A stretch of DNA of 64,000 nucleotides, from the IMG/VR virus record IMGVR_UViG_3300045988_183796; one strand, written 5' to 3'. A program made the position numbers and the translations under genes. This DNA is from a virus. This document shows positions 1-64,000 of this stretch, piece after piece. Under the pieces are notes generated by a model. That model ran no database searches. It was not told the DNA's origin and saw only the letters and a program-made list of their open reading frames with translations. Numbering within the stretch: position 1 is the first letter of the stretch; every line of letters begins with the position of its first letter.

Positions 1-1611
1 GTTGTAGTCACTGACCCGAAAGGCGAAATTCACAACGATATGCGTAAACTTTTGGAGTCCCGTGGCTATAAGGTCAAGGTCTTTAACCTTATCAATCTGG
101 ACCTTTCTAATGCGTGGGATTGTGTTCAGGAAATCTATGACCCGATTACTGGTAACATTGATGACCAGCGTGTGATTACCTTTTGTAAGACCGTTATTGC
201 TAACACGGGAGGCGGTGCAAACAGTAAGGGTGACCCGTTCTGGGAAAGCTCGGAAGAAAACTTGTTCCGCGTTGCTGTTTCCTATTGTGCGTATATCCGT
301 GAAAAGAGCTTGATTGAGATTTATGAGCGCCGTGCAAAAGAGCTTTTGACTCAGCTGCCGTATATCACTCAGGAAGATGAGCAATCTCTGATTGAGATTG
401 TAAAGAATCCGGAATCCGCAATGGTGGATAGACGCCGGGTTGTCGAATACCTTGCTCATTCGTTCTACGGTGATGAGGAAGGTGACAGGAAGCTTTCTGA
501 ATGGGAAGAAGATGCTCCGACCTGTAACATCTCTGATATCTATGACGCTCTGCTTCACAACGACCTGGATAAATGGGAAGCAAACTTCAAGTATGTACCG
601 CTGAGCCATCCGGCCGCATCTGCATGGGCAGTGTTTAAGGGTATGGGTGAGCGCGTACAGCCCAACATTGTTGGCGGTTTGAATACTCGACTCCAGCTGT
701 TCATGACCTACAAGGTTCGCCGCGTTATCAGTAACGATGACATTCGCCTGGCAAATCTTGGCGCGGAAAAAACCGCATTGTTCCTTATCATTTCCGATGA
801 TAACGCTTCTATGCAGCTGCTTTCCTCTCTGCTTTTGAGCTTCCTGTTCAAAGACCTGAAAGAAGCTTTCGATGCAGTTGGTGGTGAAGGACGCATCCCG
901 GTCAACGTTGTTGCGGACGAGTTGGCAAACACTGGCGTCTGGCCGAACTTTGAAAAGACGATTGCTACTGCACGTTCTCGTAAGATTGCAGTTTCCCTCA
1001 TTTTGCAGAGTTTGCCGCAGTTGACTCAGTTGTACGGCGAGGAAAACGCCGAAACTATCATCGGCTGCTGCAATACGATGCTGGTTCTGGGCTGTAATGA
1101 TAAGTATACAGCCGAATACATTTCCGATAAGAGCGGCATTGTTACGATTCGCGCCAAGAGCGTCAGCGATACTCGTGCTTCCTCTGCCGGAAATCGCGGC
1201 GTGATGCAAGGGTATTCGCTCAGTGAAGGCGACGGCAAACGCAATCTTGTGAACCCTGATGAAGTTCAGCATTTGGACAAGGAACAGATTTTGATTATGA
1301 CGAATGGCCAGAACATGTTGGAAGCCAAGCGCTTCGGATTTATTCATCATCCTCTGTTCAATGACCCGCATTTTGTCCCCACCAAATGGGCAGAACTTCC
1401 GAAAACCGCAGACCTTTATCCCAATGCCCGGAAACACGACGCAATTGAATCCCGTGAATCGTCGTTCGGTGATATCCAGCGCCAGAAAGAAATCAATACA
1501 GATATTACGCAGAAGCGTTCCGAAGAGCGCATGAAACCGCGTTTGTCCAAGAAAGATTTGCTGGCTACGGATGAACCTGCTCCCAAAAAGAAAAACGCAT
1601 TCAAAAAATAA
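1..1611 (+). CDS. Type IV secretion coupling protein (TraG/VirD4/TraD family), 5'-partial
   Basis: The frame is open from nt 1 (VVVTDPKGEI... upstream of the first Met). The TraG-D_C-like segment ...VADELANTGVWPNFEKTIATARSRKIAVSLILQSLPQLTQLYGEEN... matches the conserved C-terminal region of T4SS coupling ATPases. Confidence 0.8.
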   Translation, partial: VVVTDPKGEIHNDMRKLLESRGYKVKVFNLINLDLSNAWDCVQEIYDPITGNIDDQRVITFCKTVIANTGGGANSKGDPFWESSEENLFRVAVSYCAYIREKSLIEIYERRAKELLTQLPYITQEDEQSLIEIVKNPESAMVDRRRVVEYLAHSFYGDEEGDRKLSEWEEDAPTCNISDIYDALLHNDLDKWEANFKYVPLSHPAASAWAVFKGMGERVQPNIVGGLNTRLQLFMTYKVRRVISNDDIRLANLGAEKTALFLIISDDNASMQLLSSLLLSFLFKDLKEAFDAVGGEGRIPVNVVADELANTGVWPNFEKTIATARSRKIAVSLILQSLPQLTQLYGEENAETIIGCCNTMLVLGCNDKYTAEYISDKSGIVTIRAKSVSDTRASSAGNRGVMQGYSLSEGDGKRNLVNPDEVQHLDKEQILIMTNGQNMLEAKRFGFIHHPLFNDPHFVPTKWAELPKTADLYPNARKHDAIESRESSFGDIQRQKEINTDITQKRSEERMKPRLSKKDLLATDEPAPKKKNAFKK

Positions 1612-1812
1612 ATAGTTTGTTCCTTAACCCCTGGTTACTGATTGTGTGACCGGAGGTTTTCTTTTTCCCTGATTCGCTCCATGCGGGTCAGGAACCACAC
1701 AAATCGACAGCCTCCGCGCGGCGTGTGGTGGACAGTGCCCGAATCCTGCTACCGGGCAGCGACAAATGTCGATAATCTCATATTTCTTTTTAATACAAAG
1801 GAGACAAATACC

Positions 1813-2949
1813 ATGAACGAAAATGAAATGCTGAATCCCACTGCCGTTGAAACCAATGAAGCTGCTGTCGCTGCTGCGCCTGGAGAAAATGTAAACGCCG
1901 CGCCGGTATCTGAACCGCAGGAACCGAAAGAGGCTACCGAAGCAGCTCCCGCCGATGAGGGCGTTGACGAAGAAGTCAATGAGGTTCCTCGTGCGACTCG
2001 CCGCTTCAATGATGATGACTTGGCGATTGGTGCTTTCATTGATGACGGCAACGATATGCTGCATGTCGATATGCCCGAAGACCGCCGCGCTCGTGACCTG
2101 GCTGAGATGCGCCGCTGCGTTGCTGACAACAAGCACGGTCCTCGACGCTTCCTGCAGGGCAAGGTCTTTGGCGTTCGCCCGGTTCAGAACGGCAGCGCTG
2201 TCGTTGAAGTGAGCCGTGGCACGCTGCGCGTCATGATTCCGGCAGAGGACTTCTTCTACTTCAGTCTGATGAAGGGCATTGAGGAGAACGATGCGACTAC
2301 CCGGCAGCGCCGTTATCTGCGTAAGGCAAAGCTGATGAATGGCGCTATCATCAACTTCTGCCCGTACATGGAAGCCAAGTCTGAGGATGGCGAGGTCGTA
2401 TTCGCTGGCTCTCGTCAGGACGCTATGCAGCTCCAGCGCAACCGTCACTTCTTTGGCCGTAATGCGGATGTTCAGAACGGCTCCCGCGCTATCGCTTCTA
2501 TTCTGTCCAGCGGCCCGGATTACGTCATCGCTGAAGCTCTGGGCGTTGAGACCAGCATTGGTGCTGGTGCTCTGTCTGCTTACGAGTATATCGACGATGT
2601 GTCCAAGAAGTTCCATGTCGGTGAAGGCATTCCCGTGGTTATCGAAGACCTGAACGTGGATAACGAAAATGGCACTGTTAGCCTGCGCATGAACCGCGCT
2701 ATCCTGGAACGCCGCGCTAATCCCGCAATGAACATCCACAGCCTGGCTCGCAACGGCGCTTACGGTGCTACCGTGACTTCCGTTCAGGACAACTACTACC
2801 GCCTGATTGTGGATGTTGGCAACATTCAGGCTCGCGTTGCTCGTACCGCTTCCGATGAACTGCTGACTCGCGGCGACCGCGTGACGCTGCTTGTCTACGG
2901 TTACGACGATAAGCGCAACTACGTTTGGGGCGCTTGCCATAAGGCGTAA
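1813..2949 (+). CDS. Hypothetical protein with an acidic N-terminus (conjugation-module associated)
   Basis: ATG at 1813 preceded by AAGGAGACAAATACC. Long ORF with coding-like composition and no motif I recognise. The antisense ORF 1624..2964 is low-complexity A/S/V-rich and was rejected. Confidence 0.55.
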   Translation: MNENEMLNPTAVETNEAAVAAAPGENVNAAPVSEPQEPKEATEAAPADEGVDEEVNEVPRATRRFNDDDLAIGAFIDDGNDMLHVDMPEDRRARDLAEMRRCVADNKHGPRRFLQGKVFGVRPVQNGSAVVEVSRGTLRVMIPAEDFFYFSLMKGIEENDATTRQRRYLRKAKLMNGAIINFCPYMEAKSEDGEVVFAGSRQDAMQLQRNRHFFGRNADVQNGSRAIASILSSGPDYVIAEALGVETSIGAGALSAYEYIDDVSKKFHVGEGIPVVIEDLNVDNENGTVSLRMNRAILERRANPAMNIHSLARNGAYGATVTSVQDNYYRLIVDVGNIQARVARTASDELLTRGDRVTLLVYGYDDKRNYVWGACHKA

Positions 2950-3123
2950 CTGAAACCCGGCCACTTACTTTTTCTGGCGAGTGGCCGGATACCGCGCATT
3001 GTCATCAGCCTTCTCGCGGCGCGTGGTGAGCAACTGCAAAAATTGCAGGCCAATGATGACTCTTGTTGAAAATGAATTTATTAAGTGGTGACGAGGTGAT
3101 TTTTTGTGAGTAGGTGTGCGAAT

Positions 3124-3447
3124 ATGCGGTCGGGAATGTTTCATACGACAATAAATGACACAGAAATTTTTGTTACGTGCAGTATAAATGGGCCATGCGT
3201 CAAACTGACGGTCTCTGCGTTCTTTGAAAGTGATTTATCTGATATTTGCAGTCAGATGCAGGCAATGAAAAGCAAGCCGGTTTTGCTTTCAATGGATGTC
3301 TATAAAAACGGTGTAGTAGCAAACATCAGCGCTATTGGATTATTGTCCAGAAAAGAAAAGGAAGACCAGAATATGCTGATGCAGCTATATCGTAATTGCT
3401 GCGCCGCAATGCTTGTATTGGCTCGGCAAAAGGGGGAAGAAGCATGA
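3124..3447 (+). CDS. Small hypothetical protein, possibly translationally coupled to the downstream gene
   Basis: Its stop overlaps the next start as ATGA (3444-3447). The start is uncertain (GTG 3106 or ATG 3124). Confidence 0.35.
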   Translation: MRSGMFHTTINDTEIFVTCSINGPCVKLTVSAFFESDLSDICSQMQAMKSKPVLLSMDVYKNGVVANISAIGLLSRKEKEDQNMLMQLYRNCCAAMLVLARQKGEEA

Positions 3448-4781
3448 GTAAAGAAGAGCAGAAGCCAAATATTTATCAAATCCCCAAAAACTCGTTTGAT
3501 ACCGGGTATGTGTTGAACGGACAATTCAAAACTCGAAACTTCGTTGAAGGTATCATCCTGGCACTACCGTTCTTGGGAATTTTCATTTATGGATGGCATG
3601 ATTTGGGATGGGATGTACAAAGTACCGTGGCCTATTGCGCAATACTCTGTGCTGCTGCTTTCCTTGGTGCAGCTCATGGTGTTGGCGGCGATAGCTTGTT
3701 TGAGTTTATTCAACGTGTTATCCGTTTCCGGCAAAGTCGCAGAATCTCAAAATACAATCCTCGTATCAAAACCGAACTTGAACCGGAATATCTGATTCAT
3801 GACGGGCGGATGCTCCCGAAAGACAAGCTCAAGCAAATGCTTGGCACTGTAAAGGGAAAAGTTCTTGGTGAAGAGAACGGTCCTATCAGTTCCGACATTA
3901 CAGATGAAGAGCTCAAGGTCTTCTACGATGATGACTATGGGTTCCTAGAAAAACCGGATGCCCTCAAATCTAAAGCAGAACTCCGTGCTGAAGCAAAACA
4001 GCGTGCGAAAGAAGAGAAGGAATACATTAACTCTTTGCCCCGTTCTGAACGCAAGGCTGCCAGAGAAGAAATCAAGCGTAAGCGTGAACAGGAAGAGGCT
4101 GAGAAGAAGGCAAAAGAAGCAGAGCGCGAACGCATTATTAACGAAGCTATTAAGAAGCGTCTGGATAAAGCCGAGCGTGTTAAGACCGCACAGTATTACG
4201 AGAAGTTCATGGACCCCGACAATGAGCAGGAAAATGACAAGCCGGAAGAGAATAACGCTGAACTGAATCCTCAGGCTGTAGAGTTCAAGCCCGTCACTAT
4301 AGGGCCGAGCAATAATGCGGTTCAGGATGATGTCGATATCTTTGACAGTGAAGAAAGCATCGACACCGATGAAGTAGAAGCGAATGTGGAAGCAGATGCG
4401 GATACAGAGCTGTTTGAGGACGGCACTGATACCGATATCCAAGTCCCGCAGATTGATGATGTAGTCTTTGACGATGAAGCGGAAGTACTTGACGTCGATG
4501 AGGACTTGGATGACTTATCGGTTGATATCCAGGATACTCAGTCTGCACAGCCCGCAAAGCAGGGCAGGGGACAAGTCGTGAACAGCGATGACGATGTCAG
4601 CTTGGATGATGTAGACCTTTTCGATGACAGCACGGTCAGCCGCACAGAGGAAAGACCTCAGAACGTCAAAACCTCTGGAAAGACGATGGGCTCGCAAAAG
4701 CAGCCGCAAACCACACAGAACAACAGCGATATTGATTATATGTCCTTGAATGACATTTCTATCTTTGATAGTGAGGAGTGA
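3444..4781 (+). CDS. PrgI/VirB3-like (TcpE-like) conjugal membrane protein with a long acidic/charged low-complexity C-terminal extension
   Basis: ATG 3444 after AAGGGGGAAGAAGC. Two N-terminal TM helices (ILALPFLGIFIYGW..., AYCAILCAAAFLGAAHG). It sits immediately upstream of VirB4, as in Tn916 orf17/orf16. The tail is rich in E/K/D repeats. Confidence 0.6.
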   Translation: MSKEEQKPNIYQIPKNSFDTGYVLNGQFKTRNFVEGIILALPFLGIFIYGWHDLGWDVQSTVAYCAILCAAAFLGAAHGVGGDSLFEFIQRVIRFRQSRRISKYNPRIKTELEPEYLIHDGRMLPKDKLKQMLGTVKGKVLGEENGPISSDITDEELKVFYDDDYGFLEKPDALKSKAELRAEAKQRAKEEKEYINSLPRSERKAAREEIKRKREQEEAEKKAKEAERERIINEAIKKRLDKAERVKTAQYYEKFMDPDNEQENDKPEENNAELNPQAVEFKPVTIGPSNNAVQDDVDIFDSEESIDTDEVEANVEADADTELFEDGTDTDIQVPQIDDVVFDDEAEVLDVDEDLDDLSVDIQDTQSAQPAKQGRGQVVNSDDDVSLDDVDLFDDSTVSRTEERPQNVKTSGKTMGSQKQPQTTQNNSDIDYMSLNDISIFDSEE

Positions 4782-4786
4782 AGCCT

Positions 4787-7447
4787 ATGTTTCGATTCAA
4801 AAATGGCGGAGAAATCCCCCACGGTGTTGTGGAACAGAGTATCGGTACAATCCCGCTGACGAAAAAGGAACGCGATGAAATCGCCAAAGAAGAGCGGCGG
4901 CGGATGAATCAAAAGCTGGAAGCTCAGAATGAGCGCTATCAAATCATTCGAAGCACACAGCGTATCATCCCTATTGAGGATATTTACGGCGGCATTGTTG
5001 TGACAAAGGACCACCGATATATCAAAATCATGGAATTTCGCCCTATCAACTTTGCCTATATGGACGCGGAAACTCAAAACCGTATTATTTCGCTTTTCTA
5101 TCAAACGTTCAAAGCAACTCCCTGCAATATCCAGTTCAAAACCTTTTCTCGTAAAGCTGATGTCGAGAATTCAATCGCGACCGTGACGGACTATTACAAA
5201 GCAGAAAAGAATCCGAGTCGTAAGCGAATGCTGCAGGCATACATCGGATTGCTTCGTAAGACGGCTTTGTCCGTTGGTATTACTCGTCGCTTCTTTGTGG
5301 TCGTAGAATTCCAGCGCACTATTAGTAACGATGGTTCTAAATTTGAAATGGTTGTGGCCGACTTGAATGCCGTTGCGGCAAACGTCCGCTCTCACATGGA
5401 ACAGTGTGGTAATATCTTTATTCCTGCACTTGGTAACCCTGACGGAAACGAGGACGCAGGTCTACACCAGCTTTTTTACCAGCTCTTGAACCGTAGAAAA
5501 AGCGAGACCATCACGTTCAAGCACCACATGGACCCCATTGTGGACCGTTATTTTGAAGCCGAAAAGAATGGCGTTAAGACGTCTTTGCAGGCAACGGAAC
5601 TGATTGCTCCAGACTGGATTGACTTTACGCATCACGATTACATTGTCATTGATGGCAAGTTTTATACTTTCGCTTACATTCCCTCGAACGGGTTCAGCCA
5701 GCGTGTCTATGCGGGCTGGGTGGCTACGTTCGTAAATGCTGGTGAAGGCATTGACGTCGATATGTTCTTTGAGCACATGTCCCGTGAAGCTGTCTTCAAT
5801 AAAATCAGTACACAGCTTCGTCTGAGCCGTGCAAACGCCATGGACAGTCACGATACTGACTCTGACTATCAGGCGCGTATGGAAAAAATTTCGTCCAGTG
5901 AATATATGCTGCGCGGCCTTTCCAGCGGCGAAGAGTTCTATTACCTGTCAATGCTCATCACTATCGTGGCAGATACAAAGAAGGAACTCGATTATAAGTT
6001 CGATGCTTTGAAAAAGCGTATCGAAGGTCAGAGCATGAAGATTCGCCGTGCGGATTTCATGATGGAAGAATGCTTCGATTCCTGCCTGCTTCCTCTTGCG
6101 AAAATCAATAAGGAGCTGGCAAAGAAATCTCATCGCAATCTTCTGACTTCGGGTGTTGCATCCTGCTATCCGTTCATCTCGTTTGAAATGCAGGACCCGG
6201 GCGGCGTTATGGTCGGTACAAACCATGTCAACAACTCTCTGGTCACCATCGATATGTTTGATACCCGTGCTCATGCAAACGCAAACGCCGTTATCCTGGG
6301 CTCTTCCGGCTACGGCAAGACTTTCACCGCACAACTGTTCGCACTACGCTTGTCTGAGATGGACACGCAAGTGTTTATCATCTCTCCTCTGAAAGGTTTG
6401 GAGGACTACGGCGGCGGTTGTAAGGCAGTCAATGGTCAGTTCGTCTCCATGGACCCCTCTTCGGACAACAACATCAACATCATGGACATTCGCGCTCCTG
6501 ACGATGAGGACGCAAAACTGCTGGATGATTATGAGGCTTCTGGCTCCTTCTTGACCAAAAAGATTCACACGATTCTTTCGTTCCTGCACCTGGTTGTTCG
6601 CAATATGACGCAGGAAGAAGAGCAGCTGATTGACGGCTGCCTGTATGCGACATACGCAAAGTTCGGCATTACCCGTGATAACAACTCTATCTACGATAAA
6701 GATGGCAACTATAAGGTGATGCCGCTGTTGGAAGATTTGCAGGAAGAAATGAGAAAAAAACCTGAACTGCATACCGTCTGCAACATCTTGAATCCGCTAA
6801 TTAACGGTTCTATGGCTTGCTTCAATCACCACACCAACGTGGACCTTGACTCCAAGTACATCGTATTTGACTTCAATGGCATGAAAGGCTCTTTGCTTAC
6901 CATGTCTATGTTCGTGGTTCTGGACTTTGTCTGGACGAAAATCAAAGAGGACCGTACACAGCGCAAAGCCGTATTTATTGACGAATGCTGGAAATTGATT
7001 GGTACTGACTCCAACGAGCAGGCAGCTGAAGACGTTGTTGAAATCTTCCGTACGATTCGTGCTTATGGCGGTTCCGCTTTTGCTATGACTCAGGATATTT
7101 CTCAGTTCTACGAATACAAGGGCGGCAAATACGGCAAGGCAATTATTGGTAACGCCGATACCAAAATCATCATGCACCTGATTCCGTCCGAAGCAAAAGC
7201 CCTTCAGGAAGCCATTCAGCTGACCAGCGTTGAGATGGAAGCGGTATCCAGCCTGCCGCGTGGTCAAGGTCTGGTTTGCTCTGCATCCGCAAAACTGTTC
7301 GTTGATTTTGTGGCCGATGACTATGAAGCCAAGGAAATCACAACCGATGCTAAGTCCTTCTACGAACGCCGCAAGGCTCTGGAAAAGAAAAAGCGGGAAG
7401 AAGAAGAGAAGGCGGCGGAAAATACCGTCATCGATGTTGAAATGTGA
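4787..7447 (+). CDS. VirB4/TrsE/TcpF-like T4SS ATPase
   Basis: Walker A ILGSSGYGKTF and Walker B VFIDECW. About 887 aa. RBS GAGGAG about 8 nt upstream of ATG 4787. Overlaps the stop of the upstream gene. Confidence 0.85.
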   Translation: MFRFKNGGEIPHGVVEQSIGTIPLTKKERDEIAKEERRRMNQKLEAQNERYQIIRSTQRIIPIEDIYGGIVVTKDHRYIKIMEFRPINFAYMDAETQNRIISLFYQTFKATPCNIQFKTFSRKADVENSIATVTDYYKAEKNPSRKRMLQAYIGLLRKTALSVGITRRFFVVVEFQRTISNDGSKFEMVVADLNAVAANVRSHMEQCGNIFIPALGNPDGNEDAGLHQLFYQLLNRRKSETITFKHHMDPIVDRYFEAEKNGVKTSLQATELIAPDWIDFTHHDYIVIDGKFYTFAYIPSNGFSQRVYAGWVATFVNAGEGIDVDMFFEHMSREAVFNKISTQLRLSRANAMDSHDTDSDYQARMEKISSSEYMLRGLSSGEEFYYLSMLITIVADTKKELDYKFDALKKRIEGQSMKIRRADFMMEECFDSCLLPLAKINKELAKKSHRNLLTSGVASCYPFISFEMQDPGGVMVGTNHVNNSLVTIDMFDTRAHANANAVILGSSGYGKTFTAQLFALRLSEMDTQVFIISPLKGLEDYGGGCKAVNGQFVSMDPSSDNNINIMDIRAPDDEDAKLLDDYEASGSFLTKKIHTILSFLHLVVRNMTQEEEQLIDGCLYATYAKFGITRDNNSIYDKDGNYKVMPLLEDLQEEMRKKPELHTVCNILNPLINGSMACFNHHTNVDLDSKYIVFDFNGMKGSLLTMSMFVVLDFVWTKIKEDRTQRKAVFIDECWKLIGTDSNEQAAEDVVEIFRTIRAYGGSAFAMTQDISQFYEYKGGKYGKAIIGNADTKIIMHLIPSEAKALQEAIQLTSVEMEAVSSLPRGQGLVCSASAKLFVDFVADDYEAKEITTDAKSFYERRKALEKKKREEEEKAAENTVIDVEM

Positions 7448-7701
7448 TATTTGAAACGTCAAAATGAGGCGAAGGAGCGCTGATTATTATAAAGAATGAT
7501 ACATTTTGAGTAAAGCTGTGAATGTACACGTTAAAATGTGTTCATTTTGCACTTTCAAAATGTGTCATTCTTTTTCTTTTATCCATAAAAAGGCACAATT
7601 CAATTTCACGTAAGCACAACGCTAATGCGTTTAATTTATGGTTCACAAACGGCAAAAGAACACATTGGTTCATTTTGCTAGAAATGAAAGGAGACATTTG
7701 T

Positions 7702-8292
7702 ATGTCTGAGATTCACAATTCCGATATCCGCGAACTGCTGGATGCCATCCCCGTTATTCCCAATGAACTGATGGCCGAGTATCTCACTCGTCAATATCAG
7801 GTCAGCAAAAATATGGCACAGGAAATCATTTACAACGCCTGCCGTAAAGGCTCCAACCGCCGTCCGGCTTGCTATCCTACCAAAGAAGGGTTGGCGAAAG
7901 CCGATTACATCACGATGACGAGCAGTATCCGCAAGCGCTGCCGTGCTTTCCGCGTTGCATGTGAATTTTTGCCGGAGAGTCGTAATTTTACGATTCCCAG
8001 CGGCACTCCCTGGCTGTTGAGCTTCTGCTTCGATGGCAGTGTCTACTATGTTTGTGAATTTGAACGTGGCAACGAACTTATTTTGGGAGACACGATTCGG
8101 AGCCTTGGCATTCGTGAGGATATGATGCCGGTCACTTCCCGTATCGCAATCCTGGCCCCCGGCGCAAATCGAAAGCTTCTGAGTGAATGCGGGATTCGTT
8201 ATTTCTGCATGGTCAGCGACAACTATGACCTGAATGTGACGGAACAAATTGACGACGAGGATGTTTGGAATGGCGTTCCCATCATTAAATGA
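7702..8292 (+). CDS. Hypothetical protein
   Basis: ATG 7702 after GAAAGGAGACATTTGT. The upstream part of the tracked ORF overlaps inverted repeats and a promoter-like region. Confidence 0.5.
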   Translation: MSEIHNSDIRELLDAIPVIPNELMAEYLTRQYQVSKNMAQEIIYNACRKGSNRRPACYPTKEGLAKADYITMTSSIRKRCRAFRVACEFLPESRNFTIPSGTPWLLSFCFDGSVYYVCEFERGNELILGDTIRSLGIREDMMPVTSRIAILAPGANRKLLSECGIRYFCMVSDNYDLNVTEQIDDEDVWNGVPIIK

Positions 8293-9037
8293 TTATAAAC
8301 GTTGCATCGATAAAAACGATGTCAAACGCAACGCCGGTGATGATGCCCCTGAAGCCGAATATCAAGCCCCGGTTTTGTACAATGCATCGACAAAGTTCGT
8401 AAAAAGCAAGCTCAAAAAGGCAGTGGATGCTTTGAAATCGGTTCCGGATGATGTTCCCTTGAAAAAGCTGCCGGATTCCATTCGCAATGATGTCTCGATT
8501 GAGATTCTTAAAGCCGAGCGGTCAATCCTTGTCTCATTTGAGAGTGATGAAGCCCCTGCACCGTATCAGCGAAAAAACATTGCAACGTCAATTCAAAACG
8601 ATTTCTGTATGGTTTCTATCCCTCAAAATGGCTTTCTCAAGCTCCGGTTTTCTTCCTTTTTGCCGCCTTTTCAGCATGAGTGGTACAGCCGCAAGGCAAA
8701 GGCGAAAGACGCTGTTGGGCAGTATTATCTTGATGCCGAATTCGATTACATCACAGAGGCTGCTATCAAGGCATTTATCGCTCAAAATGGGCCAATTAAC
8801 CTGCCTTCCGAACAGCTTTTTCTCGTGTTTTGTCGCGGCGTTTCACCCACGAAAAAGACCCCGATTGACAGCAACAATGTCTATACGGGAGCCATCACAA
8901 ATGCCATTTGCAGGGTGCTCCAACACGGTGATGGATGGGATATGATGAGCTTCCTTTACACTGCAATTCCGACCGAATATGACCCATATTTGGAAGTGAT
9001 TCTTTGCTCAAAAGCCGACCTCTTCCATTGGCTTTAA
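8249..9037 (+). CDS. Hypothetical protein
   Basis: Long ORF with coding-like composition. The start is ambiguous (8249, 8261 or 8270). Confidence 0.45.
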   Translation: MTTRMFGMAFPSLNDYKRCIDKNDVKRNAGDDAPEAEYQAPVLYNASTKFVKSKLKKAVDALKSVPDDVPLKKLPDSIRNDVSIEILKAERSILVSFESDEAPAPYQRKNIATSIQNDFCMVSIPQNGFLKLRFSSFLPPFQHEWYSRKAKAKDAVGQYYLDAEFDYITEAAIKAFIAQNGPINLPSEQLFLVFCRGVSPTKKTPIDSNNVYTGAITNAICRVLQHGDGWDMMSFLYTAIPTEYDPYLEVILCSKADLFHWL

Positions 9038-9209
9038 CGTAGTCCGGTAGTAACATTTTAAGGGATATAAAAGAGTAACATTTTTAGGTGTCATATTTTC
9101 GTTCCCTAGAAATGTTACTCTTTCTTTTTGATTTTACGCGGTACGATATGAATTTCAGCCCTGCGATTCGTATGAGGTACGGAATCGAACGGACAACTTT
9201 GGTGGTACT

Positions 9210-10487
9210 ATGACGAACGAACAAAAGCTTCTCGTATATCTCTATGGCGTTGATTCTATCCAGCACAAGCAGCTTGCCATTGCTCTCTCTGACATCCCAT
9301 ATCAATGCGTTACCAAAGCTCTGAGAGCGGCCAAAAAGCATGGGTATGTTGAGGTCTTTATGAGAGATGAATCGCGGTATGTGCGTATCTCTCCGGACGG
9401 TCTGAAATACATTCGAAGCACTCAAAAAGACGCTCTGGATGTAGACAAGCGGGCGGCTATGAAGCGGCGAATCAAAGGCGAACAAGGACGGCTCACCAGG
9501 GTGGAAACGACACTCTGCATGTGCCGAGCAGCGGGAATTCAGCCTGCCAAGGAAGCTGGTATCAAGTTAATCGATGTGCTTGACCCCGAGCAGGATGCGA
9601 CCCAAACTTTCATGAATGACTTCTTCTATGACAAAGGACTTCTTTTCCTGTCCGATGAAATCTCTGCAACTATCAAGACGAGCACCACAATGGGCGAGGA
9701 GTACACGCTCGGTCAAAGCCGTCTGGTAGGTATCGTAATCAACCGCACAGGCATTTCTTTTCTCTACTGTACGCTCGATAAACTGATGCGATGGGTTGTG
9801 TCTTACGAACAGCGGCGTGTAAGTGCAGTGATGGAACTCTTGAAATCCAGCTCACTTGCGGCAACTGACGAGGACTTCGCAACAATCTGCAATATGTCTC
9901 CTAAGTGCATCGTTATCGGCAAGACCTGCGCTATAGTTCCAAAAATCATTACTGGCGATAAGTATGGCAAAGCAATCGACAGCACTGATATTATCAAAAC
10001 CCATAACGCAACAAGGCTCTTGACGCTCACGAATCTCGAACAAGTCTACAAGTACAGCTATTTCGTTCCAACAAGTTCTATCGGCGTGGAACTTCTTGCT
10101 CGAACAGCAGCTTTAACACGAAACGAACTCAATGAAATGATTTCCGTGTGGCTGGATGAGATGGCTGAAAGCCATACAACCGTTACTACTGGGCGATATG
10201 TTGAAGCATACATCAATGAACAGAAATGCAAAACCATAACGCTGCCGGTCATTGAGTTTGAAGAACTCGAATATCAAAAAAACGGACGAGTGCCTTATCA
10301 TGTCGTTTGTGAGCGAGGAACGCAAGACGGTATCAGCCGGGCACTAGGAAGCAAAGTTCTCGATTTCAAGGATTTTGACAACATCCCAATGCCAGCACAT
10401 AAATACGACGACGACGGAATTCGCCGCGATGGGATTAACCCATTGACGCATAATGGATACAATGAAGAGGAGATGGATGACCAATGA
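9210..10487 (+). CDS. Hypothetical protein, possibly with an N-terminal wHTH
   Basis: RBS GGTGGTACT upstream. A perfect palindrome AAAGAGTAACATTT/AAATGTTACTCTTT lies upstream at about 9069-9121. Confidence 0.55.
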   Translation: MTNEQKLLVYLYGVDSIQHKQLAIALSDIPYQCVTKALRAAKKHGYVEVFMRDESRYVRISPDGLKYIRSTQKDALDVDKRAAMKRRIKGEQGRLTRVETTLCMCRAAGIQPAKEAGIKLIDVLDPEQDATQTFMNDFFYDKGLLFLSDEISATIKTSTTMGEEYTLGQSRLVGIVINRTGISFLYCTLDKLMRWVVSYEQRRVSAVMELLKSSSLAATDEDFATICNMSPKCIVIGKTCAIVPKIITGDKYGKAIDSTDIIKTHNATRLLTLTNLEQVYKYSYFVPTSSIGVELLARTAALTRNELNEMISVWLDEMAESHTTVTTGRYVEAYINEQKCKTITLPVIEFEELEYQKNGRVPYHVVCERGTQDGISRALGSKVLDFKDFDNIPMPAHKYDDDGIRRDGINPLTHNGYNEEEMDDQ

Positions 10488-10786
10488 TAGCGATTCGAGT
10501 ATGTCCAACCTGCAAGCGCAAGTTTGAAGCTCGTGTGGGAGAACCCCAAACTTATTGTGAAGAGTGTCTTGAACTCAAAACCATGAGTGAATCGTCCGTG
10601 TGCTCTTGGTTCTTTGATGACGATGACTTCGATGACGATTTCGATATCTCGGAAGCCGGAAAAGAAGAAAAGGCGGAGACACAAGAGAGAAAGCAGAGTA
10701 GACAAGTATTTGACTTGATTCCGCCGCACAAGGAAAAGACAAGACGCATGGACAACGCTTTCTTCCAGGAAGCATTGAAAGGCTGA
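10484..10786 (+). CDS. Small zinc-ribbon protein with an acidic tail
   Basis: CPTCKRKF...YCEECL gives a C-x2-C...C-x2-C pattern. Followed by a DDDDFDDDFD acidic stretch. Its start overlaps the stop of the upstream gene. Confidence 0.5.
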   Translation: MIAIRVCPTCKRKFEARVGEPQTYCEECLELKTMSESSVCSWFFDDDDFDDDFDISEAGKEEKAETQERKQSRQVFDLIPPHKEKTRRMDNAFFQEALKG

Positions 10787-11017
10787 CAGAATGGTTGATG
10801 GAGCTACTTCAACCTCTCGTCTGGCAGGCTGGCAACACTTTAACCGCTAATCGTGAACTTTCATTTAACAAACCGGCTTCCAAATTGAGAAAAAGTGCAA
10901 TTTATGGTATAATGCAGATATAGAAAAGAAAAATTGTACATACCTCTGACCACAAATCATTCAGATGCAATCTAATCAAAGTTTGAGGTTATCTAAATCA
11001 AATCGGAAGCATGTCCT

Positions 11018-11686
11018 ATGAAAAGAAAGTTTTTAATTTCATACGCTGCAGCAACACTGGCAATGGCAGCCGCAATCTGCACTGCCAGAATACCTTCCGT
11101 TGCTTTAGCAAGGACCTATGAGGGCTATAATGGAATGAAGCGTAGCTCGACGGCAGAAGAGACATTCCAGGAAATCAAAGTTCCTGCCTTTGCCTCCATC
11201 AAAGAAGTGACGGCGGAGGAAGCACGAAGTGTAGCTGATGGCATTATCGTTTTTGCATTTCCTACCTGCCCTTATTGCCGGAACCTGATGCCGGAACTTA
11301 TCGAGACCGCAAAAGAGGAGGGAAAGACCCTCTACTATTGCCAAATTGATAACTACCGCGACAAGTATGAATTTGATGAGACTCTGAATGGCCCGGTCAT
11401 GACCGTGGCTCCCGGAAAAGGGTATTATGAGCTTCTTGACTGGCTGAGCGATTATCTCATCGACTATACTGTGAAAGACGAGAACGGCGAAAGCATCAGT
11501 ATCGGTGAAAAGAGAATCGGAGCGCCCACCATAATTACAGTCCAGAACGGGGTTCCTGTATCCTCCTGGAAGCTGAGCATGGTAGAGAATGCCGAGTTCC
11601 CTGACAATGCGTATACTCGTTGGAGCCAGGAAACGCAGGAAATCGTATCGGAGTCACTGCATCAATATTTTGCTGAGGAGGCATAA
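11018..11686 (+). CDS. Secreted thioredoxin-like thiol-disulfide oxidoreductase
   Basis: Signal peptide MKRKFLISYAAATLAMAAAICTA. CxxC active-site motif FPTCPYCRNL. Regulon promoter at about 10885-10913. Confidence 0.7.
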   Translation: MKRKFLISYAAATLAMAAAICTARIPSVALARTYEGYNGMKRSSTAEETFQEIKVPAFASIKEVTAEEARSVADGIIVFAFPTCPYCRNLMPELIETAKEEGKTLYYCQIDNYRDKYEFDETLNGPVMTVAPGKGYYELLDWLSDYLIDYTVKDENGESISIGEKRIGAPTIITVQNGVPVSSWKLSMVENAEFPDNAYTRWSQETQEIVSESLHQYFAEEA

Positions 11687-11689
11687 ATC

Positions 11690-11914
11690 ATGTCGAATAT
11701 CACTGTTGGTCGAATCTTGCTTCTGGACCTTGTGTTCCTTGTTAATTCTGCTTTAACTCTTGTTGTTTTCAAGTTCGTTGGTCTTTTGGATGTTATGACT
11801 ACACCGGCCTTGTTCTTTCATTTTGTTGGTTCTTATATTATCCTGGCATATTTCATGTTTTGGATTTATCCGCAGATTCTGGAAGACCGGGAAAACAACG
11901 ACGACGATAAATAA
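11690..11914 (+). CDS. Small two-TM membrane protein
   Basis: Two hydrophobic helices and an acidic C-terminus. Starts 4 nt after the upstream stop. Confidence 0.45.
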   Translation: MSNITVGRILLLDLVFLVNSALTLVVFKFVGLLDVMTTPALFFHFVGSYIILAYFMFWIYPQILEDRENNDDDK

Positions 11915-12043
11915 CCTGGTCGGAACCGTAGGTGCTTGAAACCGTAGGTACTTGCCTAAAGTTGAGCGAAATGTACTTGCGGGAAGCGTAGCCGCAATAG
12001 ACTACTCCGAAAGTACCGTAGGCCCGCATACCGTAGGTCATAC
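11915..12043. repeat. Cluster of CGTAG-core direct repeats (ACCGTAGGTRC x4 and GAAGCGTAGCCGC)
   Basis: aaccgtaggtgcttg, aaccgtaggtacttg, gtaccgtaggcccg, ataccgtaggtcat and gaagcgtagccgc are read directly from the sequence. Related clusters lie at 13890-13990 and 57960-58030. Confidence 0.6.
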
Positions 12044-12411
12044 AGTCAACAACCCCGCCCAAACCGGTTCACCGGTTATAGACGGGGCTTGCGGGGCAAC
12101 CCGTAAGCCCGGTTGATTAGCCTTGGTGAACGGCAACTTCGGTTGCTGCGAACTCCGTTATGCATTTGATGAGCAATCATCTTCATAATATAGGCACCCC
12201 GATATGCTCCACAAGTGTCGGGCTCTGCGGGCAGTGTATGTATCAATGGCGCAAGCCGTTGATATGTATTACGTTAAAAATCTCTAAGGGTAGGAGATGT
12301 GCGGCTGCCATGCCGAAAGGCTGAAACAGTGCATAACATTGGCGAAGTGGACCACAGGGCGCAAGCCCTGACTTATAGTTTCATTACTATTTAACGAAAG
12401 GAGTATCTTGC
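12044..12411 (+). ncRNA. IscB-associated omega-RNA (HEARO-like) scaffold, copy 1
   Basis: About 365 nt of stop-rich non-coding sequence ending exactly at the iscB ATG. Contains GNRA-capped stems (cagggc-gcaa-gccctg; gcttgcgggg-caa-cccgtaagc; accggttcaccggt). Its 5' and 3' blocks are shared with a second copy at 30880-31198, and the two copies show compensatory base changes. Confidence 0.6.
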
Positions 12412-13605
12412 ATGAGCACTTGCGTTTGTGTTCTCAGCAACAGTGGTGAACGCTTAATGCCTACCTTCCGTCTTGGCAAGGTACGCCGACTCTTGAAAGA
12501 CGGAAAAGCAAAAATCGTTAAGCACCATCCATTTACTATCCAGTTACTGTATGACAGTAAAACAAACACGCAGCCCATCGAAATCTGCGAGGATGTGGGC
12601 TACAACTACATCGGCATCAGTGTAAAAAGTCAATCTCACGAGTATGTATCTGCGCAGTATGATACATTACAGGATGAGAAAGCCTGCCACGACAGTTGTC
12701 GTAAGTTGCGCCGAACCCGCAGAAATAGACTGCGCTACCGTAAACCGCGCTTCGATAACCGCAAGCGCGGCGAAGGTTGGCTTGCTCCTTCTTTGAAGCA
12801 TAAGAAAGAACTCAATGTCAACGTTGTCAAGATGTATTGTGCAGTAATGCCCATTACTCATGCAACGGTTGAGGTTGGTTCTTTTGATACGATGCTTGTA
12901 AAAGCAATTCAGGAGGGAAAAGCCATTCCTGAGGGAGCAGACTACCAGAAAGGTCCCCGCTACAACTTGGCAACTTTGCGTGAGGCAGTGTTCTACCGTG
13001 ATAATTACACCTGCCAAGTTTGTGGACGCAAAATCGCGGATGGTGCCATTTTACATATGCACCACATGTTCTACTGGAAAGGAAGACACGGCTACCAGCT
13101 TGATGAGTTGGTTACAGCGTGTGAAAAATGCCACACGCCAGCAAATCATCAAAAAGGCGGCAAGCTCTTCGGTTTTGGCGAAGATAAAGAATTTGCCAAT
13201 CTTTCAGGTGCAGCGTTTATGAACGCTGTTTGCTGGCAGATAGTAGATGCACTGCACGCCACATACGGTAAGGAATTTGTGACCATCACTTATGGTGCGA
13301 TGACAAAGGAAAAGCGAATCATTCTTGGCATAGAGAAAACCCACAACAACGATGCGTATGCAATGGGAGATTATCATCCGGTACATCGTTGCGTGTTTAG
13401 GCATTACCAAAAACGACGCAGAAACAATCGTGTGCTGGAAAAATTCTACGATGCCACTTATATCGACACCCGCACCGGTAACAAAGCAAAAGGTAAAGAA
13501 CTATTTAACGGCAGAATTAGCCGTAATCACAAAAAGAATTCTGAAGACCTGCACAAGTACCGCAGCAAAAAGGTATCGAAGGGCCGTCGCTCTATAAGAA
13601 GGTAG
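12412..13605 (+). CDS. iscB: IscB (IS200/605 OMEGA RNA-guided HNH/RuvC nuclease)
   Basis: N-terminal PLMP-type motif (SGERLMPTFRLGKVRRLLKDGKAKIVKHHPFTIQL). RuvC-I EDVGYNYIGISV. Arg-rich bridge helix RKLRRTRRNRLRYRKPRFDNR. RuvC-II ATVEVGSFD. HNH YTCQVCGRK...HMHH...ACEKCH. RuvC-III THNNDAYAM. No TnpA nearby. Confidence 0.8.
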   Translation: MSTCVCVLSNSGERLMPTFRLGKVRRLLKDGKAKIVKHHPFTIQLLYDSKTNTQPIEICEDVGYNYIGISVKSQSHEYVSAQYDTLQDEKACHDSCRKLRRTRRNRLRYRKPRFDNRKRGEGWLAPSLKHKKELNVNVVKMYCAVMPITHATVEVGSFDTMLVKAIQEGKAIPEGADYQKGPRYNLATLREAVFYRDNYTCQVCGRKIADGAILHMHHMFYWKGRHGYQLDELVTACEKCHTPANHQKGGKLFGFGEDKEFANLSGAAFMNAVCWQIVDALHATYGKEFVTITYGAMTKEKRIILGIEKTHNNDAYAMGDYHPVHRCVFRHYQKRRRNNRVLEKFYDATYIDTRTGNKAKGKELFNGRISRNHKKNSEDLHKYRSKKVSKGRRSIRR

Positions 13606-13889
13606 CGCTATGCAATTCAGCCATACGACACTGTGCGTCTCGAAGGTAAAACATACATTACAAGCGGGTGCCATAATAAAGGCACAAGACTTTTGATTCC
13701 TGCTAATGGGAAAAACAAGTCCGTAGCAATTTCCAAAGTTCAAGTTGTTTGCCATGCGGGAGCATGGATACAAATCATCTAAATATTGAAAGGAGGTAAG
13801 CAGGAAATGCTGTATCTTAGTCTTTTCTAAGAAACGCATTCCTCCCCACCTAAGCCTTACGGCTATAGATGGGGTGTCCTGCTCCATTA

Positions 13890-13990
13890 TCATGAAGCGT
13901 AGCTGCTTGTAAAGAAATGAAAGACGGATGACGGAAGCGTAGCCGCTGCCCGGTAACAGGCTGCCGGTTGCGTAGCTGCCATTCGTCTTT
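13890..13990. repeat. Three GCGTAGC(T/C)GC repeats with about 34-nt spacing
   Basis: gaagcgtagctgc, gaagcgtagccgc and ttgcgtagctgcc are read directly from the sequence. They lie downstream of iscB and upstream of gene 14014. Confidence 0.55.
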
Positions 13991-14013
13991 TTTGGTTTAG
14001 AGGAGAGACGAGA

Positions 14014-14247
14014 ATGGTATATGAGGTAATCAGTCCACGCCCACATGGTTCAGAAACATTCGTGGGATTGCATACAGAATACCCGGAATGCATCGACCCG
14101 TTGAGTGTGCAGGAAGCGATGCTCAGCGGCGGTAACAAAATTACATTCAAGGGCACTGAGAAAGAATATGAGGCGGTCAAGAAAAAGCTGGCAGCCAAAG
14201 TCAAGGTGACCATCATCAAAGAACAGAAAACGGAGAAAGAAAAATAA
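14014..14247 (+). CDS. Small hypothetical protein
   Basis: RBS AGGAGAGACGAGA before the ATG. 77 aa with a Lys-rich C-terminus. Confidence 0.5.
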   Translation: MVYEVISPRPHGSETFVGLHTEYPECIDPLSVQEAMLSGGNKITFKGTEKEYEAVKKKLAAKVKVTIIKEQKTEKEK

Positions 14248-14248
14248 T

Positions 14249-14998
14249 ATGGTAAAGACTGATTTCAAGAACACTTATGAAGCATTTATGCATTGCGATA
14301 AAAACAAGCTGGCGAAAGAATTTGCTGCCATGTATTCCGATAACGAGGAACAGGCGGCAGCAGTTAAGGAAGTCGATAGAGCATTTGCCAGAATGGAGAC
14401 CGTCACGCCAAAAGCAGTAAACCCGGATGAGCAAAGTATCATTGTGGTTTGCAAGGGATTTGGCGATGAAGGCGATGACACTGTCTGTATCGAAGTGAGA
14501 GACCTCCGTAACTGGAAAGAAAAGCACACGAAAAAGTCTGAGCCTATTAGTGACGAGATGCTGACCTTTATGAGCACGGACGAAATCGAAAACGCGGTGA
14601 TGAATCAGGACCTTCCCACGAAATATGCTTTTGAACTCAGCGCTTGGGACGAAATTCTTAGCTGGAAACTTGCACCATCTAGTATCTACATCTACGGCCT
14701 TGAGTTTTGCCTGTCCCGTGTGTTGTGGGAAATGACATTCTTCGGAGTGGATGAATCCGGTGTGGAGTTGGAAAAGGAAAAGCTCGATACGAGATTTGAG
14801 GAAGCGCAGAGGTCTTTTGATGAAAACAAAGAACCTCAAATCGGATTCTCGATTGAAGACATTGCTAAGAAACTTCTCGGCGATGATTATACAGAAGACT
14901 GGTATCCCGAAAAGGAGCAGGAACGCGACCGCCGAAATATGGTTATTTCCTCCTATAAGGACAACAATGAAATGGAACGGCTGCTCATGATGCTTTAA
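14249..14998 (+). CDS. Hypothetical protein
   Basis: Follows the upstream gene immediately. Coding-like acidic protein. No motif I recognise. Confidence 0.55.
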   Translation: MVKTDFKNTYEAFMHCDKNKLAKEFAAMYSDNEEQAAAVKEVDRAFARMETVTPKAVNPDEQSIIVVCKGFGDEGDDTVCIEVRDLRNWKEKHTKKSEPISDEMLTFMSTDEIENAVMNQDLPTKYAFELSAWDEILSWKLAPSSIYIYGLEFCLSRVLWEMTFFGVDESGVELEKEKLDTRFEEAQRSFDENKEPQIGFSIEDIAKKLLGDDYTEDWYPEKEQERDRRNMVISSYKDNNEMERLLMML

Positions 14999-15023
14999 GA
15001 GAAAACGAGAAGGGGAGATGAGG

Positions 15024-15863
15024 ATGAGCGAAATCTTCGTGGCGGGAGATATCCATGGAAACTATCAAGGATTGATGGAATCTCTCAATGCAGCAGGCTG
15101 GCAGGAAGGCGATACCATCATCTGCGTGGGAGATATCACCGACCGTGGAAAAGATAATGCCAGAACGGTGTCCTTTCTGCAGGAGCATGAATGTAATGTG
15201 AGATTGGTTCAGGGCAACCATGAGCTTCAACACAGGAAGATGCTTCAATACTATCATGTGTTAATCAAAGTCCCCCAAATTCGATTGTTTGCGGCAGGAA
15301 TATTCAGAACATACAAGGAAGGATATACTTATCCCAAAACAAAAGAAGAACTCAAAGAGTATGAGTGCAGTGCCGATAAACGAATCGAAATCATTCAGGG
15401 AAAGCCTAAGACCTTTCATGCTTTTGTTCGAGCCTTTATCGCTTATACATTAGCATGGGAAGACGATAGCCTTTGGAAGATTATTCTGTACTTGCTGGAA
15501 GTGATGTGCGGCAATCCCTATGATGCCGAAAGAACTATATACGAGTATCTCTCCTGTACAAGGAAACAAAGAGCAGCGTTTGAATGGCTTTGGAATCAGA
15601 CGGCTACTGAGGTTAATATCGATTATACGGAACCATATAAGTATCAGCATATAGTGATTACGCATAATAATCCTTTTGGAAGATATTATGGCTATGACCC
15701 GGATGAGGTACGGTCTGGACACGATAAGACGCTCTATATCTTTGGACACATCCCGCATTCCGAAATCGTCAGGTTTGACAGGGCTTGTTCTGGATGCACT
15801 TATCTGGACATTGACACATCTCCGACCTCGGTCGGCGTCATTAAGCTGAGTGATTATCTCTAA
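15024..15863 (+). CDS. Calcineurin-like metallophosphoesterase (Ser/Thr phosphatase / ApaH-like)
   Basis: GDIHGN, GDITDRG and GNHE motifs. RBS GAAGGGGAG. Intrinsic terminator downstream. Confidence 0.75.
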   Translation: MSEIFVAGDIHGNYQGLMESLNAAGWQEGDTIICVGDITDRGKDNARTVSFLQEHECNVRLVQGNHELQHRKMLQYYHVLIKVPQIRLFAAGIFRTYKEGYTYPKTKEELKEYECSADKRIEIIQGKPKTFHAFVRAFIAYTLAWEDDSLWKIILYLLEVMCGNPYDAERTIYEYLSCTRKQRAAFEWLWNQTATEVNIDYTEPYKYQHIVITHNNPFGRYYGYDPDEVRSGHDKTLYIFGHIPHSEIVRFDRACSGCTYLDIDTSPTSVGVIKLSDYL

Positions 15864-15873
15864 GAAAGCATAA

Positions 15874-15916
15874 GCACCATGGGGGCAGAGAGCCTCTGTG
15901 GTGCTTTTTCTTTTTG
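15874..15916 (+). terminator. Rho-independent terminator
   Basis: Stem gcaccatgggggcagagagcctctgtggtgc followed by a T-run. Confidence 0.7.
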
Positions 15917-16519
15917 TGCGGGTTCCCTTGCTCATACGAAAACGATGCGCAGGTAAGGGCTCTCTGGCGGATGTGAGGCGGTAAGGCAGCTAATCTAAAG
16001 CCTTGCTATACAATGCTCTGATGAACTCTCTACTAAGCCCAGATGTGGGCTCAGTGATTTTTGCGATATCATGGGCATCTGCAAAGATTCCATACTTGTC
16101 TTTCGGTGTTGGCTCTTTCCTATCAGAACAGACAGCCCGACTGGAACGAATCCAAGGCCGAGCATTCAGCTTTCGGCAGAGGACGACCGCCCTATATGAT
16201 AGGTCCAGAACGTCTGCAGCAGTTTGCGACAACTACCAGCTTGTCTTTTTGGCTGCCCGGTTGTCTCAGCAAACTCTCCTGTAACCAAAACCAGAGACTT
16301 GGCTATTCGGCTTTGATAAAAGCAGTTCACAAAGCGGACTTCCCATTGTATAATAGTGACATACATTTGAGTTTCGCAGGACTGATATCAGGTGGAGCAG
16401 ATGGGCAAGAATCGGATGAACCGCAGGGAAGCGTGAGCAAGGAAAATCACAAAGACCACAAATATAATCTTGGCAGAACGGGAAAATACCGATATCATTC
16501 AAGGAGGGAGGAATGTGAT

Positions 16520-17917
16520 ATGGAACGAATGATTGACGCAGAGACGGAGGAGCTCTCAAAGCGGGAAAAGTATCGTGAACGGCGCGGTGAGGAGTATGAT
16601 GTTGTCTCAAAAGTTGCTTTCCTTATTGGCGTGCCAGACTCTCACTGGAAAAGCCAGTATACGGGTTTGGATTCAGATATTTATGAGCAACTCAGCGATA
16701 ACCGAGACGCTCGCATCATCCGAAACCTCTGTGGCCTGCGGACCGAGATAGAGCGGAACTTCAAGCGCTTCTCAATGCTGATTCTGATGGAGTTAAAGAA
16801 CCTGCATACGATTCCGCAGACACAGGGAATGGTCAATCAACTCCGCAAGGATGGAATCGATATCATAAAAGCAAATCCAAAGCTGGAAGAATACCTTCCA
16901 AAAATCAATGCTCTCTTGCTGCAGCACATCGATGCCTGTAAATCTCTGTTTCCAATCTGGGTCAACTGGGAGTTCGTGCGGCAGCTGTTTATCATCCCTG
17001 GCGGCAACAGCACAAAGAAGTCCAAGGAAGTCTTCGAGTATTATATGGAGAACCTCGAACGCTATCCGTATCGCATGTTCATTAACTGGCGGTGGAGCAA
17101 AGACGAAGAGGGGAATCTTCTCTATAATGACGAAAAGTTCCTGAGCCGACTCTATCAGCAGAATGGTGAGGTGTTCACCGGTTATTCCAATGTCAGAGGA
17201 GAAGGAAGAGAAACCAAGAGAAACATTTATGGATTTGTGGATGCCAGCGAACAGACGGTTGCTCTCGTTGACTGCGAAAACTGTGACCCGCTGAAACTGT
17301 GTGCGGCTCTTCAAAGTATGCAGCCGGAAACACTTGCTAAAATCACAAAAATCATTTTGTACAATGATGTTAATGCTTCTTCTGCCTGGAATCTGCTTCA
17401 GAAACACACAAAGGCGGTTATTGAACATCAGATGTCGGAACGGGTCCTTACAGGGAAAAGCCTTGTGGATGTGATGCTAGTGGCAGGATGCTGTAAGGAG
17501 CACTATGTCAACAAGGTGGACAGTTTCTTACTGTTTTCATCGGATTCTGATTATTGGGGGCTTATCAGCTCGGTGTCCACTGCCAAATTTCTCGTGATGG
17601 TTGAGCAAAATAAAGTCAGCAGCGAAATTGTACAGAAAATGATTGACAGTGATATTCCCTTTTGCTATCTGGACCAGTTTTGCCAAGGTGGGCAATCTCA
17701 CAAAATGAAGGTCGATGCACTGCTCAGTGAATGCCAGCGCTTTGTCGGCAGGCACTTTGAAAGCTTTAATGTCAAGGAAATGATGAATGTAGCTCATCTA
17801 CAGACCCGCATCGAGCTTTCGAAGGCTGAGGAAAAACAGTTTTATGAACGATATATCAAAACCATGCGCATCAAGATTTCAGCGGATGGTTCCGTAAATA
17901 TTGAGTTCGGAAGCTGA
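16520..17917 (+). CDS. NYN/PIN-like (LabA/YacP-type) nuclease-domain protein
   Basis: Strong RBS AAGGAGGGAGG 8 nt before ATG 16520. C-terminal VDCENCDP ... FLLFSSDSDYWGLIS motifs are typical of NYN domains. An extended -10 (TTGTATAAT) lies about 170 nt upstream, giving a long leader. Confidence 0.55.
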   Translation: MERMIDAETEELSKREKYRERRGEEYDVVSKVAFLIGVPDSHWKSQYTGLDSDIYEQLSDNRDARIIRNLCGLRTEIERNFKRFSMLILMELKNLHTIPQTQGMVNQLRKDGIDIIKANPKLEEYLPKINALLLQHIDACKSLFPIWVNWEFVRQLFIIPGGNSTKKSKEVFEYYMENLERYPYRMFINWRWSKDEEGNLLYNDEKFLSRLYQQNGEVFTGYSNVRGEGRETKRNIYGFVDASEQTVALVDCENCDPLKLCAALQSMQPETLAKITKIILYNDVNASSAWNLLQKHTKAVIEHQMSERVLTGKSLVDVMLVAGCCKEHYVNKVDSFLLFSSDSDYWGLISSVSTAKFLVMVEQNKVSSEIVQKMIDSDIPFCYLDQFCQGGQSHKMKVDALLSECQRFVGRHFESFNVKEMMNVAHLQTRIELSKAEEKQFYERYIKTMRIKISADGSVNIEFGS

Positions 17918-18291
17918 AGACGATGCACAATGATAGCAAGGAGGGTAAATACCAAGTGATACCGATTGTATGTGTCGATGACCGATTCGGCATGGCGTTC
18001 ACCAAGCGGCGCTGCAGCTCGGATATGGCCGTCCTCAAAGATATTCTTGGCAGAACGGAAAATGCCAAGCTAAGGCGGCTGTGATAAGGGCCTTCCATCA
18101 CGCCAGGCGACTGCAAAAAGAAAAGGGTAGTGTTAGTTGTCCAGAAGAACTGGGAGGTTCAGTCGGGTACTATCTTTATCCCGTGTTTCTTCGAATCGGT
18201 GTATGCACGAAAAAGTAGAGGGTCACGAAGCCGTGGCTCTCTTTTGCTTTATCTGATATAATATAGCCAAAAATATTGCGGAGGAAGTCGC

Positions 18292-19437
18292 ATGGGAACA
18301 TACATCACGCACGAGGGTTTGCCATTCCATGGAAACCTCAAGAAAATCAGAATCAGGTCCTACCGAGCAACCGACCCATCTATGCCAGGATTTGATGAAG
18401 AGCAGCTTCTCGAAATCACACGGGACGGAACAGTGAAGCTCACGCAAAAGACTCCGTCAGGAACAGAAAAGGTGAAAACCCGTATTTCACAAGCTGATGC
18501 TGCTTATATCTTTGCTGCATTCTCCGAAGTATTCGCGAGCTATCGAAGGGAACACATCCCATCACTTAGTGGTCATTGGCGAGTTCGGCTTCTAACGGAT
18601 AATAATGAGGTATACTTCTACCACGGCGCAAATGGGCAGGATTACCGCTACCATGACGAGTCTCTTACGGATATTCTTCGACAAAGAACCGGAATGCAGA
18701 AACTATTTGGTCTGAGCGTTAAGGCTGAGACAAAGAGTAAGGTGGAATCCATAGAAATCAGTCTGGAACAGACTGCAACAGATGAGGTAAAAGACAAATA
18801 TGCCAGCGAGTATGGAATTTGTATACATGATATAAATGAGTGGCTGCTTGTCAGTTCAGAAGGTACGCTGACCTATAACCGCCGTATCGCAAAGATAGGA
18901 AGAGTCTCCTTGCAGTATGAGCTAAAAGACAAGGTGGCGGAATTCCTCAAACTATATGAGGACCGAGATGTGTTTTCTCGTCCAAAAGGGAACTCGCCAG
19001 ATACTGTACAAAATGAGATTCGAAAGACATACAAGATAGTTGTGACCCGTGATGACGGAGAAAGTTCCGTTCTGGAAGGCTCATTCGACAAGGACGGTCT
19101 GCCCGATAACTGGGCGGACTTTGTTGGCAGGCTGACAGACTTCTTCCAAGGTCAAAGCCTCGGGATGCTTTTCGATTCTCGCTCGTACAACAAGGTGCTG
19201 AGGAAGAACAATGAAGTGGCTTTTTGCGGCGTTGATATTGATGGCGCAGTAGGAACGCGCTATTACCGCTGCGGAGATGAAATCTGCGAGGGAGATACGG
19301 TCGTGGTCCCGACACCGATGAAGCACACATTGGCTATAGGACGGGCTGTCGAAATTCGGTATTGTCCCAAAGACCAGATTCCGAAAGAGATGGCGCAGGC
19401 ACAAGAGATTCTGGGCCTTGCCAAAGAAACAGAATAG
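18292..19437 (+). CDS. Hypothetical protein
   Basis: -10 GATATAATAT and RBS GGAGGAAG upstream. A hairpin with a T-run lies just upstream at about 18215-18250. Confidence 0.55.
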   Translation: MGTYITHEGLPFHGNLKKIRIRSYRATDPSMPGFDEEQLLEITRDGTVKLTQKTPSGTEKVKTRISQADAAYIFAAFSEVFASYRREHIPSLSGHWRVRLLTDNNEVYFYHGANGQDYRYHDESLTDILRQRTGMQKLFGLSVKAETKSKVESIEISLEQTATDEVKDKYASEYGICIHDINEWLLVSSEGTLTYNRRIAKIGRVSLQYELKDKVAEFLKLYEDRDVFSRPKGNSPDTVQNEIRKTYKIVVTRDDGESSVLEGSFDKDGLPDNWADFVGRLTDFFQGQSLGMLFDSRSYNKVLRKNNEVAFCGVDIDGAVGTRYYRCGDEICEGDTVVVPTPMKHTLAIGRAVEIRYCPKDQIPKEMAQAQEILGLAKETE

Positions 19438-19446
19438 GGAAAAGAA

Positions 19447-19478
19447 AAAAGAGGGGCTTAGAACAGCTCCTCTTTTCT
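19447..19478. terminator. Bidirectional intrinsic terminator
   Basis: agaggggcttagaacagctcctct is flanked by an A-run and a T-run, between convergent genes. Confidence 0.65.
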
Positions 19479-19485
19479 TGTTGCT

Positions 19486-19875
19486 TTATTCGCCCAGAGC
19501 CTCTCCGAGCGAAAGGACCGCATTGCGGACACATTCAGGGCAGGGACACAGAACTTTGCCGGTTCCAATGCCTTTCAGGTCCTTGCAGATGGTAGCACCG
19601 CATTTACGCTCGAAATTCTGTACAAGCTCTTTGGAAATACGGGGCGTGCCTTTGCCATCTGTGAGAATGCCTGCCACCATGACAGCGCCAATCAGGGCCC
19701 CGCAAGTGCTTTCCATACACCCCATCCCGGCAGCGTATCCCGCCGTCAGCTTCATCAGCGTTTCATCATCGATAGGTAGTTTATCCTCAAACACCTTGAC
19801 CACAGACTGTGTGCAGTTGCATTTCCCGGTCGCCTTCAGTTCAGCAGCCACCGCTGCGCGTTCCTCAATACTCAT
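19486..19875 (-). CDS. C_GCAxxG_C_C family redox protein
   Basis: ESTCGALIGAVM (C-GCAxxG) motif plus CxC...CPCPEC cysteine clusters. RBS AAGGAG on the minus strand. Confidence 0.7.
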   Translation of the reverse strand: MSIEERAAVAAELKATGKCNCTQSVVKVFEDKLPIDDETLMKLTAGYAAGMGCMESTCGALIGAVMVAGILTDGKGTPRISKELVQNFERKCGATICKDLKGIGTGKVLCPCPECVRNAVLSLGEALGE

Positions 19876-19994
19876 ATTTTACACTCCTTTTTCTTTCCAG
19901 TATACCACAAAAAGACGGGCACAGGCAAAAAAAGAAAGGAGCCACCCGAAGGTGACTCCAATAGTTTAGGTTCCTGTTTTAGCCGTAAAAAGCA

Positions 19995-21032
19995 TCAGGC
20001 GACAGATGGGGTATCCGTTGCTGCGTCAAAGAGCAGTGTGCCTTCGCCGTTATAGCTTGCGTCGTTCAGAGCGGCGTAGATGTAGTCAATGAAATAGCCA
20101 TCATCACCATTGTAGGTGGACTTCATGGAGACAAGATTGCCGTTGTCATCATAGGTGTTCTCGAAGGTCTGTTCGAAGTTGCCCATCGTAGCATCTTTGC
20201 CCTGCTGTTTGGTCATATTACCATGCTCATCGTATTCGGTCGAGACCTCACTGCCCTGACCAAAATAATAAGTGGTCTTGTTGTCGCTCACGCGCTTGTG
20301 ATACACAATGTCATCTGCACCATCTTCGCTGACAGTCTCGATATACAGACTATCGACGTCCATCGTATCAAAGTCACGAGTCGTGGTCTGAACGCCACTG
20401 TCATTCGTGATAACCTCCGTAACAGGCAGCTCGTGGGTGTCATCATAGGTGTAGGCGGTGGAGTAGTTCAGATACTGCTCACCATCACTTACGGTGTAGG
20501 ACTCTTCGCTCAGTTTCCGGCCGTTGTCATCATAGGTATACTGGCACACGATGGAAGGATTGCCATCCTCATCATCGCGTTCAATCAGGTCCCCGTGGTC
20601 GTTAAAAACCTGAGTGTACAGATAGTTTTGCTCGCCATTGAGGTAGGAGGTCATTTTCAGGACATTGCCGTTCTCGTCCAGCTCTTTGATGGTAACGGGG
20701 TCCATATCACTTGCTTTGTCGATTTCACGCATGAAAACCTCATTGCCGTTCTCATCGTACTTATGGACGGTAACAACGCCATCTTCATCATCAGCGCTGT
20801 AGTGCATCGTTTCGGTGCTCAACAGCAGGTCCTCTGCAGCAGCTTCGTCTACATCAGTGACCTCGGAAGGCACTTCCTCCGGCGTAGTCTCCTCAACCAC
20901 AGAACTTTCAGCCGGGGCGGTAGAAGCTGCTTCGGACGAGGAAGCGGCAGGCTTCTGGGTAGCACATCCGGCAAGCATCAGGGCTGTGGCGGTTGCCATG
21001 GCAGCGGCAGCGGTCAAGTTTTTGTTTCTCAT
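19995..21032 (-). CDS. YD-repeat lipoprotein
   Basis: Lipobox LMLAGCAT after a signal peptide. Repeated YDENGN/YTYDDNGR/TYDDNGNL YD-type repeats. ATG at 21032 with RBS GAAGGAGAACG. Confidence 0.65.
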   Translation of the reverse strand: MRNKNLTAAAAMATATALMLAGCATQKPAASSSEAASTAPAESSVVEETTPEEVPSEVTDVDEAAAEDLLLSTETMHYSADDEDGVVTVHKYDENGNEVFMREIDKASDMDPVTIKELDENGNVLKMTSYLNGEQNYLYTQVFNDHGDLIERDDEDGNPSIVCQYTYDDNGRKLSEESYTVSDGEQYLNYSTAYTYDDTHELPVTEVITNDSGVQTTTRDFDTMDVDSLYIETVSEDGADDIVYHKRVSDNKTTYYFGQGSEVSTEYDEHGNMTKQQGKDATMGNFEQTFENTYDDNGNLVSMKSTYNGDDGYFIDYIYAALNDASYNGEGTLLFDAATDTPSVA

Positions 21033-21359
21033 GTTCTTTCGTTCTCCTTCGTTTGGATAGTTTTTGCACAAATACTTCAATGTAGTATTTGTTGTACATC
21101 TCCTATTGTATCTGGCTCGCATATCCCGGCAAGCAAACAAGCATTACAAATTGGTAACCATTCGTGCAGCTACTGAAAAAATCGCGAAATTTCTTCGATG
21201 ACTTCCGGTTGTAGTGTATTTGATTGGACTTCCAAATTCTATTTTATCCGCACATATTGCAACTTACGGTTGTATTTGCTATACTATTAACAACCAATTA
21301 CAACCAGCAGAACATAAATAACAACCAACAGGTGTTGCAGCGGACGGAGGAGGCCAATC

Positions 21360-22661
21360 GTGGCGAGTGAACGAATCATTCTTCATTGTGACATGAATTG
21401 CTTTTATGCAAGCGTGGAGATGGCCTATAACCCAAAGCTGCAGGGGAAGCCGATTGCAGTATGTGGTGACCCGGAAAGGCGAAACGGCATTGTGTTGACT
21501 GCCTCGTATCCGGCCAAACGGATGGGCGTGAAAACCGGGATGGCACTCTGGGAAGCGCAGCAGCATTGCCGTGACATCATCTTTGTTCCGGCTCATTATG
21601 ACCTTTATACTAGGTACAGTAAATACACCAGAGAAATCTTCTTGCGTTTCACAGACCAGGTCGAATCGTTTGGCTTAGATGAAGCATGGCTTGATTGTAC
21701 CGCAAGCCAGTCTCTTTTTGGCAGCGGGCAAAAGATAGCCAAGCAAATCTCCGACGCCGTGAAGGATGAACTCGGCATCACCTGTTCTATCGGCGTGAGC
21801 TGGAATAAAGTCTTTGCAAAGCTGGGGTCCGACTATAAGAAACCGGATGCCACCACCATCATATCAAGGTCAAACTGGAAAGATATCGTATTCCCGCTGC
21901 CTGCCACAGACCTTTTGTATGTTGGGTCCAGAACGGGAAAAAAGTTATCAAGCTACTGTATCCATACAATCGGTGATTTGGCGACTGCCAATCCAAACTT
22001 TCTGAAAGAAAAACTCGGGAAAATCGGCCCGATGCTTTGGGGATTCGCCAATGGCCTTGACACGGGAGCAGTGGCGAAATACGAGGGAAGGGAAGCTCAG
22101 GCACCTATCAAGAGCATCGGAAACAGCTGGACAACGCCACGGGACTTGAAGACTGACCGGGATGTCTGGATTGTTATTTATCTGCTCGCGGAAAGTGTCG
22201 CTGCGCGGCTCAGAGAGAATCATTTCCGTTGCCGAGGCGTGGAAGTGAGCCTCCGGGATTCCAGCCTTTTCAGTTTCGAGCGGCAAGTGAAGCTGTCTCA
22301 GCCAACGATGCAGGAAAAGGATATTGCGGAGGCAGCTTACCAGCTGTATAAGAAGAACTACCGGTGGAGTGAGCACCTACGCTCAGTTGGCGTGCGTGCC
22401 ATTGACCTGCGGCCAGATACGGAACCAAACCAGATATCTTTTGAGTACAGCGCCGAAAAGCAGGAAGAGACCGAGCGGCTTGAATCCGCGATTGACGGGA
22501 TACGGAACCGATTCGGGTATTACTCTGTGCAGCGAGCCGTCATGTACAAAGACCGGTTTCTCTCTCATTGTGATGCAAAGGGAGACCATACGATTCACCC
22601 ACATGGGTATTTACAGGGAAACACAGGGGAGCATCTAATCTATGTCAGAACCAAGAATTAA
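21360..22661 (+). CDS. Y-family DNA polymerase (DinB/UmuC-like)
   Basis: N-terminus ILHCDMNCFYASVE...GKPIAVCG and FGLDEAWLD catalytic motifs. GTG start after GGAGGAGGCCAATC. Confidence 0.85.
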   Translation: MASERIILHCDMNCFYASVEMAYNPKLQGKPIAVCGDPERRNGIVLTASYPAKRMGVKTGMALWEAQQHCRDIIFVPAHYDLYTRYSKYTREIFLRFTDQVESFGLDEAWLDCTASQSLFGSGQKIAKQISDAVKDELGITCSIGVSWNKVFAKLGSDYKKPDATTIISRSNWKDIVFPLPATDLLYVGSRTGKKLSSYCIHTIGDLATANPNFLKEKLGKIGPMLWGFANGLDTGAVAKYEGREAQAPIKSIGNSWTTPRDLKTDRDVWIVIYLLAESVAARLRENHFRCRGVEVSLRDSSLFSFERQVKLSQPTMQEKDIAEAAYQLYKKNYRWSEHLRSVGVRAIDLRPDTEPNQISFEYSAEKQEETERLESAIDGIRNRFGYYSVQRAVMYKDRFLSHCDAKGDHTIHPHGYLQGNTGEHLIYVRTKN

Positions 22662-22902
22662 GAAATATGTCGAGGTCATTGCCGATTTCTCTCCTGAAGG
22701 CATTTTGACACCGCAGACAGTCATCTGGGACACAGGCCAGAAATTTGACATCACCTGCATCTCAGAAGTATTGCCGCGTAAATACTCAAAGACCGGCGGC
22801 ATTGGGGTGCGCTATACCTGCCAGATAGGCAGAGCAAAAACATACCTATACTACGAAGTGGATAAATGGTTCGTCGAAGCAAAGGAGGGACAATGTGAAT
22901 AA
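22642..22902 (+). CDS. Small hypothetical protein (possibly a YolD-like accessory to the polymerase)
   Basis: Overlaps the end of the polymerase gene. 86 aa. Functional call is weak. Confidence 0.4.
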   Translation: MSEPRIKKYVEVIADFSPEGILTPQTVIWDTGQKFDITCISEVLPRKYSKTGGIGVRYTCQIGRAKTYLYYEVDKWFVEAKEGQCE

Positions 22903-23449
22903 TAAATACCGAGAGCAAACCTGCTGCTTTGTCGGGCACAAAGATATTCCGCCAGGAGAACAGCTTAAAATATTAGTCAGGGTAGAGCATCGGCTCATTC
23001 CACTCATTCAGCAGGGGGCCACCTATTTTGGCATCGGCGGTTCCTTAGGCTTCGATACCCTCATGGCAGACATGTTAATTTCCTTAAAAGCTGCGCATCC
23101 ACGGATTCGGATTATTGAGGTTTTGCCATTTGAGGGATACCGTTCTAAATGGAGCTTGGAACAGCAGCGGCACGCAGAGAAGATAGACAAACAGGTGGAT
23201 AAGATTGTCTATGCGGTGAAAGAGCCAAGCAGGGGAGTATATCTTTTAAGAGACCGGCATTTAGTGGATTGTTCTGCCTATTGCATCTCCTATTGTACTA
23301 GAAATACTGGAGGCACAGCATATACGGTAAAATACGCTCTGGAACATGGCGTAACGGTGTATAACGCTTCCAGTTTCGATGTGAGCGCCTTGCTTCAGGC
23401 TCAGCCGCTTGGGAAGAACGAACAGGTAGTGTCTTCGCACAAAATATGA
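22895..23449 (+). CDS. DUF1273/SLOG (YpsA-like) protein
   Basis: TCCFVGHKDIP signature of the YpsA/DUF1273 family. Overlaps the upstream stop. Confidence 0.7.
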   Translation: MNNKYREQTCCFVGHKDIPPGEQLKILVRVEHRLIPLIQQGATYFGIGGSLGFDTLMADMLISLKAAHPRIRIIEVLPFEGYRSKWSLEQQRHAEKIDKQVDKIVYAVKEPSRGVYLLRDRHLVDCSAYCISYCTRNTGGTAYTVKYALEHGVTVYNASSFDVSALLQAQPLGKNEQVVSSHKI

Positions 23450-23790
23450 GGGAGATTTCCTGGCGTTTGGAGAAATACCCATAGGACTTTGAGCTTTGCT
23501 GCACAAAAACAAGCCTCCGCTCTTTGGCGGGGGCTCTTCTTGTATTCTCAAAAACGTTGAATTTAATTTCACTGAATTCCGATTCAGCATTATTTGGCGT
23601 GGCTCAGCTTGGCCCGGCAGCACGATACCATGGCGGCCGAACACAATGATTCTCCAGAACGGAATTCTCGACATTCGGTGCGAATCGTATATAATCTAAA
23701 TAATAAAACAGTATAGGAATATAGCTAAGCCGCCAAGCGAGTGAAATCGTTTGGTGGCTTTTCTTTTTGCTACGGAAAAGTAGATATTGT

Positions 23791-23875
23791 ACTTGTCATG
23801 AGCTTGTTGCATACTTGCTACGAACTTGCTAAAAACTTGCTAAGCACTTGCTACGCTTTACCTCGAAGCAAGTTC
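23791..23875. repeat. Iteron-like array: about five direct repeats of ACTTGCTA at 11-bp spacing plus one inverted copy
   Basis: atacttgctacg / aacttgctaaa / aacttgctaag / cacttgctacg, then gaagcaagtt. Read directly from the sequence. Confidence 0.65.
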
Positions 23876-24373
23876 ATTTTTTTGCGCGAAAGAATATCGG
23901 ATAAGTGACGCTTCCTACTCGTATGACCGAGAGAAAACATGCAAAGACTCTACCATTCTGGTAGGGCTTTTTTGCTGCCCAAAAAGTTGGAAAAATGTCG
24001 CAAGCGAGCCGCTGAAACCTCAGAATTTTGTCGCAGCCTTTCCGAATATGAGATGTATCTCACAAAAGCGAAATGCGCTGCTTCGTATCTGTGGTGAGAC
24101 AATCGGAACAGGCGAATAGCAAAATCTCAGCTGCCGCAAATGCTGTCAAGTTCAAATCACAACTCCCAAAAGTCTCGTTTGGGAAAGCCTGCATTAAAAG
24201 TTTCGTTCTGGGAAATGCAGAGGGGAAAGGAAAATGTCGAAGCATATATGCACTGATTTTCTTCTTGCTATTTGTGCAATCCGCTCAAATTGGCGATAAA
24301 TATTCCCAAAATAAATAAGTCAAAGTGCTTTTGGTGTATAATGGCTCTGACAAACAGAAAAAAGGAGAACACT

Positions 24374-25456
24374 ATGAAAAAGGTTGTATCATTAGCACTT
24401 TCGACTTTGCTCGTCCTCTCGTTGGCTGCCTGCGGCAAGGCGAATAGTTCCGCTGCAACAGCCGCAAGTGAATCCAAGTCAAGTGCTTCGTCAAATAGCA
24501 CTTCCAATAGCACGCAAGATTACAGCCCTGACGGGATTAAAGTAGGAGAGACATATACTACAGAAGACGGCAAAACATATGAAAGGGTGTGGAACGGCAC
24601 AGGCAGCGATTTACCTACGCCGTCCCCCGAACCCAAAATTACATACGATAATGATTTCCAGGCACAGACACTTGTTGATAATGAAGAATGCACCATTATC
24701 TTGCAGAGCGTCGGTTACGATGATGATTACGGCTATTATTGGAAGCTTTATTTCAAGAATAAGACATCAGATAAAAAACTCGGTTACTCGTTTGATGACT
24801 GCACATTGAATGGCGTGGGTGCGAGCCTTTGGCTTACGAGTGTTGAACCTGGTCAAGAGGAAACGGAGATTCATCATTGGGAAAGTTCCGGGCTTAAAAT
24901 TTATAACATCAATCCGCAGGATATCAATACGGTAAGTTTTTATCTCGATGTCTATAACGAATTAGATTATGATGTTATCCCACGGCATGACTTTGTTGAT
25001 GACGATTTCGTGGTTTATCCAAAAGGGGAAGAAAACGCAACCGAGCCAAAGCATGAAACCCAACCCACAGACCTCGTACTGGCCGACAATGACGCTTGCA
25101 CTCTGATGATTTGTGGATTTGACCCCGATGGCCTGCACGGTTATACGACCAAAGCTTACATAGAAAACAAAACAGATAAAGAAATCATGCTTGCCTTTAG
25201 AAGTGGAGGTTCCATAAATGGCTTTGAGTGCTTCCCTGAAACAGATACAATGGGAATTGATGCGCACACTAATGCCTATGTAGACATCTACTATTACGAT
25301 TATTTAGATACTTATGAGGCCAACGGTAAAGACCCCACCTCTATCACCGAAATGGTGATGCCAATCGTTATAAACAATTTCAATACTCGGGACATCTATG
25401 TAGATGAGACTTTCACTATTAACCCTCAGACAAATTCCGTGACAACATCGAAATAA
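24374..25456 (+). CDS. Lipoprotein, paralog 1 of a tandem pair
   Basis: MKKVVSLALSTLLVLSLAACG lipobox. Extended -10 TGTATAAT upstream. About 45% identity to the next gene. Confidence 0.7.
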   Translation: MKKVVSLALSTLLVLSLAACGKANSSAATAASESKSSASSNSTSNSTQDYSPDGIKVGETYTTEDGKTYERVWNGTGSDLPTPSPEPKITYDNDFQAQTLVDNEECTIILQSVGYDDDYGYYWKLYFKNKTSDKKLGYSFDDCTLNGVGASLWLTSVEPGQEETEIHHWESSGLKIYNINPQDINTVSFYLDVYNELDYDVIPRHDFVDDDFVVYPKGEENATEPKHETQPTDLVLADNDACTLMICGFDPDGLHGYTTKAYIENKTDKEIMLAFRSGGSINGFECFPETDTMGIDAHTNAYVDIYYYDYLDTYEANGKDPTSITEMVMPIVINNFNTRDIYVDETFTINPQTNSVTTSK

Positions 25457-25613
25457 TTTGACGCCCTCCTGCGATTAAAATTATTAACTTTCCCGGGCAT
25501 CGTTTGCGACTTTGTAAGTAAAGGTTTCGTTCTGGGAAAACACGGTGGAAAAGTAAAATGTCGAAGCGCTTTTGATGTATAATAGCCTTATACAAAGAAA
25601 AAAGGAGAAAATC

Positions 25614-26636
25614 ATGAAAAAGGTTGTATCATTAGCACTTTCGGCTTTGCTTGTACTTTCCCTGGCCGCCTGTAGCAGCTCTAACACTACCAGTACTGCT
25701 GCCAGCAGTGCAGCTACATCTGATGCTGCATCCTCCGAGGAAAGCACCAGCGACTCTTCAACGAGTACTGCAAGTAGTGCTGCCGATAATGCAACGGCTG
25801 AACCCGACATCCAGTTCGATGAGAGCTTCCAGCCACAGACGATTGCCGACAACGATACCTGTACCATCATCTTGCAGAACGTGGGTTATGATGACAGCTA
25901 TGGCTACTACTGGACCGTTGATTTCCAAAATAAAACGGATGACAAAACTCTTTGCGCTATCACAAGCAGCTCGTCCTTGAATGGAATCCCGGCAGATACC
26001 AGTTGGTTCCCGGAAATTGGACCAGGAGTGAAAACCACCGAGGTCGTTTCGTGGGATAAAGCAGGACTGGAAATCTATGGAGTGAAACCGCAAGACATCG
26101 ATACCGTCAAACTTCACATCGATGTCTATGATGAAGCAGAATGGGATGTGTCGAATCGTGATGACCCTGTCGATGATGACTTTGTGATTTATCCGAAAGG
26201 TGAAGAGAAAGCGACAGAACCAAAACACGAGATTCAGCCCACGGATATTGTGCTGTTCGACAATAATGCCTGCAGCATGGTCGTTTGCGGATTTTATTCT
26301 GATAGTTTCATGGGCTACACGGCAAAAGCCTACTATCAGAATAAGACAGATGACCGTATCGACATTATTCTGGATAAAGGCTCCATCAATGGCTTTGAGT
26401 GTACCCCGGGAGGAACAACATTGCTGGAACCACATTCTAATGCCTACGTGGATATCCGTTGGCAGGAATATGCCGAAACCTACGCAGAAAATGGCAATGA
26501 CCCAACATCCATCACAGAAATTGTAATGCCAGTTTTTGTGAGAAAAGACACAGGGAGCAATACGGTATACATTGACGCCACTTATTCCATTGACTCACAA
26601 GCAAGAACAGCAACGCCGATAGTGAATCCCCAATGA
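25614..26636 (+). CDS. Lipoprotein, paralog 2 of a tandem pair
   Basis: MKKVVSLALSALLVLSLAACS lipobox. Duplicated leader (tttcgttctgggaaa...aaaatgtcgaagc...tgtataat) as in paralog 1. Confidence 0.7.
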   Translation: MKKVVSLALSALLVLSLAACSSSNTTSTAASSAATSDAASSEESTSDSSTSTASSAADNATAEPDIQFDESFQPQTIADNDTCTIILQNVGYDDSYGYYWTVDFQNKTDDKTLCAITSSSSLNGIPADTSWFPEIGPGVKTTEVVSWDKAGLEIYGVKPQDIDTVKLHIDVYDEAEWDVSNRDDPVDDDFVIYPKGEEKATEPKHEIQPTDIVLFDNNACSMVVCGFYSDSFMGYTAKAYYQNKTDDRIDIILDKGSINGFECTPGGTTLLEPHSNAYVDIRWQEYAETYAENGNDPTSITEIVMPVFVRKDTGSNTVYIDATYSIDSQARTATPIVNPQ

Positions 26637-26746
26637 TAGCCGCATAATTTTCCAAAGCCAAATAAATTCTTTGGAAAACAGCAAAACTTTTCTGAGTTCA
26701 AAAAACTTTTAGTATTTTTGGGAAAAGTTTTCTGGAACGGAAAAAA

Positions 26747-26780
26747 TTAAAGCGCTCACCATCTTCGGTGGGCGCTTTCG
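26747..26780. terminator. Bidirectional terminator between convergent genes
   Basis: agcgctcaccatcttcggtgggcgct with T-runs on both strands. Confidence 0.55.
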
Positions 26781-26783
26781 TGT

Positions 26784-28313
26784 TTATTCTTCAGTTTTCT
26801 TTTTCAGCCACTGCCTTCTAACGAACGGTGTTACATAGGTTTCATCACTCTTCAGCTCATAGCCATAGCTTTCAGCTATCATGGTAGCACGTTCACTCGC
26901 TTTCTGCCCGGCAGGCAGGCGACGAATAAAACCATTGATGTTCTTGGACGAAGCATCATACTTGGACTTGTCGAACACCCGCAGCGGCTCGTCGTCATCA
27001 TTGCCTTTCTTGCGATAATCGCGGGGCTTTCCGCCAATCATCAGACAACGAATCCTGAATGGAGCATCCGCGTGTGTCACAAACGAAGACCGGAACGACG
27101 CATCAGTGGGCAGGACATCCGGCAAATCACAGGCGAGAGAAGTGTACAGCCAGAGAATCAGATTCGTGACGCTGTCAACCAGCTCTGGAAATTGAGCTCG
27201 GTCAGTCAAAATATAAAACCACTCGGTGCTTGTGTTATAGTATCCGGCCAGGTCACCGAACTTGGTTACGATTTTATACAGACACACAATCTCGTTGTCG
27301 CGGCAAGTCTCTTTCAGCTTAATTTCCTGTATCAGCTGGCAGGCATCAAACTGAAACAATGCACCGTTGGCGGGAAGAGTTCTGCGGCGATGGTGCAGCG
27401 TATCTTTCAAAAACTCTGTCGTATATTTGGGTGAGATGGGCTTTGGCCACCAGGACCACATGTTCGGAGTATTCTCAATCAGCGGCTTGTCCGGCAGCAT
27501 GTCCACGGTATACTCGTTCACATAGGTAGCCATCGAAAGGACTGTGTTCGTATACAGATGTGAGAGCAAAGCGAGGTTGTTGATGCTGTCGAAGTCGGCA
27601 ACGTCCTCATAACCATAACGCTTGTAGTACGAAAAGACCATATCCAGACGTCTATCTTCAGAAATCTGAGAATCGCATTTGTCGTATGGCCGATTGTTGA
27701 AAAGAGCATCACTATAATAGACAGGAACATCGGCGAGGGGATAGGGGTCCCGAATAATGATTGGCTCGTTCTCAGTTGAGATACCGACAATGTTGTTCAC
27801 AATATCGAATTCCTGAGGCTTGAGGTATTCGCTCCCCTGCATCAGCATATCGATTACCGCGTACAAGACAGAATCATTACGTTCCACAATTCCGTCAATG
27901 GTCAAACCTAAATGAACGCATTCCTGCGCATAAGCAATAGCCTTAAAATACAGAGCATAGTCCTTATTCTTCTTGATGGGCTTTGTGAGCTCCTGCAAGA
28001 ACCGATGATATCCCTTGATGAATTTATCAGAGTTCGCCATGGCGAGCTCTATCTGAGAGTTAACGGCCTCAATAAGAGGTTTGCACTCCTCAGCTCCACG
28101 GGCCAGGTGAAAGAGGAAAGTAGATGCTTTCCCAAAATCCATGTCATGCAATGTCGTCGCAACCTGGCAAGCGCTGGACAGGGTTCTTCTCTGAAATACC
28201 CAGATAGACTCGCCTTTGCTCCGATACTTCTTATCCCATACCGGTACGTATTTATCGACTAGGGCATTACCGAAATCTTCCTGCACTGCCAAAACACCAT
28301 TTTCGTTCTGCAC
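26784..28313 (-). CDS. Large hypothetical protein (509 aa), downstream partner of the HD-domain gene
   Basis: Long ORF with coding-like composition and no motif I recognise. Lies 73 nt downstream of the HD gene on the same strand. Confidence 0.6.
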   Translation of the reverse strand: MQNENGVLAVQEDFGNALVDKYVPVWDKKYRSKGESIWVFQRRTLSSACQVATTLHDMDFGKASTFLFHLARGAEECKPLIEAVNSQIELAMANSDKFIKGYHRFLQELTKPIKKNKDYALYFKAIAYAQECVHLGLTIDGIVERNDSVLYAVIDMLMQGSEYLKPQEFDIVNNIVGISTENEPIIIRDPYPLADVPVYYSDALFNNRPYDKCDSQISEDRRLDMVFSYYKRYGYEDVADFDSINNLALLSHLYTNTVLSMATYVNEYTVDMLPDKPLIENTPNMWSWWPKPISPKYTTEFLKDTLHHRRRTLPANGALFQFDACQLIQEIKLKETCRDNEIVCLYKIVTKFGDLAGYYNTSTEWFYILTDRAQFPELVDSVTNLILWLYTSLACDLPDVLPTDASFRSSFVTHADAPFRIRCLMIGGKPRDYRKKGNDDDEPLRVFDKSKYDASSKNINGFIRRLPAGQKASERATMIAESYGYELKSDETYVTPFVRRQWLKKKTEE

Positions 28314-28386
28314 AGTATCCTCCTCATAGTTTCAGCTGCCCTACACAGCTCTGCGCAGTGGGCAGTAGTTTGTGGGCCATCTCGTT

Positions 28387-29721
28387 TCAAAAATACTTGG
28401 GGTCCACGGCCCGCATCCCGAACCGCACACGGTCCAGGGCATCTGCGTCTTTCAGAATCGTATACAGCAGCCACACCCGTTCTTTGTCCCGGATATTGGA
28501 TGCTTTGAGGTCTGCAAGAGCCTTGCGGTCATCCAAGCAATGATACTCGATGAGGAAAGCAGTTGCCGGATTGCAGTCGGAGTCTGCGTCATAATAAATG
28601 TCCCTGGACTTTGCTCCGTGACTGTCATCGACATCATCATTCGTCCGCCCAATATCATGATAAAGAATCGCATCACATAGCTGGTGGGATTCTTTTTTTG
28701 TTAAGGCAATGCCCTGAACCTGAACCAAAAGCAGCGCATCAAAGAGAACTCGCAGCGTATGCTCGGCGTCGTGCTCCTCGTCATCAATCCGGCCATAATC
28801 ATCGTACAGTGCGGAGATACGGCTCCGGTAGCACTGATAGAGCGAATAAAACGCTGGGATTTTGTCTGCCAGAGCGTCGATACCGTAAAGTGTATCAATC
28901 TTGACTTCATTTATAGCAGCTGGTGAAATGAGAACTTCTTTTTCTTCATCACGCGAAAAGTATTCGATGATATCACTTTTGTTGACGTGAGCAGTTATGA
29001 TTCTGCTGTTATCAACACTTGGAATACGACAGGCAAAGAAACAGGCTGCCTTGTAGCTTGTGGTCCAGGAGAAAGATTTCTCGTATGGAGTTGACTTACT
29101 CCCTTCCCCACGATAGATGGTCACAATATCCGGCAGGCTGGATAGCTTCTTTTCAGTGTCCTGCTTTTGCTTCTGAGACTTTCCAGAAAAGACTTTCTGA
29201 AGGTTATCCTCTTTGAGAGCCGAGAACCCAAAATCACTGGTACGATAGAAGTCCAGAAAAAGCGCGTATAGATTCTCACCCGGACTGGACAACTCAATGT
29301 ATTTAGAAAGAACCGATACACGCAGGCTGTCTTCCAGGGAAAAGAGGTAGCTGCGAATGAAGGGGGCGTTTCCCGATGAGATTTTCTCGGCCCTATCCAG
29401 AACTCTCTGCTGAAACTTTTCGTCCGATTCGCCGTTCACAGCCAAGCGTTTGTCTCCATAAATGTTCAGAGAAAGAACAATAGGAATTATCGGATTGTTA
29501 AGCTCACAATAATATAGCGATGCCAGCATATTGTGCGTAGCATAGATTCTGGCGACAGGAAGCCTCGGATACTTCTTAGCAAATTCGTTGGCCGTTATGC
29601 CGACACTGTAGCCTTCTTTGTAGTACCGTTCGATATCTGCGCTTGTTTTCACTGCTGTAAGGGGAAGCATCGTGTCGAGATTTGCTTGATTTATTTGTAT
29701 CAGGATATCTCCGATTGTCAT
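28387..29721 (-). CDS. HD-domain phosphohydrolase-like protein with an N-terminal domain of unknown function
   Basis: C-terminal H...HD...D motifs (EHTLRVLF, YHDIGR, LKDADALDRV). Start chosen at MTIGDI because the extended -10 TGGTATAAT lies inside the longer ORF. Confidence 0.65.
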   Translation of the reverse strand: MTIGDILIQINQANLDTMLPLTAVKTSADIERYYKEGYSVGITANEFAKKYPRLPVARIYATHNMLASLYYCELNNPIIPIVLSLNIYGDKRLAVNGESDEKFQQRVLDRAEKISSGNAPFIRSYLFSLEDSLRVSVLSKYIELSSPGENLYALFLDFYRTSDFGFSALKEDNLQKVFSGKSQKQKQDTEKKLSSLPDIVTIYRGEGSKSTPYEKSFSWTTSYKAACFFACRIPSVDNSRIITAHVNKSDIIEYFSRDEEKEVLISPAAINEVKIDTLYGIDALADKIPAFYSLYQCYRSRISALYDDYGRIDDEEHDAEHTLRVLFDALLLVQVQGIALTKKESHQLCDAILYHDIGRTNDDVDDSHGAKSRDIYYDADSDCNPATAFLIEYHCLDDRKALADLKASNIRDKERVWLLYTILKDADALDRVRFGMRAVDPKYF

Positions 29722-29892
29722 AATTCTTTTCTTTCTACATTTCTTTACAAATGCATTATACCATATTTTGGTGATTACAGGGCTAAATCGCAAAATCGTT
29801 CATGAATGCTTTACTTTTGCAATGTGTTGGCGTTAACGACCTGCGCGTCCAGATACGCAACACTTTCTAAGGGGTCGCGTGAGGCTCGAACG

Positions 29893-30300
29893 TCAGATTC
29901 TCATTAGAAGTTCTGTCGGAGTAAATGCGACTACTTTGCTTCTTGTGAAATCACGAACGTTTCTCGTAATAATATAATCGGCATGAATTTGTTCTGCAGT
30001 AGCACTTTGAACTGCATCTTCAAAATCCTTCCAGTTCATTTCAACAGCTTTTGAAAGAATAGAAGAACTGAAATCAGCAAATTCAAAAATCAAACACAGT
30101 TTGTGATATACTTCTTCGATTTTATCGGAAGTGAGTTCTTTTCGGAGAATATACATAATATTTGCGAAGGATAGCGTGGAAATATAGCCTTTTGCTTGCT
30201 CTGTTTCGCATAGCTTCCATATCATCGCGGATTCCTTCACAAAGTTTTCTCGGTTTTGCAATACATCCAATACGATGTTAGCGTCAATCAGTAAGGTCAT
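29893..30300 (-). CDS. PIN-domain toxin (VapC-like)
   Basis: MTLLIDANIVLD..., with acidic residues in PIN positions. Overlaps the antitoxin gene by 17 nt. Confidence 0.8.
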   Translation of the reverse strand: MTLLIDANIVLDVLQNRENFVKESAMIWKLCETEQAKGYISTLSFANIMYILRKELTSDKIEEVYHKLCLIFEFADFSSSILSKAVEMNWKDFEDAVQSATAEQIHADYIITRNVRDFTRSKVVAFTPTELLMRI

Positions 30301-30535
30301 ACTTTTCTCTCAGCCTTTCCTCTTTCACTTCGTCAAGGTTGTAATTTCCTTTAAGGATGCCGGTGAGGGAATCTGTGAGATAGGAAACGGCAGCATCTTT
30401 GGGAATGAAACGACCAACTTCACGGCCGTTTTTTGTTACGATTATTTCCTGACCAGACATAACGAGATTCAAGTATCTTCCAAAATTATTCTGCATTTCA
30501 GTTGCGGTTGCAGTAGCAGTAATCATAACTGACAC
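30284..30535 (-). CDS. Phd/YefM-family antitoxin
   Basis: About 83 aa with the typical Phd fold sequence (QNNFGRYLNLVMSGQEIIVTKNGREV). Confidence 0.8.
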   Translation of the reverse strand: MSVMITATATATEMQNNFGRYLNLVMSGQEIIVTKNGREVGRFIPKDAAVSYLTDSLTGILKGNYNLDEVKEERLREKYDLTD

Positions 30536-30539
30536 CTCC

Positions 30540-30585
30540 TTTTAGCTAATTATATTATACACAAAGTTAGCTAATTTTGCAACTT
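30540..30585 (-). promoter_or_regulatory. Toxin-antitoxin promoter with twin TTAGCTAA palindromic operators flanking the -10
   Basis: Reverse complement reads TTGCAA-N17-TATAAT. The palindromes TTAGCTAA lie at about 30542-30549 and 30567-30574. Confidence 0.6.
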
Positions 30586-30615
30586 GAAAATATTTGGAAC
30601 CAAGCAAATTTGCTC

Positions 30616-30643
30616 TTGCGCTGCTGTGCGAACTTCGTACAAT
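30616..30643 (+). promoter_or_regulatory. Regulon promoter (TTGCGC-tgctGTGCGAACttcg-TACAAT) driving a short terminated transcript
   Basis: Member of the conserved-spacer promoter family. Followed by an intrinsic terminator at 30747-30785. Confidence 0.55.
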
Positions 30644-30746
30644 AAGAATTGTACAAGAGAAACGGCAAGAGACATTTGTAGTGATTGTAGTTGGTCGCCA
30701 CGAATCGATACCGTGTCTGCTTGCGCATAATTACCTCTTTTCGAAG

Positions 30747-30785
30747 CCCACAGGTCATTCTCTCACCTGTGGGTTTTGTTTATTG
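30747..30785 (+). terminator. Intrinsic terminator (perfect 9-bp stem plus T-run)
   Basis: cccacaggtcattctctcacctgtggg ttttgtttatt. Confidence 0.7.
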
Positions 30786-30810
30786 CGGAATCGTGCGAAT
30801 TGCAGATAAT
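30783..30810 (+). promoter_or_regulatory. Regulon promoter upstream of omega-RNA-like copy 2
   Basis: TTGCGG-aatcGTGCGAATtgca-GATAAT. Confidence 0.55.
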
Positions 30811-30879
30811 TAAAGACAAAGCGATTGTGAGATGGGGCGATACCGATGCAGTAGGGATGAGAATCTTAGCAGCTAAAAG

Positions 30880-31198
30880 AGTCAACAACCCCGCCTAAAC
30901 CGGTTCGCCGGTTATAGACGGGGCTTGCGGGGCAACCTGTAAGCCCAGTTGATTAGCCTAAGCCCATTGCTCCGGCAGTGGGGAAAACTACGTTGTGTAC
31001 TAATAATATAGGCACCTTATCCATGCTCCACAAGTGGTGAGCTCTGCAGGCGTTTCGTTAAACATCTCCGAGGGGAGGAGAAGTGCGAGCGTCATGTCGA
31101 AAGGCTAAAACAGTGCATAACATTGGCGAAGTGGACCACAGGACGCAAGTCCTGACTTATAGTTTTATTACTATTTTACGAATGGAGAAACAAAAATT
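30880..31198 (+). ncRNA. Omega-RNA/HEARO-like scaffold copy 2 (no iscB), abutting the flotillin start codon
   Basis: Shares the 5' ~75-nt and 3' ~95-nt blocks with copy 1. The middle is divergent. Shows compensatory base changes (caggac-gcaa-gtcctg versus cagggc-gcaa-gccctg). Confidence 0.5.
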
Positions 31199-32842
31199 AT
31201 GGTATATGTGATTGGAATTGTAGCAGCCCTGATTATTCTCTTTGGATTTCTCTGCTACAAGAAAGCTCCGCCCACGGAGGCTATCGTTGTAACTGGCTTT
31301 GGCCTGTCTAAGCCTAAAGTGGTTTGCGGAAAGGGTACATTTGTTCTGCCCGTTCTTCAACGGGCTGACCGACTGAATATGCGCCTTTTGAAAATCGATG
31401 TCAAGACTCCTGAAACAGGTGTTAAGACGAAGAACGGCGTAAGTCTCTGGATTGACTCTGTTGTCACGATTCAAGTCTACAGCGAAAACTCTACCGTTCT
31501 GGATGAAGAAGTGAAGGCATCCGGTCTGAAAGACGCCAAGGCGTACATCATGTCCCGCCAGCAGGCAGCCATCTCGAACTTTCTCGGCATGAACGAGCAG
31601 GGCATCAATGAGAAAGTTAATGACGTTCTGCAGGGCAATTTGCGTGAGATTGTCTCTGACATGACCGTTGACCAAATTCTGACGAACCGCAAGCAGATGG
31701 CTGTGAGCGTTATCGAGAATGCTCGCCCCGACCTTGCTAAGATGGGACTTGAGGTCGTGACTTTTAATGTCCAGGACATCAGGGATGCAGTGGATGTTCA
31801 AGGCCACAATCACGGCGTTATCGAAGCTATCGGCATCGAACAGGAAGAGCTCGTAAAGAAACAGGCTGAAATTGCCCGTGCTCAGGCTGCCCGTGATGTA
31901 GCCTGCGCGAAGGCCGATGCTGAGATGGCTGCAAATGCCAAAGAAGTTGAAGCGCAGACTGCGATTGCAAAACGCAACAATGAATTGCAGCTCGCCAAGG
32001 CAAAGCTGAAAGCTGAAGCTGATAAAGCTGCGGCTGACGCAGATGCTGCCGGTCAGATTCAGATGAATCTCCGCGCCAAAGAAATCAAAGAAGCGGAAGC
32101 GGATGCTGAAATTGCCAAGCAGAAGAAAATGGTAGACCTTGCCGCACAGGAAGCCGAGGTCCAACAACGCAAACTGGATGCGGAAGTCCGCAAACAGGCA
32201 GATGCTGACCTGTACCGCCGCCAGAAAGAGGCAGAAGCCAAGAAATATGAGGCGGAACGTGCAGCTGAGGCACAGAAGTTCTCCAAGCAGCAGGAAGCAG
32301 AAGGCATCGAGCTTGTCGGTAAGGCAGAAGCTGAAGCGATTCGTCAGAAAGGCTTGGCTGAAGCGGAAGCTATGAAACAGAAAGCAGAGGCATATAAGCA
32401 GTATAACGATGCGGCTGTGGCTGAAATGCTCATCAAGGTTCTTCCGGACATTGCCAAGAGCGTGGCTCAGCCTTTGTCCAGCATTGATAAGGTTTCTATC
32501 ATTGGCGGTGATGCCTCCGGCGTATCCGGCGTTTCCGGGAACGTTCCTATCCTGATGGCTCAAACCATGCAGACGGTGAAAGAAGCGACCGGCATTGACA
32601 TGGGCGAAATTGTCCGTGCCAACAGCATCCAGGCAAAGACAGACCGCAACATCAACATTATGACTCAATGTGAACAGCCTGAGAATAACAAAGAGAAAGG
32701 AGGTGCCAAGGCAATGGAACGCGTAGAAGGCGGCTATCTGATTCATGAGAAGAGTCTCAACGGTGAGGAAGTCACTCATTTTCGACCGGATGTGACCGAA
32801 GAAGAGAAGGCTATCATGAAAGACAAAAAAGCCAAAGATTAA
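31199..32842 (+). CDS. Flotillin-like SPFH/Band-7 protein
   Basis: N-terminal TM helix, then an SPFH domain (VVTGFGLSKPKVVCGKGTFVLPVLQRADRLNMR...) and a long EA/K-rich coiled-coil. The antisense 581-aa ORF was rejected. Confidence 0.8.
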   Translation: MVYVIGIVAALIILFGFLCYKKAPPTEAIVVTGFGLSKPKVVCGKGTFVLPVLQRADRLNMRLLKIDVKTPETGVKTKNGVSLWIDSVVTIQVYSENSTVLDEEVKASGLKDAKAYIMSRQQAAISNFLGMNEQGINEKVNDVLQGNLREIVSDMTVDQILTNRKQMAVSVIENARPDLAKMGLEVVTFNVQDIRDAVDVQGHNHGVIEAIGIEQEELVKKQAEIARAQAARDVACAKADAEMAANAKEVEAQTAIAKRNNELQLAKAKLKAEADKAAADADAAGQIQMNLRAKEIKEAEADAEIAKQKKMVDLAAQEAEVQQRKLDAEVRKQADADLYRRQKEAEAKKYEAERAAEAQKFSKQQEAEGIELVGKAEAEAIRQKGLAEAEAMKQKAEAYKQYNDAAVAEMLIKVLPDIAKSVAQPLSSIDKVSIIGGDASGVSGVSGNVPILMAQTMQTVKEATGIDMGEIVRANSIQAKTDRNINIMTQCEQPENNKEKGGAKAMERVEGGYLIHEKSLNGEEVTHFRPDVTEEEKAIMKDKKAKD

Positions 32843-32964
32843 AGACAACGAATAAAAAGAGGGTGACTCGAAAGAGCCATCCTTTTTTCTGTTGTGACGC
32901 AAACGAAAAGCTCATGGTAGCCATCCAATTAGGGTGACTGTCTTTTTTGCATGTTAAGGCTTTG

Positions 32965-32992
32965 TTGCTGAATTGTGCGAATTGAAGATAAT
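32965..32992 (+). promoter_or_regulatory. Regulon promoter
   Basis: TTGCTG-aattGTGCGAATtgaa-GATAAT. Upstream of gene 33047. Confidence 0.55.
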
Positions 32993-33046
32993 TAAAAACA
33001 AAAGATGCTTTGTATCAAATCGATTGAAACCGAAGAGGTGAAGTTA

Positions 33047-33850
33047 ATGCTCGGCGTGAGTTTGATTATCATAGCAGCGGCTATAGTCTACATGGTCGAA
33101 ACCTATATCAGCACCTATTACACTATCGAATACATGCACGGAACATCGCTGTTCCTTATCCTCCTTGCGAAATATGGCACGCCGGTCCTGTTCCTGCTGC
33201 TCTGCGCATACATTGCATATCGCAATTTTCTCAAAAAGCAGAAAGCTGCGGCTTCTGCTGCATCTGAACGGCCTGCAAGCAAAGAAGAGCTGTATACCAA
33301 CAAAATTCAAACGGCAGTAAAGACAAAAAGCGTCTTCTCAGAGCAGGCTGACCAAATGCTGTATCAGGTACGGCGCTTCGGGCAAAAAATGGCCGTTGCC
33401 TACAGCATGACCCAGGATAGCAAGACATCCGGGGAACAAGCCAAGTGCCTAACGTTATTGGAATCCGCAGAACGTATCTTCTATGACCGACTGGATGACG
33501 CGATTCGCTCGGCTTCAATGTTTGATGAAACGGAATACAAGGCTTTCTGTCAAGGCTCTATCTCGTTTGGAAACAAAGAAGAAGCGCAGAAAAAGAAAGA
33601 AATCTACAATGGTATCGTAAGTACCGTGGATAAGGTAGTTCATGACAATGAGCGCTTAATCCTCCGATTAGATTCTTTAGCATACGCTCTGAACCAACGT
33701 TCTGCCCAGAATCCATGGGATGCAGAGGTTGTCCTCGCAATGTCTAAGCTCGACGCTGTCATCAACAAGACGACGCAGGACATCGAGCAGGATGAAGTAA
33801 TCAGCCGCGAGGCTATGAAGCAATATGATATTTTGAAAGGAGAGTCTTAA
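33047..33850 (+). CDS. Membrane protein (two N-terminal TM helices plus a helical domain; TelA/XpaC-like guess)
   Basis: RBS GAAGAGGTGAAG. Two TM helices, then a coiled region. Confidence 0.5.
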   Translation: MLGVSLIIIAAAIVYMVETYISTYYTIEYMHGTSLFLILLAKYGTPVLFLLLCAYIAYRNFLKKQKAAASAASERPASKEELYTNKIQTAVKTKSVFSEQADQMLYQVRRFGQKMAVAYSMTQDSKTSGEQAKCLTLLESAERIFYDRLDDAIRSASMFDETEYKAFCQGSISFGNKEEAQKKKEIYNGIVSTVDKVVHDNERLILRLDSLAYALNQRSAQNPWDAEVVLAMSKLDAVINKTTQDIEQDEVISREAMKQYDILKGES

Positions 33851-33851
33851 C

Positions 33852-35546
33852 GTGACGAAGAAAAATATTTTCCCTGTAGTTGCAACCATCGCCGTGGTGG
33901 GTGTTGTTCTCGGCGTGTTTTCGACGACTGTGCTGCGCGACTCGAATGTCAGCATCAGCACGATGACTTCCGAGCAGGCGTATGCGGATTTAAGCGGAAA
34001 GATGAAACGTATCGGGGTGCAGGAAGTATCCGTCAATCCGCAACAGCTTGATGTATCGGAGTTTCTGGACGCAAAAGATGAGTTGCCGGATATCGACTCC
34101 TCCTACCCGTTTGTGGTGGAGGGAAACGGTGATGTCAACATTGAAATTTTCTCTTCCGGCGAGAAAGCAGCAGAATCCGGCTCCGATTCTTTCCTGACAA
34201 GCATGGCAAAGAAGTTCAACGCCCAGCACAACAAGACTTCCGGAGACAAGACTATGAGTGTCTCCCTGCGCTCCATTCCGTCCGGTACGGCGGCTGAGTA
34301 CATCTCGACGGGAAAGTATCAGCCCGAGTGCTATACCCCTTCAAATACGCTCTTTGGCGAGCTGGTGAAGAACGAGGGCGTAGAATTGACCGTTGAGGCT
34401 GACCGTCTGGTCGGCAATGTGGCGGGTATTCTCGTATCAAAGAAGACAGGGGATATGCTTCGCTCTGAATACGGTGAAGCGTCTGTTTCTTCCGTTCTGA
34501 ACGCAACCATCGATGGCAAACTCATGATGGGGTATTCCAACCCATATACCAGCGCAACTGGTCTTAACTTCCTGCTTGCTGCATTGGCAAGCAGCGGCAG
34601 CGATACGATTGTCGATACGGCTGCTGTTGAGAATTTCCAGAAATTTCAAGCGAACGTCCCTCTCGTATCCTTCACGACCCAGCAGATGGTCCAGTCGGCA
34701 GACAAGGGCATCGTGGACGGCGTTGTCATGGAGTATCAGTCTTATCAGAATGACCCGACCTTACAGCGCAACTACGAGTTCATCCCGTTCGGTGTGCGGC
34801 ATGATAACCCCCTGTATTCTATTGGAAGCATCTCGGCCGAAAAGAAGGAAGTTATTGCTGCGTTCGTTTCCCTCTGCGCCCAGAATCAGGCAGAAGCGAC
34901 GAAGGACGGGTTCAATGGTCTTGACGACTATGCTTATACAGGCAAGGCATACGACGGCAACACCATCGCACAGGCTCAGAGTGTCTGGAAAGAAGAGAAG
35001 GATTCCGGTATTCCTATTGTGGCAGAGTTCGTTGTCGATACTTCCGGCTCGATGCGCGGCGAACCCCTGAATGCCCTGAAAACCGCGATGATAAACACCA
35101 TCCAGTATATCAATGACGACAACTATATCGGCATCATTGGCTTTGATTCAGATGTCAGGGAATACCTGCCCATTGACCAGTTCTCTCTGACCCAGAAAAC
35201 TCTGTATAAGGGTGCCGTGAACTCCCTCGATGCGAACGGCAGCACCGCAATGTACAACGGTCTTTGCGTTGCTATGGACCGCATCTACCAGAAATCTCAG
35301 GAACTGGGTGGGAATTGCACGCCCATCATCTTTGTGCTCACGGACGGTGACAACAATACCGGATATGGCTTCTCCGATACGAAGAACATCATTGCCGGTA
35401 TGGATATCCCCATTTACACCATCAGCTACAACTACGCAGCGGATAGTCTTTCGGAGCTCGCTTCCATCAACGAAGCGGCAGCTATCGTTGGTAACAGCGA
35501 GGATATCACCTACAAGCTCCGCAACCTGTTTAACGCAGAGATGTAA
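33852..35546 (+). CDS. von Willebrand factor A domain protein with an N-terminal TM anchor
   Basis: C-terminal vWA/MIDAS motif VVDTSGSMRGEP ... TDGDNNTG. N-terminal TM helix. Starts 2 nt after the upstream stop. Confidence 0.7.
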   Translation: MTKKNIFPVVATIAVVGVVLGVFSTTVLRDSNVSISTMTSEQAYADLSGKMKRIGVQEVSVNPQQLDVSEFLDAKDELPDIDSSYPFVVEGNGDVNIEIFSSGEKAAESGSDSFLTSMAKKFNAQHNKTSGDKTMSVSLRSIPSGTAAEYISTGKYQPECYTPSNTLFGELVKNEGVELTVEADRLVGNVAGILVSKKTGDMLRSEYGEASVSSVLNATIDGKLMMGYSNPYTSATGLNFLLAALASSGSDTIVDTAAVENFQKFQANVPLVSFTTQQMVQSADKGIVDGVVMEYQSYQNDPTLQRNYEFIPFGVRHDNPLYSIGSISAEKKEVIAAFVSLCAQNQAEATKDGFNGLDDYAYTGKAYDGNTIAQAQSVWKEEKDSGIPIVAEFVVDTSGSMRGEPLNALKTAMINTIQYINDDNYIGIIGFDSDVREYLPIDQFSLTQKTLYKGAVNSLDANGSTAMYNGLCVAMDRIYQKSQELGGNCTPIIFVLTDGDNNTGYGFSDTKNIIAGMDIPIYTISYNYAADSLSELASINEAAAIVGNSEDITYKLRNLFNAEM

Positions 35547-35665
35547 CTCAAAAGCGCGGTTTTGTCCGCGCAGCTGCTCCAAAAGACAGCCTCCACGCGG
35601 CGAGCAGCGGGCAACGGGAGACAGTCCCGGCAAATTGTCTTTGAGACGGAAGGAAGAAGTGCCCT

Positions 35666-36055
35666 ATGCGAGTACAACAGGTTCCGAACTCACCCTATTT
35701 CATCCATTACGACGATGAGGGCTTTTGCTGTATATCCAAAAGCAGAGAAAGCCAAGAACCTATCCCGGAATCTGAGATGCAAGCGTTCCTTGATGCAGTA
35801 GCCAACGGGTTACTCTACATCGAGAAAGAGCGAAAGAGCAGATACCAGCGCATCGAAGAAGCCGAAAAAGCAGCTTTTGCCAAGGGTGAAGCGGAAGGTC
35901 GAGAAGATAAGCTGCTCGCCACAGTCAAGGAGCTGAAGGAAGAACAAGCGTCAAGAGCAGAGTATGAGCGCAAGCTGCAATATGAAGTATATGCTCATCA
36001 TACTTCGCACACCACGAAAACCGAGTGGGTTCGCCTTGGTCGTGGAGGATGGTAA
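35666..36055 (+). CDS. Hypothetical protein
   Basis: RBS GGAAGGAAGAAG upstream. Coiled-coil C-terminus. Confidence 0.45.
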   Translation: MRVQQVPNSPYFIHYDDEGFCCISKSRESQEPIPESEMQAFLDAVANGLLYIEKERKSRYQRIEEAEKAAFAKGEAEGREDKLLATVKELKEEQASRAEYERKLQYEVYAHHTSHTTKTEWVRLGRGGW

Positions 36056-36060
36056 TTGAC

Positions 36061-36321
36061 ATGATGGGAAGCATTCTGATTCCGAATACCAGATTTTATC
36101 TGACCAGCATCGACGGCAAGAAATGGTCAGTGACAGAATATTATAGAACAGCACCGTTTAATCCCAACAAGGAGACCTACGACTTGTACAAGGCGTTTGC
36201 GGAAGCATTCCGAAAAAACGAAATAGAAGAACAGGAGTTTCCGGAAGAACTCAAAAAGGCCGTGAACAAGGCTTACGGAAACGGCTTATATGCCGGGCGG
36301 CATAGTGTTGATTTTGGCTGA
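36061..36321 (+). CDS. Small hypothetical protein
   Basis: RBS GGAGGATGG before the ATG. Confidence 0.45.
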   Translation: MMGSILIPNTRFYLTSIDGKKWSVTEYYRTAPFNPNKETYDLYKAFAEAFRKNEIEEQEFPEELKKAVNKAYGNGLYAGRHSVDFG

Positions 36322-36367
36322 GCCGAACAAGAAAAGAAGAACGGCACAGGAAAGCGGCAGAACGAAT

Positions 36368-36613
36368 ATGAGCATAGCAAAAATCGAAACGGCATCCGGC
36401 GTAACGCTGGTTCTCAACGGCAAAACAGTTTTCGCCTCAGATGATACCTCATACCGGATGCAGGGGTCTAAAATCATCGACGAAAACGGTCGGATTTGTG
36501 GGAACGCCGAGACTATCCGAGATGCCCTGTGCATAGTCTTGGCAAAGCACGGCGGGCTAAAAGGCAAAAATATAAAACATACAAAACCGAAAAAGGTGGT
36601 GAAAACATGGTAG
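36368..36613 (+). CDS. Small protein, family B paralog 1
   Basis: Shares the pattern ...NG...Y..G..L.G.G.VISY.C.S.DEA...V..LYGG with 36607-36789, 36809-37018 and 56159-56368. Confidence 0.5.
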   Translation: MSIAKIETASGVTLVLNGKTVFASDDTSYRMQGSKIIDENGRICGNAETIRDALCIVLAKHGGLKGKNIKHTKPKKVVKTW

Positions 36614-36789
36614 TATACACAAAATCCAGTGTGACGGTGAATTGCTACGGCAATATTATGACGGCATCGGACGGCAAGACCTACAACCTCTGCGGCAGGA
36701 TGTTGACCTGCAGCGGCAAGGTCATTAGCTACAACTGTCAGTCGAAAGACGAAGCACTGGGTACGGTCGTGGGACTGTACGGCGGTTGA
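36607..36789 (+). CDS. Small protein, family B paralog 2
   Basis: ATG overlaps the upstream stop. RBS AAAAGGTGGTG. Ends in ...VGLYGG. Confidence 0.5.
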   Translation: MVVYTKSSVTVNCYGNIMTASDGKTYNLCGRMLTCSGKVISYNCQSKDEALGTVVGLYGG

Positions 36790-36808
36790 AGGTTCTAGGA
36801 GGTACAAT

Positions 36809-37018
36809 ATGCAAACGGTCACGACAAACAACGGTGTAGAACTGCATGTTAAGGGCAGCATCATTTACACAACCGATGCCAAGGCGTTTTGGCGCAGCGG
36901 GAATATGCTGGTCGGAAACGGTACGGTCATCAGCTACCAGTGCCGGTCGATGGATGAGGCGGTCGATATGGTCGCCGCCTTGTACAATGGCAGAAAAATA
37001 GAAGCAGCGCAAGCATAA
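36809..37018 (+). CDS. Small protein, family B paralog 3
   Basis: RBS AGGAGGTACAAT. Contains ...VISYQCRSMDEAVDMVAALYNG. Confidence 0.5.
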   Translation: MQTVTTNNGVELHVKGSIIYTTDAKAFWRSGNMLVGNGTVISYQCRSMDEAVDMVAALYNGRKIEAAQA

Positions 37019-37037
37019 CCATCCTGCAAAAATATAT

Positions 37038-37075
37038 GCCGTTCATCTTTTTGGGTGGACGGCTTTTTGTTTTGT
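37038..37075 (+). terminator. Intrinsic terminator
   Basis: gccgttcatctttttgggtggacggc followed by a T-run. Confidence 0.5.
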
Positions 37076-37106
37076 GAATACAGCGATTCAGTGGCGAAGC
37101 GAGCCG

Positions 37107-37165
37107 ATTTTACCAGCAGTTTGATATTCTGCGGCATGATTTCCAGCAGTTTGATACTCTGTGGG
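37107..37165. repeat. Two tandem copies of a 27-bp element TTT(T/C)ACCAGCAGTTTGATA(T/C)TCTG(C/T)GG
   Basis: A third copy lies at 43312-43339 (ATTTTACCAGCACTTTGATATTTTGTGG). All three are immediately upstream of promoters. Confidence 0.6.
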
Positions 37166-37168
37166 CAG

Positions 37169-37196
37169 TTGCACAGCCGTGCAAATTGCATACAAT
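37169..37196 (+). promoter_or_regulatory. Regulon promoter (variant GTGCAAAT)
   Basis: TTGCAC-agccGTGCAAATtgca-TACAAT. Followed by a 340-nt leader before gene 37538. Confidence 0.5.
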
Positions 37197-37537
37197 GGGA
37201 ATTGGAGAACAAAAAAGCGATGCAAGGATGTATTTGCAATAAATATGGCGGCTGTTTTTGGTATTCACGAAACAACACGAAATTAAACGAAACGCGAAGA
37301 GGATACAAGAAAAGACGAATGAAATCCGGCTGAGGTGGATAATACTTGTGCCGAGTAGTTTAAAGTCCGGACAATGGGACAGCTAAAGTGGTAAAATGAA
37401 ACTAGGAATACCTAAAATCAGATTTAACCGAAAAAACAAAAACCATGAATGAATAATTGGTTGCTAAAAAGTAACCGCTCGCTTTTATACCCAAACCAAC
37501 AAATGACCCAAATCTGTTTAGGAAGGATAGGTACAAA

Positions 37538-39571
37538 ATGGTAAGAAGAAAAGCAAACGACTTGGAAAATCAGATGTCGCTGATGGACATGATGGCATCG
37601 AAAAGCCCCGAATATACCGAAGAAGGCCCGGAAGAACTCTTGGACCCCGGCGAGGACATGGAGGACAGTGAAGGGCAGACGGATAAGCCCTTCAAACTCG
37701 TGGCGAACAAGACCACGAAGGCAAAGGCGAGCATCTCCACGCAGGCGTTGAGTGTTGTGAAGGCGGTATATGCTGATACGGTAGAAACGAATTGGGAAGA
37801 GTTGTTTGACGGGTTCGACAGACTCTATGCTATCACTTTTTCGTCCGGTATCGAGTTCGTGAATAAGGTCATCAACAAGTTCTCGTATGCGGAAGTCGTG
37901 TTCGGATGCGAGAAAATCATCGCCAACGACATTGCTGCCATCATGTCGGTGCAAATCGACAGCGTGCAGCGGCTCGCTAAGTCTAAGTCGGCAGGGAACC
38001 TTGCGAACCGCCTCGATGACGGGTCCTTGCAGCTGTATGTATCGCGAGACACGAAATCGCACGAGAAAATCTTTATCTTGGAGAGCGCTGACCATAAGCG
38101 TGTCCGAGTCATCACCGGCAGTGCGAATATGTCGGCATCGGCGTTTTGCGGCATTCAGCGAGAGAATATCGTCTGCTTCGATGACGAGGCGGCATTTTCG
38201 CATTACAAGGTTCTGTTCGAGACCTTCAAGGAGACCTGCTCCGACAATGTCTCCTATAAGGCAGTCGTGAACACCATGAACCAGGAAGATTATCTGAAAG
38301 AGAACATCAAAGAAGTGCCCGTCTTTCAGTCTATTGAAAAGCAGAAGCTTGTCTTTCTGGAACAGGCACAGCCTGAGGATGAGGTCGAATACGAGATAGC
38401 TGCCGATGTCAAGAAAATGCAGGAACTCGTCAAGCCAATCATGCCTAAGATGCCGGTACAGGCGAATCGTATTGTAGTGGCAGCGGAACCGATGCGCGTT
38501 TTCGGGAAACGATATACCGAGGTGCGGCGTGTGGCAGCTGAGGCAGTTAAGCAGCTCCCAAAATTACATATCGACTATGATGCCGGGACCATGACCTTCA
38601 ACGACGAAAATATCGACCTCAATCCGAATCTCAGCGAGGTGGCAAAGAACATCAAGAGCATCCAGAAGTTCTTCTCAGGCATGGACTACTTTTACGGCGA
38701 TGTCGAACAGGCCAAGAAGGACTACTTCAAGTACATGACCTGGTATCTGGCTACTCCGTTCATGGCGTATCTGCGGTATTTCGCATCGAGGAACAACTAC
38801 GATACGAAGCTGTTCCCGATGTACGGCGTTATATACGGCGACTCAAACGGCGGCAAGACGACCTTTATAAAATTTCTTGTCAAACTCATGTGCGGTGAGA
38901 CCGTTAAGATGAACACGACGGAGGATTTCACAGCCACAAGAATCGACGGCCTCAAACGAGTTTGTGAGGGACTGCCGCTGAACATCGACGACCTCGCCAA
39001 GACCCAGTTTCAGAACCATTCAGAACGGGTAATCAAGAACGATGAATGGGGTATCTCGGACAGGCTCGTGAACTATCCTGCTGTATCTATCACATCGAAT
39101 AAAATTACCTCGCTGACAAAAGACCTCTCGAAACGTGCTATCATCTGTCGAATTGGTGCTAAAATCGACAACGAGCGCGGTGCCAAGAACTCAAAGCGTG
39201 TGAATGAGAGTATGTCGGAGCTGACAACCGCGTTCTATGGCGAATATGTCCGCCGAATGCTTGTTTGCATCGATGAGATGACGACGGAAATGCGTGAAAA
39301 TGCGAATGGCAAGGAATACTTCCCGGATATCTTCCACGCTTCGTCTAGTGTCATTGCAGATATCTTCGAGGCATGCGGAATCGATTTGCCGGACTATGTG
39401 CGTATCCTGTACTATAACGACTATATGGGTGATGAGAGCATTGGTCGTGCTGCAATTGAGAAAATCGAACTGGCATGGCATGGCAGGCTGACCCGAGCAA
39501 GTTCCGGGTTGATAAGAAGCAGAACAGGCTCATTTACTCCTATCCGCCGGATGGACCGTGGTACGAACTGA
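37538..39571 (+). CDS. Fusion protein: N-terminal PLD-like (HxK...GSxN) domain plus C-terminal SF3/D5-type P-loop NTPase
   Basis: HEKIFILESADHKRVRVITGSANMS resembles the PLD HKD motif. Walker A YGDSNGGKTTF, with a downstream SITSN motif-C-like element. RBS GGAAGGATAGG. Confidence 0.65.
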   Translation: MVRRKANDLENQMSLMDMMASKSPEYTEEGPEELLDPGEDMEDSEGQTDKPFKLVANKTTKAKASISTQALSVVKAVYADTVETNWEELFDGFDRLYAITFSSGIEFVNKVINKFSYAEVVFGCEKIIANDIAAIMSVQIDSVQRLAKSKSAGNLANRLDDGSLQLYVSRDTKSHEKIFILESADHKRVRVITGSANMSASAFCGIQRENIVCFDDEAAFSHYKVLFETFKETCSDNVSYKAVVNTMNQEDYLKENIKEVPVFQSIEKQKLVFLEQAQPEDEVEYEIAADVKKMQELVKPIMPKMPVQANRIVVAAEPMRVFGKRYTEVRRVAAEAVKQLPKLHIDYDAGTMTFNDENIDLNPNLSEVAKNIKSIQKFFSGMDYFYGDVEQAKKDYFKYMTWYLATPFMAYLRYFASRNNYDTKLFPMYGVIYGDSNGGKTTFIKFLVKLMCGETVKMNTTEDFTATRIDGLKRVCEGLPLNIDDLAKTQFQNHSERVIKNDEWGISDRLVNYPAVSITSNKITSLTKDLSKRAIICRIGAKIDNERGAKNSKRVNESMSELTTAFYGEYVRRMLVCIDEMTTEMRENANGKEYFPDIFHASSSVIADIFEACGIDLPDYVRILYYNDYMGDESIGRAAIEKIELAWHGRLTRASSGLIRSRTGSFTPIRRMDRGTN

Positions 39572-39759
39572 AATACATTGCAGATGAGCTGCCGAACTCC
39601 CTCGAAGCAGAGATTTCTGGCGGCAACCAGCTTATCATGAACTACGAGCAGGCACAGAAATTGTTCGGCATCAAGTTTCGGCGCTGGCTGGGCATCTTTA
39701 ACCTCTAATATGCATGGCAGGTTCTTTTCGGAGCCTGCCTTCTTATTTCGCAAAAATAG

Positions 39760-39787
39760 TTGCCCATTTGTGCGAATTGCAGACAAT
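39760..39787 (+). promoter_or_regulatory. Regulon promoter
   Basis: TTGCCC-atttGTGCGAATtgca-GACAAT. Confidence 0.55.
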
Positions 39788-39870
39788 CAGAAATAAAGCG
39801 TAAAGCAAAGGAGCTGAGTACCATCTCAAAATTTGCAAGCAAAAAGTTGATTGAGCGAAATTGCAATATC

Positions 39871-40359
39871 ATGAAAGACTACGGCAACGGCTATTCCATT
39901 GAGGAGCTTGCCGCAAAATACAGGTTGAGCGTCCGTACATGCTATCGAGCGTTAGACGACGCGAAACAGGAGGCCAGAATTCAGCTGGCACAGGTTGAGG
40001 ATGCCAGAAAAGCTGAAATCCTTGCGGCATACAAGAACAGTGTCCCTCTCAAGGAAATGATTGCGAAATTCAACGTGACAGAAGGATATTGCGGCATGGT
40101 TGCCAACGATGCGGGCCTGACTGAAAACCGCAGAAACGAGCGCATCAAAATTAGACAAAGACCGCGCAACGAGAATATCTTTCGAGAATACGAGAGTGGC
40201 GTGCCGGTGCAGAAACTATCCGAAAAGTATCAGCTCTCGGTTCCTGGTATTTACAAGGTTATCCAGCGAGTGAGAAGGCAAAAGGAGGCGATGGAGTTTT
40301 GCAATGGATTGTTAAGCAAACCAAATCGAAAGGATATGAGTTCACCTTCGATATCGTGA
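39871..40359 (+). CDS. HTH-domain protein (repeated resolvase/sigma-region-4-like HTH units)
   Basis: Repeated motifs YSIEELAAKYRLSVRTCYRAL, PLKEMIAKFNVTEGYC and VQKLSEKYQLSVPGIYKVI. The start is uncertain; a non-ATG start further upstream near RBS AAAGGAG is possible. Confidence 0.45.
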   Translation: MKDYGNGYSIEELAAKYRLSVRTCYRALDDAKQEARIQLAQVEDARKAEILAAYKNSVPLKEMIAKFNVTEGYCGMVANDAGLTENRRNERIKIRQRPRNENIFREYESGVPVQKLSEKYQLSVPGIYKVIQRVRRQKEAMEFCNGLLSKPNRKDMSSPSIS

Positions 40360-40937
40360 AAGGCAAGGCCGTTATCGGGCAGGCACACTATATTCCGAAA
40401 GTGCTGCGGCAAGGTTATGGCATCCGGCTGAATGATTCCAAGTTCCTGCTGCAATACATGCCAGCTGGTGACGCAAGGGCGTACATGCGCGGCATCAACA
40501 CGAAAGATATTCTGAGACACCCTTTTGCTATCTGTGAGAACAACCGCACGGTAGGCGAGATTTCCGTCATCCATACAAAAACCGGATTCCTCCAAGGATA
40601 CAATTCTATCACCATGCAGCTGTATGGCGAGGAATACCAGAGCTACAAAATTGGTTTTGGAAAAGAAGGAGTATGCTGCCCTGTATTCCTTTGCGGACAG
40701 CAAATCGCCCAAATCAATAAGAGCGCGGTGGTCAAGGATAATCTGGATGAATACCTGATTTACGCAGTGAATGAAAAGGCACTGATGCCGTCCGTCGTGT
40801 TCGCCATTTATATCGATGGGATATACTACGCAAACCGCGGCGTGTATACGAATGACGCGACAACTATTAAGTGCGAGTACTGCCTGAATGAGGATGTCCT
40901 GTCTCACTATGACCCGAACTTCATCAAGGGGTTGTAA
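40299..40937 (+). CDS. Hypothetical protein
   Basis: Probable TTG start after AAGGAGG. Overlaps the end of the upstream gene. Confidence 0.45.
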   Translation: MQWIVKQTKSKGYEFTFDIVKGKAVIGQAHYIPKVLRQGYGIRLNDSKFLLQYMPAGDARAYMRGINTKDILRHPFAICENNRTVGEISVIHTKTGFLQGYNSITMQLYGEEYQSYKIGFGKEGVCCPVFLCGQQIAQINKSAVVKDNLDEYLIYAVNEKALMPSVVFAIYIDGIYYANRGVYTNDATTIKCEYCLNEDVLSHYDPNFIKGL

Positions 40938-40970
40938 TTCCAACGCCTGGCATTCACAGACAATATCATG

Positions 40971-40998
40971 TTGCGAAACTGTGCGAATCGCAGACAAT
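40971..40998 (+). promoter_or_regulatory. Regulon promoter
   Basis: TTGCGA-aactGTGCGAATcgca-GACAAT. Confidence 0.55.
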
Positions 40999-41034
40999 TA
41001 AGAACAGATGAAGTACAAAAGCTGAGGTTACACA

Positions 41035-41631
41035 ATGAGCTACGAACCTATCATAACACCTGGTAATAACTTTTTTCTTGTCTCAACAGAATACAAAGAG
41101 AGCTGCTTCGCCTGGTGCCGCAAGCAAATTAGAGCGACACTGAGGACCTGTCAGGGACGAGTCATCATCATTGATGCAACGGGCGAGTACGCGGACTTGG
41201 CGCTTGAGCATGACAGATTGATTCGAGAGAAAATTCCGTCCATTATTTATCGGTATAAGCTGGTGGACGGGAAACCGTATATTGCTCATGTCATTGAAGT
41301 TGATACGGAAGCAAATGAAGCACCGCACCTGATTGTATACGATATCAGCCGGACCATAATCACCAGCTGGAAGGTCGGCGTAGAGGCAATTGATAAAATC
41401 CTGCAATCCTATGCCGTGATGCAAGACAGTGAAATCGCGTGGTTGTATGTTCCGCTGGACTTATATACCAATGTCAAGCCCGAAAGCGAATCCTGGAACA
41501 TTCTGGAACGAACCATCAAGGGCAATGAAGGAAAGCTCATGACAGTGCTAACGACTCGAAAATTCACCATCGGCATGGTTCAGCGCTGTTTGCATATGAC
41601 AAAAAATAAACTTTTGGAGGATAGCAAATGA
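41035..41631 (+). CDS. Hypothetical protein
   Basis: RBS GCTGAGGTTACACA. Coding-like composition. Confidence 0.55.
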   Translation: MSYEPIITPGNNFFLVSTEYKESCFAWCRKQIRATLRTCQGRVIIIDATGEYADLALEHDRLIREKIPSIIYRYKLVDGKPYIAHVIEVDTEANEAPHLIVYDISRTIITSWKVGVEAIDKILQSYAVMQDSEIAWLYVPLDLYTNVKPESESWNILERTIKGNEGKLMTVLTTRKFTIGMVQRCLHMTKNKLLEDSK

Positions 41632-42515
41632 CCAAGGAACAGCTGAGAATCGCATTGACGGCGAATGCCGTTACCAAACAGACCCGTAACCATTTTGGGT
41701 TCAGTGACCCGTGTGGGAAGACTCTGGAAGAGTACAACAAATCTTCAATGCTTTGCTGTGTGACGGCAGCGCAGAAAATGAACACGCCGGGTTTCGAGCG
41801 TGTCCTTGCTGCACAGATTTTCCCCTGCTTCACCATCGGCTGCTGGAACCAGACGAAGACGGTCTGTGATTTTGACTACGAGTTCCAGAAAATTCTTATG
41901 GATACGGATGACATGGCGATTCATCAGGATATCCTGCAGCGGCTTCCGATTCGTGATTTCTTTATCCCGGTGTATGACAGCTACGACTACAACGGTATGT
42001 TCGTGCATGTGGAATTCGAAGAGAAAGAGAAGACCACTGCTTTCGGCATCGTTCTTGTCGGCCCGGCCAAAGGCAGCCATGATGATTTCACGTTCCTGAC
42101 TCTGCCTGCCTGGGCCAAAGAAAACCAGAGTTTGACGGAAGCAACTCGGAGCACGAAAGAATACCTGGAAAAGGCAGCCGGGCAGCGGCAGGTAAATGGT
42201 ATCAGCGTACCGGCTGTGATGGAAGCAGTTCCTTCGGTCTTTGACGGCGGCACACCTTATGTTCGCCTGGCAATCCTGTGTGCCTACTATCTTGCCAGTA
42301 AGAACCCTGATGTCCGCTTGGAAACTTCCAAAAAGCGTGACCGCCCGGTATTCGTGTTTCAGGGAAAGGCACAGCGAATCAACGTCAAGACATATACCGT
42401 TGGTGAGAATGCGGCCAAAGAATACAAAAAGAATGGGGAAGGCAAAACTCCCCGCTGGCAGCATTACTGGTGCGGCAATGGCCGGGAACGCCGGGAATGC
42501 AAGTTTATTTACTGA
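41628..42515 (+). CDS. Hypothetical protein
   Basis: ATGA overlap with the upstream gene. RBS TGGAGGATAGCAA. Confidence 0.55.
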   Translation: MTKEQLRIALTANAVTKQTRNHFGFSDPCGKTLEEYNKSSMLCCVTAAQKMNTPGFERVLAAQIFPCFTIGCWNQTKTVCDFDYEFQKILMDTDDMAIHQDILQRLPIRDFFIPVYDSYDYNGMFVHVEFEEKEKTTAFGIVLVGPAKGSHDDFTFLTLPAWAKENQSLTEATRSTKEYLEKAAGQRQVNGISVPAVMEAVPSVFDGGTPYVRLAILCAYYLASKNPDVRLETSKKRDRPVFVFQGKAQRINVKTYTVGENAAKEYKKNGEGKTPRWQHYWCGNGRERRECKFIY

Positions 42516-42533
42516 TGGCGGTGAGGGTGAATC

Positions 42534-43241
42534 ATGGCTCCCCATACTTATCAGGACCCGATTGGGTTCTATGAATGGTTCGATGACCTTCCTTATGCTA
42601 TCCAGGATAGTATTCTGAAACACCTGCCGCATATGGAAGGCGAGGAATGGCTCATTGTCATTATCCTTGCAGCTCTTCTTCTGATGATTCTGGTTTCAGC
42701 GTATCTGTGCTATGCAAGGCATAATGTCAGAAAGACGAGTGAACGACTCAACGCTCTGAAAGAACTGAATGCTGCAACAAAGTTTATACCGGTCGAGACG
42801 CAGTACCGATACTACCTACGCTCTGATACGAAACTGGAATACGAGGAGTTTTCACTCCCGAAATTCTTCCGCCGCGAAGTGAGAGAAAACTTTAAGCTGT
42901 TCAACACTCTTCTTGGCAATGCTCGGGCAAACACGATATTTTATGAAACATATGCCCTCGAAATCCAGGAACTCCCGGATTGGACAGAATCGGATGACGA
43001 TTGCGGGCGGCATATCCCGTTCTTCCTCTACCACAACATCGAGAAAGAGTTGTACGATGAAACTGTCCTGGACTGCCCTGTAACGAACCCTGAGTTTGTC
43101 TGTACGAAAAGTTATCTGCCCAAAGATGCCAAAGAGCCGATTGAGACGGAAGAGACCTATACACTGGAGGAACTGGAAGAGTACATACGCCGCTTGAAGG
43201 TTGCAGCCGAGGTTAAGAAAAGCGGCCAGAGTGCAAGCTGA
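42534..43241 (+). CDS. Hypothetical membrane protein (single TM helix)
   Basis: TM helix LIVIILAALLLMILVSAYL. RBS GGTGAGGGTGAA. Confidence 0.5.
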   Translation: MAPHTYQDPIGFYEWFDDLPYAIQDSILKHLPHMEGEEWLIVIILAALLLMILVSAYLCYARHNVRKTSERLNALKELNAATKFIPVETQYRYYLRSDTKLEYEEFSLPKFFRREVRENFKLFNTLLGNARANTIFYETYALEIQELPDWTESDDDCGRHIPFFLYHNIEKELYDETVLDCPVTNPEFVCTKSYLPKDAKEPIETEETYTLEELEEYIRRLKVAAEVKKSGQSAS

Positions 43242-43339
43242 AAAAAGTCAGCAGCCATAAGCAAGAGGCAGGGCCCTGTGTTTCATGGTTCCAGAACGTC
43301 TTCCCACCTTAATTTTACCAGCACTTTGATATTTTGTGG

Positions 43340-43405
43340 TTATTGACAAACGGCGCAAAAGGTGCTTGGGTTAAAAGCCCTTGCAAAAAGTGCGATATCC
43401 ATATA
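43340..43405 (+). promoter_or_regulatory. sigma70-like promoter (TTGCAA ... TATAAT) preceded by a copy of the 27-bp element
   Basis: ttgcaaaaagtgcgatatccatataataaa, with ATTTTACCAGCACTTTGATATTTTGTGG just upstream. Confidence 0.45.
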
Positions 43406-43437
43406 ATAAATTGAAATTCAAAAGGGAGATACACATT

Positions 43438-44046
43438 ATGAGTGAACAGAAAGAAAATGCTCAGCTCGAAGCTTATCGGAAGCTCGTTGAAGATTTCAAG
43501 CGCTTTGTCAGCTCTGAGATTCGAACGGAGGAAAACAGTTACCGAATTGTGGACATGACTTCCGAAGATGCCGAAATCGATGACCCGAGCGTTCCGGTGA
43601 CTCAACTGGAGGACGAAAAAGCAGAGAAGCTTGCCGGTATTTGCATGGACCTGTCCAATGCCACGCTGTGGCTCTACTACAACCGTGACAAATTTGCAAA
43701 CGTCGAGTTCATGCCCCTGACTGATGAAACTCTGAAAGAATACCAGAAGCAGGCTCAGAATGCTCTGAATGAACCGAAGAGCCCTCTGTATCTGAAATCC
43801 TGGTATCAGCTCATTGAAATGTTGAGTCAGGAATGTATCCCGCAGCGCTACGAGGACGACGGTCAGCGATATACAGACGTCTATGTGAACACCTATATGC
43901 TCATGTACCTGACCATGACCCGACTCAAGAACGGCGGAACCTTTACACGCCTTGCAAACGGGCAGGGAAGCGATGCTGTGAAAATCACGACCATCGCAAT
44001 GTACTACTTCTCCAGCCTTTTGACGGTTCTCTGCACTGAATATTAA
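43438..44046 (+). CDS. Hypothetical protein
   Basis: RBS AAAAGGGAGATACACATT. Confidence 0.55.
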   Translation: MSEQKENAQLEAYRKLVEDFKRFVSSEIRTEENSYRIVDMTSEDAEIDDPSVPVTQLEDEKAEKLAGICMDLSNATLWLYYNRDKFANVEFMPLTDETLKEYQKQAQNALNEPKSPLYLKSWYQLIEMLSQECIPQRYEDDGQRYTDVYVNTYMLMYLTMTRLKNGGTFTRLANGQGSDAVKITTIAMYYFSSLLTVLCTEY

Positions 44047-44056
44047 GAAATTTTTT

Positions 44057-44094
44057 CCCGTGTGAGCAGCGACGCTCATGCGGGAATTTTTTTG
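44057..44094. terminator. Intrinsic terminator
   Basis: cccgtgtgagcagcgacgctcatgcggg followed by a T-run. Confidence 0.7.
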
Positions 44095-44104
44095 TGATTT
44101 TCTA

Positions 44105-44132
44105 TTGTCAATCTGTGCGAATTACGTACAAT
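44105..44132 (+). promoter_or_regulatory. Regulon promoter
   Basis: TTGTCA-atctGTGCGAATtacg-TACAAT. Confidence 0.6.
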
Positions 44133-44165
44133 GAAAAATATAAACCAAAAATATATCTTATCGTT

Positions 44166-44200
44166 GTCCCGCATGAGTTGTTTGTGCGGGACTTTTTTGT
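44166..44200 (+). terminator. Leader-embedded intrinsic terminator/attenuator between the promoter and gene 44221
   Basis: Perfect 8-bp stem gtcccgca...tgcgggac followed by TTTTTTG. Confidence 0.6.
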
Positions 44201-44220
44201 TTGCGGAAAGGAAATGCACT

Positions 44221-44418
44221 ATGTACGGTTTATCAGAAGAAAGCTTAACGATTGTTGGTGTTATTTTGATTGTGGTTGGTGTCGCTATGATTGGTTGGGG
44301 ATTTGAATGGAATCAGGACATTACCAATGATAAACGGGTCGGAACCGTTGTCAGAGACATTGGCGTTATGGTTTTGGCAACCGGCATTATATTTGTGATG
44401 CAGCGGGCAATGAACTAA
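44221..44418 (+). CDS. Small two-TM membrane protein
   Basis: RBS GGAAAGGAAATG. Two hydrophobic helices. Confidence 0.45.
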   Translation: MYGLSEESLTIVGVILIVVGVAMIGWGFEWNQDITNDKRVGTVVRDIGVMVLATGIIFVMQRAMN

Positions 44419-44434
44419 ATTGAGAAAAAGTAAG

Positions 44435-44465
44435 GCAGGCTCATTTCGGGCCTGCTTGTTTTTTG
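44435..44465 (+). terminator. Intrinsic terminator
   Basis: gcaggctcatttcgggcctgc followed by a T-run. Confidence 0.7.
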
Positions 44466-44473
44466 GGTGAAAT

Positions 44474-46669
44474 ATGATTACAACAAAGAAGATTGACCCA
44501 CGGCCATATCAGCAGAAAGCTGCTGCGGCGATTCATAGAGAGTGGGATGCCGGGAATAAGAAAACGCTGGTTGTGATGCCGACCGGAACCGGCAAAACTA
44601 TTGTGTTTGCAAGCATCGTGAACGACCAGGTGGAAAAGGGCGAACACGTTTTGATTCTTGCGCACCGGGAAGAGCTTTTACAGCAGGCAAGCGACAAGCT
44701 CAAGATGGTGACGGGGCTAGAGACCGCATTGGAGAAAGCTCAGAACTCGGCACTTGATTCCGATAAAATGGTCGTTGTCGCCAGTGTTCAGACTCTCTCT
44801 AAGCAGAATCGGTTAATGAAGTATCCGCGTGATTATTTCGGGGCTATCATCATTGATGAAGCGCATCACACGGCAGCCAAAACTTACAAGGGAATTCTCG
44901 AGCATTTCATTGATGCCAAAGTGTTGGGCGTGACTGCAACACCCGACCGAAGCGACATGAAATCCCTATCTGATATCTTTGATAGTCTTGCATTTGAATA
45001 TAAGCTCCCGGATGCAATTCGGGAAGGATATCTCTGCAAAATTAACACGAAGACAATTCCGGTCGAGGTAGACATCAGCAAGGTTCATATCAATGCCGGT
45101 GATTTCAGTGCTCAGGACCTCGGCAATGTTCTTGACCTGTATCTGGACACGATTGCGGATGCCATTGTGCGAGAATGCCTGAACCGAAAGACTGTCATCT
45201 TTACGCCTCTGGTACGAATCAGCAAAAGACTGTGCAATATCCTCAATAAGCGAAACTTCAAGACCGCAGAAGTCAATGGCGCGTCTGCGGACCGGGAGGA
45301 CGTTCTGAAAGGGTTTGACAATGGCGAGTACAAGGCGCTGACGAACGCGATGCTCCTGACGGAAGGCTGGGATTGCCCGACCGTTGACTGTATCATCTGC
45401 TTGCGTCCTACCAAGAGCCGTAGCCTGTATGCGCAGATTGTGGGACGCGGAACACGCCTATGTGAAGGGAAAAAGAATCTTCTCGTGCTGGATTTCCTGT
45501 GGCTGACAAAGAAACATAGTCTTTGCCATCCTGCTGATATTTTCTGTGAAGACCCGGAAGTGGCACAAAAGACCACCGATATGCTGGCGGATGCGGCACT
45601 CACCGGTTCGAATAGCCAGGAAAATTTCGGGAGTCCCGAATTGGGGCTGATTGAGGCAATCGAGGAAGCACAGACTGAGCTGGACGAGGAAAAGCGGAAA
45701 GCACTGTGTGAACTCGAAAAGCAGGATACGATTCAGCGCAAGCTCAAGGCACAGCGTCAAAAGCCGAGAGGATTGGTTGACCCGCTGCAGTACATTTTCA
45801 GCATCGAAGCGCCGGAACTCAACGATTATCAGCCGATGTTTGAGAGTGAGAGGCAGGAGCCTTCCGATGACATCATCGATAGTATTTCGTGCTACGGCGT
45901 AAAAGGGGATGCCATCAAATCTCAGGGCCTTGCCGCTGCAATTCTCAAACGACTCATTGCTCGCAGAGCCAGCGGAATGGCTACCCCGAAACAAATTCGG
46001 TGTCTTGAAAGTTTTGGGTTCGTCCATGTTGGGCGCTGGACATTGCGGTATGCAAGCGGCTTTTTGGACATCATCAGTTCTCATGACTGGAAACTTCCGA
46101 ATGGGTTCGACGCATCCACGCTGGACCCGGAAAAGAATACGGCAGAAGACCTCGCCAAGCTGTATCCAGACTACAAGGAAGATGAGACGAAGAAAGCACC
46201 GCGTGGGGATGCTTTCATCTGCTGCTACTACGATGCAAGCTACAATTTGGCTCGCAAGAAGGTCTGCAACAGTGAAAAAGAAATGTTGAATCTGTATTAT
46301 TCACTGTTCAATACTTGCGAAGCAAAGTACTTCTATTATACGAAGGAAGCTGATGCCTGGATGGCAGAAAAGCAGAATCTAATTGCCAGAAAGACTGGAA
46401 CACCGATTCCTGCCGCACAGCCGACTCAGGCAACACCCGCAGTACCTCCTCCCTTTGTCCCGACAGCTCCCGCTAAGAGCCACGAATATTATTGCTGCCT
46501 TGCCCGATGGGATGGGTCCTACATTGGCTATGAAACTTACAAGAGTGAGCAGGCAGCTCAGAATGCCCGAAAGCAGATTGCCCGGCGCGGTGAGACGGCA
46601 GTGTATGCCACAGTAGAGGAAGCCGAAGCGTGGGTCGAACAACAGAAGGCGGCAAGAACCAGGAGGTAA
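44474..46669 (+). CDS. SF2 DEAD/DEAH-box helicase (type III restriction-res-like helicase core) with a C-terminal extension
   Basis: Walker A VVMPTGTGKT. DEAH box IIIDEAHH. Helicase C motifs LTEGWDCP, QIVGRGTR. Confidence 0.8.
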   Translation: MITTKKIDPRPYQQKAAAAIHREWDAGNKKTLVVMPTGTGKTIVFASIVNDQVEKGEHVLILAHREELLQQASDKLKMVTGLETALEKAQNSALDSDKMVVVASVQTLSKQNRLMKYPRDYFGAIIIDEAHHTAAKTYKGILEHFIDAKVLGVTATPDRSDMKSLSDIFDSLAFEYKLPDAIREGYLCKINTKTIPVEVDISKVHINAGDFSAQDLGNVLDLYLDTIADAIVRECLNRKTVIFTPLVRISKRLCNILNKRNFKTAEVNGASADREDVLKGFDNGEYKALTNAMLLTEGWDCPTVDCIICLRPTKSRSLYAQIVGRGTRLCEGKKNLLVLDFLWLTKKHSLCHPADIFCEDPEVAQKTTDMLADAALTGSNSQENFGSPELGLIEAIEEAQTELDEEKRKALCELEKQDTIQRKLKAQRQKPRGLVDPLQYIFSIEAPELNDYQPMFESERQEPSDDIIDSISCYGVKGDAIKSQGLAAAILKRLIARRASGMATPKQIRCLESFGFVHVGRWTLRYASGFLDIISSHDWKLPNGFDASTLDPEKNTAEDLAKLYPDYKEDETKKAPRGDAFICCYYDASYNLARKKVCNSEKEMLNLYYSLFNTCEAKYFYYTKEADAWMAEKQNLIARKTGTPIPAAQPTQATPAVPPPFVPTAPAKSHEYYCCLARWDGSYIGYETYKSEQAAQNARKQIARRGETAVYATVEEAEAWVEQQKAARTRR

Positions 46670-46673
46670 CAAG

Positions 46674-47216
46674 ATGCGTACAAACAAGACGGCAAGCCAT
46701 ATTTACTATGAGCTTGACCACGATGTGCAGGAATATGCGAAACGGCTTTTAGCCAAAAAAATTCTGCACGCGGCACAGCAGAATAATGCCGCTCCGTTAT
46801 CTGATAAAACGGCAAAGAAGACTGCTGAGACGGCAGTATTTCTGACCGAACGCCTCGCGCTTTTGTATGAGCTGAATTCTGGATTCCGAGGCATCCGATT
46901 CAGCACTTTCGGAGAACAACCTGCTGTTTACACTACCATGGTCCAGCACAATGCTCCGCTGTACGATGAGCTGATGCTTGGACGGGCCTATAACCTTGCC
47001 AACTACCTTACTGCTGATAATGAGGATATCAAAGAATCTGCTTTGATGAAGCACAAGGTTTTGGCAGCAATTTATAGTGCCGCTGCATACATGAAAGGGC
47101 AGACTCCGGAGCAGGGAAAAATCTCGATTCAGAACCAGCTGTTTGTGTCTACGGCTGTTGAGCTGTTTGATGGTCTTTTGAGTGCAGCGGAAGAGAAAAA
47201 AGAACGGCAGCGATAA
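46674..47216 (+). CDS. Hypothetical protein
   Basis: Starts 5 nt after the helicase stop. Confidence 0.5.
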   Translation: MRTNKTASHIYYELDHDVQEYAKRLLAKKILHAAQQNNAAPLSDKTAKKTAETAVFLTERLALLYELNSGFRGIRFSTFGEQPAVYTTMVQHNAPLYDELMLGRAYNLANYLTADNEDIKESALMKHKVLAAIYSAAAYMKGQTPEQGKISIQNQLFVSTAVELFDGLLSAAEEKKERQR

Positions 47217-47251
47217 AAGTGTCGCCTGAGTTAGAAATTAGGAGAATTTGC

Positions 47252-47704
47252 ATGATTCGAGTTAAGAAAGAGAACCACCGTAGTTGGTTCATGAGCAACT
47301 ATTATCCTTGCGAATTTGTGATGAATGGGATTCGCTACAAGAACGCTGAAGCAGCGTTTCAGAGTCACAAGGTCCCACTGGAAGAGCGCAGACAGTTTGC
47401 GGACATGCCACCGGCTTCTGCCAAGCGCTTTGGCCGCAATGTAGCTATCCCCGCAAACTGGGGTGAGGCTCGGGACGACGTGATGCGCCGCGTGGTGATG
47501 GCCAAGTTCGAGCAGAATGAGGACCTCAAACAGCGCCTCCTCGAAACGGGTACGCAGCCTATTGAGGAAGACACGACCAGCTGGCATGACAATTACTGGG
47601 GCAACTGCCACTGCCCGAAATGCCAGAACATCCCAGGTCAAAACCGGCTTGGGATTATTCTGATGGAAACGAGGGACAAGCTAAAAAAACAAACGAGTAA
47701 ATAA
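47252..47704 (+). CDS. NADAR (YbiA/DUF1768) family ADP-ribosyl N-glycosidase
   Basis: SNYYPCEF, YKNAEAAFQSHK, WHDNYWGNC and GQNRLGIILMETR match NADAR signatures. Confidence 0.75.
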   Translation: MIRVKKENHRSWFMSNYYPCEFVMNGIRYKNAEAAFQSHKVPLEERRQFADMPPASAKRFGRNVAIPANWGEARDDVMRRVVMAKFEQNEDLKQRLLETGTQPIEEDTTSWHDNYWGNCHCPKCQNIPGQNRLGIILMETRDKLKKQTSK

Positions 47705-47735
47705 TATTTGCGAGTCATTTCCTTTTTTAAGACAA

Positions 47736-47776
47736 AAGGCTGCCGCCCATCACGGGTAGCAGCCTTCTTTTTTTGT
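47736..47776. terminator. Bidirectional intrinsic terminator
   Basis: aaggctgccgcccatcacgggtagcagcctt with flanking A- and T-runs. Confidence 0.7.
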
Positions 47777-48229
47777 TTAGTGGGTGTCGTGGCACACATG
47801 CTCGAAATCGACGAGCAGCTCATTTGCTGCCTTTTGCACACATGCTATGGCCGGTTCATCCTTGACTTTTTCAGGTAAAAGGATAAGGCACGGACGGTTA
47901 ATATCAGTTGAGCTGCTATAGTGGCAGGAGAGCAACTCTTCTCCAAATTCGTGATTAAGGGCGGAGGCAAGACATTTACCGAGCAAAGCACAATCCTCAT
48001 CTTTCGCCAAAAGCCTATCCGCCTCATCGTAGTTAATGCGGCCGTTATCGAGACATATACGGTCAAGAAATGCACGAACAGAAGCAGATGCGCTCATGGC
48101 ATCTATAGTCTGACGATGATTCTCAAGAAAAATGCAAAATATCGGCTTTTCGATTTCATCCAAGTAAAAGCCAAGGCCGGTAATACGGGTATTGGTATCG
48201 GTTTGTGTCATAGGAAACACCTCATCCAT
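47777..48229 (-). CDS. Hypothetical protein
   Basis: Coding-like. No motif I recognise. Confidence 0.45.
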   Translation of the reverse strand: MDEVFPMTQTDTNTRITGLGFYLDEIEKPIFCIFLENHRQTIDAMSASASVRAFLDRICLDNGRINYDEADRLLAKDEDCALLGKCLASALNHEFGEELLSCHYSSSTDINRPCLILLPEKVKDEPAIACVQKAANELLVDFEHVCHDTH

Positions 48230-48265
48230 TATGGCAGCGAATCACCTTGCCGCATTCAGAACAAC

Positions 48266-50152
48266 TCACTGAACAACTTCGCCAAGGTCATTTGCGTATT
48301 TCGGGTCACACATCATGAAATAGTTGACGGGGCCGTACTCCAGACCGAGCTCCTGCGCGTATGCCTTGATGACTTCCAGAACGTCCTCTTTCTTGAGATT
48401 ATACTTGGAATGCAGACGGGCAAACTCTTTGTCAGAGACAGAAACGCAAGAGCAATTTTCTGCATCGGTTTCTTTGCTGCCCAGCATCCCGTCAAAGATG
48501 TCCTGCCCTGCACAGAGAATCGTCTCATTGTTCATCGCATAGGCGATAACGGAAGCCTTACAGTCAAAGTCGCTGTTTTCCACAAGGAAATCCTCAGGGC
48601 GGCCGTGACGTTCAACAACGTTTTCATAGATGTCCCGGAGTTCGATAGGAGCAGAAGGAGCGGTCAGAGCTGCTTTATGAAGGCGCATGAATTCCACAAA
48701 CTTTTCATTCGAGAGGGTATCGGTATAAAAGCCGATGCCGGAAACGCGAACCTTCACTTCGCTGGCAAAGTAATCGTCAATTTTGGAGACGATTTTCTGC
48801 TGAACCCGCTTGTACGCTTCCTGAACATTGGAAGCCGTGTAAAATACCGGGAACTTCATGATGTCGATTCCCTCCGGCAGACTCGCGTCATAGGCCGCAT
48901 CAATGCCGCCTCGCAGCGCCGGAACCGCGTCATGAAGCTCTTTCACAGAAGAAATGTATCCGGTAATGTACAGCTCATCGTTTTTGCTGTAATGCCCGAT
49001 AAGTCCCACATAGAGGGTCTGCATCAGCATCCGCTTGAAGCTGAACCAACATAGACGAATGGGTAGAATGACATTAGCAGCCGTACCTTCCGCACGATAG
49101 GTGCCGGGGGCAGAGACCTTTTCCAGCAGAATCTGGTCGTTCTTGTCACCGTATTTTTCCTTGAAAAGAGCTTGAAGAATTTCAGTGGACGAAAGAGGAG
49201 TGGACATTGGAATCGTTTCATTCAGAAAAGAGAGGAATGCATCCACATTGTCTTTCTGCCATGCGTCATTAGACATGCTTGCACGCTGCATAGAGAGCTT
49301 GTCTTTCCTATCATCGGGCAGGGGCTCATACCCACAGGCGATACGAAGTTCGTTCTCCGTGACAGCATCCGTTGCACTTGCAATTTTTTTGATGGTGTTC
49401 TCGGTCGGCTGAGCTTTTGCGTTGCCATTCACGAGGCTGCTGATATACCCACGAGTCAGCCCCGCTTGAAACGCAAACTTACCCTGTGTGCGGGTTCCGA
49501 TGGCTTTTTTGACCAGCGATGCCAGCCTTTGAAAGTCGGGCTCTTTGGGAAAGGTGGCCTCCGCATCCTTATTGCTGTTCTTTTCAAGTACCGACTTGTC
49601 CCAACCGGTGACAAGAGAATACCCAATATCCTTCAAGGATTGATAGGCAACCCCGTTCTGGTCAAGAGCCGGGGAGTATGTACCGCTGTTATCTTCCAGC
49701 TGCTCTACTGCCTCACGCACCATCCTTGCTTCGTTCATCAGGATGACGTCCGGGGCTTCAAGCCGGGCAAGACTCTTGTACCGATTATTGAGGCGCTCGA
49801 CTCGTGCGGCCAATGCAGTGATGTTGGCAACTTGGTCTTCCGTTGCATGGGCAGAGATATCTGCACCAAGTTCAAAATGGTTTAGTGCAGGAATATCCAC
49901 GCCTTTGCTCTTGGCGAATTCCACAATGGCTTCCGCGCCATAGAAACGCTTCTCATGGGCTGCGACAACTTTCGTTATCGTGTCGGCCGAGTTGTCCAGC
50001 TCAAGCACTTCACCTTTTCCGGCATCCTCGACATAACACCTGGTGTTGGTGAGAAAGCCTTTCAAAAAATCAGCATCCACATCCAGCTTCTTAGCGATGC
50101 CGGGCAGCTGCTTATAGAAAATCACGCGCGTGGCGAGGTTAACAGAAATCAT
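48266..50152 (-). CDS. Large hypothetical protein with an internal XRE-like HTH
   Basis: GLTRGYISSLVNG resembles a Cro/C1 HTH. 628 aa. Confidence 0.5.
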   Translation of the reverse strand: MISVNLATRVIFYKQLPGIAKKLDVDADFLKGFLTNTRCYVEDAGKGEVLELDNSADTITKVVAAHEKRFYGAEAIVEFAKSKGVDIPALNHFELGADISAHATEDQVANITALAARVERLNNRYKSLARLEAPDVILMNEARMVREAVEQLEDNSGTYSPALDQNGVAYQSLKDIGYSLVTGWDKSVLEKNSNKDAEATFPKEPDFQRLASLVKKAIGTRTQGKFAFQAGLTRGYISSLVNGNAKAQPTENTIKKIASATDAVTENELRIACGYEPLPDDRKDKLSMQRASMSNDAWQKDNVDAFLSFLNETIPMSTPLSSTEILQALFKEKYGDKNDQILLEKVSAPGTYRAEGTAANVILPIRLCWFSFKRMLMQTLYVGLIGHYSKNDELYITGYISSVKELHDAVPALRGGIDAAYDASLPEGIDIMKFPVFYTASNVQEAYKRVQQKIVSKIDDYFASEVKVRVSGIGFYTDTLSNEKFVEFMRLHKAALTAPSAPIELRDIYENVVERHGRPEDFLVENSDFDCKASVIAYAMNNETILCAGQDIFDGMLGSKETDAENCSCVSVSDKEFARLHSKYNLKKEDVLEVIKAYAQELGLEYGPVNYFMMCDPKYANDLGEVVQ

Positions 50153-50389
50153 GGTGTACTCCTTTCAAATATGTCATTAGCTGTACAATGCTGTCATCTT
50201 CTGTAATTATAATAGCACATCCCGCACCAAAAAGCAAGCATGAATTTACAAAAAATGACAAGAAAATACACAAGATGACATATTTGGGCAAAGCAGTTGA
50301 TTTCCGAGTCTTTGCTACCCCGTGATGGAACATGCCCTGTGCGTCTTGTCTATGCCACAGTTTTGCCACGATTTTGCCATGATTTTGCC

Positions 50390-50418
50390 TTGTGCATCCG
50401 TGCGAATTGGATATGATA
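50390..50418 (+). promoter_or_regulatory. Regulon promoter preceded by three GATTTTGCC direct repeats
   Basis: TTGTGC-atccGTGCGAATtgga-TATGAT. Repeats at about 50360-50390. Confidence 0.5.
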
Positions 50419-50441
50419 GGAAATATAAGATAAATAAGTGT

Positions 50442-50523
50442 AGCCGCAGAGATTTCGATTTCTGCGGCTCATTTCTTTTGTGGTCCCCATGCGGATGAAA
50501 ATGTCTGCGTGGGGATTTTTTAT
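50442..50523 (+). terminator. Two tandem leader hairpins with T-runs between the promoter and the methyltransferase gene
   Basis: agccgcagagatttcgatttctgcggct followed by catttctttt, then tccccatgcggatgaaaatgtctgcgtgggga followed by tttttt. Confidence 0.5.
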
Positions 50524-50537
50524 TTGGAGATATAGAC

Positions 50538-51632
50538 ATGGCAAAGAATGAGAATCTGCACAAGGCAAAGGATGCCAAGAACGACGAGTTCTATACGCTG
50601 TTGAGCAGTATATCCGAAGAACTCAGACACTACAAGCAGCATTTCGCTGCAAAAATTGTATTCTGCAACTGCGATGACCCGACATGGTCTGCTTTCTGGC
50701 GGTATTTCCACCTGAACTTTGCAGAACTTGGCTTAAAGAAGCTGATTTCCACGCACTATGACCGTACAGAACCCACCTACAAGATGGAGTATGAGGGCGG
50801 AGACGACAATGATGTGGAGGTCGGTGTGAAGACCCCGCTGGAAGGCAATGGTGATTTCCGCAGTCAAGAATGCCTTAATTTGCTGGATGAGTGCGATATC
50901 GTGGTAACCAACCCGCCCTTCAGCCTTTTTAGAGAATTCGTCGGGACGTTGATGGAACACGATAAGAAGTTCATTATTTGGGGCAACAACAATGCCATTA
51001 CATACAAAGAGTTCTTTCCACTTTTGAAAGAAAACAAGGTGTGGCTTGGTTATACAGCGAATAAGACGTGTACATTTAGAGTTGCCGAAGGCTATCGCTT
51101 CGACGAAAAACTTACTGCACAATTCAATGACGGGCACAAGTATGGGAAAGTGCCCGCCATTTCTATTTTTACCAACCTCGACATCCAGAAGCGCCACGAA
51201 AAGCTGATTCTTTGGCAGAGATACTATGACGATAACGGGAATCCGTTGCCGGATGCGGAGGAGAGATACCCCCACTACGATAATTACGATGCCATCAATG
51301 TAGACAGGGTTGCTGATATTCCGGTGGATTATCGAGACGTAATGGGTGTGCCGATTACGTTCTTGGATAAGTATAATCCGAAAGAATTTGAAATTTTAGG
51401 CTACACGGGCGGTTTGGGGTGGAATAACCAAAACAATATAAAAACCACCAAAGAGTATTTGGAATGCAAACAGCACAACCCAGACGGGAGTATTACAAGT
51501 GGGGGCAAGGTAAATACTGGCGCGGCATTGTGCTTTAGTGAAATTCCTGCACAAAGATACTATTCGGCATCAAATTGCGACGGATATCTACTCAGAACAT
51601 ACGGACGAATTCTTATTTGCAAGACGAAATGA
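50538..51632 (+). CDS. N6-adenine DNA methyltransferase (orphan; NPPF motif IV)
   Basis: VVTNPPFSLF catalytic motif. N-terminal DEFYT element, as in EcoRI-methylase-like phage/plasmid methyltransferases. Confidence 0.75.
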   Translation: MAKNENLHKAKDAKNDEFYTLLSSISEELRHYKQHFAAKIVFCNCDDPTWSAFWRYFHLNFAELGLKKLISTHYDRTEPTYKMEYEGGDDNDVEVGVKTPLEGNGDFRSQECLNLLDECDIVVTNPPFSLFREFVGTLMEHDKKFIIWGNNNAITYKEFFPLLKENKVWLGYTANKTCTFRVAEGYRFDEKLTAQFNDGHKYGKVPAISIFTNLDIQKRHEKLILWQRYYDDNGNPLPDAEERYPHYDNYDAINVDRVADIPVDYRDVMGVPITFLDKYNPKEFEILGYTGGLGWNNQNNIKTTKEYLECKQHNPDGSITSGGKVNTGAALCFSEIPAQRYYSASNCDGYLLRTYGRILICKTK

Positions 51633-51646
51633 ATGGTGGAATTGGA

Positions 51647-52456
51647 ATGGATATAAAATGGGAAATCGCCTATTATTTAATTGAAGCGAAAAAAGCTGTC
51701 GATTCTTTATGGTATATATCAAACCATGTCGGCGAATTATATGATGTCAGGCAATTATGCAACGATAGACGAAGTCAGTATTACATTAACACCTGTGCCG
51801 TCTTGGATAAAACTGTGTGTAATGGTAAAGGAAAGAAAAAGGAATTAACGCAAAGCGACAATGTTATTGCACACATCTATTACGAAAGAGATAAGCACTA
51901 TGCTCACAAAGATAGTGATTATAGACAAAACTATCCGTGGACAAATTTGGAGCAAGAAGCGTTTGCATTACAAGAGGAATTGCGCCACATTTCAAAAAAA
52001 TGTAAGGATTATCTTCCACAAGTGCTTACACTCGACTTTGTATGTTATGACAGCGTCCAATATCGATATATCAATAAAATTGGCAAAAGTGATGAAGAAA
52101 AAATAAAGAATGAAAAGTATCCTTTTTACAATAAGCCGTTTATAGTAAATGGAAAGACAATTAAAAAGAAACCTATATACGATATTGAAACCATAAAAAG
52201 CATCCCTACTGATAAGCATAATGAATATTGCGTTATTATAGAAAGTGGCTTGACATTTGAAGAAGATTTGCAAAATAGGCAAGATGCCTTAATTAAATTA
52301 AACGTCCTATGTGGTGGAAGTCTTTGGTATGCAAGAAACGAAACCATGTGGAATGAATGTCTCAGGTTACGAGAATTGGGAATATTTGATGCTTTTGGGA
52401 AAATAAATCGTGAAAGAATTAAAGAGGAGATAAAGAAAGGAAATAAAATCCTATGA
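51647..52456 (+). CDS. Hypothetical protein encoded on an AT-rich insert
   Basis: GC drops visibly (about 32-35%) between about 51650 and 52450. Start is 51629 or 51647. Confidence 0.45.
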   Translation: MDIKWEIAYYLIEAKKAVDSLWYISNHVGELYDVRQLCNDRRSQYYINTCAVLDKTVCNGKGKKKELTQSDNVIAHIYYERDKHYAHKDSDYRQNYPWTNLEQEAFALQEELRHISKKCKDYLPQVLTLDFVCYDSVQYRYINKIGKSDEEKIKNEKYPFYNKPFIVNGKTIKKKPIYDIETIKSIPTDKHNEYCVIIESGLTFEEDLQNRQDALIKLNVLCGGSLWYARNETMWNECLRLRELGIFDAFGKINRERIKEEIKKGNKIL

Positions 52457-53589
52457 AAATTACAGAAACGAAAATCAAGGTATTCGACCTTGTCGAGAAT
52501 TACAAGGACAACGGTGATGGCGGTGTCTTTGGCTACAATGACCGTCTTACGATTCGCCCGTCCTTCCAGCGTGAATTTATATATGGGGAGAAGCAGCGTA
52601 CCGCTGTTATTGATTCCGTAATGAACGGATTCCCTTTGAACGTTATGTACTGGTCCAAGACAGGAGATGACACCTACGAGGTTCTTGATGGACAACAACG
52701 TACTATCTCTATTGCTCAGTACATCAACAAGGATTTTCCTGTCAAAGTCAACGGCAATGATAAGTTCTTCCAGAACCTGACCAACGAAGAAAAGCAGGCA
52801 ATTCTGGACTACGAGCTGACGGTTTATGTCTGCGAAGGCACCGAGGCTGAGAAGCTTGAATGGTTTAAGCGCATCAATATCGCTGGTGAGGTTTTGACTC
52901 CGCAGGAACTTCTGAACGCTACATACACAGGACCGTGGCTGGCCGATGCAAAGAACTACTTCTCAAAGCGCAACTGCGTGGCTGTTAAGATGGCAGATGG
53001 CTATTTGAAAGGCAACCCGATTCGACAGGAACTGCTGGAAAAGGCACTGATTTGGATTGCGGACCGGGATGGTCTGGAATCCGGGCAGATGTACATGGCG
53101 ATTCACCAGCATGACGAGGACGCCAATGACCTCTGGCTTTACTTCCAGTCGGTAATCAACTGGGCCAAAATGCTGTTCCCGTCTAAGCGGAAGGGGATTA
53201 CGGATGCACAGGCATGGGGACTGCTCTACAACAAGTACCATTCGAAGCAGTACAACAGCAACGCTCTGGAAGCAGACATCAAGAAGCTCGTGATGGACGA
53301 TGATGTGACGAAGAAAGCAGGCATCGTTCCGTACATCCTGTCTGACCGTACATGGCGTGACGAAAAGCATCTGTCTCTGCGTGCGTTTACTGAGTCTCAG
53401 AAGCTCCGTGCCTATGAGCGGCAGGGACATAAGTGTCCGCTGTGCGTTGCGAACGGTATCAACACCGAGTATGCCTATGAGGATATGGAAGGTGACCACA
53501 TCATTCCTTGGAGCAAGGGTGGGCATACCACGGATGACAATTTGCAGATGCTGTGCAAGAAGTGTAATTCGGCAAAGTCGGATATGTGA
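52453..53589 (+). CDS. DUF262 (ParB/Srx-like, DGQQR) plus C-terminal HNH endonuclease: type IV restriction / defence-like nuclease
   Basis: VLDGQQRT motif. C-terminal HKCPLC...GDHIIPWSKGG...NLQMLCKKCN HNH motif. Confidence 0.75.
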   Translation: MKITETKIKVFDLVENYKDNGDGGVFGYNDRLTIRPSFQREFIYGEKQRTAVIDSVMNGFPLNVMYWSKTGDDTYEVLDGQQRTISIAQYINKDFPVKVNGNDKFFQNLTNEEKQAILDYELTVYVCEGTEAEKLEWFKRINIAGEVLTPQELLNATYTGPWLADAKNYFSKRNCVAVKMADGYLKGNPIRQELLEKALIWIADRDGLESGQMYMAIHQHDEDANDLWLYFQSVINWAKMLFPSKRKGITDAQAWGLLYNKYHSKQYNSNALEADIKKLVMDDDVTKKAGIVPYILSDRTWRDEKHLSLRAFTESQKLRAYERQGHKCPLCVANGINTEYAYEDMEGDHIIPWSKGGHTTDDNLQMLCKKCNSAKSDM

Positions 53590-53604
53590 TGGTGGGAGCA
53601 TATC

Positions 53605-54063
53605 ATGAAAAAATATTGCTATTTCATGTTCGGTATGTTCACCGGCACAGACGGAAACAAATACAACATCTGCATCCCGTCGCCGTTTGTCCGAGACTCA
53701 AAAGCTGAAGCTATGAAGGATGAAAATTTTGCTTACCGCTTTTTGACAATCGACTCGGCCGGACCTATGCTGGTCGCTTTTGCAAACGAGCACTTCAAAC
53801 CCATGAACAACGGCAAAATGCAGTTGAAATGCTGGGTGGATAAGGATGTTGCCGGGAACTATACCTTTGAAGAATTCAAGAAAAATGGCGGGTATATTCG
53901 ACAACTGAAGCCGAGTAGCAAGGGAAAATATGTAACTGATGAGTCGGACTTTATTGATGCTGATAAGGCATTTGCCGATGTATTCCCCAATGTGGAGCAA
54001 GGGAAGCTCTACTATGTGGATGATGAGGCTTATTTCATCGGGAATGTGACGAAAATCAAATAA
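53605..54063 (+). CDS. Hypothetical protein
   Basis: RBS GGTGGGAGCATATC. Confidence 0.5.
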   Translation: MKKYCYFMFGMFTGTDGNKYNICIPSPFVRDSKAEAMKDENFAYRFLTIDSAGPMLVAFANEHFKPMNNGKMQLKCWVDKDVAGNYTFEEFKKNGGYIRQLKPSSKGKYVTDESDFIDADKAFADVFPNVEQGKLYYVDDEAYFIGNVTKIK

Positions 54064-54085
54064 TATAAAGCTGGAGGGACCCTTT

Positions 54086-54442
54086 ATGGTAGTTAAAGGA
54101 GAAGCTTGTTTTGTTTCTATGCAGTTGAGCATGAAATCTACTGACACCACGAGCAAAGGAATTATCATGCCAGATTTTCTTTGCTCTAGTGCAGATTTTT
54201 CGCTTCCTTACAATCCAGAGATTATCGACAAATTTGTCTATGACGACAAAATGATTTCTCACATGGTCCACGAATTGTACAGTCTCGTGAAGTGCCTACG
54301 CCCTGATAAATTGGATGACAAAGAAAAATGCCTGGTACTGGATATTGACGTGGATGATGAATTCTATGATTTCTACGATGTATATGTAACTATGAGCAAA
54401 GATACTTGTACCTACAGGGTCGAAGAAGATGATGACTACTGA
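54086..54442 (+). CDS. Acidic small protein, family A paralog 1
   Basis: VHELYSLVKCLRPDKLDDKEKCLVLDIDVDD aligns with paralogs at 54707 and 56697. Start is 54086 or 54122. Confidence 0.5.
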   Translation: MVVKGEACFVSMQLSMKSTDTTSKGIIMPDFLCSSADFSLPYNPEIIDKFVYDDKMISHMVHELYSLVKCLRPDKLDDKEKCLVLDIDVDDEFYDFYDVYVTMSKDTCTYRVEEDDDY

Positions 54443-54630
54443 TATACTGTGCTCTCTCATCGAACGATGTAACGTTCTGAACAGCGCTCATGGCGCTGCT
54501 TGGGCTGACAGGCACCGGAGCTTATCACTAAAACCTTGAAAAAAGAAGTGGAACGCAACAATATAGAAAATTATTAAAAAATATTTTTTTGAGAAATCCG
54601 ACCTAGCCGGATTCCACGCTACTGGACCGA

Positions 54631-54658
54631 TTGACCGTCCTTGCGAACTGCGTAGAAT
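54631..54658 (+). promoter_or_regulatory. Regulon promoter (variant TGCGAAC)
   Basis: TTGACC-gtccTTGCGAACtgcg-TAGAAT. Confidence 0.5.
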
Positions 54659-54706
54659 TAAAGGTGTAAGAAGAAACCCGTAACACACACAAAGGGGAAT
54701 ACCAAC

Positions 54707-55027
54707 ATGTATACTTGCACCTTAAAATTCGAAGCTACCGCGTTCCGCGAGGATGATGACAACGAGCTCGAAAGCATCTCTGCTTCCATCAGCGTCCCCG
54801 TAAAAGGTGATGATGAAACGGTTGAAGAAACGCTGAGTAATGAGAAGCTGATTGTCCGCACTGTTGTAGCGTTGTACGAAATCGTTAGCTACCTGCGCCC
54901 CAACTGGCTGGACAACGAGGCTACCAGCCTGACGCTGGATATTTCCATCGATGGCAGTGAAGTTCAGTCGCGTGGCGGCCTTGTTACCATGAAACCGGAA
55001 GGCTTTATCTTTAACCTGGATGATTAA
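54707..55027 (+). CDS. Acidic small protein, family A paralog 2
   Basis: RBS AAAGGGGAATACCAAC. About 40% identity to 56697-57017. Confidence 0.55.
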   Translation: MYTCTLKFEATAFREDDDNELESISASISVPVKGDDETVEETLSNEKLIVRTVVALYEIVSYLRPNWLDNEATSLTLDISIDGSEVQSRGGLVTMKPEGFIFNLDD

Positions 55028-55040
55028 GTAAAGTTGATTG

Positions 55041-55078
55041 GGAGTCTTACCTGCAAAAGCGGGCAAGACTCCTTTTTT
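55041..55078 (+). terminator. Intrinsic terminator
   Basis: ggagtcttacctgcaaaagcgggcaagactcc followed by a T-run. Confidence 0.65.
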
Positions 55079-55094
55079 ATAAGCAGGTGAACAT

Positions 55095-55982
55095 ATGAAC
55101 ATTGCGTTTTATGACGGTATACTTTTGCAAGTGAACTTGCATAACAGCAAAGCCACCGTTCTTTCGAAACACAAAATTGGAACCGACACCATAGATTTCT
55201 ACAACTACTTCACAAAACACCGCCCGTCTCCTGAAGAGCCGCTTTTGGAGTTGTCGAACTTTCCGGCAAATGAAGCCATCAAAATCATTTCCGGGCAGCC
55301 CCTTGTCAATCAATTCTTTTCGGATTACATCGATACTAGCCAGGAAAACAATCAGGCCACTGCAAAAGAAGCTTTGGCCTATACTCACAATCTTGTCCAG
55401 AATGTTTTTTCTGATATAGATGCTGCTTTGGCGATGCATTCTGGTGTTAATGCTAAGGGATTCGAAGGTAACCAGATGCTTTTCGGAGCTGACCAGTTCA
55501 CGATGGTCTTTGCTCTGTTGGGCAATCGAATTGTTCAGGTCTACACGGTAAAAGACCTGCGTGAATATCTCCTGCTTGATTTATACTACGCCAATTTTGT
55601 GCCGGATTTCTCAAAAAAGATTGCTATTTGCCCTTGCTGCGGAAAGACTTTCCGTTTGAGTCAGCGGAACAAGGTATACTGCAGCAAGGCTTGCAAAGAT
55701 AAAAGCATTCGGGCAAACAACAAGAAAGACCCATACTATTCAAAATACCGATACCTGCAGCAATACAACAACCGGCAACTCAACAAGCAGCGCAGGCGTA
55801 TGGCAGATTCATCGCTACAAGCGCAGAAGCTGCGAGATGCCTATACCACCTGGAACAAATGGGCACGCTCTGAATACAAGCAGGTGAGTGGCATCTCAGA
55901 CCACACGCAGCGGGTGAATGTTGAAGAGTTCGATGGGCGCTTGAAAGAGCGGTGGAAGGCTCTAACATGGGACCTGAATTAA
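55095..55982 (+). CDS. Hypothetical protein with a C-terminal zinc ribbon and a basic tail
   Basis: CPCCGKTF...YCSKACKDK motif. RBS AAGCAGGTGAAC. Confidence 0.55.
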   Translation: MNIAFYDGILLQVNLHNSKATVLSKHKIGTDTIDFYNYFTKHRPSPEEPLLELSNFPANEAIKIISGQPLVNQFFSDYIDTSQENNQATAKEALAYTHNLVQNVFSDIDAALAMHSGVNAKGFEGNQMLFGADQFTMVFALLGNRIVQVYTVKDLREYLLLDLYYANFVPDFSKKIAICPCCGKTFRLSQRNKVYCSKACKDKSIRANNKKDPYYSKYRYLQQYNNRQLNKQRRRMADSSLQAQKLRDAYTTWNKWARSEYKQVSGISDHTQRVNVEEFDGRLKERWKALTWDLN

Positions 55983-56003
55983 AGTGCTCAGCATGAAGAA
56001 CGA

Positions 56004-56040
56004 CCTACCTGCCATAAACAGGTGGGGCTTTTTCTTTTTG
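56004..56040 (+). terminator. Intrinsic terminator
   Basis: acctgccataaacaggtgggg followed by cttttt. Confidence 0.55.
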
Positions 56041-56105
56041 TGTTGACAGCAGGCTAAAGAGGAGAAAACCGCCCCAATGGAATGCTCATTCCAGAACGTC
56101 AGAAA

Positions 56106-56133
56106 TTGACTCATTATGCGATTTGCCTAGAAT
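56106..56133 (+). promoter_or_regulatory. Regulon promoter (variant ATGCGATT)
   Basis: TTGACT-cattATGCGATTtgcc-TAGAAT. Confidence 0.45.
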
Positions 56134-56158
56134 GAAAAGAAATGAGGCAGAAAGTGAG

Positions 56159-56368
56159 ATGCGTAATATGTTTGCAATGTGCCGAGACGGTTCAGCCGTT
56201 CATGTCTTCGGAAATACCATCAGCGTCAGTGGCCGGGGCATGAGCGAAACCTACGTCCTCTGCGGGAACATGCTGACCGGTCCGCACGGGTTCCGGTCGA
56301 TGAACTGCAGAAGTATCGATGAGGCATTTTGCCTGGTGTGCGGCGTACATGGCGGTAAGAGCTGGTGA
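56159..56368 (+). CDS. Small protein, family B paralog 4
   Basis: ...YVLCGNMLTGPHGFRSMNCRSIDEAFCLVCGVHGG matches family B. Start is uncertain (56159, 56168 or 56177). Confidence 0.4.
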   Translation: MRNMFAMCRDGSAVHVFGNTISVSGRGMSETYVLCGNMLTGPHGFRSMNCRSIDEAFCLVCGVHGGKSW

Positions 56369-56384
56369 AGCAAAATTCTTGATT

Positions 56385-56460
56385 TGTGTTGTTTTCGGCC
56401 CCTCTAAAGGTCTTGACTTGTGAGGCTTTTGACCTTCCAAAAGTCTTGATTTGTGTTGAA
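56385..56460. repeat. Three direct repeats (G)TCTTGAYTTGTG upstream of a promoter
   Basis: ttcttgatttgtgtt, ggtcttgacttgtgagg and agtcttgatttgtgttg. Confidence 0.5.
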
Positions 56461-56482
56461 CGCCAAGGCAAATACAAGAAGT

Positions 56483-56510
56483 TTGACACCTTATGCGACT
56501 TGCATACAAT
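56483..56510 (+). promoter_or_regulatory. Regulon promoter with a consensus -35
   Basis: TTGACA-ccttATGCGACTtgca-TACAAT. Confidence 0.55.
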
Positions 56511-56696
56511 AATACTTATGCAGTACACCAGAGCAAACAAACGGATATATACGCTTGCACAGTATAGCAAGTACGGCAAAATAAAAGCTCGAAACAGATT
56601 GAAAAGTATAAGACCGTATAATAGAGTCAAGCAGGTTGAAAGGTAAAAGATGGTTTCTAGGACTGCATAAATATAATCTAAAAGGAGATATTCCCA

Positions 56697-57017
56697 ATGA
56701 ACACCAGTATCTTGAAACTTGAAGCCAGCGTGATTCGCCCCAAAGATTTTGACGAACTCGACGGTCTTGCTGCTTCCATCAGCTTCCCCGTCGAATACGA
56801 TGATGAGGCAATCGGTGAGGCTCTGGCCGACCAGGACCTGATGGCCTATGTCGTCGGTGAGCTGCATGACCTCGTTGTCCGTATGCGCCCCGAATGGCAG
56901 GATAACGAAGATACCAGCCTGACTATCAAGGCATTCCTGGACGAAGCCGAGTGCCAGACGCTCAAGGGCCTTGTCGCAATGAAAGAGGACAGCTACACCT
57001 TCGTCATTGAGGGCTAA
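56697..57017 (+). CDS. Acidic small protein, family A paralog 3
   Basis: RBS AAAAGGAGATATTCCCA. Aligns with 54707-55027. Confidence 0.55.
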   Translation: MNTSILKLEASVIRPKDFDELDGLAASISFPVEYDDEAIGEALADQDLMAYVVGELHDLVVRMRPEWQDNEDTSLTIKAFLDEAECQTLKGLVAMKEDSYTFVIEG

Positions 57018-57350
57018 TAGCTAAAAGAACAAGTGAAAACCCTGCTCGCAGTAAAATGCGGGCGGGGTCTTTTTTTGTTTGACAAGGTGTGCGAGATGGC
57101 TATGATGATTATTGTATCAAAGATACCACTTACCTTCATTTTTAACATTCCGCTTTTGCAAGGACAGCCTCATTCCGAGGTTGTCCTTTTTCTTTTGCGT
57201 AACTCTCCACGGAAACACTTGTCCCCGTGTTTAACATAAATCCGCAAGCTGCTCTAAATTTTGGAACAGCTTAGTCAATTCAAATCGTACGAAAGTACGA
57301 AAACACTACGCAAACATTCTGCGTAGACTGTAAAAAAAGGAGTAATAATT

Positions 57351-57848
57351 ATGAAGTTCGAAAATCTTTACATCCGTGCCACCCGTCATGGCAGCCAGGA
57401 ACCCACCGAAATCAACCTTGCGGATGCCCTGAAGCTTCTCGGCATCCTTGACGCAGCCAACATAGCTCACTTTGACCTTGTGGTCAAGGACGAGAACGGC
57501 TGCGAAATCGCCGCCCAGGTCGATGGCGAAGGCGTCCTTTCGGACGGAATCAACATCGAAGGCGTGAACGAAGCTGGTGAACCTACCGGTTTTGCCCACG
57601 TCGCTCTCCCCAGTGAGGATTGCCCTCACATTGTCACCGAAATCCTGTGAGGCGACGGTGACACCGAAGACCTTGACCATCCGGTTCTCGTGCGCGTCCC
57701 TGACTGCGTGCGTGCCGAAGGGGACAAGAGTCTCCGCAAGGTGTACTTCGACAAGGAAGTTGCGAGTGCAACTGGCTTCAACACGGAGGAAGACCAGTCC
57801 AAGCTCAACGCATCCACCGTGGATGAGTACGCCCTCATGAAGAAGTGA
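57351..57848 (+). pseudogene. Acidic protein ORF interrupted by an in-frame TGA at 57648-57650 (recoding/readthrough candidate or nonsense pseudogene)
   Basis: RBS AAAAAAGGAGTAATAATT before ATG 57351. After the TGA the same frame stays open for 65 more codons (GDGDTEDLDHPVLVRVPDCVRAEGDKSLRKVYFDKEVASATGFNTEEDQSKLNASTVDEYALMKK), with similar acidic composition and codon usage. Confidence 0.45.
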
Positions 57849-57959
57849 TTCTTCATTTTTTCCAAACGTTGCCTTTAAGCTTTGTTTCTAGCTGCAGTAT
57901 GAATCAAGGTTAAAATGGCCTGGCTTGAAAGTCGTTCACCTTTTGGTGAGCGGCTTTTT

Positions 57960-58030
57960 CTTTTTGCTCATTTGCGTAGCTGCGCTTCTTTGTTGTTGGA
58001 ACCGTAGGTGCCAGGATGCGTAGCTGCCAG
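57960..58030. repeat. CGTAG-core repeat cluster (GCGTAGCTGC x2 and ACCGTAGGTGCC)
   Basis: ttgcgtagctgcg, aaccgtaggtgcc and atgcgtagctgcc. Same motif family as the clusters flanking the IscB locus. Confidence 0.55.
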
Positions 58031-58036
58031 TATGAC

Positions 58037-58064
58037 TTGACCTGATGTGCGAATCTTATACAAT
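58037..58064 (+). promoter_or_regulatory. Regulon promoter driving a short transcript
   Basis: TTGACC-tgatGTGCGAATctta-TACAAT. A second regulon promoter lies 90 nt downstream. Confidence 0.5.
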
Positions 58065-58142
58065 CAGATTTGTACGAGAGATACTATTCACACAATAGGA
58101 TTCACACGAAGCTGCTCGGGAGCCGTATGGCTGCTGGGTGGC

Positions 58143-58170
58143 TTTTTCTTTTGTGCGAGTTGCGTACAAT
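58143..58170 (+). promoter_or_regulatory. Regulon promoter (weak -35) for the lipoprotein / macro / MazG operon
   Basis: ttttGTGCGAGTtgcg-TACAAT. Confidence 0.45.
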
Positions 58171-58194
58171 ATAAATCAAACGGAGGAAATTACC

Positions 58195-58602
58195 ATGAAA
58201 AAATTTATTGAAACTGCTTTGGCATTATGCTGCCTGGCTATGCCTTTGGCTGGCTGTGAGGACGCAATCAGCACTGTGACAAGTACTACGATGTCTGAAC
58301 TCGAAGATATCCCGGGTCAGATATTGTCTACACCAGAAAGTGCTGAGACAGTACCGGAATACAATTACATTCATTTTCGCTACGACAACATTTGGACCGT
58401 ATCCGCTCTCGTAAGCTACGAAATCGTGGACAACGGGCAAAACATCAAATTTGAAATCAGTGATAGCCGTTACCGAGACAAGGTTTTCTATACCAGCATG
58501 TCGAATGTAGAGCTCGTATACCGAGACAATAACGTTGATTATGGCACAGACTATGCTATTTATCCAGGGAATGCTTCGAAATTTGGAAAGGGGAGTAAGT
58601 GA
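58195..58602 (+). CDS. Lipoprotein
   Basis: Signal peptide plus lipobox LAMPLAGCE. RBS AACGGAGGAAATTACC. Confidence 0.55.
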   Translation: MKKFIETALALCCLAMPLAGCEDAISTVTSTTMSELEDIPGQILSTPESAETVPEYNYIHFRYDNIWTVSALVSYEIVDNGQNIKFEISDSRYRDKVFYTSMSNVELVYRDNNVDYGTDYAIYPGNASKFGKGSK

Positions 58603-58603
58603 G

Positions 58604-59080
58604 ATGAGCGTGAAATTCATTGACGGCGATATCCTTTCCAAACGTTCTGAAGACGAACTGACCTACATCTGCCAGCAGGTAAATTGCCGTGGCGTGATGG
58701 GAGCCGGGCTCGCTCTGCAAATCCGAAACAAGTGGCCGGTCGTGTATCGGCGTTATCTGGGGCTCTGCTACGGCAGCGACGGAAACAAGCTCGGAATGTA
58801 TCAGGAGGTTTTGGTTGGACCGAAGCTGTATATTGTGAATTTGTTCGGTCAGGATGGCTATGGTCGGAGCGAAAGACAGACGAATTACGCTGCACTCGCA
58901 GCTGCGCTGTTCTCGTTTTTTAAGGACTGTGCCCAAAAGAATCGGGACGCAACCATCCGGCTGCCATATGGTTTAGGCTGCGGCCTTGCTGGGGGTGACT
59001 GGAACATGGTTCTCACCATCATCAGCGATGCGGCTAAAGCCTCAAACCTGAATGTCGAGATTTGGAAACTTCAGAAATAA
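58604..59080 (+). CDS. Macro-domain protein (ADP-ribose binding/hydrolase)
   Basis: ICQQVNCRGVMGAGLALQI, NLFGQDGYG and LPYGLGCGLAGGDW are macro-domain signatures. RBS AAAGGGGAGTAAGTGAG. Confidence 0.75.
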   Translation: MSVKFIDGDILSKRSEDELTYICQQVNCRGVMGAGLALQIRNKWPVVYRRYLGLCYGSDGNKLGMYQEVLVGPKLYIVNLFGQDGYGRSERQTNYAALAAALFSFFKDCAQKNRDATIRLPYGLGCGLAGGDWNMVLTIISDAAKASNLNVEIWKLQK

Positions 59081-59090
59081 TAGCAAAAAA

Positions 59091-59126
59091 GCCCTTACCG
59101 AAAACGGTAGGGGTCTTTCTTTTTTG
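59091..59126 (+). terminator. Intrinsic terminator
   Basis: gcccttaccgaaaacggtaggggtc followed by a T-run. Confidence 0.7.
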
Positions 59127-59220
59127 TAGGGACATAAATATGTACAGATTGCAAACAAATAGCACCTGCTGTTGCGGGAAAAGCACGATAGTGAGATAAT
59201 ATTCTTTGAAGGAGCCGAGA

Positions 59221-59640
59221 ATGAACGAGAAACCGCAAACACCTGTCGTGAGCTGCGCATGCCGCTGCGGCGCTGTAAACTGGGAGGAGCATAAGCCTAT
59301 GATGTACCAGAAATTAGTTCGGGACAACATCCCGGCAATTATCGAAAAGAGCGGTGAGACCTGTGTAACCCGTAAGCTGTCCGACAAGGAGTATGAAGAC
59401 GCTCTGGTAGAAAAATTACAGGAAGAAGTAAAGGAGCTGTTGGAAGCGTACACCTCCAAGGAACGGAGCGTTCTGGACTGTGCTGAGGAAATGGCAGATG
59501 TGATGGAGGTCCTGTACGCTATGGGTAAGACCTGCGCTGTTTCCAAGCGGGAAATAGAACAGGTTCGAAGCCAGAAGGCAGCAGAGAAGGGAACTTTTTC
59601 CAAAAAAGTCTTCTTGGTATCAACGGAAAAGCACACCTAA
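59221..59640 (+). CDS. MazG-like nucleoside triphosphate pyrophosphohydrolase
   Basis: KLVRDNIPAII, EELLEA and EEMADVMEVL are MazG/PRA-PH-like signatures. RBS GAAGGAGCCGAGA. Confidence 0.7.
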   Translation: MNEKPQTPVVSCACRCGAVNWEEHKPMMYQKLVRDNIPAIIEKSGETCVTRKLSDKEYEDALVEKLQEEVKELLEAYTSKERSVLDCAEEMADVMEVLYAMGKTCAVSKREIEQVRSQKAAEKGTFSKKVFLVSTEKHT

Positions 59641-59653
59641 GAGGAGGCACACA

Positions 59654-60073
59654 GTGAATCAAGATGAAGCGTTGCTGATTCGGAAACTGATTTTCGCAAA
59701 AAACAGCCAAGACATTACGCACTTTTCTCGCCTCATGGACGAAATTGCACAAGCATTTGAACAGCAAGGTGATAGAGAAAGCGCTCGTGCTATTCTTCAG
59801 ACTCTTCATAACGGTTACGTCCAGTCGTACTTTGAACTAGGTAGGCAGGTACAACCAGAAGGATGCCCGTATGTAACCTACGAGCCTGCATATACAATCG
59901 AATACAGAGATATGGCGCTACGAATGGCACGGGAATCCACGCGACCCATGCGTGTGCGACATATTTTAGAGTATGTAGAGTGCGGCAATGTTGTAGCCAA
60001 AGATGTTCTGGAATATGACAGAAACACGGAAAAGTGGGTTCGGATTGAAAATGAATGTGTCGCGTTGACATAA
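59654..60073 (+). CDS. Hypothetical protein
   Basis: GTG start after GAGGAGGCACACA. Confidence 0.5.
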   Translation: MNQDEALLIRKLIFAKNSQDITHFSRLMDEIAQAFEQQGDRESARAILQTLHNGYVQSYFELGRQVQPEGCPYVTYEPAYTIEYRDMALRMARESTRPMRVRHILEYVECGNVVAKDVLEYDRNTEKWVRIENECVALT

Positions 60074-60093
60074 AATAGCAAGGAAGTGATATA

Positions 60094-61101
60094 GTGACCA
60101 ATGTAGAATTGAAAGCAATTTTCCAACGCGAAGAATACGATTTTTTACGTACCAACAAACATCTGGGAGATAACATCCTGTTTTTGACCGTCGGCGGCAG
60201 CCATGCTTACGGAACCAACGTTGAAGGCTCTGACATCGATATCCGTGGCGTGGCAGGCTCGCCTGAAATTTTGGGATTCAATCATTTTGAGCAGGCAATC
60301 GATAACCAAACGGATACCGTCATCTACGCGGTCAACAAATTCGTCAGTTTGCTTGTGCAGGGCAACCCCAACATTATCGAACTTCTTGGCAATGACCCGG
60401 AGTTGTACGTTAATATGACACCGGAAGGCCAAATGCTGCTTGACAATCGGACACTGTTCTTGACGCGGCGTATTGCCTACAGCTACGGCGGCTTTGCAAA
60501 CGACCAGCTCAGACGCCTGCAGATGGGCCTTCTTCGGAATGGGACCTCGCCGGAAGCATTTAAGAACAAATTTGAGAAGAGGAGCCTGGAACGGTCGATT
60601 GCCGGTTGGGGTAAGGATGACATTTTTGAAATCTCCATCAGCGAAGATGCGGATGAAGAAGGCAAACATCCGCTCCTGATTTCCGGCAATTTGAACGATT
60701 ATCCGGTCATCTCTCTCAAGTCCCTGCTAAAGAGTCTGACTACGACCATCGACCAGTATGAGCAGCCGCAGCATCCGAAAGCACAAAAAGATGCTGCCCA
60801 CATCAACAAACACGCGATGCACATTGTGCGGTTGTACTACACGGCGTTCGATATTCTGGAAAAAGGCGAGATTATCACTCACCGAGACAAGGAACGCGAG
60901 GAATTGTTGGCGATTCGCAACGGCAAGTACCTGCGTGAAGACGGGTCGTACGCACCCGAATTCTTTGAGTTTGTTGATGCGCTTGAAAAGAGATTTCAGG
61001 ATGACGTGAGGAAAACCTCTCTTCCTGCTAAGCCTGACTTTGGAAAAATTGAGGAGCTTCTGGTGGAAATCAACAAGTCATATTTGCGGCGTATCGTGTA
61101 A
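60094..61101 (+). CDS. Nucleotidyltransferase-domain protein (pol-beta superfamily)
   Basis: LFLTVGGSHAYGTNVEGSDIDIRGV matches the GS...D.D nucleotidyltransferase motif. Confidence 0.6.
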   Translation: MTNVELKAIFQREEYDFLRTNKHLGDNILFLTVGGSHAYGTNVEGSDIDIRGVAGSPEILGFNHFEQAIDNQTDTVIYAVNKFVSLLVQGNPNIIELLGNDPELYVNMTPEGQMLLDNRTLFLTRRIAYSYGGFANDQLRRLQMGLLRNGTSPEAFKNKFEKRSLERSIAGWGKDDIFEISISEDADEEGKHPLLISGNLNDYPVISLKSLLKSLTTTIDQYEQPQHPKAQKDAAHINKHAMHIVRLYYTAFDILEKGEIITHRDKEREELLAIRNGKYLREDGSYAPEFFEFVDALEKRFQDDVRKTSLPAKPDFGKIEELLVEINKSYLRRIV

Positions 61102-61217
61102 AGCGGAACACCAACGACAACAACCATCAAGGCTGTACAAGACTATGCGCTCATTCGCAAGTTGCGGGTGGGCGTTCTTTTTTGCCCAAAAAACAAAAAT
61201 AAACATAGTAAAAAGCC

Positions 61218-61245
61218 TTGCACATCTGTGCGAATCAGATATAAT
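61218..61245 (+). promoter_or_regulatory. Regulon promoter
   Basis: TTGCAC-atctGTGCGAATcaga-TATAAT. Confidence 0.55.
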
Positions 61246-61268
61246 AACCCTAATAAGATAAAAATTGT

Positions 61269-61314
61269 GCCCTGACGGCATCTGAATTGGATGCTGCCGG
61301 GGCTTTTTGTTTTT
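61269..61314 (+). terminator. Leader-embedded intrinsic terminator/attenuator between the promoter and the helicase gene
   Basis: gccctgacggcatctgaattggatgctgccggggc followed by TTTTTGTTTTT. Confidence 0.55.
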
Positions 61315-61329
61315 CAAGGAGATATGGCT

Positions 61330-64000
61330 ATGACACTGAACGACTTGTCAAGCGAACAGCAGGAGTTCGTACATTTGGCACTGTCGGGCAAGAACGTATT
61401 GTGTGACGCCTGCATTGGCAGCGGAAAAACATCTACCATCAATGTGCTCTGTGATGCGTACCCGCCAGAACGGCGTATTTTGTACTTGACCTATAACCGA
61501 CTGCTCAAACTGGATGCCAAAGACAAAATCAAGAATGGCAATGTCCTGGTTCAGAACTATCATGGATTTGCAAGCCTGCTACTGAACAAAAAGGGAATCC
61601 GGAATTGCGGACAGGGCGAACAGCTTGCCATGGTATTGGAAAAGAAAATTCCGATTCCGCCGATTGATACTCTTATCATTGACGAGTATCAGGATATCAA
61701 TGACGAGATTGCAGAACTGCTCAAATATATTCGTTCTCAGAATCCGGGCCTTCAAATCGTCGCAGTGGGCGATATGAAGCAGAAAATCTACGATGATACA
61801 GCACTGGATGTCTGGGAGTTTATGCAGGATTTTCTCGGCCGCCATGAACAGGTGGTTTTCACGAAATGCTTCCGTATTTCTCATGACTTGGCAGAACGAC
61901 TCGGCAATATCTGGGGCAAGACCATCAACGGCGTAAATGGTTCCTGCATCGTGGAACAGATGTCGGTCGATGAGGTGACGGAGTTTCTGAATAAACAAAA
62001 CCCGAAAGATGTTTTGTGTCTGGGCGCTCGAATCGGAGCTATGACAAAGGTGCTCAATGACCTGGAAAATCGCCCCGGAAACCTCTATGACAAGCATCAC
62101 GTCTATGCAAGTATCGCGGACAATGACGGGGATAAGGCGGTAGCACCCTCCTCGGATGTTGGTATCTTCACAACATTTGACGGCAGCAAAGGTATGGAGC
62201 GACCTATCTGTGTCGTGTTCGATTTCACTGAAGAATACTGGTCGTCCCGCACAAGCAAGCCGATGTCACGATATGAGATTCTTCGGAATCTGTTTTGTGT
62301 CGCAGCAAGCCGAGGAAAGCAGCGGATTATCTTCGTGAACTATGACCATCCGTTGAGCGATAAATCCCTGATGACTCCGACTGGAATGAATTGCGTGTTC
62401 CGGCATCCGTTTTCGTTCTCCGAGATGTTCGACCACAAATTCATCGAAGATGTGGATGCCTGCTATAAGCTGCTGGAAGTCACACCGATTGAACGCGATG
62501 ACAATACGACCATTGATGTACAAACAGCAGACGCAATGATTGATTTATCCCCCTGTATCAGTATCTACATGCAGGCGGGCTTCTTTAATTCCTATGATAT
62601 CGATGATGCACTCGCTTATTACATGGACCTACACAAGGACATGCAGTATTTGAAAATCAAGAAGGGTGCAACGGTCGAGGATAAGGTTCTGCTGCTCACG
62701 GCGCTTGAAACGAATCAGTGCCGGTATGTAAAACAGGTCAAGCCTCCTTTTGTGAACGCAAAAGCCAAAATGTCGCTCAGTATGCGGCTTGGCACCGTGT
62801 TCACTCCCGATGAGTATGTTCAGGCACGCGGAGATATCGACATCCATACTAATGACCATAAAGTGATTTATACTTCGGGCCTTGCGGATGTCGTAAAGAA
62901 CAACACCGTCTACTGCATCAAGTTCATCAGCAGTCTGGCACACAAGCATTTTCTGCAGTGTGCGTGTTCTATGATTGCGCTGGGTCTTCCATATGGCGTT
63001 GTCTGGAACGTGAAAAGTAACCTGATGTACAGCGTAAAAATCAAGGATAAGGACGCTCTGATTGACGCAATCCTCAAGTGCATCACGAAACGAGCTTACA
63101 ACGGCGCGGATTATTACACCTGCCGAAAAGGCTTTGTACAGGATACGGCATCGATTATCGACCGCTGGACTGACGACGGATATGCGGAAGAACCCACCGC
63201 CATCACTTCAGGCGACGGTATCGCCATCATCAAGCAAGGAACTCGCTATTTTGTGATGGACGGGGCACGCCGAAACACTCTGAACGATAATTTTGGGCTT
63301 GGTTTTGCCGATGTGAAAGACGCTTGTCTTGCTTATGCGAAGAGTTGCGAACTTCAAAAGACTGTGGACCATGATTCTCCTTATTCCGAAGTCGAGTTCT
63401 GGCTCGACCAGAACAAGGCGTTTGAGGAATACATGACTCAGGTAAGCCATGAAATCGAGCAGCACAAAGAAGGACCGTATGCAAAATACAAGTCTTTTGC
63501 TACGCCTGCTGTCCGAAAGATGCTGGCGGAAAAGGGACTTGCCATCACATTCCCGGAAAAAGCCCTCATCAAGGTCTGGAAAATGCGCCGCGCCGAAGAT
63601 GCCATGTATCAGAAAATCGAAGAAGCAAATAAGCAGAACAATTCCAATGTGCCGCTCGATGAGGCGTTCTTTGACTCTGAACTGGTGGATTCTGTTGAGG
63701 GAAATACCGAAAGTGCCAAGGCAAAAGCCAAACCCCAAAAGGAATCCGCATTGCCGTTTTCCAAGTACGGCGCAGATGAAAAGAAGAGTTACCGTGTCGT
63801 GAAGAGTCCTGAACTTTCAAAGCCCAATCAGCCGCGCTATGTTGTGGTCGAGACGGCTACCGATACGGTCCTGGACAACGCCAACGGATACGGATACCTC
63901 TCCTATCAGGCTGCCTGGAAAGGGTATTCGTACAAGAGCAAGCATCATCTGGATGGGGCAAAGAAGCCTATGAGCAAGAGCGCAAAAGAACGGGCTAAGA
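61330..64000 (+). CDS. UvrD/Rep-family SF1 helicase, 3'-partial (runs off the window end)
   Basis: Walker A CIGSGKTSTI. Motif II IDEYQDIN. The frame is open to nt 64000. RBS AAGGAGATATGGCT. Confidence 0.8.
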   Translation, partial: MTLNDLSSEQQEFVHLALSGKNVLCDACIGSGKTSTINVLCDAYPPERRILYLTYNRLLKLDAKDKIKNGNVLVQNYHGFASLLLNKKGIRNCGQGEQLAMVLEKKIPIPPIDTLIIDEYQDINDEIAELLKYIRSQNPGLQIVAVGDMKQKIYDDTALDVWEFMQDFLGRHEQVVFTKCFRISHDLAERLGNIWGKTINGVNGSCIVEQMSVDEVTEFLNKQNPKDVLCLGARIGAMTKVLNDLENRPGNLYDKHHVYASIADNDGDKAVAPSSDVGIFTTFDGSKGMERPICVVFDFTEEYWSSRTSKPMSRYEILRNLFCVAASRGKQRIIFVNYDHPLSDKSLMTPTGMNCVFRHPFSFSEMFDHKFIEDVDACYKLLEVTPIERDDNTTIDVQTADAMIDLSPCISIYMQAGFFNSYDIDDALAYYMDLHKDMQYLKIKKGATVEDKVLLLTALETNQCRYVKQVKPPFVNAKAKMSLSMRLGTVFTPDEYVQARGDIDIHTNDHKVIYTSGLADVVKNNTVYCIKFISSLAHKHFLQCACSMIALGLPYGVVWNVKSNLMYSVKIKDKDALIDAILKCITKRAYNGADYYTCRKGFVQDTASIIDRWTDDGYAEEPTAITSGDGIAIIKQGTRYFVMDGARRNTLNDNFGLGFADVKDACLAYAKSCELQKTVDHDSPYSEVEFWLDQNKAFEEYMTQVSHEIEQHKEGPYAKYKSFATPAVRKMLAEKGLAITFPEKALIKVWKMRRAEDAMYQKIEEANKQNNSNVPLDEAFFDSELVDSVEGNTESAKAKAKPQKESALPFSKYGADEKKSYRVVKSPELSKPNQPRYVVVETATDTVLDNANGYGYLSYQAAWKGYSYKSKHHLDGAKKPMSKSAKERAK

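Follow-up and report, generated by a model that had tools for sequence, protein, structure and literature searches.

The locus and its genetic setting

In the 64,000-nucleotide stretch of DNA analysed here (the window), an ATG at 57351 on the plus strand opens a frame of 99 sense codons that ends at a TGA (57648-57650), and past this stop the same frame continues through another 65 sense codons to a second TGA at 57846-57848. This arrangement, described in an earlier note made from the sequence alone, is borne out, as are the other properties that the note had ascribed to it: both parts are acidic and rich in G and C at third codon positions (pI 4.3 and GC3 0.64 for the N-terminal part, pI 4.5 and GC3 0.74 for the tail), the competing +2 frame is a low-complexity one rich in S, T, P and R, and the tail has no plausible start of its own. 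The only in-frame start codon of the tail is a GTG at 57690, which lacks a Shine-Dalgarno sequence and falls inside a segment that is deleted in other haplotypes, and separate translation of the tail was rejected on these grounds.

The 99-codon frame is preceded by a Shine-Dalgarno sequence, GGAG (57339-57342, plus strand), 8 nt ahead of the ATG, and AGGAG is kept in homologous loci. Ahead of the gene's leader, a consensus scan finds a site at 57079-57106 on the same strand (TTGACA-16-TATGAT, 11/12) that may act as a promoter. Beyond the tail, a terminator scan places an intrinsic terminator at 57927-57958 (plus strand), where a transcript of the gene and its tail would end; this terminator is nearly invariant among haplotypes (pi 0.007), and a compensatory change in one of them (L022) keeps its pairing. 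Nowhere is the locus more variable than in the spacer around it (57849-57958; pi 0.13), and a further hairpin past the tail, at about 57880-57915, shows a compensatory change between haplotypes (GTTTC..GAATC versus GCTTC..GAAGC). The leader has structure of its own. A terminator-like hairpin with a T-run (57160-57188) follows the strong promoter-like site, and two small hairpins (57285-57300 and 57306-57326) keep their pairing in other loci by compensatory changes; in two related loci (L008 and L018) the small hairpins are absent and a terminator-like hairpin stands right before the ribosome-binding site. The leader (57079-57330) could be an attenuator or a regulatory leader. Downstream, an 11-mer, TGCGTAGCTGC, occurs at 57973-57983 and 58017-58027, just upstream of the next gene's promoter-like site (58037-58064), and again at 13896-13906 and 13969-13979; these four matches compare with 1.0 expected, four being reached by 6 of 100 shuffles, and the 11-mer could, tentatively, be an operator-like repeat.

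The window also encodes a VirD4/TraG-type coupling protein (40-1611), a VirB4/TraG-type ATPase (4778-7447), and helicase, PLD nuclease, VWA and SPFH proteins. The conjugative 'Hodor' megaplasmids of human-gut Bacillota measure 211-389 kb, have a GC content of 47.1% in group G1 and carry type I-C CRISPR-Cas systems (PMC12934698). The element described here resembles them in its occurrence in gut metagenomes, in its contigs of 200-296 kb, in the 47.0% GC of the window, in its VirD4- and VirB4-type T4SS genes and in the type I-C cas genes by the locus, which adjoin it on related contigs of up to 296 kb, and it fits a Hodor-like megaplasmid, a likeness by description only and with a paper that does not discuss the 99-aa gene (PMC12934698). 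The only hint of a host is one NCBI protein record entered under Oscillospiraceae bacterium SCCA1. In IMG/VR, a contig of 68 kb from the same element (L027, IMGVR_UViG_3300029220_000234) is listed as a viral genome but is probably a misclassified plasmid fragment; the one phage-like match in the window is that of the VirB4-like ATPase, which weakly resembles a terminase. In the most GC-rich kilobase of the window (0.56), long ORFs lie on both strands at 1624-2964 (446 aa on the minus and 435 aa on the plus strand).

Near the gene, among neighbours at 58535-59080 and 60094-61101, lies a DarG-like macrodomain protein (PADLOC E=8.4e-15), and synteny with related loci also identifies an RlaP-type nucleotidyltransferase as a neighbour; on related contigs, type I-C cas5, cas8c and cas7 and a UvrD-like helicase follow. 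These DarG-like, RlaP-type and cas neighbours place the gene in an accessory island of defence or anti-defence character. Just upstream of the gene, a 106-aa acidic ORF (56697-57017) has a 43%-identical paralog at 54707-55012, and related loci carry two or three diverged copies (42-51% identity) together with a distant 118-aa relative (in L001, 2902-3222, 4951-5271 and 2283-2639). These acidic ORFs are a small expanding protein family, unrelated to the 99-aa gene.

Homologs and the alleles at codon 100

An open frame past a stop is by itself weak evidence, because 8.5% of shuffles of the 195-nt tail stay open and at least 40 open codons follow the stop in 18 of 58 window genes. The feature is nevertheless real, since the tail can be aligned from end to end with the C-terminal portion of relatives that have 166 aa in one piece. 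When the joined sequence was compared with a large protein collection, eight clusters were recovered, of which three are full-length (165-166 aa) and five end at residue 99, the latter with 89-97% identity to the window. At codon 100, two of the full-length clusters (P0002 and P0003) have Cys and the third (P0001) has Trp. The Trp is an artefact: the underlying DNA (L007, 191-688) has TGA at this codon, and the gene caller had applied code 4 to a 1.5-kb contig. A spurious Trp protein has in this way been placed in a public collection, and records of this type can mimic full-length homologs with a sense codon.

At the DNA level, 54 related loci and the window (55 loci) reduce to 24 distinct haplotypes of the gene region, 18 with TGA and 6 with TGC. 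The TGC haplotypes fall into two clusters, one about 83% identical and set in the same gene neighbourhood, the other about 65% identical and effectively an outgroup. TGC stands at the aligned codon in L008, L045-L054 and L009/L010, and TGA in the window and every other haplotype, in a context that is near-identical but for one base (CTG TGC GGC GAC versus CTG TGA GGC GAC). The haplotype alignment thus points to one C->A change that turned TGC (Cys100) into the premature stop at 57648-57650 (plus strand). The Cys allele is much rarer than the TGA allele, with 15 contigs for P0009 and 12 for P0018 against 382, 154 and 83 for P0033, P0034 and P0047. Since the TGA recurs in hundreds of independent assemblies, with clusters of identical 99-aa proteins on hundreds of contigs, it is not a sequencing error, and this possibility, which the earlier note had listed, can be set aside. 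No homologs were found that end naturally at this position ahead of an independent downstream gene; they either are full-length or carry the same TGA.

The family was widened by an exhaustive profile search and a second database search, giving an alignment of 20 members that includes abundant relatives of 293 aa. Of the 20, 18 have Ala at position 100, and Cys is confined to the two closest clusters. The residues around it are strongly conserved: L86, P87, I94 and T96 before the site and G101, D102, T105, E106, T107, D108, R121, G124, D125, S127 and R129 after it are invariant or nearly so, and the stop therefore falls within the conserved core. Neither half, nor the joined protein, nor a full-length relative had a significant match in Pfam, PHROGs or PADLOC; blastn against phage and plasmid collections gave no match, and a scan of GTDB genomes found no relatives. 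Two AlphaFold2 runs were poor (pLDDT 40 with 8 sequences and 52 with 20), and a Foldseek search of the PDB gave a meaningless best E-value of 0.96. Residues 1-50 are the one part modelled with moderate confidence, which may be taken as the only structural hint as to why the cut is tolerated.

The tail in TGA carriers

The stretch from 57651 to 57848 (plus strand) is homologous to residues 101-166 of P0002 and P0003, and would represent the ancestral C-terminal 65 codons with their old stop, now an untranslated relic in a 3' UTR. Its state differs among TGA carriers. It is intact, with 65-66 codons, in the window and in L007, L018, L024, L025, L027 and L034-37. In L001-6, L011-17, L026 and L032 it has lost 63 nt in frame, directly after TGA GGC NAC GNT; the missing segment corresponds to 57660-57722 (plus strand) of the window, which keeps it, and carries the short repeats GGTGAC/GGGGAC on its flanks. 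Among the residues encoded by this segment are T105 and E106, invariant in the family, and R121 and G124, which are nearly so. In L019-23, a lineage found in several independent samples, the 63-nt deletion is joined by a +1 insertion of a G, and the shifted frame stops after 14 codons.

Such disruptive indels (the 63-nt deletion and the +1 insertion) are confined to the tail. None of the 55 loci has a stop or a frameshift in the N-terminal part, though one, L025 (1134-1598, a TGA haplotype), has an in-frame deletion of 30 nt there, which removes the 10 residues LSDGINIEGV between EGV...EGV repeats and leaves an 89-aa product. Of the 18 TGA haplotypes, 16 keep the relic in an open frame, and the two larger indels each have a length divisible by three, though indels are too few for a test of this. 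One relic codon, 144 (57780-57782), has four alleles among TGA haplotypes (AAC, AGC, TAC and ACC), which vary in the first and second positions; either a mutational hotspot or recombination between divergent relics may account for them.

Selection before and after the stop

Among the 18 TGA haplotypes, segregating sites in the N-terminal part are distributed over first, second and third codon positions as 18, 11 and 38 (p=1.5e-4 against uniform), as is usual of coding sequence, whereas in the tail they are distributed as 10, 17 and 11 (p=0.32), a difference with a Fisher p of 0.008 that has to be read with one main caveat, namely that the lineages are visibly mosaic at this locus, so that the sites counted cannot be treated as independent events. 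Averaged over pairs of the 16 TGA haplotypes that are in frame, dN/dS is 0.14 for the N-terminal part (bootstrap CI 0.09-0.23) and 1.12 for the tail (0.45-5.15). In the Cys relatives the same tail behaves differently: its dN/dS between L008 and L009 is 0.26 (0.10-0.54), and the tail protein is the same in all five haplotypes of Cys cluster 1. Taken together, these figures indicate that constraint acts on the tail when codon 100 is Cys and is lacking when it is TGA. The 99-codon part is constrained in both cases.

The persistence of an open frame in most relics might seem to contradict this. Stop-creating changes make up 3.1% of the possible substitutions in the tail, and 28-38 neutral changes would leave the frame open with a probability of 0.3-0.4, so that the open frame is uninformative. 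The diversity of the relic (pi 0.06-0.07) is likewise lower than that of the adjacent non-coding spacer (0.13), but it falls inside the range seen at third positions along the N-terminal part (0.05-0.22), and diversity across the locus is too uneven for this to be read as a sign of constraint, and that reading was rejected.

Two alternative explanations of the stop turn on these contrasts. The first is leaky or programmed readthrough, in which a minority of ribosomes would insert an amino acid such as Trp at the UGA and yield a useful minor isoform of 165 aa, as for the A1 protein of Qbeta. UGA is in general the leakiest of the bacterial stops; 16 TGA haplotypes, the window among them, have an open in-frame tail, the 63-nt deletion does not shift the frame, and relic diversity is somewhat below that of the spacer. 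Against this explanation, the tail has a dN/dS of 1.12 and lacks third-position bias, the deletion discards the invariant T105 and E106, the tail is frameshifted in L019-23 in several independent samples, neither folding nor the bSECIS scans described below reveal a stimulatory structure after the stop, and the open frame is expected by chance with P 0.3-0.4. Programmed readthrough, which the earlier note had offered as an option, is thus contradicted by a tail that evolves neutrally, has lost invariant residues in several lineages and is frameshifted in one, and we regard it as improbable. On the computational evidence, functional readthrough is contradicted, and trace leakage of no biological relevance may occur.

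The second, slightly less probable again, is that the whole gene is a pseudogene, its N-terminal ORF being as dead as the tail and its coding-like polymorphism either older than the mutation or imported by recombination. Such a reading would accommodate the loss of half of the conserved core at the stop, the 30-nt deletion in L025 and the high dN/dS of the N-terminal part in some close pairs (1.48 for L007-L019 and 0.46 for L018-L019, from tiny counts). It conflicts with the difference between the two parts in the same haplotypes over the same time span (0.14 versus 1.12, with bootstrap intervals that do not overlap), with the lack of any frameshift or stop in the N-terminal part of the 55 loci, with the retention of the promoter-like site, the Shine-Dalgarno sequence and the terminator, and with the status of the TGA form as the majority allele on hundreds of contigs. 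The term pseudogene, as used in the earlier note, therefore suits the tail and not the N-terminal product, which is still under selection.

Selenocysteine and code reassignment

A Cys/Sec pair is the standard signature of bacterial selenoprotein genes (PMC13188914), and the TGA at codon 100 aligns exactly with TGC in the two closest full-length clusters, as the comparison of homologs suggested in the earlier note brings out. The locus could accordingly be read as encoding a selenoprotein of 165 aa in which Sec takes the place of the homologs' Cys. TGA homologs occur in many samples, and the likely hosts are Clostridia. Some members of this class use Sec. In the published model, the bSECIS element lies 16-37 nt after the UGA, has an apical loop of 3-9 nt with a G in its first two positions and an upper stem of at least 4 bp, and folds with an MFE of at most -7.5 kcal/mol (PMC13188914). 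The scan used here asked for an upper stem of 4 bp or more and tolerated bulges beneath it; it replaced an over-strict version that had required a contiguous stem. As a positive control, the E. coli fdhF element was detected (-12.6 kcal/mol, 18-nt spacing).

The SECIS-like hairpin that the earlier note had proposed to look for did not appear: the scan returned 0 candidates after the TGA in 9 TGA haplotypes (the window and 8 others), even though it detected fdhF and is permissive enough to report one in 48% of shuffled versions of the 72 nt scanned and after 11% of TGA triplets drawn at random from the window. Folding of the region gives MFE z-scores of -0.6 to +0.6 in undeleted variants. A hairpin in the tail of other haplotypes, ACGACA-GUGA-UGUCGU, was considered as a displaced SECIS and rejected; the Cys relatives have it as well, and in undeleted variants its distance from the TGA is about 94 nt. 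The window contains no tRNA genes, whether for tRNA-Sec or for a suppressor, and Rfam gave nothing for 56900-58300 beyond chance matches below threshold.

In the deletion variants, the 63 nt lost are nt +13 to +75 after the TGA, the very place that a bSECIS would need to occupy. Because residue 100 is Ala in 18 of the 20 family members, it is not a conserved redox Cys. The tail is neutral, it is frameshifted in one lineage, and the window lacks a tRNA-Sec. Selenocysteine insertion is contradicted by three defining features, and we consider it very improbable. Least probable of all is reassignment of the code, in which the element or its host would read TGA as Trp or Gly (code 4 or 25). It is excluded by stop-codon usage: TGA terminates 24 of the 58 confident genes of the window, and the open stretch that follows has a median of 12 codons. 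Long neighbouring genes are intact under the standard code, the window carries no suppressor tRNA, and the W that a public gene caller gave at codon 100 of P0001 is an artefact that arose when code 4 was chosen for a contig of 1.5 kb.

A probable truncated, still-selected allele and its relic

We therefore favour, with a probability of roughly 0.8, the interpretation that a TGC->TGA nonsense allele encodes a 99-aa protein that is still under selection, is followed by a neutral 3' relic, and has become the majority allele in a population of gut megaplasmid-like elements. The ancestral gene would have been a one-piece gene of about 166 codons with TGC (Cys) at codon 100, in which a single C->A change created the TGA. 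As TGA is a normal stop in this element, translation would end there, presumably with efficient termination in vivo, and release an acidic protein of 99 residues. The selection signature and the protein clusters suggest that 57351-57650 (plus strand) is a functional CDS, a truncated allele of the 166-aa family, and that selection still maintains its product. The 195 nt of old C-terminal coding sequence would still be transcribed as part of the 3' UTR, ahead of the terminator (57927-57958), where the unread relic would gain substitutions irrespective of codon position and, in sister lineages, the 63-nt deletion and the +1 frameshift. The window would then represent a variant whose relic is still undeleted and open, and the truncated allele would be the majority form in conjugative megaplasmid-like elements of about 270-300 kb in gut Bacillota. 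The nonsense mutation that the earlier note had included among its options is thus supported, but as a widespread majority allele and not as a private or very recent change.

Some observations count against this interpretation. It is odd that purifying selection still acts on a protein cut midway through its conserved core and that this form is the majority allele, and the relic is open in 16 of 18 TGA haplotypes with a pi below that of the spacer. A variant, which we think unlikely though worth keeping in view, is that the truncation is itself adaptive, the loss of the conserved C-terminal G-D-x-x-T-E motif module having been selected in this population of megaplasmids and the TGA allele spread over different backgrounds by recombination, or else that haplotypes with intact tails leak traces of the full-length protein. 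If the truncation were adaptive, it might bring, for example, escape from recognition by a host defence or a changed activity; if the UGA leaks in haplotypes with intact tails, such as the window, the locus would be a gene in transition from two isoforms to one.

Events of this sort, in which a premature stop shortens a gene and leaves a remnant to decay, are common. Among large conjugative elements of the gut, the alleles described here amount to a widespread polymorphism in a protein family that is so far uncharacterised. The locus also provides a cautionary case of a false-positive Cys/Sec pair, as a TGA aligned with Cys and recurring across metagenomes passes the usual first filters for selenoproteins and fails once the wider family, the SECIS model and selection downstream of the stop are examined.

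Comparison with known systems

The locus shares with selenoprotein genes an in-frame TGA aligned with the Cys of close homologs, and TGA homologs in many samples, but differs from them in having no bSECIS, a position that is mostly Ala in the family, downstream coding sequence without constraint and a putative SECIS region that is deleted in many carriers (PMC13188914). Like the gene for Qbeta A1, it has a UGA stop followed by an in-frame extension without its own start codon; the extension of A1 is maintained, whereas the one described here is neutral, disrupted in sister lineages and a remnant of a one-piece protein. Its closest counterparts are nonsense alleles of accessory genes of mobile elements, with which it has in common an ancestral sense codon one substitution away from a stop, relaxed constraint, deletions and a frameshift only past the stop, and an upstream ORF that keeps its expression signals. 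It differs from such alleles in that the truncated form is dominant instead of rare or degenerate, and in that its N-terminal product is as strongly constrained as in the full-length relatives, despite a cut in the conserved core.
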